This document shows, one piece after another, positions 1 to 24,000 of a stretch of DNA of 24,000 bases (the stretch's first letter is position 1; each line of letters starts with the position of its first letter). The notes beneath the pieces are model-generated. The model was not told the origin of the DNA and did not search any database. It saw only the letters and a list, made by a program, of their open reading frames with translations. The stretch covers positions 539,982 to 563,981 of the forward strand of contig NZ_AQXU01000025.1 in NCBI RefSeq assembly GCF_000376945.1, in the 5' to 3' direction. This DNA is from Leeia oryzae DSM 17879 (lineage in GTDB: Bacteria; Pseudomonadota; Gammaproteobacteria; Burkholderiales; Leeiaceae). Both the position numbers and the translations under genes were made by a program.

Positions 1-969
1 CAGCACACCATGGCGACAGTGGCCCGCCAGCATGACTTTACCCAGCGATCGCCCGTTTACGGTCAGGATGAAATCTCCGAAACCGCCACCCTGTTTAACC
101 AGTTGCTGGAAGAACAAAGCCGCCACCTGAAGCAAATCCAGGACGGCGCCAACCAGATTGGCGTAGCAGCAGCCCAAATGGCCTCCGCAGCAACCCAGGT
201 TGCCTCTGCCGCCAGTATTCAAAGCGATTCCTCCGCCACAGTCGCCGCCACCGTCGAAGAAATGACCGTGAGTGTTCATCATGTGGCAGACCGCAGCAAG
301 GAAACCAAAGCGCTGGCAGAACAATCCAGTCAGCTGGTTGCCAACGGACGAACCCGCATTTCCGACACTGTAGATGACATCCGCCAGATTTCCACGCTGG
401 TCAAGGATGCCCAAAGCCGTATCACGCAGGTTGAGCAACGCAGTCTGGAAGTCACCCAAGTCTTGAGTGTGATCAAGGATGTCGCGGAACAAACCAACCT
501 GCTGGCGCTCAACGCCGCCATCGAAGCCGCCAGGGCTGGCGAGCAGGGCAGAGGGTTTGCCGTGGTGGCAGATGAAGTGCGCAAACTGGCAGAAAGAACA
601 GCCAACTCCACCACCGAAATTACGGCAACCATTGATGCGATGACCACCGACACGCAAAGTGCCACGCACCAGATTCGGCAAGCCATAGAACAGGTGGAAA
701 TCGGTGTCAGCCGGGCTGACGAAGCCAACAAGTCCATTACGGAAATCGGCGCTTCGGCATTATCGACCGTGCAGATGGTTGGTGAAATCAGCAGTGCCAT
801 CAGCGAGCATGGCGTAGCCAGCAATCAAATTGCCGTGCACATTGAAACCATTGCCCAGCAAACCGAAGAGTCCAGCGCCATCGCCTTGCAAACCTCGGAG
901 GCATCGCAACAACTGGAAATCATTGCCAGCGACCAATTACGGCTATTGTCCATTTACAAATTTGCCTGA
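1..969 (+). CDS. Methyl-accepting chemotaxis protein, C-terminal portion (5' end outside the window)
   Basis: The frame is open from nt 1; the listed ORF 10..969 begins only at the first in-frame Met. It contains the near-invariant MCP signalling hairpin [34 protein letters not shown], flanked by Ala/Ser/Gln/Glu-rich coiled-coil sequence. Confidence 0.9.
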
Positions 970-989
970 GCCCCCACTAGATCACCATT

Positions 990-1011
990 CTGGCGGCAGC
1001 CATGCCGCCAG
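990..1011. terminator. GC-rich hairpin between the convergent MCP and chrA genes (possible terminator, no U-tract)
   Basis: CTGGCGGC (990-997) and GCCGCCAG (1004-1011) form a perfect 8-bp stem with a 6-nt loop. There is no T-run on either side, so an intrinsic-terminator call is weak. Confidence 0.3.
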
Positions 1012-1096
1012 AGCCAGGCTCGTCACCGAGTCGCTGGCAACCAGCCTGTGTCGGCTCCGGCCTTTGATCTGGCAATACTCCCCTCCGGATGACGCG

Positions 1097-2488
1097 CTAC
1101 AGCAACACCTTCAGCCCCCACCCCAACAGTGCGCATACCGCAATGACGTGAATCACATTGCGCTTGAAGCGGAACAAGGCGACGGCCGCTCCCAGCGCAA
1201 TCACGGCGGACCAGATATCAAACCGCCCCTGAAAACCTTGTGGCCACAGGACATGGTAGCCAAAGAACAGGGCCAGATTCAGAATCACCCCGACCACCGC
1301 GGCGGTAATGGCAGTGAGCGGGGCGGTAAATTTCAGGTCGTTATGGGTGGATTCCACCATCGGGCCACCGGCCAGAATAAAGATGAACGATGGCAAAAAG
1401 GTAAACCAGGTCACCAGCGTAGCGGCGACCGCGCCAGCCAGAAACAGCTGGTCAGCCCCGAATACGGCTTTGACATAGCCCCCCACAAAACCGACGAACG
1501 CCACCACCATGATCAGCGGTCCGGGCGTGGTTTCGCCCAGTGCCAGCCCGTCCATCATCTGGGTCGGGCTCAGCCACAGATAATGCCCTACAGCACCCTG
1601 GTACACATACGGCAATACCGCGTACGCACCGCCAAAGGTCAGCAAGGCCGCTTTGGTAAAGAACCAGCCCATTTGCGTCAGGGTATGCGACCAGCCCAGT
1701 GACGTCGTCAGTAGCACCATCGGCACGGCCCACAGCAAGCCCCCGGCCAATAACACCTGTCCCAGGCGGAAGAAACTGAAACGGGCATGCGCCGGCGTGG
1801 GGGTATGGTCGTCAATCAGCGCCGGACCATAGGATGCATCGGCCTTGCCGTGGCCGCCACCGGTCTTGAAGGTATCGGGTGATACCCGTCCGCCGACATA
1901 GCCAATCAGCGCCGCGACGGCCACAATCAGCGGAAACGGGACGTTAAAGGCAAAAATGGCTACAAAGGCCGCTGCGGCAATGGCCCATAGCGGACGGTTC
2001 TTGAGGGCGCGTCCGCCAATGCGGTGCGCGGCCTGAATCACGATCGCAGTCACGGCCGGCTTGATGCCGTAGAAAATACCCGCCACAAAAGACACATCCC
2101 CAAACGCAATATATACCCACGATAACACCACCAGAATCAGCAGCGAAGGCAGCACAAACAAGGCACCAGCCACCACGCCGCCCCAGGTACGGTGCATCAG
2201 CCAGCCGATATAGGTGGCCAGCTGTTGCGCCTCCGGGCCGGGCAGTACCATGCAGTAGTTCAGCGCATGCAGGAAGCGCCGTTCGGAAATCCAGCGCCGG
2301 TTTTCTACCAGTTCCTGATGCATGATCGAGATCTGCCCCGCTGGGCCGCCAAAACTGATGAACCCCAGTTTTAGCCAAAAACGGAACGCTTGCCAGAAAC
2401 TGACTGGCGCTGGCGGTGTCGCAGGAGGAAGCGAAGGTGTTGAAGACATGGCAGAAGAACCGGCAGGTAAAAAATCACACCTTACCAT
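1097..2488 (-). CDS. chrA: Chromate ion transporter, long-chain CHR family (ChrA)
   Basis: A 463-aa polytopic membrane protein with two CHR halves. N-terminal signature: FISFGGPAGQISIMHQELVENRRWISERRFLHALNYCMVLPGPEAQQLATYIGW. The second half has LLTFGGAYAVLPYVYQGAV...GLALGETTPGPLIMV. An alternative ATG at 2449 (MSSTPSL...) is equally plausible; neither start has a clear SD. Confidence 0.9.
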   Translation of the reverse strand: MVRCDFLPAGSSAMSSTPSLPPATPPAPVSFWQAFRFWLKLGFISFGGPAGQISIMHQELVENRRWISERRFLHALNYCMVLPGPEAQQLATYIGWLMHRTWGGVVAGALFVLPSLLILVVLSWVYIAFGDVSFVAGIFYGIKPAVTAIVIQAAHRIGGRALKNRPLWAIAAAAFVAIFAFNVPFPLIVAVAALIGYVGGRVSPDTFKTGGGHGKADASYGPALIDDHTPTPAHARFSFFRLGQVLLAGGLLWAVPMVLLTTSLGWSHTLTQMGWFFTKAALLTFGGAYAVLPYVYQGAVGHYLWLSPTQMMDGLALGETTPGPLIMVVAFVGFVGGYVKAVFGADQLFLAGAVAATLVTWFTFLPSFIFILAGGPMVESTHNDLKFTAPLTAITAAVVGVILNLALFFGYHVLWPQGFQGRFDIWSAVIALGAAVALFRFKRNVIHVIAVCALLGWGLKVLL

Positions 2489-2529
2489 AAAGCGGCTGCC
2501 GGCCTCAGCCAGAGAAAACGTAGGGAGGC

Positions 2530-3066
2530 TTAATTCTGCATCATGTTGTGGTGCATGCCGTCATGCGGCATGCTGCCGGCTTCGGCATCCTTGCCATGGT
2601 CAGACACTTGCGCATCAAACCATTGATGCAGCGCTGTCACCAAAGAGGCATCCCGGGTGGTGTATTCAATCTGCCCGCCGCCCGGTACGTCCTGATACCG
2701 CACCTGCACGGTACCTGGCTTGGCCAGCTGCAAAACGGCCAGCCCCTGCATATCCATGCCATGAATATGCGCTGGCGCTGAAAAGTCACCCTGGCCAAAC
2801 TGGGCCGCAATCATGCCCAGATGCATGCGGATCATGCCGATCTGCGCAGTATTGCCCGCATCCCGTACCAGTACCTGCTGCACGCCGCCGGCTGGCGTTT
2901 TGGTAAACACATGCCGGGTAGCTTGTAGCTGAAACGGCATCACCTCGGCCCCTCGGCTGGCCACTTCAGCTTGCCGGCTGGTCTCTTCTGCGAACGTTGG
3001 CCCGGCAACCAGTAACGTGCTGCATCCGGACAGCGTTAACGTCATCACGGTGAATTGTTTTAACAC
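2530..3066 (-). CDS. Exported (possibly lipo-)protein of unknown function with a His/Met-rich C-terminus
   Basis: N-terminal signal sequence with a lipobox-like LSGC and a possible SPase I site TFA/EE. AGGAG at 3073-3077 sits 6 nt from the GTG at 3066; the listed start 3072 abuts the SD. The C-terminal tail is SMPHDGMHHNMMQN, with internal HIHGMDMQG and MIRMHLGM. I do not recognise the family. Confidence 0.6.
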   Translation of the reverse strand: MLKQFTVMTLTLSGCSTLLVAGPTFAEETSRQAEVASRGAEVMPFQLQATRHVFTKTPAGGVQQVLVRDAGNTAQIGMIRMHLGMIAAQFGQGDFSAPAHIHGMDMQGLAVLQLAKPGTVQVRYQDVPGGGQIEYTTRDASLVTALHQWFDAQVSDHGKDAEAGSMPHDGMHHNMMQN

Positions 3067-3125
3067 GAGCACCTCCTTTCAAAAACACCTGCTGCAATCT
3101 GACAAACACAGACCCAACCCTCAAA

Positions 3126-3491
3126 TCATACCTGCCGGATAGCATCCAGTATCAGATGCCCACCGATAAACAAGACAAAAACCCCGAACATCAGCTTGAG
3201 CATCTGTGCCTGCAACTGGCTGGCCAGCGTACCCCCTAGCCAGCCACCGACCATGAAGGCCGCCGCCACAATCAGCGCCGCCCGGAGATCTACATTGCCG
3301 TGCTGGTAATACTGGTAGGCCGCACCAATCCCCACCGGGGGCAGCAGAATGGCCAGGCTGGTCCCTACCGCCGCGTGCTGACTGAATTTGGCAAAGTAGA
3401 TCAGCGCCGGCACGATCAACACCCCGCCACCAATCCCGAACAGTCCGGAAGCCACTCCGGCAGATACCCCGATCAGCAAAAACATCCACAT
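3126..3491 (-). CDS. Half-size TauE/SafE (TSUP) family membrane transporter, about 121 aa with 4 predicted TM segments
   Basis: MWMFLLIGVSAGVASGLFGIGGGVLIVPALIYF is the typical TSUP G-x-GGG motif, followed by three more hydrophobic segments. I place the start at the ATG at 3491. The listed 5' extension to 3596 is hydrophilic and runs into the lysR promoter region. Confidence 0.75.
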   Translation of the reverse strand: MWMFLLIGVSAGVASGLFGIGGGVLIVPALIYFAKFSQHAAVGTSLAILLPPVGIGAAYQYYQHGNVDLRAALIVAAAFMVGGWLGGTLASQLQAQMLKLMFGVFVLFIGGHLILDAIRQV

Positions 3492-3557
3492 CACACACCC
3501 CGTTTTCCGCCATCGCTGGCAAAACCTGATGTCATGTACTCTATCGCGATCAAATCT

Positions 3558-3572
3558 ATCAAACAAACGGAT
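3558..3572. promoter_or_regulatory. LTTR-box-like site (ATC-N9-GAT, T-N11-A) in the tauE-like/lysR divergent intergenic region
   Basis: tATCaaacaaacgGATt lies 51-65 nt upstream of the lysR ATG and 67-81 nt upstream of the TauE-like ATG. Nearby are the palindrome ATCGCGAT (3543-3550) and the inverted pair ATCTATC (3554-3560) / GATAGAT (3601-3607). Motif match only. Confidence 0.35.
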
Positions 3573-3580
3573 TGTTTTCA

Positions 3581-3586
3581 TATAAT
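3581..3586 (+). promoter_or_regulatory. Candidate -10 hexamer for the LysR-family gene
   Basis: A perfect TATAAT lies 37 nt upstream of the ATG at 3623. No good -35 is present (TATCAA / ATCAAA at 17-18 nt). Confidence 0.35.
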
Positions 3587-3622
3587 CTACCAGCAAAATC
3601 GATAGATGATGGAAAGTACGCC

Positions 3623-4540
3623 ATGAAACTCACCCTCCGCCAGTTGCAGATTTTTTCAGCCATTGTCAAAACCGGCAGTACCTCGGCGGCAGCCGCCTAT
3701 CTGTCGCTTTCACAATCGGCCGTCAGTGCGGCGCTCAGCGAACTGGAGCACAGCATCGGCAACCCGCTGTTTGACCGGGCCGGGCGCAAACTGCAGCTCA
3801 ATGACAAAGGCCGGGGCTTGCTGCCCATGGTGCTCAACCTGCTGGACAACGCCAACCGGCTGGAAGAAGCGTGCGTTGGCCAGGCACATAGCGTATTGCG
3901 TATCGGTGCCAGCCTGACCATTGGCAATTACACCCTGCCAAAGCTGCTCCGTCATTACTTCGAGACGCTGGGGCTACAGCTGGGCGATGAAACGCCGCCC
4001 CTGCAGATTACCGTTGCCAGCACGGGTGACGTCACGCAACAGGTCGCCGGTTTCGAGGTAGATATCGGCCTGGTGGAGGGGTCTTGCCATGCCGCAGAGA
4101 TCACCGTCAACCGCTGGCTGCCGGATGAACTGCTGATTGTGGCGGCGCCCGGGCACCCTGTCGTCCGGGCCTTCGGGGATCAGCCGGCGCCGGTCAGCAG
4201 GTTGTCGAACTCTAACTGGCTGTTAAGAGAAAAAGGCTCCGGTACACGGGAAATTCTGGAACTGCTGCTGTTGCCACAATTGGGTAAACTCAATAGCACC
4301 ATCGAATTCAACGACCACGAGGCCATCAAGAATGCGGCGGCGGCCGGCCTTGGCATCGCTTGTCTGTCCCGCTGGGTGGTGCAAGACATGCTCGATAGCG
4401 GCAGGCTGGTGGTTATCCGCAGCCAGCTCGCGCCGATCGAACGGAATTTTTCCATTCTGGTCCATGACCGTAAAACCATTACCCCCGGCATGCAGCAGTT
4501 CCTGAGTTTTTTGCAGCAGGAGCACCTTCAACAACAATGA
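3623..4540 (+). CDS. LysR-family transcriptional regulator
   Basis: N-terminal wHTH: MKLTLRQLQIFSAIVKTGSTSAAAAYLSLSQSAVSAALSELE. This is followed by a roughly 200-aa LysR substrate-binding fold. GGAAAG lies 7 nt upstream of the ATG at 3623. It is divergent from the TauE-like gene, a classic LTTR arrangement. Confidence 0.9.
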   Translation: MKLTLRQLQIFSAIVKTGSTSAAAAYLSLSQSAVSAALSELEHSIGNPLFDRAGRKLQLNDKGRGLLPMVLNLLDNANRLEEACVGQAHSVLRIGASLTIGNYTLPKLLRHYFETLGLQLGDETPPLQITVASTGDVTQQVAGFEVDIGLVEGSCHAAEITVNRWLPDELLIVAAPGHPVVRAFGDQPAPVSRLSNSNWLLREKGSGTREILELLLLPQLGKLNSTIEFNDHEAIKNAAAAGLGIACLSRWVVQDMLDSGRLVVIRSQLAPIERNFSILVHDRKTITPGMQQFLSFLQQEHLQQQ

Positions 4541-4649
4541 TGGTCTGCATGACTCACCTGCCCGTCTTCCGCCATGGCTGCTAAGGTTCGCTTAAGGATT
4601 GCCGGTTATCATGGGTAGCATTGAATGATTTCTGACCATGGACCCCCAT

Positions 4650-4919
4650 ATGCGCAAACTGTTATCCATCCTGGCTTCTCTCGGCCTGCTCAGCATGAGC
4701 GAACTCGCCATCAGCGAGACCAGTGCCGCCGCACTGATCTCCCGCGCCTCACTGGCAGAAACCAGCATGCAGAACGCTGTGCAGCAGGCGGGTTACACCA
4801 TTCTCGGCTTCCGGACATCGGGCGTATGCTTCGAGATTGAGGGCTTGTCCAGACATGGTCAGCCGGTACACCTGCTGTATAACCCGGTGGACGGGTCTGT
4901 AGCCCGCCACATCGCCTGA
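4650..4919 (+). CDS. Small secreted protein, PepSY-like
   Basis: Signal peptide MRKLLSILASLGLLSMSELAIS. This is followed by a single roughly 60-aa module (A..A....GY.I......G.CFEIEG....G..V.L.YNP.DG.V) resembling PepSY. The assignment is tentative. Confidence 0.5.
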   Translation: MRKLLSILASLGLLSMSELAISETSAAALISRASLAETSMQNAVQQAGYTILGFRTSGVCFEIEGLSRHGQPVHLLYNPVDGSVARHIA

Positions 4920-4971
4920 GCAGCACGCTCCCTTACCGGCAAAACCCATTGCCGGCAACCTGGTAAGCACC

Positions 4972-5571
4972 ATGCTAGAAAAGCTCAATACCACCCTCTT
5001 CCTGCTGATTAATGCCCCTGCACATGCGAATGGCGTTGGAGTGGGTCTGGCCATTTTCTGCGCGGACTATCTGGTCTTCAGCATTCCCTTGCTGTTGGTC
5101 GCCGGCTGGTTGTACGGCTCTGCCACGGTCAGACGCCATGCACTGGAAGCATTTGTCGCCGGCCTGATCGGCCTGGCACTTAACCAGCTGATTGGCCTCT
5201 TTTGGCAACACCCCCGCCCGTTCATGATCGGGCTTGGGCATACCCTGATTCCGCATGCGGCAGACTCGTCTTTTCCGAGTGACCACATGACGCTGATGTG
5301 TGCCGTAGGGCTGAGCCTGTGGCTGCATGTCCGCACCCGTCTGGCCGGCCTGGCCTTGCTGCTGCTCGCATTGCCCGTTGCCTGGGCCAGAATCTATCTG
5401 GGCGTCCACTTTCCGCTGGACATGCTGGGCGCCATCGCGGTCGCTGGTGTCTCTGCTTGCCTGAGCCGCTGGAGCGCGCCGCGTTATCTGGACAAACTGC
5501 ACCGGCCAATCGACCAGCTATATCGACTGGTGTTTGCCGGGGCGATCCGGGCTGGGTGGGTCAAACCCTAG
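4972..5571 (+). CDS. PAP2-family phosphatase (undecaprenyl-diphosphatase BcrC/YbjG-like)
   Basis: A membrane protein with the three PAP2 motifs: QHPRP (K/R-x6-RP), PSDH (PSGH) and ARIYLGVHFPLD (SR-x5-H-x3-D). Confidence 0.85.
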   Translation: MLEKLNTTLFLLINAPAHANGVGVGLAIFCADYLVFSIPLLLVAGWLYGSATVRRHALEAFVAGLIGLALNQLIGLFWQHPRPFMIGLGHTLIPHAADSSFPSDHMTLMCAVGLSLWLHVRTRLAGLALLLLALPVAWARIYLGVHFPLDMLGAIAVAGVSACLSRWSAPRYLDKLHRPIDQLYRLVFAGAIRAGWVKP

Positions 5572-5686
5572 CCAGTCTGTGTTTTTTTGCCATCAGCCGG
5601 CTGAAGCCCGGCCAATGGAACTTTGGGCAGATTGTCCTTTCATACCTTAAATACCATGATGCTCATCCAACAATTTTATTTGCCAT

Positions 5687-5715
5687 TTGCGTAGAAAAAT
5701 TGCATAGTTTTTAAT
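5687..5715 (+). promoter_or_regulatory. Candidate sigma70-type promoter for cfa
   Basis: TTGCGT (5687-5692), a 17-nt spacer, then TTTAAT (5710-5715), about 50 nt upstream of the cfa ATG. Motif match only. Confidence 0.3.
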
Positions 5716-5767
5716 CACGAGCACCACCCGAGATTTTGTCTGGCACCCGATTGCAGGAGCCATATAG

Positions 5768-6940
5768 ATGAATGACAACACCAAGACACTGGACGGCTGG
5801 ATCCCCACAGGAAAGCCGGACAACAACTCTGCAAAGCAAGTCTTGTCCTCCCTGCTGGCCAAGGCCGACGTCCAGCTGGATGGTAATCGGCCCTGGGACA
5901 TCCAACTATTGAGCCCGGACGTACCGGAGCGGGTGCTGGCCTATGGCAGCCTCGGTTTCGGTGAAGCCTACATGGACGGACACTGGACGTGCGAGCGGCT
6001 GGACCAGCTGTTCGAACACATCGCCCGCGCCCACCTGGCAGACCAGATCAAACCCCTGCCCATGCTGTTCCATATGCTGCGCCACCGCTGGTTCAACCAC
6101 CAGAGTCAGCGCCACGTATGGCAAGTCGGCAAACAGCATTACGACCTCAACAACGCCTTCTACCAGGCCATGCTGGACAAGCGCATGACCTATACCTGCG
6201 GCTACTGGCACAACGCCACCACGCTGGACGAAGCGCAGGAGCACAAGCTGGACATGGTATGCCGCAAGCTGGGGCTGACCCCCGGCATGCGGGTACTGGA
6301 TATCGGCTGCGGCTGGGGCAGTTTCATGAAATTTGCCGCCGAGCACTATGGCGTCAGCTGCGTCGGCGTGACAGTGTCTGCCGAGCAGGCCAGACTGGGC
6401 GAACAGCTCTGCGAAGGGTTGCCGGTATCCTTTTTTCTGCAGGACTACCGGGACATCAGCGGCACGTTTGACCGGGTCGTCAGCCTGGGCATGTTCGAGC
6501 ACGTGGGCCAGAAAAACTACCAAGACTACATGCACGTGGTACATCACTGCCTGCCGGAAGGCGGGCTGTTTCTGCTGCACACCATTGGCCGCAACGAGAC
6601 CGGGCACGGCACAGATCCCTGGATCGACAAATATATCTTCCCGCATGGCGAGCTGCCCACCATCGCCGGTATCGGCAAGGCCTGCGAACACCTGTTTGTG
6701 GTGGAAGACCTGCATAACTTTGGCACCGATTACGACCGCACCCTGATGGCATGGCACGCCAACTTCGAAGCGGCCTGGCCGACATTTGCCAGCACACTGG
6801 GAGAGCGGTTCGAACGCATGTGGCGCTATTACCTGCTCTCTTGTGCCGGGTCTTTCCGCGCGCGTGACATTCAGCTCTGGCAGTGGGTCCTCTCCAAAGG
6901 CGGGGTACAAGGCGGCTGGCGGCGGCCTGACGGTCTGTAG
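5768..6940 (+). CDS. cfa: Cyclopropane-fatty-acyl-phospholipid synthase
   Basis: 390 aa. HYDLNNAFYQAMLDKRMTYTCGYW, the SAM-binding motif VLDIGCGWGSF, and the C-terminal WRYYLLSCAGSFRARDIQLWQ are typical of Cfa. AGGAG lies 8 nt upstream of the ATG. Confidence 0.9.
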   Translation: MNDNTKTLDGWIPTGKPDNNSAKQVLSSLLAKADVQLDGNRPWDIQLLSPDVPERVLAYGSLGFGEAYMDGHWTCERLDQLFEHIARAHLADQIKPLPMLFHMLRHRWFNHQSQRHVWQVGKQHYDLNNAFYQAMLDKRMTYTCGYWHNATTLDEAQEHKLDMVCRKLGLTPGMRVLDIGCGWGSFMKFAAEHYGVSCVGVTVSAEQARLGEQLCEGLPVSFFLQDYRDISGTFDRVVSLGMFEHVGQKNYQDYMHVVHHCLPEGGLFLLHTIGRNETGHGTDPWIDKYIFPHGELPTIAGIGKACEHLFVVEDLHNFGTDYDRTLMAWHANFEAAWPTFASTLGERFERMWRYYLLSCAGSFRARDIQLWQWVLSKGGVQGGWRRPDGL

Positions 6941-7047
6941 CCGTTCCGGACAACCCAGACGAAATCAGCTGCAAAGCCGGCGCCCATGTATTAAGCTGCA
7001 CCTGAACCCGCCAAACATCGCCAATTTCGCCCCAGCAAGGAGCACAC

Positions 7048-7929
7048 ATGAACCCGATCCAGCGCATCGAAGCCAAAGCCACCGATCTGGGAGAGGGCAT
7101 GATTGTCTACCGTGCCTTGCCCACCAAACAATGCCGCATGATTGGTGCCTGGTGCTTTCTAGACCACGCCGGCCCGATGCCCTTTGCGCCGGGCCAGGGC
7201 ATGCATGTAGGGGCGCATCCGCACACCAGCCTGCAAACGTTCTCCTGGCTGATTGAAGGCGAAGTGCTGCACCGGGACAGTCTGGGCAGCAAGCAGGTCA
7301 TCCGCCCCGGTGAAGTCAACCTGATGACGGCCGGCCACGGCATTGTCCATACCGAAGATACGCTGCCAGAGGCCACCGGCATGCATCTGGCACAACTCTG
7401 GATTGCGCTGCCATCCAGCGCCAAAGACTGTGCGCCGGCCTTTGACCACTACCCGGTCCTGCCACGCTGGGTGGCTGACCACTGCACCTTTACCCTGCTG
7501 GCAGGTACGTATGCCGGGCACACCGCCCCTGCGACGCTCTATACCCCGCTGATCGGCATGGATGTCCTCGCCTCGGCAGCAACGACACTGACCCTGCCGC
7601 TTGACCCTGCTTTCGAATATGGACTGTTTGCGCTGGAAGGCGGCTTTACGTGTGGGGCAGAAGCCTTCAACACCAACGAGCTGGCTTATCTGGGGGCCGG
7701 TTCAGCAGCCGTGACGGTTGAGCTGACCGCTGGCACGCGCCTGCTGCTGCTGGGCGGAGAACCCTTTGCAGAGCAGATTACCATGTGGTGGAATTTTGTC
7801 GGACACAGCAAAGAAGACATCATGAAAGCCCAGCAACAGTGGGCAGCCAAAGACCCACGCTTTGGGGTGGTGGATAATCCAGACGAAAGACGTCTGGTTG
7901 CACCACCCTTGCCGTGGGCGGGCAGCTAA
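7048..7929 (+). CDS. Pirin-family protein (bicupin)
   Basis: HPHTSLQTFSWLIEGEVLHRDSLGSKQVIRPGEVNLMTAGHGIVHTE contains the pirin metal-binding His/Glu pattern. The length of 293 aa fits. AAGGAG lies 5 nt upstream of the ATG. Confidence 0.9.
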   Translation: MNPIQRIEAKATDLGEGMIVYRALPTKQCRMIGAWCFLDHAGPMPFAPGQGMHVGAHPHTSLQTFSWLIEGEVLHRDSLGSKQVIRPGEVNLMTAGHGIVHTEDTLPEATGMHLAQLWIALPSSAKDCAPAFDHYPVLPRWVADHCTFTLLAGTYAGHTAPATLYTPLIGMDVLASAATTLTLPLDPAFEYGLFALEGGFTCGAEAFNTNELAYLGAGSAAVTVELTAGTRLLLLGGEPFAEQITMWWNFVGHSKEDIMKAQQQWAAKDPRFGVVDNPDERRLVAPPLPWAGS

Positions 7930-7983
7930 GACGCAACGCGGGCCCGCCATCTGCGGATGACAGGCCCGACGTGTACATGCCGG

Positions 7984-8532
7984 TCAATCGTGCTGGTTTC
8001 TGACCTTGGCAACCAGTACCTCCATCTGGGTCGTTACCAGCTGGATCAAGCGCTCTTCAATCAAGTTACCTTCCGCATCAAACGAAGCGGACATGGCTTG
8101 GGCAAACACCTCTGGCTTGTTGATCGGATACAGATCCAGAAACACGCATACTTGCCGCAGGTGATACTGGGCACGAGAAGACCCCATGCCGCCGCCCGCG
8201 CCCATGATGGCGACGGACTTGCCCGCCAGCAGTGCGTTGTTTGGCTCGCGTGAGGCCCAGTCCAGAATGTTCTTCAGCGCAGGTGCCAGCGAGTAGTTGT
8301 ATTCCGTACAGGCAAAGACCAGGGCGTCGGCCTCCTTGATCTGGTCTAGCACCCGTTGGACCGAAGCCGGTCTTTCGGCAATATCCGCGTTATAAAACGG
8401 GATATCCAGCAGGTTGGCAATTTCCATGCTCACGCCTTCCGGCAAATGCGCTTTTGCTGCGCGCAACAACCCCTGGTTTGTCGATTTTTTGCGCAAACTG
8501 CCCGCAATTCCCAGCAACTTGATCTGTTTCAT
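7984..8532 (-). CDS. NAD(P)H-dependent FMN reductase (YieF/ChrR-like)
   Basis: LLGIAGSLRKKSTN, TEYNYSLAPALKNILDWASR and QYHLRQVCVFLDLYPINKPE closely parallel the E. coli YieF pattern as I recall it. The start is taken at the ATG at 8532 (MKQIKLL); an alternative lies at 8547. Confidence 0.85.
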   Translation of the reverse strand: MKQIKLLGIAGSLRKKSTNQGLLRAAKAHLPEGVSMEIANLLDIPFYNADIAERPASVQRVLDQIKEADALVFACTEYNYSLAPALKNILDWASREPNNALLAGKSVAIMGAGGGMGSSRAQYHLRQVCVFLDLYPINKPEVFAQAMSASFDAEGNLIEERLIQLVTTQMEVLVAKVRNQHD

Positions 8533-8613
8533 GGCAACATTCCCCATATAAGTGTGTATCTACGGTTGGAATCAACAACACCCCGAATAGTTCATTATAG
8601 GCAGACAGTTGTC

Positions 8614-9165
8614 ATGGCTCCCGAAACTTATTCTAAAGCGACAATGCCCACCCCGTTCCAGATTCGCGACATCCGCACAGAAGAGCATGACACGCTCGGC
8701 CGGCTGATGTGCGAGGTCTATGCCAGCCTGCCGGGGTTTCCTACGCCCGCAGAGCAGCCCGGTTATTACGACATGCTGGCCCATATCGGCCGGTTTACCG
8801 ACAAACCCGCCACCCGGGTGCTGGTCGCCGTGGATCAGCACGCTACGGTGCTGGGCGGCATCGTCTACTTTGGTGACATGACCCAATACGGGTCTGGCGG
8901 CTCCGCCACGCAAGAAACACATGCGGCGGGCATCCGCTTGCTGGGAGTCAGCCATGCGGCACGCGGACAAGGTATCGGCAAGGCACTGACTGAAGCCTGC
9001 ATCCAGTGCGCCAAAGACCAGCAGCAGCAACAGGTCATCCTGCATACCACCCAGGCCATGCAAACCGCATGGCACCTGTACGAGCGGTTAGGCTTTACCC
9101 GCTCTCCCGACCTCGATTTTCTGCAAGGTACGCTGCAGGTGTACGGGTTTCGGCGCCCCTTGTAA
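8614..9165 (+). CDS. GNAT-family N-acetyltransferase
   Basis: Acetyl-CoA motif LLGVSHAARGQGIGKALTEA (R/Q-x-x-G-x-G/A), with the C-terminal YERLGF. The start is either the ATG at 8614 or the ATG at 8644. The listed ORF start at 8356 overlaps the divergent reductase gene and is rejected. Confidence 0.8.
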   Translation: MAPETYSKATMPTPFQIRDIRTEEHDTLGRLMCEVYASLPGFPTPAEQPGYYDMLAHIGRFTDKPATRVLVAVDQHATVLGGIVYFGDMTQYGSGGSATQETHAAGIRLLGVSHAARGQGIGKALTEACIQCAKDQQQQQVILHTTQAMQTAWHLYERLGFTRSPDLDFLQGTLQVYGFRRPL

Positions 9166-9328
9166 CAAGGGCTAGCCTGCACCTGCCTACCCATCTCCGT
9201 CACCGCCGCAGAAATGCTATACATTCTTATCATTGAATGTGCATAATGTGGCGTTTCTGATTCGCACCTGACTGTTGCTGCCCGTCTGGCAGGTGCACTG
9301 CTTGCTCAACAGGTGGAGTGACGTACCC

Positions 9329-10135
9329 ATGTCCGACCTCGGTTTTGATGCACCGCTATTCATCAAACAGATTCACGAAACCACGGTGAATACTGTCAAC
9401 ACGCCCTTCTTTTACAACCAAAACGGCGTGCCAACCTATGTCAGCGAATTACCTCCAGGCATCACGCCACTAATACCTGCCACGACCCAGCCCGCGCTGG
9501 CCGTTGGCAAAGAGTATGTGGTCGCGGATGTGCTAAACGTCAAACCCACCCTGCCATACGGCATCGAAACCCAGCTGGGGTTTGCGGCACAAGAGGTCGA
9601 ATTCGAACCGCTGTGGGCGACCAAAGACATCGCCGCGGCCTTTGGCATCACCCTGGTTGAACCAGGGCAAGCGGTGATGCTGAGCAGCCCCGTGGTGGAA
9701 CTGCAGCAAATCGAATACGAATACGGTGTATTTGCAGGGCACTGGTCACCCTACCAGGGCACCGGCAACACCTTGCTCAGCGTGGTATGTACCGACCTGG
9801 AACACCACAACTTCCCGCACGTGTTTGCTTCGACCGACCCGACCCAGCCGTTGGTCATCTCGGTGGGCCGTTATTGGCCCAAGCTTGGCAAGATCCGGCT
9901 GGCAGACCTGTGGGTACCGCGCGGCAGTGCATTGTATATTCCGCCCAAGCCTGCTTCAGAGACGCTGGAATGCATCGACCTGCACAATAACCGCAATTCG
10001 GCCCGCGCCTGCTGGGGTGACATCCGGCAAAACAGCATCGTCACCCATACGTTATTACAAAACAACGACGGTTTTTTCTATTGGTACTGGAACGCGATAG
10101 CAACCCGGCACAGCAGACCCGTCGCTATTGGTTGA
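9329..10135 (+). CDS. Hypothetical protein (268 aa), family not recognised
   Basis: Long ORF in a region without competing frames. GGTGGAG lies about 10 nt upstream of the ATG at 9329. There is no signal peptide or TM segment. The C-terminal part (GSALYIPPKP...IDLHNNRN) is vaguely cupin-like. It ends 42 nt before the PAS-GGDEF gene on the same strand. Confidence 0.6.
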   Translation: MSDLGFDAPLFIKQIHETTVNTVNTPFFYNQNGVPTYVSELPPGITPLIPATTQPALAVGKEYVVADVLNVKPTLPYGIETQLGFAAQEVEFEPLWATKDIAAAFGITLVEPGQAVMLSSPVVELQQIEYEYGVFAGHWSPYQGTGNTLLSVVCTDLEHHNFPHVFASTDPTQPLVISVGRYWPKLGKIRLADLWVPRGSALYIPPKPASETLECIDLHNNRNSARACWGDIRQNSIVTHTLLQNNDGFFYWYWNAIATRHSRPVAIG

Positions 10136-10177
10136 GATACACCCTCCCCTCACATCAACGCATGGAGAAAGTCAGAT

Positions 10178-11143
10178 ATGTCTGATATGTCCGACGTCCG
10201 CGAACTCAGCAGTGACAGCGCGGTTTACAAAACCCTGCTGGAATCGACCAAGGCCATTCCCTGGAAGATCGACTGGGCCAGCATGAAGTTTGCGTATATT
10301 GGCCCGCAAATCGAGCCGCTGCTGGGCTGGAGCCAGGAGAGCTGGGTTTCTGCCGAAGACTGGGCCATGCGCATTCATCCGGAAGATCGCGACTATGTGG
10401 TGAATTTCTGCGTTTCACAATCCAAGGCCGGGGTAGACCACGAAGCCGACTACCGGGCACTGACCAGAGAAAACGGCTATGTGTGGATACGCGATGTCGT
10501 TCACGTGGTTCGCAACGAACAAGGTGAAGTCGATTCGCTGATCGGCTTCATGTTCGACATCAGCGAACGCAAAAAGACCGAAGAAAAACTGCTGTCGCTG
10601 CAAAAAGAGCTGGAAGCCCTCTCGTTCAAGGACGGGTTGACCGGCATTGCCAACCGCCGCCGTTTTGATGCGAGTCTGGACATCGAGTGGGAAAGCGCAC
10701 GCAGCAGCGGCCAGCCCTTGTCGTTACTGCTGTTCGATGTGGACTTCTTCAAGCAGTTCAATGACCTGTACGGCCATATCGAAGGCGACAAATGCCTGAC
10801 CAGCATTGCGCAAACGCTGCAACTAGGGCTGGCTGGCCCGCGTGATCTGGTAGCGCGTTACGGCGGTGAAGAGTTTGTGGTCATGCTGCCGGAAACCGAT
10901 GCCAGCGGTGCACTGCGGGTGGCAGAACGCTGCCAGCGCCTGATCGAGAAACAGGCCATCGCCCACACGGGTTCTCCGCACGGCCTGCGCCTGACGGTCA
11001 GTATCGGCGTCGGTACCATCCTGCCAGACGACAACCTGACCCCCACCGACTTTATCCAGACGGTGGACCAGCAACTGTATCTGGCCAAGCAAAATGGCCG
11101 GAACCGGATTGAGTCCCGGCAAATAGAGGCATCACTGGCCTAA
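10178..11143 (+). CDS. PAS-domain diguanylate cyclase (GGDEF)
   Basis: N-terminal PAS-like region (WKIDWASMKFAYIGPQIEPLLGW...DYRALTRENGYVWIRDVV), a coiled-coil linker, then a GGDEF domain with DGLTGIANRRRFD and an intact RYGGEEFVVMLPETD. No EAL or HD-GYP domain is present. Confidence 0.9.
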   Translation: MSDMSDVRELSSDSAVYKTLLESTKAIPWKIDWASMKFAYIGPQIEPLLGWSQESWVSAEDWAMRIHPEDRDYVVNFCVSQSKAGVDHEADYRALTRENGYVWIRDVVHVVRNEQGEVDSLIGFMFDISERKKTEEKLLSLQKELEALSFKDGLTGIANRRRFDASLDIEWESARSSGQPLSLLLFDVDFFKQFNDLYGHIEGDKCLTSIAQTLQLGLAGPRDLVARYGGEEFVVMLPETDASGALRVAERCQRLIEKQAIAHTGSPHGLRLTVSIGVGTILPDDNLTPTDFIQTVDQQLYLAKQNGRNRIESRQIEASLA

Positions 11144-11223
11144 GCGAAGACGAGGCACGACGTTGCGTGCCTGAAGATATCCAAATGCCTGACTAAACCC
11201 CAGGCCGTCAGCCACAAAGCCGC

Positions 11224-11268
11224 CTGCCAATCACCACGGCAGGCGGCTTTGTCTTGATGGCCTGCCGG
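11224..11268. terminator. Bidirectional rho-independent terminator between the convergent GGDEF and fusion-enzyme genes
   Basis: ACAAAGCCGCCTGCC (11224-11238) and GGCAGGCGGCTTTGT (11248-11262) form a perfect 15-bp stem with a 9-nt loop. A GC-rich core is followed by TTTGTCTTG on the + strand and TTTGTGGC on the - strand. Confidence 0.7.
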
Positions 11269-11348
11269 TGGGATGACCCAGCGCTACACGCAACCGCATT
11301 GGGCCATCACAACGGACGCTCCGTCTTTTCCCGCCTATTACCCCCCGC

Positions 11349-14300
11349 TTAGCGCAGCGCAGCCTCGATACTGTCTTCTAGCACACTCAGCAAGTAATCC
11401 GCGTTCGCCTGGCTGAAAATCATGGATGGCCGCATTTTCAGCACGTTATCAAACGGGCCTTCCGTCCCCATCAGGACCCCTCTCTCCCGCGCGCCATCAC
11501 AGATCCTTTTGGTCAGTGCCGTCGCAGGTTCCTTGGTTTTGCGGTCCAGCACCAGTTCGATGCCAAGAAACAACCCCTGCCCGCGCACGTCGCCGATGAT
11601 GTCGTAACGCGCTTGCATCGATCGGAAACCCTTGAGCAGATAGTGACCGATATCAAGCGCATTTTGCTTGAGCCCGTCGCGTTCAATCACGTCCAGCACC
11701 GCCAGGCCAGCGGCACAAGAGACCGGGTTACCGGCAAAGGTATTGAAGTATTCCATGCCATTATTAAAACTGTCTGCCACTTCTCGTGTGGTCACCAGTG
11801 CAGACATGGGGTGCCCGTTGCCGATGGGTTTGCCCATGGTCACGATATCCGGCACAACATCCTGCATCTCGAAAGCCCACCAGTGGCTGCCAACACGCCC
11901 AAAACCAACCTGAACCTCGTCGGCAACACAAAGCCCGCCGGCGGCACGTACCATGGCATACACTTCTTTCAGATATCCTTCAGGGAAAAACACCTGCCCG
12001 GCAACGCTGGGGATGGATTCCGCCAGGAAGAAGGCGGGCTTGCGGCCCTGCTTTTTCATCGCCTCAATCTGCTCGGCCACGCTTTGCGCAAACCGCTTGC
12101 CATGCTCCTCTAGCGGCCAATCCGCTGGGGCACGATAACTATCGGGAATATCCGCCTGGAACACATGGTCCGGCTTCCCCTTGCCCCCTTTGCGCTTGTA
12201 TTTGTAGGGGCTCAGTTCAATCAGTTCCTGCGTCGTACCGTGATATGACCAGTCCAGCACCAGCGCATCCTGACTACCGGTATGCTGGCGCGCCATGCGC
12301 AACATCAGGCTGTTGGCCTCGCTGCCCGAGCAGGCAAAGGAGGCGACAGATAGCCCAGCCGGCAGCGTGGCCGTCAAACGCTCGGCATAGGAAATAATAT
12401 TGTCATGCAAATAGCGGGTATTGGTATTGAGGATGGCCGCCTGCCTGGCAATCGCCTCGACAACCTCGGGATGCGCATGGCCGAGATGGCAGACATTGTT
12501 AAAGCAGTCCAGGTAGGCGCGCCCGCGATGATCAATCAGCCAGACGCCATCGCCGCGCACAAACTTGATCGGCTCCGAATAAGACATGGATAAATTTGGC
12601 AACAGCAGTTCTTTCCGGCGTGAAATGATCTCCGGACAGGAGCGCCCTTCTTGGGTAAACGCCTCGGGGGGAATACCGGCCAGCGCCGCCACATCCGGAA
12701 AAACATCCGCCCACACATCAAGATACGCCGTCTCGCCCACGCCCAGCATGTCCGATGCCGCAAGATGGATGTCCGTCGACACCTGAAGATGCAGATGCGG
12801 GGTCCAGCCACCATTCTCGGTCATGCCACCCATATGGCCCACCAGGTCCCCCGCCGCCAGCTTCTGGCCTGGTTGCAGACGCGTCACGGCCTCGTGCCCC
12901 ATATGCCCCCACAACGTCACAAAAGGCGGGCAGCCTTCGGGTTCGTGCAACAGCGTGATCAAACCGCCATAATCAAGCGGATCGGGCTCGATTTGCACAC
13001 TGCGAACGGTCGCATCCAGTGGTGTATACACCGCCGTTCCGGCTGGCATGAACAGGTCCACGCCAAGGTGGTGAATCCGGTATTCGCCCTGGATGAATTT
13101 CGACGCAAACGCAGGGCTGGTATACACCGTTCTTTTTTCTCCCCATGGCCCGATGCCCAGCTGCACATGGTGACTGGCACAGAAATCCTCCCACCATGCC
13201 GTCGCATTCGTGGGATGCTGGGCTGCCGATTCCACGGTCATGTAGTGGGTGGCATCACCATACGGCACCAGCGCCTTGGTCATCGTGGCCGGGTGCGGAC
13301 GTACGATCGGCGCAAAATGCCGGGTGTTGGCAGCAATCCAGTGCCGGATTGCCCCAGCACCTTCGACCGCATCAAATCCGCACGCCTTGCGCAACATGGC
13401 CGTCGCAAAACGGGGATTCATGGCATCCAGCCGGTATAACAGCCGCCACGCGGGTGCTTCACTAATCGCAAGATAAGGATTGTCTTGCGTGCGATCATGA
13501 CGAGAGGCCGAAAACGTCACGCTGGTGACCAGCCGCATCGCGATAAGATCAAACAGGATATCGACTTCTTCCGGCAACAGCGGGTACTTCTCGTGAAAAC
13601 CGGCAACCAGCGCACCTGCGGTCCCAATCGGGTCCGCTGTCTCCAGAATCGAATAGGCGCACGCAATCGCCACATCGGCAATCAGGACAGAATGGACAGC
13701 ATCGCCAAAATCAATCAGACCCGCAATGTTCTCTGGCTGTGCTTCGTCCACCAGGACATTCCAGTCATTGGCATCATTATGGATGACCTGTGCCCGCATG
13801 CGGGACAGCTTCGGTGCAATCTGACGCTCAAAGCGCACGATAAAACGCTCCAGCAGTGCCCGTTGCGCTTCGTCTTGTACAAAGTGCAAACGCGAGCGTG
13901 AGCGGGCGGCATGGCGGAGGTCCCAATCCAGGTCGCGTAACGCCCCCGGATGAATAAACCCCTGCAAGGCACGATCAAGCTCTCCCAGCGTACGCCCCAG
14001 ATTGCCGAGCAACGCCAAGCGCCTGTCGACCTTGGCCAGCGGCGTCCCCGGAATCCATGACACCAGACGGACCGCATGTGTTTCTCCGGTCGCCGAGACG
14101 GTCGAACCAAGCAGCTTGCCGGACAGGCTCGCTCTTAAATGCGGGACCGGCATCGCCGGGTCGGTTTCGGTCAGGTGGTGCAATAATGCCGTCTGAAACT
14201 CGCTCTCCACACCGGGCTCGCTGGCATTCACGATCTTGAGAATCCAGTCCTGGCCGCTACCGGTTTTCACGCGGAAGTTCCGGTCGCGCTCCCCATCCAG

Positions 14301-14396
14301 CGGGGACGCCACCCCTTTCACGCCAAACATCTCTTCGCAGAGTTGCTCGGCATCGGTGACGCTATAGTTTGGTGCAGGGCGAGTAAGATCCGTCAT
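11349..14396 (-). CDS. Tri-domain fusion protein (1,015 aa): APH/HYKK-type kinase + M23 peptidase domain + class-III PLP enzyme of the AGXT2L (phospho-lyase-like) type
   Basis: One uninterrupted ORF. Kinase: HNDANDWN (nt 13758-13781, the H-x-D-x4-N catalytic loop) and IDFGD (13701-13715). M23: HLGVD (13056-13070, HxxxD) and HLH (12789-12797, HxH). PLP domain: [43 protein letters not shown], and [11 protein letters not shown] with the Schiff-base Lys codon at 11829-11831. The start is taken at the ATG at 14396, with GGAAG 6 nt upstream. The listed extension to 14504 runs through the tandem repeat and lacks an SD. Confidence 0.9.
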
Positions 14397-14441
14397 ATCA
14401 AGCTTCCAATGTGTTTTAAATAAGCCTGTGCCACCGCCAGT

Positions 14442-14529
14442 GCGGCATGTCACAAGCAACATCAATCGTGAGTGTTCCGGGCGGCATGTCACAAGCAACA
14501 TCAATCGTGAGTGTTCCGGGCTGCATGCC
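14442..14529. repeat. Perfect 39-bp tandem duplication (2 full units plus a 10-nt partial third)
   Basis: GCGGCATGTCACAAGCAACATCAATCGTGAGTGTTCCGG at 14442-14480 is identical to 14481-14519. Positions 14520-14529 (GCTGCATGCC) match the unit start at 8/10. The repeat lies between the fusion-gene start and the conserved element. Confidence 0.95.
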
Positions 14530-14543
14530 GCAGCAGCACGTCA

Positions 14544-14635
14544 GGCAATATGTTGGCATGCAAGCTGATTTGGGGCATCATGCATGTTTCCGGAATGTCC
14601 GGCAGATTGTCGGAATAGACCGGCATCTAGCCGGG
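14544..14635. repeat. Conserved ~92-nt intergenic element, copy A (fusion enzyme / lrp divergent region)
   Basis: An ungapped alignment to 16601-16692 gives 74/92 identities by hand count. The core 14581-14625 versus 16638-16682 gives 41/45. Both copies have the same orientation. Confidence 0.9.
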
Positions 14636-14654
14636 TTAACCAAGAAGGTATTTG

Positions 14655-15095
14655 ATGCGAGAGCTCGATGCAATTGACCGCGAAATTTTGACCATCCTTT
14701 CCAGGGACGCCAGAATTGCGGTGAAGGTACTGGCCGCCCGTGTCGGGCTATCACGCAGCGCAACGAGTGAACGTGTCACGAACCTGGAGAAACGCGGTGT
14801 CATCAGGGGGTATCGGGCCGATATTGGCGAAATCAACGCCAATATCATTCGTGCCATCCTGCTGGTGAGCCTCAAGCGTACCCCAGCAAACCAGCTACTG
14901 GACCTGCTGGCAGAACAGCCCGAAGTGCGACGGGTCTCGTCGGTGAGTGGCGAACTTGACCTGATTGTGGAAATCGAAGCAAGCAATATTGACGGACTTA
15001 ACCGGGTCCGAGACTGGCTTGCCGCACACGAAACGGTAGGCGATCTGACGACGTCGATCGTGTTGCGGCGAAATATTGACCGTGAAATGCGTTGA
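14655..15095 (+). CDS. Lrp/AsnC-family transcriptional regulator
   Basis: MRELDAIDREILTILSRDARIAVKVLAARVGLSRSATSERVTNLEKRGVIRGY is the canonical AsnC HTH, followed by a RAM-like C-terminal domain. GAAGG lies 6 nt upstream of the ATG at 14655. It is divergent from the fusion-enzyme gene. Confidence 0.9.
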   Translation: MRELDAIDREILTILSRDARIAVKVLAARVGLSRSATSERVTNLEKRGVIRGYRADIGEINANIIRAILLVSLKRTPANQLLDLLAEQPEVRRVSSVSGELDLIVEIEASNIDGLNRVRDWLAAHETVGDLTTSIVLRRNIDREMR

Positions 15096-15229
15096 TGGTC
15101 TTGTGGTTATTCATCCATTTGCAAACATGATGTCTGTTGCACGCTAGACACGGTGGCCGCCAGGGCCAGATCGATGACACGCCGGATGCGTGCTAACCTT
15201 GACCCATGCACACAACGCTGTTGGCAGGC

Positions 15230-15261
15230 AAAAAAATGGGGAACCGGTGTAATGGTTCCCC
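15230..15261 (-). terminator. Rho-independent terminator of the binding-protein gene
   Basis: On the minus strand, GGGGAACC / GGTTCCCC (15238-15245 / 15254-15261) form an 8-bp stem with an 8-nt loop. This is followed by ATTTTTTT (complement of 15230-15237), about 40 nt downstream of the stop at 15300. Confidence 0.8.
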
Positions 15262-15299
15262 CGTAAATCCATCGAGGATGGAGAGAGTTAAGTGACGGC

Positions 15300-16454
15300 T
15301 TACTTCATCGTAATCATGTCGGCCGCTTTCCAGCCAGCGTTCTCTTTAAAGTTCTTGTCATAGCCATAAATCGTAATGGCGGGTGATTTCATATCCCCTT
15401 TGGCATCAAAGCTGATCGGCCCGATCACGCCTTTTACCTTGACCTCATGCATGGCCGGCACAAAGACTTTTGGGTCAGTGGACTTTGCCTTGACCATGGC
15501 GGCCAGAAAAAAGTTGGTTGCATCATAAGCCTGGTAACCATACCCCTGCAGCGGCACGCCAAAACGTTTCTGGTACTTGGCCTGCAGCTCTTTTGCTCCC
15601 GGCATTTTCGCAATATCCATGGCCGCCTGAGAGCTATACACCGTGCTGTCCATCGCCTCCCCGCCCAGACGGACCATGTCACCGGTACTGGCGCCATCGC
15701 CCAGCAACACCTTGGATTTCACACCCAATCTGCGCATCTGGACTAGCAATGGCCCGGCCGTCGCGTCCATCCCGCCATACATCACGACATCCGGGCTGCG
15801 ACCCTTGATACTGGTCAGAATCGACATGAAATCTGTCGCCTTGTCGGAAGTAAACTCGCGGGAAACCACCTTTCCGCCAAGCGCTTTTACTTTTTTCTCA
15901 AACTCATCTGCCAAACCCTGGCCGTAAGCGGTTCGGTCATCAATCACGGCAAAGGTTTTGCCTTTCAGCTTTTGCACCCCGAAAATCGCGAGTGCCGGAC
16001 CTTGCTGGTCATCACGGCCCACCAGCCGGAAAGTCGTTGCGTAGCCTTGCTCCGTCAGCTTGGGGTTGGTCGAACTTGGCGTAATGTGGGGAATGCCTGC
16101 CGCTGCATAAATTTTGGAGGCTGGAATCGTCACCCCGGAGTTCATGTGCCCGATAATGGCCGACACTTTGGCATCGGCCAGTTTCTGTGCCACCAGTGTG
16201 CCGGTGCGGGGGTCACCGGCATCATCCTCACTGTCGAGTTCAAACGACACCTTCTGACCGCCAATGACCATTCCTTTCGCATTGGCCTCTTCCAGCGCCA
16301 ACCGGACTGCATTTTCATTTTCTTTGCCCAGGTGGCCTGCCGGCCCTGTCAAAGGGCCTGAATGACCGAATTTAACGACAATGTCTGCAAAGGCAGGCGC
16401 GCTCAGCATGGGCAAACTAACGGCAGCAACAAATAAACAGCGGCGAAATTGCAT
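15300..16454 (-). CDS. Periplasmic ABC-transporter substrate-binding protein, Leu/Ile/Val-binding (LivJ/K, Peripla_BP_6) family; orphan
   Basis: Sec signal MQFRRCLFVAAVSLPMLSAPAFA/D. The mature protein begins IVVKFGHSGPLTGPAGHLGKENENAVRLALEEANA, with later IIGHMNSGV and FAVIDDRTAYGQGLADEF, typical of the type I amino-acid binding fold. GGAGAG lies about 5-6 nt upstream of the ATG at 16454; the listed start 16478 is a TTG. No permease or ATPase genes are adjacent. Confidence 0.9.
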   Translation of the reverse strand: MQFRRCLFVAAVSLPMLSAPAFADIVVKFGHSGPLTGPAGHLGKENENAVRLALEEANAKGMVIGGQKVSFELDSEDDAGDPRTGTLVAQKLADAKVSAIIGHMNSGVTIPASKIYAAAGIPHITPSSTNPKLTEQGYATTFRLVGRDDQQGPALAIFGVQKLKGKTFAVIDDRTAYGQGLADEFEKKVKALGGKVVSREFTSDKATDFMSILTSIKGRSPDVVMYGGMDATAGPLLVQMRRLGVKSKVLLGDGASTGDMVRLGGEAMDSTVYSSQAAMDIAKMPGAKELQAKYQKRFGVPLQGYGYQAYDATNFFLAAMVKAKSTDPKVFVPAMHEVKVKGVIGPISFDAKGDMKSPAITIYGYDKNFKENAGWKAADMITMK

Positions 16455-16487
16455 GGTTTCTCTCCAAGAGTCTTGCAAGTTACGTTA

Positions 16488-16545
16488 CTTCACAGGGGGA
16501 CGCATCGTTACCGCCTCTTCACGGGGGGACGCGCTAACGATGCAC
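16488..16545. repeat. 16-nt direct repeat at 29-nt spacing, combined with a 9-bp inverted repeat, upstream of the binding-protein gene
   Basis: CTTCACAGGGGGACGC (16488-16503) and CTTCACGGGGGGACGC (16517-16532) match at 15/16. GCATCGTTA (16502-16510) is the reverse complement of TAACGATGC (16535-16543). Confidence 0.6.
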
Positions 16546-16600
16546 AGGATGCCCGACCACACACCAGGCCAGACACGGCCCGGGTTATCTCGGGAAGCCT

Positions 16601-16692
16601 GGCAATATGGTGGCATGCAAACTCGCATGGAACATCTTGCATGTTTACAGAATGTCCGGCAGATCGTCGGAATTGACCGGCAAATGTCCGGT
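16601..16692. repeat. Conserved ~92-nt intergenic element, copy B (binding protein / aldo-keto reductase divergent region)
   Basis: See copy A. Consensus core: TGCATGTTT(C/A)C(G/A)GAATGTCCGGCAGAT(T/C)GTCGGAAT(A/T)GACCGGCA. Confidence 0.9.
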
Positions 16693-16881
16693 GCATGAAA
16701 AAGACAGGCGAGGGAGAGGTACAACAGATCGAGACATGCGGGCAAAAAGCAGCCCTAAGTGATGGTCACCACATGCCGACTCGACGCTAACAGGCGAGAG
16801 GATTACCATAGGAGTAAGCCCCCCGTTGATGTGAATAGATATCAACGCCGACCAATGGATGCGTAAGGAGCGATAACTCAT

Positions 16882-17868
16882 ATGAACGATAGACAACTGG
16901 GTCGTACGGGAAAAACCGTTTCGGAAATCGGGTTTGGTGCATGGGCTATCGGTGGCTCATGGGGAAATGTGCCAGAGCAGGATGCGAAAGCCGCCTTACA
17001 TGCCGCCCTTGATCAGGGAACCACCTTCATTGATACGGCAGATGTTTACGGAGACGGCCGTTCAGAACGGCTGATCGCTGCGGTACTGAAAGAACGAGGC
17101 GGTATCAAACCCACGGTAGCAACCAAGATCGGCCGACGCCTGTCACCCCATGTGGCAGAAGGTTACACCAAAGCAAACCTGACCGCGTTTGTTGATCGTT
17201 CTCTCAGCAATTTGCAAACTGACTGTCTTGATTTGGTCCAGCTTCACTGTCCGCCAACCAGCATCTATTATCAGCCCGAAGTTTTCGAATTCATGGATCA
17301 ACTGGTGGCGGATGGAAAAATCCAGCACTACGGCGTGTCTGTTGAAAAAGTCGAAGAAGGGCTCAAGGCCATCGAGTACCCGAATGTCAAAACCGTACAA
17401 ATCATTTTCAATATTTTCAGACAACGCCCCGCGAGCCTGTTTTTTGCAGAGGCAAAAAAACGCGGCATCGGCGTGATCGCACGGGTACCGCTTGCATCCG
17501 GGCTGTTGAGCGGGAAGATGAGTTTAGCCACCGTCTTTGCCGCAGATGATCACCGTCATTTTAACCGGGAAGGTGCAGCCTTCGACAAAGGAGAAACTTT
17601 CGCGGGCGTACCCTACGAAGTTGCGCTATCCGTTGTCGATGACATCCGGAAACTGGTACCCGAGGGTACCCAGATGGCGCAATTTGCGCTGCGCTGGATT
17701 TTGATGGAGGATGCGGTGAGTTGCGTGATTCCTGGCGCTAAAAGTGCACTGCAGGCAGCATCAAACGCCCATGCCAGCACCTTGCCAGCCTTGCCGGACG
17801 ACACCATGGAAGCGCTTCGTCAAATCTACGTAAGCCGGATTGCCCAATACGTGCATCAACGTTGGTAA
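16882..17868 (+). CDS. Aldo/keto reductase family oxidoreductase
   Basis: LGRTGKTVSEIGFGAWAIGG...GTTFIDTADVYGDGRSERLI (catalytic Asp/Tyr region), YGVS, and IPGAKS near the C-terminus. TAAGGAG lies upstream of the ATG. GC is lower than the window average. Confidence 0.9.
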   Translation: MNDRQLGRTGKTVSEIGFGAWAIGGSWGNVPEQDAKAALHAALDQGTTFIDTADVYGDGRSERLIAAVLKERGGIKPTVATKIGRRLSPHVAEGYTKANLTAFVDRSLSNLQTDCLDLVQLHCPPTSIYYQPEVFEFMDQLVADGKIQHYGVSVEKVEEGLKAIEYPNVKTVQIIFNIFRQRPASLFFAEAKKRGIGVIARVPLASGLLSGKMSLATVFAADDHRHFNREGAAFDKGETFAGVPYEVALSVVDDIRKLVPEGTQMAQFALRWILMEDAVSCVIPGAKSALQAASNAHASTLPALPDDTMEALRQIYVSRIAQYVHQRW

Positions 17869-18175
17869 GCGGCTATGCCAACCGTCATTCACAGCCGTTT
17901 TTCGGCCAAAGACGGTTTACCTTGTGATAGGGTTTCCCCCGCTCAAAGCCGGCCAGAATAACAACCAGAGATCAAGTTTGCTTTTGATAAAAGAAGCAAA
18001 CTTGTCTGGGTGTGGATGATGGGCGGCTATGTCCAATATTCGGCCGAAGCAGCCGTATATGCAAATATTCTAGAATGTCTGTTGTCTGCCAAAAGCGGAA
18101 ACTCACCCACCCCAACAGCGCTCGGCTGCAAAGGCCGTTGTGGTTTCGGAAGCAGCCATTGCTATCTGATTGCTG

Positions 18176-18874
18176 TCATCTCTTTGAGTTAGCTTCTACT
18201 GATGAGCATGCAACTTCATAGATGGCGGCTGCGTTCAACACAGATACTGGCGCTCCCCTGCGTGCAATCTGGAGCATAGCCTGACCGATAACTTCGGTGG
18301 TTAGAACATATGACGGGAAAAGCTTCCGGCCAAAAGTGAGCAAGGGGCTCAAGACTTTATAGAAGATGCGATAGGAGTCAGTCTTGGACACTGCGTTGTT
18401 CAATGGCTGAATTACTGCCGGACGCAAGACATGTACATGCTTGAATGGTAGGCGTAGCAGTGCGTTCTCCGTTTTACCCCGAACCCTGGCCCACATGCTT
18501 GAACCTTGTTCGCTACTGTCTGCCCCTGCGCCCGATACATAAACGAAACTCGCCTGCGGGCTGATGCTGCTAAGGCGCTCAGCCACCGCCATCGTGAGGC
18601 TGTATGTCAGCGCTGTGTATTTCTCCTCAGAGAGGCCCGATGCCGATACCCCGAGGCAGAAAAAGCATGCATCCACGTTGCGCAGGTCATCATCCGTAAT
18701 TTCGGATGTGTCTGTCGCAAAATGCGGACGCACCACCTGAACCAGTTTTGGATGGTCCAACAGCAATGCCGAACGACCGATGGAAACCACTCGTTCAACG
18801 TCAGCCGCAAGCAAGCACTCGCGCAGAACGCCTCCACCCACCATGCCGGAGGCTCCAAAAAACAGAACTTTCAT
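18176..18874 (-). CDS. NAD(P)H-binding protein (atypical SDR / NmrA-like)
   Basis: The N-terminal Rossmann motif MKVLFFGASGMVGGGVLRECL (GxxGxxG) is present. It is 232 aa with no canonical YxxxK stretch that I can see. It lies 11 nt downstream of the AraC-family gene. Confidence 0.8.
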   Translation of the reverse strand: MKVLFFGASGMVGGGVLRECLLAADVERVVSIGRSALLLDHPKLVQVVRPHFATDTSEITDDDLRNVDACFFCLGVSASGLSEEKYTALTYSLTMAVAERLSSISPQASFVYVSGAGADSSEQGSSMWARVRGKTENALLRLPFKHVHVLRPAVIQPLNNAVSKTDSYRIFYKVLSPLLTFGRKLFPSYVLTTEVIGQAMLQIARRGAPVSVLNAAAIYEVACSSVEANSKR

Positions 18875-18885
18875 CGTAACCGACC

Positions 18886-19911
18886 CTACCTAATCAGTGA
18901 GCGATTCGTTAGATTTGCGACTCGCCACTCCGATGGCGTTTGTTCTTCCCACTGCCTGAAGGCTCGGAAGAACGAATTCTTGTCTTCGTAGCCAAGCATA
19001 TAGGCAACTTCAATGAGCGCCAAGGAAGCGTCAGACAAATACTCAAGTGCCAACTGATGTCTTGTATCACTCACAAGGGCCTGGAAACTGACACCCTCAT
19101 CCGTCAGGCGCCGCTGTAGGGAGCGTTCGCTCATAGCCAGTTCTGCTGCGACCGAACGAATGTCCGGCCGACCAGCCGTCAAGCGCCGGCGCAGTACCCA
19201 GCGGGCCTGCTCAGCAACAGAATCCGACATCAAATGGTGTTCAAGACGCCGGTCCAGTTCTGGCGCAATAACCTCCAACAAGTCCCTGTTGTAAGTGACG
19301 AATCGCTTGTCGAGGTCATCTCGCCGGAAACTAATACGGTCTTCCACGGCATTAAACCTGACTTGGCAGCCAAAATACCGTTCGAGCGCGGACCTCGATG
19401 CCGCAGGACGGGCCAACTCCAGCACGACTGGTATCAACCGTTCCGAAGTTCCTCTGCGGCCGAGCTCCACGAGCGACGCCATCGAGGCATCGATCAGGGA
19501 ATATGGAATCGAAACTGAGGCGGCATGCGGCCAGCGGACAACGATGTCGACGCGGTCACCCTTTTCGGTGAGTACAACATCCTCGGGCGTGCACAGGCGC
19601 TTGAACCGGGCCACCCGATTCAGCGCATCACGGAAGTCCCTTGCATGCTGAGCAGCTACTAAAGCCAAGGGCATGACAGCCCCATCCAGAACAGATGCGA
19701 TGCTTAGCCCGATAGTCGCGTCTTGACTAACGGTTTCAATGGCACGCCATAGTGCGAAAAACTGTGCCGTGGAAATCTGCGTATCGTCCTTCAGCACGGT
19801 GAGCGGCAGTGCCGCCCGGCGGACTACCTCAGCACGGTCGATCTCAACCCGCTTGAGGCCCTCCCACAGCGCGCTAGGCACCTTCATTTTGTCTGGAATA
19901 GAGCTGGTCAT
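18886..19911 (-). CDS. AraC-family transcriptional regulator with an N-terminal AraC-type ligand-binding (Arabinose_bd-like) domain
   Basis: C-terminal double HTH: RSVAAELAMSERSLQRRLTDEGVSFQALVSDTRHQLALEYL...IEVAYMLGYEDKNSFFRAFRQWEEQTPSEWR. The roughly 230-aa N-terminal domain is typical of the OruR/ArgR-like subgroup. Confidence 0.85.
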   Translation of the reverse strand: MTSSIPDKMKVPSALWEGLKRVEIDRAEVVRRAALPLTVLKDDTQISTAQFFALWRAIETVSQDATIGLSIASVLDGAVMPLALVAAQHARDFRDALNRVARFKRLCTPEDVVLTEKGDRVDIVVRWPHAASVSIPYSLIDASMASLVELGRRGTSERLIPVVLELARPAASRSALERYFGCQVRFNAVEDRISFRRDDLDKRFVTYNRDLLEVIAPELDRRLEHHLMSDSVAEQARWVLRRRLTAGRPDIRSVAAELAMSERSLQRRLTDEGVSFQALVSDTRHQLALEYLSDASLALIEVAYMLGYEDKNSFFRAFRQWEEQTPSEWRVANLTNRSLIR

Positions 19912-19916
19912 TATGT

Positions 19917-20666
19917 TTATTTGGCTTGGAAGCCACCATCCACGTTGAGAATGTGACCAGTGACGAAGCTAGCCTCGTCCGAGAGCAGCCAGCTGATGGC
20001 ATTCGCTATCTCTTCCGGCTTTCCCACTCGCTGCATGGGGTGCATTGCTTCAAGTTCGGCGAGATTACTGTTCAACTGCTCTGCGATGATGTCAGTGCGG
20101 ATAGCTCCGGGCGCCACACCGTTGATACGGATGCCTTGCGCCGCATGGTCGAGTGCTGACGACTTAGTAAGACCAACCACCGCATGCTTGGTGGCCGCAT
20201 AGGTTCCGCCCCAGGGGATGCCGTTCAGGCCGGCAATCGATGCCAAATTGACGATAGCCCCTTTGCCTTGATGGAGCATTTGGGCAATTTCGTACTTCAT
20301 ACTGAAATACACGCCCATCACGTTTACTTCAAGCATGTCGCGGAAGTTCTGAGTCTCGGATCGGTTCAGCGAAGAATACTCGTTGAAGATGCCCGCATTG
20401 TTGACGGCCATGTCGAGTCGGCCGAATTCAGCCACGATGCCGTCAATCATTGATTTAACCTTGGCTTCGTCGGACACATCGTTTTGTACGAAGCGAACTT
20501 GGGCTCCGTCGCGTGCGGCTGCTGAGACTTCGGCCAAGGCAACCGCGCCGACTTCTGCTCGGCGACCGCTCATGACGACGTTAACGCCTTGAGCGACGAG
20601 CTTGAGGGCGACAGCTTTACCGATACCGGTAGCACCGCCGGTAATAAGGGCGACTTGTTTGGACAT
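19917..20666 (-). CDS. Short-chain dehydrogenase/reductase (classical SDR, FabG-like)
   Basis: MSKQVALITGGATGIGKAV (TGxxxGxG), NNAG, a catalytic YAATKHAV (YxxxK), and PGAIRTD. AAGGAG lies 6 nt upstream of the ATG at 20666; the listed start 20717 is rejected. Confidence 0.9.
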   Translation of the reverse strand: MSKQVALITGGATGIGKAVALKLVAQGVNVVMSGRRAEVGAVALAEVSAAARDGAQVRFVQNDVSDEAKVKSMIDGIVAEFGRLDMAVNNAGIFNEYSSLNRSETQNFRDMLEVNVMGVYFSMKYEIAQMLHQGKGAIVNLASIAGLNGIPWGGTYAATKHAVVGLTKSSALDHAAQGIRINGVAPGAIRTDIIAEQLNSNLAELEAMHPMQRVGKPEEIANAISWLLSDEASFVTGHILNVDGGFQAK

Positions 20667-21065
20667 TGCACACTCCTTGAGATGGTTAAACATACAGTTG
20701 GCACTTCGGAAGTGCATGCAAGGAGTATAGGCATAAAGCCCTGACGACTATATGCGGAACGCGCCACCCTACTAACAGAATACGCCAATATTAGTGTTTG
20801 ACCAGTACGTGATGTCGTTCACCGCTATCACACCCCCCTATCAGTAATGAAATAGTTAGCGTCCTAACAGTAATCGAACGGTTGCAGATGAAAGCTGACC
20901 TTCAATCGACCGCGTTCCCAACGTCCGGATAGGGTCGATAGCAGACACAGTTACCTTCGCTGGCACTAGACAGCTTTGGCCGAACTACAATCTTAGCTCT
21001 TGGAGGATTTGGTTGTGTACCGGGTAGCTGACGACCTGGACATACCGCCCCACCACACAAGTTAA

Positions 21066-21111
21066 TTCGCCATCCATTTTCATCTTTTTTAAGACAGAAA
21101 TGAATGGCGAA
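21066..21111 (-). terminator. Hairpin downstream of lipA (possible terminator)
   Basis: TTCGCCATCCATTT (21066-21079) pairs with AAATGAATGGCGAA (21098-21111) in a 14-bp stem. The single non-Watson-Crick position is a G:U wobble when read on the minus strand and a C:A mismatch on the plus strand. The loop is 18 nt and there is no clean U-tract on the minus strand. Confidence 0.35.
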
Positions 21112-21195
21112 CCGTTGTTTTAAAATGATTTCCAGAAAAACCCATTAAAAGCGCTAATGGATTTTCCTCATCACTCACTAATCTTTCACCGTTAC

Positions 21196-22161
21196 TTACA
21201 CGCCATGCGCCTGCTGGTCTGCGTGGTAGCTGGACCTGACCATGGCACCAACCGCCGCGTGCTTGAAGCCCATGTCGTAGGCGGCCTGCTCGAACACCTT
21301 GAACTGCTCGGGGGTGACATAGCGCAACACCGGCAGATGGTGGGCCGATGGCTGCAGATACTGGCCAATGGTGATCATGTCGATATCGTGCGCGCGCATG
21401 TCACGCATCACTTCAAAAACTTCTTCATCGGTTTCGCCCAGCCCGACCATGATGCCGGACTTGGTCGGCAGATGCGGGAAGCGGGCCTTGAATTCTTTCA
21501 GCAGGGTCAATGAGTGCTGGTAATCCGAACCCGGGCGCGCCTGCTTGTACAGACGGGGGGCGGTTTCCAGATTGTGGTTCATCACGTCCGGCGTACCGGT
21601 GGACAACACCTCCAGCGCCAGATCCAGGCGGCCGCGGAAATCCGGTACCAGCACTTCAATACGGGTTTCTGGTGATTGCTTGCGGATTTCCTGAATGCAG
21701 TCCACAAAATGCTGTGCACCACCATCACGCAGATCGTCACGGTCCACGCTGGTAATCACCACGTATTTCAGCTTCAGCTTGGCAACGGTGTCGCCCAGGT
21801 GAATCGGCTCGTTCGGGTCCAGCGGGTTAGGACGGCCATGGCCCACGTCACAGAACGGGCAACGACGGGTACAGATGTCACCCATGATCATGAAGGTGGC
21901 AGTACCGCCGCCAAAGCATTCGCCAATGTTCGGACAGCTGGCCTCTTCACAGACCGTGTGCAGTTTTTGCTCGCGCAGGATCTGTTTGATCTCGTGAAAA
22001 CGGGCGCTGTTGGGAGACTTCACCCGAATCCAGTCCGGCTTTTTCAGCGGGGTATCCAGCGGGACAATCTTGATCGGGATACGGGAGGTTTTGTCCTCAC
22101 CTTTCAACTTGACCCCGACTTCTTTCTTGACGGGTGGTGTAGGATTGGAATCGGTGGTCAT
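21196..22161 (-). CDS. lipA: Lipoyl synthase
   Basis: Radical-SAM and auxiliary cluster motifs: [12 protein letters not shown] and [10 protein letters not shown]. The C-terminal SSYHA is present. The ATG at 22161 overlaps the lipB stop (ATGA, 22158-22161). Confidence 0.95.
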
Positions 22162-22829
22162 GTCGTCTGTCCTTGAGAAATGGCTGGCCATGCAGCTTGT
22201 GCCCGGACCCACTCGGTTCCCGGCAGAATATGATGATGAATGTCTTCGAGCAGTTCGGTCGATAGCTGCTCGATCGGGGCGCTCACCCCTTCATTGCGGG
22301 CCTGGGTCACTTCCAGCCCTTGGTAACCGCACGGGTTGATCCAGCCAAACGGGGTCAGGTCCATATCCACGTTCAGTGACAACCCATGGTAGGTACACCC
22401 GCGCCGCACACGCAAGCCAAGTGCCGCAATCTTGGCACCGCTATCCACGTACACGCCGGGTGCCGCTTCGTCGCCGCGGGCAGAGACGCCATGTCGTGCC
22501 AGTACGGCAATAATGCTGTTTTCCATCTTGCGGACCAGTTCACGCACCCCAAGGCCGTGACGTTTCAGGTCCAGCATCAGGTAGACCACGATCTGGCCGG
22601 GGCCATGGTAAGTGATCTGGCCACCCCGGTCGATCTTGACCAGCGGAATCTCCGTGGCACGCAGCAAGTGCTCCGGCTTGCCGGCCAGCCCCAGTGTATA
22701 GACGGGCGGGTGCTGCAACAGCCAGATTTCATCCGGCGTATCGTCGGTACGGGCGGCGTTGAACGCCTGCATGGCATCCAGCGCCTGCTGGTAGTCGGTC
22801 ATGCCAAACTGGCGAATGTTGATCTGCAT
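22158..22829 (-). CDS. lipB: Octanoyltransferase (lipoyl(octanoyl) transferase)
   Basis: [50 protein letters not shown] and NPCG (catalytic Cys region) are all present. It lies 3 nt downstream of ybeD. Confidence 0.95.
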
Positions 22830-22832
22830 GGA

Positions 22833-23108
22833 TCAGAACACCACCTTGACCAGCGGGTGACTGGACAAGGCGCGATACAAGTCGTCCAGCTGCGGCTTGG
22901 AAGTCGCGGTAATGGTACAGGTCAGCGAAATATAGTTACCGCTGCCAGAGGCACGCATTTCTACCGTGCTGGCATCAAAGTCAGGGGCGTGAACCTTCAC
23001 CACGTCCACGATCACCTGCGTGAATTCGTCCGTACGCAAACCCATGATTTTCAACGGGAATGCACAAGGGAAAGTGAGTAGCGTTTCCTGGTTGTCTGCC
23101 TGGCTCAT
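22833..23108 (-). CDS. ybeD: YbeD/DUF493-family protein
   Basis: A 91-aa protein with FPCAFPLKIMG and the conserved position between a dacA-type gene and lipB. Confidence 0.85.
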   Translation of the reverse strand: MSQADNQETLLTFPCAFPLKIMGLRTDEFTQVIVDVVKVHAPDFDASTVEMRASGSGNYISLTCTITATSKPQLDDLYRALSSHPLVKVVF

Positions 23109-23179
23109 GATGGCTTACCTTTTACGGCCCGGGCCGTGTTTTTGACCACGCCCGGGCTAACAAAAATCAAATCTACCGC

Positions 23180-24000
23180 TTATTCAAACCACAGCTTGAC
23201 GGTGTCGCTCATGCGACCGAACACGCCTGCCTGGCTGACCTGCTTGAGGGCCACAATCGGGTAGGTACCCAGTGTCTGGCCGTCCAGCTTGAACGTCACC
23301 TGCCCGACCTTTTGCCCGCCCGTCACCGGCGCAATCAGCGGTTGCTGGGTAACCAGCTGGGCCTGCACGCGCTTGGCCGCCCCTTTGGGCAGGGTCATGT
23401 AAAAGTCCTGCAAGAACCCGACTGGCACCGTGGCATCGCTACCCTTCCAGACCTTGACGCTCTGCAAGGCCTGGCCTTTGCTGTACAGTTTTGGCGTATC
23501 AAAGAACTGCATGCCGTAGTTCAGCAGCTTCAGGCTTTCTGTCGCCCGTGCTTCTTCGTTGGCGGTGCCCAGCACCACGGACAACACGCGTCGGCCTTCA
23601 CGGTGCATGGTACTGACCTGGCAGAAACCGGCACTGTCGGTATGGCCGGTTTTCATGCCGTCCACATCCGGAGAACGCCACAGCAACAAGTTGCGGTTAG
23701 GCTGCTTGATGCCGTGATAGGTGAATTCTTTCATGGAATAGATCGGAAAGAACTCCGGGAATTCACGGATGATGCGAGCCGCCAGAATCGACAGATCACG
23801 TGCCGTGGTGTAGTGGTTCGGGTCTGGCAAACCGGTGGCGTTCATATAGTGGGTATTTTTCATGCCCAGCTTTTGCGCCGTGTCATTCATCAGGTGGGCA
23901 AAGGTTTCTTCCGACCCGGCAATGGCTTCTGCCAGCGTAATGCAGGCATCGTTACCGCTCTGGACAATCATGCCCTTGATCAGGTCATCCACCCGTACCG
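23180..24000 (-). CDS. D-alanyl-D-alanine carboxypeptidase (PBP5/6 family), C-terminal part; 5' end outside the window
   Basis: The frame stays open to nt 24000. It has the SxN motif (QSGNDA), the KTG motif (MKTGHTDSAGFC), and the PBP5 C-terminal beta-sandwich plus an amphipathic tail (GVFGRMSDTVKLWFE). Confidence 0.9.
   Translation of the reverse strand, partial: VRVDDLIKGMIVQSGNDACITLAEAIAGSEETFAHLMNDTAQKLGMKNTHYMNATGLPDPNHYTTARDLSILAARIIREFPEFFPIYSMKEFTYHGIKQPNRNLLLWRSPDVDGMKTGHTDSAGFCQVSTMHREGRRVLSVVLGTANEEARATESLKLLNYGMQFFDTPKLYSKGQALQSVKVWKGSDATVPVGFLQDFYMTLPKGAAKRVQAQLVTQQPLIAPVTGGQKVGQVTFKLDGQTLGTYPIVALKQVSQAGVFGRMSDTVKLWFE

Follow-up and report, generated by a model that had tools for sequence, protein, structure and literature searches.

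A kinase-M23-phospho-lyase fusion protein of Leeia oryzae and its predicted role in the catabolism of small amino compounds

The fusion gene and its locus

One long gene lies on the minus strand in the central part of the window, by which is meant the whole 24,000-nt stretch of Leeia oryzae DNA that was analysed. The encoded polypeptide joins a kinase domain, an M23 metallopeptidase domain and a pyridoxal phosphate (PLP) domain, and a regulator gene is found divergently oriented upstream. The features are as follows.

11349..14396 (including the stop codon), minus strand: kinase-M23-phospho-lyase fusion gene of the PRK06148 family, 1,015 amino acids (open reading frame translation, NF004799, AlphaFold2)
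13377..14396, minus strand: APH/protein-kinase-like small-molecule kinase domain, residues 1-340 (Pfam APH; HxDxxxxN loop 206-213, IDFGD 228-232, Lys54)
13161..13376, minus strand: poorly conserved helical linker between kinase and M23 domain, residues 341-412 (model helices 347-356, 385-391 and 395-409)
12762..13160, minus strand: M23 (LytM-type) core, residues 413-545 (zinc ligands H443, D447 and H536; catalytic H498 and H534)
12597..12761, minus strand: helical segment at the end of the middle module, before the PLP domain, residues 546-600 (model helices 556-565, 570-573 and 587-597)
11352..12596, minus strand: class-III PLP fold of the ETNPPL/PHYKPL/A1RDF1 phospho-lyase type, residues 601-1015 (PLP Lys856, Asp826)
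14553..14634, no strand assigned: intergenic block with TCCGRCA-like repeats and GCATGCCAA (alignment), a probable shared operator/promoter
14652..15095, plus strand: Lrp/AsnC-family regulator, divergent, a conserved partner of the fusion gene (Pfam HTH_AsnC-type and AsnC_trans_reg)

The minus strand of 11349-14396 translates to 1,015 amino acids with no internal stop codon, as stated in a preliminary description of this DNA that was made from the letters alone. A TTG start further upstream, at 14504, would lengthen the open reading frame, but translation probably begins at the ATG at 14396, since homologs are 1,015-1,018 amino acids long and align from M1. A database record of Leeia oryzae holds a protein 100% identical to the fusion, and the same set of three Pfam domains is present in more than 1,000 homologs; a frameshift or an assembly artefact is thereby excluded, and the frame is not split into separate genes. 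The absence of a signal peptide, also proposed earlier, stands as well. There is no hydrophobic segment at the N-terminus (Kyte-Doolittle, 12-residue mean, maximum of 0.79 over the first 60 residues), and no signal peptide or membrane segment was found in the fusion sequence. The full-length AlphaFold2 model is compact, with a pLDDT of 93.2 and a pTM of 0.83.

The three-domain architecture is not new, as it is already represented in NCBIfam by PRK06148 (NF004799), a subfamily model that bears the NCBI name 'hypothetical protein'. The Leeia fusion is a plain full-length member of this family and shows no difference from it: the score is 1691.9 bits against a cut-off of 1128, with residues 1-1014 placed on positions 1-1012 of the 1015-position profile. 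The score against PRK06149 (NF004800) is 672 bits, which is under the cut-off of 973. The fusion is a real cytoplasmic protein of a catalogued bacterial family. No paper with a characterisation of the bacterial fusion or of its M23 domain came up in full-text literature searches.

The three domains and their conservation

Profile searches with APH, Peptidase_M23 and Aminotran_3 placed all three domains over their Pfam cut-offs, with scores that chance could not produce, and the domain borders given in the preliminary description hold. The quoted motifs were all located: HNDANDWN at residues 206-213, IDFGD at 228-232, HHLGVD at 442-447, WGHMGH at 496-501, HLHLQ at 534-538 and TMGKPIGNG at 853-861, which includes Lys856.

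The Pfam APH profile (PF01636; gathering score 23.2) matches the kinase domain over residues 34-268 with 110.9 bits (E = 1e-31). The catalytic loop residues H206-N-D208 and N213 and the I-D229-F-G-D232 motif with its metal-binding Asp are present. Across 58 fusions D208, N213 and D229 never vary, and conservation of the ATP-binding lysine K54 is at least 90%. Mean identity of the kinase is 35.5% in distant fusions, and that of the linker that follows is 12% (44 distant fusions). The sole solved sequence relative of the kinase, 6ef6, is very distant (E = 1e-3, 21 bits); we take it to be the (S)-1-amino-2-propanol kinase of Mycobacterium smegmatis. The name 'hydroxylysine kinase' was given to one homolog by one source, as an annotation only.

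The middle domain matches Pfam Peptidase_M23 (PF01551) at residues 443-541 (E = 9e-12, 45.5 bits against 28.7). A model of residues 400-585 has a pLDDT of 90, and in a Foldseek search of the PDB with the M23 region the best 41 matches are all M23/LytM domains. H443, D447, H536, H498 and H534 are in register with those of 9gy1, 2hsi and the Csd/TagE chains. These five residues, together with W531, are invariant in 136 of 136 diverse relatives, and H484 is kept in 135 of them. The zinc ligands, which had been described as intact, are thus accompanied by a full catalytic set, since the invariant residues take in H498 and H534, histidines with a catalytic rather than a zinc-binding part. Invariant residues specific to the family are E420, R422, Y425, R440, N528 and W531, the last two within an 'ENGGWxPHLH' motif. 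With a mean identity of 43% in distant fusions the M23 core is better conserved than the kinase; the helical tail at 546-600 shows 26%. Characterised M23 proteins typically are extracytoplasmic and act on peptidoglycan or secreted peptides, whereas this one sits between cytoplasmic enzymes. Conservation and context suggest that it is probably an active cytoplasmic hydrolase.

The C-terminal domain is matched by Pfam Aminotran_3 over residues 610-1008 (E = 1e-74). The pyridine-binding D826, within ADEVQ, is invariant, and the PLP lysine K856 is at least 90% conserved. Human ETNPPL (6tor) is the best solved relative (442 bits, E = 7e-132, 48% identity, rmsd 1.3 A, target-normalised TM-score 0.95 by Foldseek), followed by A1RDF1 (5g4i; 359 bits, E = 6e-106, 43% identity over 423 aligned columns, target-normalised TM-score 0.95). 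The next-best solved chains, which are transaminases, racemases and decarboxylases, reach at most 198 bits and 28-34% identity. The likeness to ETNPPL that had been proposed from strings of residues is therefore supported, and by its scores and identities to solved chains the domain belongs with the ETNPPL/A1RDF1 phospho-lyases and not with transaminases. An elimination activity is predicted for it.

Distribution and gene neighbourhood

The three-domain fusion is found in at least 595 species genomes of many phyla, and split and standalone forms also occur. At 80 genome loci, 73 of which carry the complete fusion, the lineages represented are Proteobacteria, Acidobacteriota, Gemmatimonadota, Rhodothermales, Chloroflexota, Planctomycetota, Actinomycetota, Heliobacteria and an Asgard archaeon. 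Two split forms were seen. In one, an APH-M23 gene is followed 3 bp on by a lyase gene on the same strand. In the other, an M23-lyase gene lies after an upstream gene truncated by the end of the contig. The coupling of kinase and lyase put forward in the preliminary description is thus seen both as fusion and, in the split forms, as adjacent pieces on one strand.

Metagenome 'APH-M23' representatives of about 560-630 amino acids were not accepted as they stand: one is cut by a contig end, and another comes from a gene that is truly split. The split APH-M23 gene of one metagenome-assembled genome is overlapped by dapF; this is a single case and was not counted as evidence.

Complete standalone M23 relatives are also cytoplasmic, without signal peptides, and retain the same catalytic residues; some of them have neither a kinase nor a lyase nearby and keep the full site, and one example is 306 amino acids long. 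One standalone gene is the last of an operon in which a Dpp/Opp-type binding protein and an enzyme with the amidase signature are also encoded. These standalone forms hint that the domain can act as a hydrolase by itself. The neighbours of the standalone M23 gene in Rhodobacteraceae are housekeeping genes (recR, accD/folC) and are uninformative.

The sister family PRK06149 keeps the kinase, an alignable middle domain and the lyase, but every M23 histidine has been lost: H443 is replaced by A, H498 by V, and H534 and H536 by I/V. The Pfam M23 profile finds no match in this middle domain even at E<=1. As PRK06149 has lost these histidines, the kinase-lyase pair can work without M23 catalysis.

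Among close relatives of the Leeia gene the neighbourhood is partly conserved. An Lrp/AsnC ortholog is divergent and 120-330 bp upstream of the fusion at 22 of 22 close-clade loci. When sequences of Leeia, Paraburkholderia, Pseudomonas, Brucella and Rhizobium are aligned, many columns of the intergenic block at 14553-14634 are invariant, and the block contains a promoter-like TTGGCA site (14553-14581, plus strand). The regulator and the fusion gene probably share this block as an operator/promoter. An SBP_bac_3 protein, a permease and an ATPase are encoded near the fusion at 12 of the 22 loci. The importer binding proteins score best with the Lys/Arg/Orn subfamily, yet under its cut-off, and the Leeia locus is without a polar-amino-acid ABC importer.

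The preliminary description had linked the fusion to both Lrp and LivK-type genes. The Lrp association is borne out by the 22 close relatives and the LivK-type association is not. Across 86 loci searched by tblastn, by which the neighbours were counted, no LivK-type homolog lies within 5 kb of the fusion at any other locus. Two loci have weak matches (27-29% identity) at a distance of over 5 kb, and the Leeia fusion gene has a terminator-like hairpin of its own behind it. A LivK-type gene was accordingly rejected as a conserved partner, and relatives carry SBP_bac_3-type polar-amino-acid importers instead. Clustering of neighbours at 72 loci gave no recurrent neighbours beyond Lrp and the ABC importer, and no conserved neighbour was found in distant phyla.

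Predicted function and comparison with known systems

The reading that we moderately favour is that the PRK06148 protein is a self-contained cytoplasmic catabolic enzyme in which a kinase, a phospho-lyase and an M23 hydrolase act on a hydroxy-amino-acid substrate. By homology, the APH-type kinase would phosphorylate a hydroxyl group next to the terminal amine of a small amino compound. The PLP domain would then form an external aldimine with that amine and eliminate phosphate, and the resulting enamine/imine would hydrolyse to an aldehyde and ammonia. The M23 domain is probably an active zinc hydrolase of a small amide- or peptide-linked cytoplasmic compound, perhaps releasing the amine or amino alcohol ahead of the kinase and lyase, and would also bridge these two domains structurally. 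This hydrolase role, suggested by conservation and context, is the weakest link of the explanation.

With respect to substrate, the gene travels with the Lrp/AsnC regulator and, at about half of the loci, with a Lys/Arg/Orn-type ABC importer, and for this reason a hydroxylated basic amino acid, for example 5-hydroxylysine, is most likely in the proteobacterial clade, rather than plain ethanolamine. From 5-hydroxylysine the product would be 2-aminoadipate semialdehyde. As no neighbour is conserved in distant phyla, the amino-acid argument holds for the proteobacterial clade only. The importer also bears on the M23 domain: a polar-amino-acid importer brings in free amino acids, which is awkward for a domain whose task would be to deacylate or split a conjugate.

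A simple amino alcohol, ethanolamine and/or 1-amino-2-propanol, is a possible substrate with a smaller share of probability. Amino-alcohol kinase and amino-alcohol O-phosphate phospho-lyase activities are known from biochemical work of the 1970s on Pseudomonas and Erwinia, and the fusion would be the gene for them. This would agree with ETNPPL as the best solved relative of the lyase, with the action of A1RDF1 on phosphoethanolamine too, and with 6ef6 as the kinase's only solved relative, although the latter match is weak. The presence in many phyla with no conserved importer would also fit a ubiquitous, permeant metabolite. The clade of the Leeia gene, however, has the Lrp/AsnC regulator and the Lys/Arg/Orn-like importer and not an ethanolamine permease, and an amino alcohol leaves the invariant M23 site without a role.

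Somewhat more doubtful is that the M23 domain is non-enzymatic, a zinc-stabilised module for scaffolding, oligomerisation or substrate holding that positions the kinase relative to a dimeric PLP domain, so that only kinase and lyase are catalytic. Degenerate LytM domains are well known as protein-protein modules, and the Foldseek matches include three such proteins, EnvC, DipM and SpoIIQ. The middle domain of PRK06149, alignable and in the same place, points to a fold that is useful without its site, and the compactness of the full-length model is in keeping with such a role. The pattern of conservation argues the other way. Zinc binding needs H443, D447 and H536 only, yet the catalytic H498 and H534 are as invariant as the ligands; the core is better conserved than the kinase; and the full site is retained in standalone cytoplasmic copies that have neither a kinase nor a lyase nearby.

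That the C-terminal domain is an ordinary class-III aminotransferase, with phosphorylation coupled to transamination, is very improbable and was ruled out on profile and structure-relative scores: the sources' name 'aminotransferase class III-fold PLP-dependent enzyme' and matches to many transaminase models (E = 1e-50 to 1e-80) speak for it, but each of these models is far under its own cut-off, the two solved phospho-lyases stand 160-245 bits above any transaminase, racemase or decarboxylase, A1RDF1 is reported to lack transaminase activity, and a lasting fusion to a kinase is the signature used for predicting phospho-lyase function.

A bolder reading, of lower probability, can also be offered. 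The middle domain would found an unrecognised cytoplasmic class of M23 proteins, small-molecule amidases or peptidases and not hydrolases of the cell wall. PRK06148 would be a three-step machine that unmasks, phosphorylates and eliminates a widespread conjugated hydroxy-amino compound; the unmasking done by standalone members would serve other pathways, and PRK06149 would handle the unconjugated substrate. Should the M23 site be catalytic, M23 chemistry would reach from the cell wall into cytoplasmic small-molecule metabolism, and a nutrient not so far recognised, a conjugated amino alcohol or a compound of the hydroxylysine type, would be indicated. Hundreds of species, of soil, rhizosphere, marine and archaeal lineages, carry fusion proteins of this kind. 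The fusion is a single soluble polypeptide with few candidate substrates, its PRK06149 paralog provides a natural 'M23-dead' counterpart, and the Lrp-type regulator with its conserved putative operator gives an opening for an inducer screen.

Among known systems, PRK06149, named 'aminotransferase', has the three-module layout in common with the Leeia fusion and differs in the zinc site, kept in the fusion. The fold of the M23 domain is shared with lysostaphin, LytM, EnpA, ShyA, LasA, EnvC, NlpD, DipM and SpoIIQ, and HxxxD, H and HxH are in register with those of M23/LytM metallopeptidases at just 17-24% identity. Unlike the cell-wall M23 proteins, the fusion has no signal peptide or cell-wall-targeting domain and places the domain between metabolic enzymes; unlike EnvC and NlpD, its domain is not degenerate. 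The 6ef6 amino-alcohol kinase and its microcompartment pathway are alike in that a kinase feeds a class-III-fold phospho-lyase, but there the genes are separate and without M23, and no microcompartment genes are found in the 24,000-nt window. A1RDF1 of Arthrobacter aurescens TC1 (5g4i/5g4j) shares the class-III-fold phospho-lyase and is a standalone protein of 446 amino acids with no kinase or M23 domain.

The closest parallel in logic is vertebrate. Three human enzymes were discovered through the kinase-to-phospho-lyase logic of the PRK06148 family. Veiga-da-Cunha et al. reportedly took 'bi- or tri-functional' bacterial homologs as the clue to the vertebrate enzymes, in which a kinase is said to be followed by a PLP ammoniophospho-lyase; their 2012 paper is a reference in PMC8154272. 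An APH kinase and a class-III-fold lyase are shared between HYKK (AGPHD1) with PHYKPL (AGXT2L2)/ETNPPL (AGXT2L1) and the Leeia fusion, and the same two-step logic is expected. The vertebrate enzymes are separate proteins without M23, whereas in Leeia the two are joined in one polypeptide with an M23 zinc domain between them.

One open reading frame with three catalytic domains

The Leeia oryzae gene encodes one cytoplasmic polypeptide with three intact catalytic modules, which are coupled across great evolutionary distance. As the preliminary description had claimed, the reading frame is uninterrupted, and a profile search places its APH, M23 and class-III PLP domains above the Pfam gathering scores:

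11349-14396, minus strand: fusion gene, 1,015 codons in one open reading frame
Residues 34-268: APH, E 1e-31, above the gathering score
Residues 443-541: Peptidase_M23, E 9e-12, 45.5 bits against a gathering score of 28.7
Residues 610-1008: Aminotran_3, E 1e-74, above the gathering score

The motifs quoted in that description were all found in place, and no hydrophobic stretch was found at the N-terminus, in keeping with the signal peptide said to be absent. A longer version is possible from a TTG at 14504; translation probably begins at the ATG (14396), since homologs have 1,015-1,018 residues and align from Met1. By its summary scores, the full-length structure prediction is confident (pLDDT 93.2, pTM 0.83). 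A Leeia oryzae database record holds a protein 100% identical to the fusion, and a homology search finds the three domains together in more than 1,000 database proteins, which excludes a sequencing error or chance. The Leeia protein is a full-length match to NCBIfam NF004799 (PRK06148, 'hypothetical protein'), at 1,692 bits where the cut-off is 1,128. The protein also aligns end to end with NF004800 (PRK06149, 'aminotransferase'), with a score below that model's own cut-off.

A scan of one genome per species for the motif NG[GN]WxPH[LV]H, with matches confirmed, yielded at least 595 genomes. Among the matches listed are Alpha-, Beta- and Gammaproteobacteria, Acidobacteriota, Gemmatimonadota, Bacteroidota/Rhodothermales, Chloroflexota, Planctomycetota, Actinomycetota and Heliobacteria, as well as two archaeal genomes, one from Altiarchaeota and one from an Asgard archaeon whose protein is a PRK06148 member (1,274 bits).

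Genomic context and candidate substrate

Features surrounding the fusion gene are:

14553-14634: conserved non-coding block of about 80 nt, adjoining the Lrp gene
14652-15095, plus strand: Lrp/AsnC regulator, divergent, upstream of the fusion gene
15300-16478, minus strand: periplasmic binding protein of the LivK type (Peripla_BP_6), an orphan whose vicinity lacks LivHMGF partner genes

A convergent PAS-GGDEF gene lies downstream. The association with Lrp raised earlier is borne out by other genomes: in all 22 loci of the close clade, the proteobacterial relatives of the Leeia locus, an orthologous divergent regulator is found 120-330 bp upstream. It is present in 6/9 next-clade loci and essentially missing in distant phyla. 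The companion suggestion, a LivK-type association, failed. No counterpart occurs within 5 kb of the fusion in any other locus examined, weak matches (27-29% identity) are confined to two loci and lie more than 5 kb away in both, and the LivK-type gene of Leeia has a terminator-like hairpin of its own (15261-15238). In these loci the LivK-type protein is no conserved partner.

The non-coding block aligns across Leeia, Paraburkholderia, Pseudomonas, Brucella and Rhizobium and displays the invariant runs ATTCCGACA.T.TGC.GG and GCATGCCAA, as well as TCCGRCA-like units that recur. The alignment points to this block as the probable operator of the Lrp-type regulator. The proteins are 71-84% identical across three proteobacterial classes. 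Together with the non-coding conservation, this suggests that regulator, operator, enzyme and sometimes an importer have spread horizontally as a unit. Between the block and the fusion-gene ATG, a 39 bp unit is repeated in tandem (14442-14527; 2.2 copies, 97% match). The corresponding regions of Paraburkholderia, Pseudomonas, Brucella and Rhizobium lack this duplication, and the TTG falls within it.

Elsewhere in the window, the match of a 156-aa open reading frame (3126-3596, minus strand) to the TauE/SafE sulfite-exporter profile is confined to the C-terminal half of that profile, and the adjacent 180-aa frame (2530-3072, minus strand) has no Pfam match; the region 2530-3596, which has a divergent LysR regulator next to it, may hold a transporter gene that is split or truncated. 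At E<=0.001, Pfam gives nothing for two frames of 286 aa (9275-10135, plus strand) and 232 aa (18176-18874, minus strand).

In 12 of the 22 close loci the fusion gene is followed by an ABC importer for polar amino acids (SBP_bac_3, permeases and ATPase), which is absent from the Leeia locus. Its binding protein scores best with the Lys/Arg/Orn subfamily model, yet below the cut-off. From this context, the enzyme in this clade would act on an amino acid-like compound that is imported; 5-hydroxylysine would be the prototype and 2-aminoadipate semialdehyde the product. Ethanolamine or aminopropanol is a somewhat unlikely substrate, compatible with either role of the M23 domain considered below. 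The N-terminal domain, whose kinase catalytic loop and metal-binding aspartates are invariant in 58 fusions, has only one solved sequence relative, the weakly matching 6ef6 (E 1e-3), reportedly the (S)-1-amino-2-propanol kinase of Mycobacterium smegmatis.

The M23 domain

In alignment, the middle domain is in register with M23 peptidases: H443/D447 form the HxxxD motif, H534/H536 the HxH motif, and H498 corresponds to the catalytic histidine in the middle of the domain. Modelling of residues 400-585 gives a pLDDT of 90, and the best 41 PDB matches of this model are all M23/LytM domains. With residues 341-600 as query, 864 cluster representatives were found at E<=1e-10 among 1.84 billion. The zinc ligands described earlier as intact (H443, D447, H536) are invariant in 136/136 core-covering representatives, as are H498, H534, W531, G477 and G523; H484 is kept in 135 of them. 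Family-specific invariants surround the site (E420, R422, Y425, R440, N528 and the motif ENGGWxPHLH). Mean identities to the Leeia query over 44 distant three-domain homologs are:

Lyase: 50.5%
M23 core: 43%
Kinase: 35.5%
Linker 341-412: 12%

Judged by this conservation, the M23 site of PRK06148 proteins is under strict selection; wherever present, it never decays.

The sister family PRK06149 bears on function. Ensifer and Sinorhizobium carry a member of it (1,558 bits) two genes away from their PRK06148 gene. Paralogs in two fetched loci, where they adjoin hutC/hutF, are:

L018, 13073-15997, minus strand: kinase, degenerate M23, lyase
L097, 13253-16183, minus strand: kinase, degenerate M23, lyase

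Kinase and lyase motifs are intact and the middle domain is alignable, with H443 replaced by A, H498 by V, H534 by I/L and H536 by V; Pfam M23 finds no match there even at E<=1. The kinase-lyase pair can thus work without the zinc site, and the fold has a use as a bridge even when it is not catalytic. That the PRK06148 domain is simply a zinc-stabilised scaffold is nevertheless unlikely: the invariant set takes in two catalytic histidines, H498 and H534, dispensable for mere zinc holding. Conservation argues instead for an active zinc hydrolase, whose substrate would be a small compound with an amide or peptide linkage and which would also be the physical bridge between kinase and lyase.

Kinase, M23 and lyase occupy one gene in 73 of the 80 loci fetched; six have a standalone middle module and one is cut by a contig end. 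Standalone proteins (about 290-310 aa) are complete, lack signal peptides and retain the helical linker and every invariant residue. Neighbours of the Rhodobacteraceae genes are uninformative. In another lineage, at locus L089 (1-6921; also L090 and L091), the last gene of an operon encodes a 306-aa standalone cytoplasmic M23 protein of this subfamily. The operon also encodes an ABC ATPase of the oligopeptide type, a protein resembling alpha/beta-hydrolases, an SBP_bac_5 binding protein, an enzyme with the amidase signature and an FMN_bind_2 protein. Such an operon is a hint that an amide or peptide is imported and then hydrolysed. Split genes also occur. At locus L087 (5129-9020), a separate phospho-lyase gene comes 3 bp after an APH-M23 gene (595 aa); a bona fide dapF overlaps the start of the APH-M23 gene by 4 bp, a single case. 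In a second form, an M23-lyase gene (695 aa) lies behind an upstream gene truncated at the contig end. That an M23 domain should be cytoplasmic and yet apparently catalytic is a genuine puzzle, and one that is easy to test.

Proposed reaction and relation to known systems

By analogy with established family chemistry, the kinase would phosphorylate a compound in which a hydroxyl and a terminal amine are vicinal, at the hydroxyl; phosphate would then be eliminated by the PLP domain, and the enamine would hydrolyse to an aldehyde and ammonia. The C-terminal domain, with conserved PLP lysine K856 and pyridine-binding aspartate D826, is far nearer to two proven phospho-lyases than to any other solved structure: human ETNPPL (6tor; 442 bits, 48% identity, target-normalised TM-score 0.95, rmsd 1.3 A) and Arthrobacter A1RDF1 (5g4i; 359 bits, 43% identity). 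Racemases, dialkylglycine decarboxylase and transaminases reach at most 198 bits (28-34% identity), so that the likeness to ETNPPL proposed earlier stands and a true transaminase is very improbable.

The fusion is not a new kind of system. Veiga-da-Cunha et al. in 2012 are said to have taken bacterial homologs, 'bi- or tri-functional proteins with a putative kinase', as the clue to HYKK, PHYKPL and ETNPPL; the architecture itself is therefore no discovery. The Leeia protein is an ordinary member of a named, uncharacterised family whose fusion was noticed more than 10 years ago. The references of PMC8154272 include Veiga-da-Cunha et al. (2012; J Biol Chem 287:7246). The literature searched held no paper giving the bacterial fusion a substrate or its M23 domain a role. 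New relative to that literature are an M23 catalytic set invariant across phyla, in a domain more constrained than the kinase; its occurrence in the two kinds of split gene and as cytoplasmic proteins that stand alone; specific loss of the M23 site in a sister family; and, in the proteobacterial clade, a conserved Lrp operator and an amino-acid importer.

Follow-up and report, generated by a model that had tools for sequence, protein, structure and literature searches.

The window analysed here, a 24,000-nucleotide stretch of the Leeia oryzae DSM 17879 genome, contains a non-coding element of about 92 nt that stands upstream of two separate minus-strand genes, one for a fusion enzyme and one for an orphan binding protein, which raises the question of what this element is and why both genes carry it. 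A recount bore out the first-pass annotation in its claim of a two-copy element: positions 14544-14635 (copy A) and 16601-16692 (copy B), both read on the minus strand, share 74 of 92 ungapped identities, with 41 of 45 positions identical in the core and less likeness in the flanks, and the similarity breaks off abruptly at both edges of the module. A repeat search returned a single repeat family in the window, 14544-14634 against 16601-16691, at 81% ungapped identity. When a 92-nt window was slid over all offsets of the 24 kb, the per-offset maximum averaged 37.7 (sd 2.9) and the runner-up unrelated pair reached 50/92, compared with 74/92 for copies A and B; the sole background value above 50, at 57, came from a 39-nt tandem repeat matching itself. 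The offsets given earlier were likewise reproduced, namely 148 and 147 nt to the ATGs of the two minus-strand genes, 20 nt from copy A to the Lrp ATG and 190 nt from copy B to the next plus-strand gene. The element is probably a combined operator and promoter through which the adjacent Lrp/AsnC-family regulator acts: its repetition, conservation, fixed position and geometry were observed here, and from these sequences we infer that the protein binds, in which direction it regulates, where transcription starts and that an effector takes part.

Copy A forms the control region between the Lrp/AsnC gene on the plus strand and the fusion-enzyme gene on the minus strand, and is read towards the fusion gene. 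The regulator and proposed binder (14655-15095, plus strand; 146 aa) carries the Pfam domains HTH_AsnC-type and AsnC_trans_reg and has Lrp/AsnC proteins as its PDB relatives, with scores under every NCBIfam equivalog cut-off. Target gene 1 (11349-14396, minus strand) encodes a 1015-aa fusion of an APH phosphotransferase, an M23-like domain and a class-III aminotransferase-fold domain (Pfam APH, Peptidase_M23 and Aminotran_3), which matches NCBIfam NF004799 over its full length and is named ‘hydroxylysine kinase’ by some sources. Target gene 2, downstream of copy B, encodes a LivK-type periplasmic binding protein of 384 aa (15300-16454, minus strand; Pfam Peripla_BP_6), with no permease or ATPase gene adjacent according to the annotation of its neighbours. 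The lengths of all three proteins agree with those of homologues and, along with the Pfam domains, support the initial gene calls. A paralogue of the binding protein (P0129) is present in Leeia. No tRNA gene was found by ARAGORN at the start of L008, and a literature search found no publication on this regulator or operator.

Conservation in orthologous intergenic regions had been suggested as a test of the element, and the core of copy A proved to be kept at a fixed position by the orthologous regulator gene, even in distant proteobacteria. The loci identified through protein similarity, in Paraburkholderia pallida, P. sacchari, Brucella intermedia, Pseudomonas protegens and two Mesorhizobium, all carried the divergent Lrp/AsnC gene and the same core. 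A 21-base core pattern matched 41 metagenome contigs, in 39 of which the match lay 27-31 nt before the start of an Lrp orthologue and 108-123 nt before the start of the fusion gene; the remaining two were chance matches within GC-rich coding DNA. Conservation at the pattern positions is by construction in these 39 metagenome loci, and the unbiased evidence is that of the protein-anchored loci and the flanking columns. Outside the search pattern, the conserved positions were the CCG half-site, the CCGAC of site 2, the T..TG of the -35 and the C.TGCCA...T of the extended -10. Regulator orthologues, at 71-88% identity, adjoin the motif in the 39 metagenome loci and are also adjacent in six genome loci. 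A scan of the genome collection matched only two Paraburkholderia species and returned neither Leeia nor P. pallida, and since Leeia was not among its matches it says nothing on further Leeia copies.

The predicted operator of copy A consists of two imperfect palindromes and a half-site. Site 1 (TGCCGG-TCTATT-CCGACA; 14608-14625, minus strand) is an imperfect 18-bp palindrome centred at about -74 from the predicted fusion-gene start, is present in all orthologues found via protein similarity rather than by the motif, and takes the form of a perfect palindrome, TGCCGG-N6-CCGGCA, in Mesorhizobium NBSH29. Site 2 (TGCCGG-ACATT-CCGGAA; 14588-14604, minus strand), identified in alignment A1, is centred at about -53, its start lying 21 bp, i.e. 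two helical turns, from that of site 1. The upstream half-site CCCGGC (14630-14635, minus strand) includes an invariant or near-invariant CCG, conserved 9 nt before site 1. In copy B, comparison with copy A places site 1 at 16665-16682 (TGCCGG-TCAATT-CCGACG, minus strand), identical to the secondary site of Paraburkholderia sacchari, and site 2 at 16645-16661 (TGCCGG-ACATT-CTGTAA, minus strand), the right half of which has diverged, with the same CTGTAA in a second species, Leeia sp. Three of the features expected of a Lrp/AsnC operator array were found, namely an adjacent Lrp/AsnC gene, phased imperfect palindromes of the form TGNCGG-N5/6-CCGNC and conservation in orthologous control regions. 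A loose version of the site pattern gave three extra matches within coding regions of the window (7512, 8228 and 10646) against approximately 0.9 expected, and these were treated as chance.

The fusion-gene promoter is predicted to comprise a weak -35, ATGCCC (14573-14578, minus strand), in which the TG is invariant in alignment A1, and an extended -10, TG-C-CAACAT (14550-14558, minus strand), containing the conserved TGnnAnnnT, which would place the transcription start near 14543, at the edge of the repeat. The -35 hexamer reads (A/C)TG(C/T)(C/T)N in 39/39 modules, 17 nt ahead of the -10, and the TGnnAnnnT occurs 67-68 nt past the start of site 1 in 39/39 primary modules and 23/24 secondary modules. 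At the same positions as in copy A, the binding-protein gene has a predicted promoter (16607-16635, minus strand) composed of -35 ATGTTC (16630-16635) and extended -10 TG-C-CACCAT (16607-16615), with a transcription start predicted near 16600; CATGCCA(A/C)CAT is kept in Leeia sp. Given that the likeness between the copies ends about 7 nt past the -10, at the predicted start, the promoter and operator appear to have been duplicated, and not the leader. On the plus strand, a consensus scan gave a predicted regulator promoter of TTGGCA, 17 nt and CATCAT (14553-14581), with the same hexamers and spacing in Paraburkholderia and a weaker -10 in other clades, which would put the operator at about +1 to +38 of the regulator transcript. 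The two predicted promoters overlap on opposite strands, TTGGCA with TGcCAA and CATCAT with ATGATG, in the manner of overlapping divergent (bidirectional) sigma-70 promoters in which the -35 of one lies over the -10 of the other, as recognised here from consensus matches and conservation. The near-palindrome TTGGCATGCAA, to which the first-pass annotation had drawn attention, is better read as these overlapping hexamers than as a binding site. Each promoter hexamer matches only about three of six consensus positions and was assigned from conservation and geometry. The stretch best conserved between the two Leeia species is CTGTAAACATGCAAGATGTTC, between the operator and the predicted -35 of copy B, and the true -10 of copy B could therefore lie there instead.

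The leaders between the modules and the target genes are unrelated to one another, with fold z-scores of -1.1 and -2.2. A 39-nt tandem repeat of 2.2 copies (14442-14527; 97% matches by TRF) occupies part of the predicted 5' untranslated region ahead of the fusion gene; it lies outside the shared module and is missing from the orthologues, whose leaders are approximately 120 nt shorter. The earlier report of a local tandem repeat in both leaders thus holds for copy A and fails for copy B, in whose interval to the gene TRF found no tandem repeat; that interval holds GGGGGACGC twice, as a short direct repeat, together with an inverted repeat of 9 nt (GCATCGTTA / TAACGATGC). Measured from site 1, the ATG lies 108-123 nt away in most relatives and 252-303 nt away in Paraburkholderia; for copy B of Leeia sp. 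the figure is 203 nt, and there the interval from copy B to the ATG is 25 nt shorter than in L. oryzae. Because these distances differ, the near-equal 148/147-nt offset, which is true of L. oryzae and had been put forward as a shared feature, was rejected as a functional constraint.

A second palindromic site was found between the fusion gene and a downstream SBP_bac_3 gene in 24 loci. These secondary modules have no divergent regulator gene, which suggests that the conserved promoter block serves the target-sense promoter, and the presence in many genomes of a second module of the same geometry before a transporter binding-protein gene indicates that a regulon of an enzyme gene plus an uptake gene would be the norm for this regulator. 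The Leeia locus is without the SBP_bac_3 transporter, copy B preceding the LivK-type binding-protein gene instead, and no close Leeia orthologue of the SBP_bac_3 protein occurred among its 120 best matches, all of at least 59% identity. In Leeia sp., copy B is kept upstream of an 83%-identical binding-protein gene in the same gene order. The operator of copy A in this species is largely replaced or degenerate with the regulator intact, and the enzyme gene is truncated, while the regulator and the pair of copy B and binding-protein gene persist. Conservation of copy A beside regulator orthologues, the retention of copy B in Leeia sp. and the second modules elsewhere all support the original proposal of a shared cis-regulatory module.

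Several other explanations of the element were weighed against this one. Copy B could be a non-functional relic of the regulator-enzyme control region, with the binding-protein gene using some other promoter, as might be suggested by its vestigial regulator-sense hexamers (GTGGCA and CATCTT) with no regulator gene following, by the degenerate right half of its site 2, and by its long branch in a three-way comparison with Paraburkholderia, in which 11 changes are private to B and 3 to A; the character counts from the same comparison, 5 versus 3, are compatible with an origin of B either before or after the Leeia-Paraburkholderia module split. However, site 1, the TG..C block and CATGCCAACAT are intact in copy B of Leeia sp., at the orthologous gene, while the surrounding leader is just 47% identical, the core remains closer to copy A than the flanks do, and modules of the same geometry precede transporter genes in other genomes, so a relic was considered unlikely. 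It also seems distinctly improbable that a different transcription factor, and not the adjacent Lrp/AsnC protein, binds the element, given that in every locus the regulator gene is transcribed away from the target and stands 27-31 nt from the site, an arrangement standard for a locally acting, autoregulated factor, and that no other regulator gene was conserved in the genome loci inspected. The motif does accompany the fusion gene and the regulator gene with equal strictness, such that co-occurrence alone cannot separate them, and E. coli Lrp sites are of an AT-rich type, unlike the GC-rich TGCCGG-N6-CCGGCA.

A structured RNA, such as a leader element of the regulator or a small RNA, would be compatible with the location of the operator inside the 5' leader of the regulator, if the regulator promoter has been placed correctly, and with the capacity of the palindromes to form short hairpins (single-sequence fold z-scores of -1.2 to -2.4, the folds being unremarkable). 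This was judged highly unlikely, as neither the gathering score nor a permissive limit of E up to 10 brought a relevant Rfam match, no gene follows copy B or the secondary modules in that orientation, and the covariation check proposed for orthologous copies gave no support on either strand. The RNAalifold consensus reached -5.0 kcal/mol in the target sense and -8.6 kcal/mol in the regulator sense, with covariation terms of -0.26 and +0.03; the sole change on both sides of a pair fell in one weak pair, which 5 of the 15 sequences break or lack through a gap, and pairing was confined to the palindrome arms. Two copies lying within 2 kb and pointing the same way could also reflect a dispersed genomic repeat, REP or MITE-like, present twice here by chance. 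This appears very unlikely for an element with just two copies in the 24 kb examined, both beside predicted targets of the regulator, with copy A holding the same place within a gene pair conserved in several bacterial orders, no terminal inverted repeats or target-site duplications, and no unrelated contexts in motif scans of other genomes and metagenomes save the two chance coding matches. Both Leeia copies additionally contain a plus-strand TGGCA-N7-TGGCA (14543-14558 and 16600-16615) that resembles the sigma-54 consensus TGGCAC-N5-TTGCA, with GG and GC correctly spaced, and could be taken for a rightward sigma-54 promoter. There is no gene for 190 nt rightwards of copy B, and in the Brucella and Pseudomonas clades the -24 GG is either missing or displaced, with only TTGGCA conserved; for this lack of conservation of the GG the sigma-54 promoter was rejected as extremely improbable.

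Under the favoured reading of an operator-plus-promoter module, the order towards the target would begin with the CCG half-site and a pair of 18-bp imperfect palindromes, followed by a weak -35 (xTGCCx) and, after a spacer of 17 nt, by an extended -10 (TG-n-CAAnnT). Spaced by 21 bp, with centres near -74 and -53, the palindromes (TGCCGG-N6-CCGRCA) would fall on one helix face, and the regulator, probably with a small-molecule effector related to the presumed amino-alcohol substrate of the enzyme, may bind the two phased sites. Bound just upstream of a poor promoter, it would activate the target. In copy A the sites would lie immediately downstream of the divergent promoter of the regulator itself (TTGGCA-17-CATCAT) and 27-31 nt from its start codon, such that binding should also repress synthesis of the regulator. 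Copy A would have arrived with the regulator-enzyme gene pair, which has spread across proteobacteria, whereas copy B would place the orphan LivK-type binding-protein gene under the same control and fill the role taken in other genomes by the second module before the SBP_bac_3 ABC-transporter operon.

Locally acting Lrp/AsnC regulators with a divergent catabolic target include BkdR-bkd in Pseudomonas putida and PutR-putA in Agrobacterium and Rhodobacter, and further examples are DadR(Lrp)-dadAX in Pseudomonas aeruginosa, AsnC-asnA in E. coli and LrpA-lat in Mycobacterium. As in these systems, a small Lrp/AsnC gene at the Leeia locus is divergent from an amino-compound catabolic gene, several helically phased imperfect palindromes occupy the intergenic region, and the geometry implies target activation together with autorepression of the regulator. 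The Leeia system differs from these in that its regulator scores beneath all equivalog cut-offs, its predicted site is GC-rich, its target is an uncharacterised kinase/M23/aminotransferase-fold fusion, and a second, unlinked promoter carries the entire module again. A comparable linkage of a Lrp/AsnC regulator to genes for a kinase and for a class-III aminotransferase-fold protein is seen at Hrubri_0242 of Herbaspirillum rubrisubalbicans M1, which lies beside genes annotated as 4-aminobutyrate aminotransferase and hydroxylysine kinase (PMC13275390). That regulator is of 167 aa and is described as ending the operon it shares with them, the kinase and the aminotransferase each have a gene of their own, and the passage on this regulator describes no operator (PMC13275390). 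The pairing of an APH-type kinase with a class-III aminotransferase-fold lyase also recalls hydroxylysine kinase (AGPHD1) and the 5-phosphohydroxylysine and phosphoethanolamine phospho-lyases (AGXT2L2 and AGXT2L1) of Veiga-da-Cunha et al. 2012, as cited in PMC8154272, a likeness that concerns the regulated enzyme and not the element.

A more tentative possibility, which we regard as doubtful, is that the operator-promoter unit of about 90 nt is a portable cassette, with one copy per transcription unit of an ‘enzyme plus uptake system’, and that the primary cassette, once copied in Leeia, recruited a non-orthologous LivK-type binding protein to replace the ancestral SBP_bac_3 ABC transporter. 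In that event the regulator and binding protein may also have a role independent of the enzyme, such as uptake or sensing of a different ligand, as would be suggested by the persistence of the regulator and the copy-B/binding-protein pair in the sister species despite its truncated enzyme gene and degenerate operator.

These results imply no new kind of mechanism, the locus being a case of ordinary gene control with an evolutionary twist. They provide an operator that can be put to the test (two TGCCGG-N6-CCGGCA sites at 21-bp spacing) and a promoter layout for a widespread, uncharacterised Lrp/AsnC regulator, for which a widespread kinase/aminotransferase-fold fusion enzyme is the predicted target. 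The locus would also be a clean case of regulon rewiring through duplication of a whole promoter-operator unit, with the sister species as a natural control. The predicted placement of the orphan LivK-type binding protein in the same regulon should help in finding the substrate of the pathway, because the ligand of the binding protein is a candidate for it.

A repeat search found a single repeat family in the window, pairing 14544-14634 with 16601-16691 at 81% ungapped identity, and a recount of the 92-nt repeat reproduced the 74/92 identities, and 41/45 in the core, reported in the first-pass annotation. The background for 92-nt ungapped matches across all window offsets was a mean best of 37.7, with a top unrelated pair of 50, and the likeness between the copies stops sharply at either edge. 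Copy A (14544-14635) lies between the gene for a 146-aa Lrp/AsnC regulator (14655-15095, plus strand) and a divergent fusion gene (11349-14396, minus strand) encoding a 1015-aa protein with the Pfam domains APH, Peptidase_M23 and Aminotran_3, and copy B (16601-16692) lies 5' of a LivK-type binding-protein gene (15300-16454, minus strand), with no permease or ATPase gene adjoining the latter in the window. These gene models are backed by Pfam and by homologue lengths, the fusion and binding proteins each have a 100% identical NCBI counterpart from L. oryzae, and the offsets of 148, 147, 20 and 190 nt previously assigned around the copies were all correct. The fusion protein matches NCBIfam NF004799, annotated as 'hypothetical protein', over its full length, and the regulator scores under all curated equivalog cut-offs. 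The regulator and binding-protein genes converge, and in the gap separating them a strong hairpin at 15238-15261 (GGGGAACC...GGTTCCCC), with a T-run after it on the minus strand and an A-run before it on the plus strand, looks like a bidirectional terminator.

The proposal that the repeat is a cis-regulatory module was supported and refined by comparison with other genomes. Six loci were fetched through fusion-enzyme homologues, with the motif not used in choosing them (Paraburkholderia pallida, P. sacchari, Brucella intermedia, Pseudomonas protegens, Mesorhizobium huakuii and Mesorhizobium sp. NBSH29); every one carries a divergent Lrp/AsnC gene, and the copy A core was found in their intergenic regions. 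A 21-base pattern built from this core matched 41 metagenome contigs, in 39 of which it lay 27-31 nt 5' of the Lrp orthologue start and 108-123 nt 5' of the fusion gene, and alignment columns beyond the search pattern were likewise conserved; the remaining two matches were chance occurrences in GC-rich coding DNA. The fusion enzyme of the betaproteobacterium L. oryzae is nearest to those of Paraburkholderia (83-84%), followed by Brucella/Ochrobactrum, Rhizobium, Pseudomonas and Mesorhizobium (68-78%), and the regulator gene accompanies the enzyme gene, a pattern suggesting that the pair spread horizontally together with its control region.

Counted towards the target gene from the T of TGCCGG (position 0, at 14625 for copy A and 16682 for copy B), the parts of the module are a CCG half-site at -9, site 1 (TGCCGG-N6-CCGRCA) at 0-17, site 2 (TGCNGG-N5/6-CCGAC) at 21-38, a predicted -35 (xTGCCx) at about 47-52 and a predicted extended -10 (TG-n-CAAnnT) at 67-76, with one CCG per ~10.5 bp; in Mesorhizobium sp. 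NBSH29 the palindrome is perfect (TGCCGG-TCGAGA-CCGGCA). We take xTGCCx and TGnCAAnnT, which a 17-nt spacer separates, to be a weak -35 and an extended -10 of the target gene; the invariant columns (T and G of the -35, TG, A at -11, T at -7) agree with this. Transcription would then be predicted to start near 14543 and near 16600, at exactly the points at which the likeness between the copies stops, and the duplicated unit would be an operator and promoter, with unrelated leaders. On the opposite strand, TTGGCA-17-CATCAT is a putative promoter of the regulator itself; since no more than 27-31 nt separate the predicted operator from the regulator start codon, the operator must sit at or downstream of this promoter, implying autorepression if the protein binds. 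We infer the binding of the regulator, its effector, the sign of regulation and the transcription starts.

A small structured RNA and a dispersed repeat had been raised as alternatives. Single-sequence folds of the module gave z-scores of -1.2 to -2.4; an Rfam search returned nothing relevant to the module, and its alignment gave no covariation support, with consensus structures of -5.0 and -8.6 kcal/mol formed by the palindrome arms only. Nothing pointed to a dispersed repeat, either in the window or in a genome-collection scan whose matches, in two Paraburkholderia only, did not include Leeia. A sigma-54 promoter was also considered and rejected, the look-alike motif not being conserved. The repeat is real, and the comparisons support a local Lrp/AsnC operator with promoter, of an ordinary kind.

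At 24 loci the fusion gene and a following SBP_bac_3 (ABC-transporter binding protein) gene have another palindromic site between them (for example TGTCGGCCAACTCCGGCA or TGCCGGCCAATTCCGGCA), as at L002 9125-9142, L003 9108-9125 and L005 9098-9115 among the compared contigs and at 21 more loci, with primary-like geometry: TGnnAnnnT occurs 67-68 nt past the site start in 23/24 of these secondary modules, and at the same distance in all 39 primary modules of the regulator-fusion intergenic region. Because these secondary modules lack a divergent regulator gene, the conserved TGnnAnnnT block would serve the target-sense promoter. They also contain an inner palindrome of their own (GTGTCCGG...CGGACAC), and a TTGCCGGGTG block is conserved in them. 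As the enzyme and transporter genes each have their own module in many loci, the usual regulon would be the enzyme gene plus uptake genes. In Leeia, a GGDEF gene follows the fusion gene where relatives have the SBP_bac_3 transporter, which is absent there, and no Leeia orthologue occurs among the best 120 matches to the Paraburkholderia protein (all at least 59% identity). An operator-like sequence, TGACGGT(C/T)G(A/C)(T/C)TCCGCCG, which recurs in several clades at one set position within the fusion coding sequence, about 1265-1282 nt past the primary site (L004, L005, L011, L014-L016, L018, L024, L025, L028 and L035), probably reflects coding constraint.

The LivK-type gene of L. oryzae is instead preceded by a primary-type copy, and copy B is nearest copy A (78-81% identity), copy A itself being nearer the Paraburkholderia primary modules (83-84%); character counts make copy B the long branch and leave the duplication undated. 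The sister species Leeia sp. (contig L008) has the same order of binding-protein, regulator and kinase-M23 genes. Its binding-protein gene retains, on the 5' side, site 1 as TGTCGG-TCAAGG-CCGACG, another TGTCGG 21 bp after it, CTGTAAACATGCAAGATGTTC identical to L. oryzae, and CATGCCAACAT; the 408 nt that the contig offers on that side contain no called gene. Its regulator (85% identical) and copy B/binding-protein pair are intact, and its fusion gene (L008 2089-4010) is cut to 578 aa, APH and M23 (63% identical), with the aminotransferase domain absent, kdpA directly after it and the copy A operator largely replaced by another palindrome (TCTGGTCCACCAGA).

The near-equal 148- and 147-nt offsets in L. 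oryzae are coincidental, because the binding-protein leader of Leeia sp. is only 47% identical and 25 nt shorter. Local tandem repeats had been noted in both leaders: TRF confirmed one on the copy A side (2.2 x 39 nt, near-perfect, 14442-14527, within the predicted fusion-gene leader and missing from orthologues) and found none near copy B. The public short-read assembly Logan SRR892333, from the same organism, breaks within the 39-nt repeat, at 14492. The predicted binding-protein leader (16490-16545; fold z-score -2.2) could form a 9-10 bp stem (GCAUCGUUAG...UAACGAUGC), flanked by repeated GUCCCCC tracts, a stem that is not kept in Leeia sp. Beyond copy B, a 31-codon plus-strand ORF (16699-16794, MKKTGEGEVQQIETCGQKAALSDGHHMPTRR) starts 7 nt past the module, on the side matching the regulator position at copy A, with no similarity to the regulator by eye. 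An aldo-keto reductase gene (16882-17868, plus strand) diverges from the binding-protein gene 190 nt past copy B. Copy B retains vestigial promoter hexamers in the regulator sense, GTGGCA and CATCTT, which face the reductase gene, so this regulator could affect that gene too.

A literature search found no published work on this regulator or operator. In PMC13275390, an AsnC/Lrp regulator of Herbaspirillum rubrisubalbicans is encoded beside aminotransferase and hydroxylysine-kinase genes, and this is the nearest published context; the domain pair of the fusion enzyme matches the hydroxylysine kinase and phospho-lyases of animals (Veiga-da-Cunha 2012, as cited in PMC8154272). On the sequence comparisons made here, the duplication of the module would be a tidy case of regulon rewiring, around a so far uncharacterised regulator.
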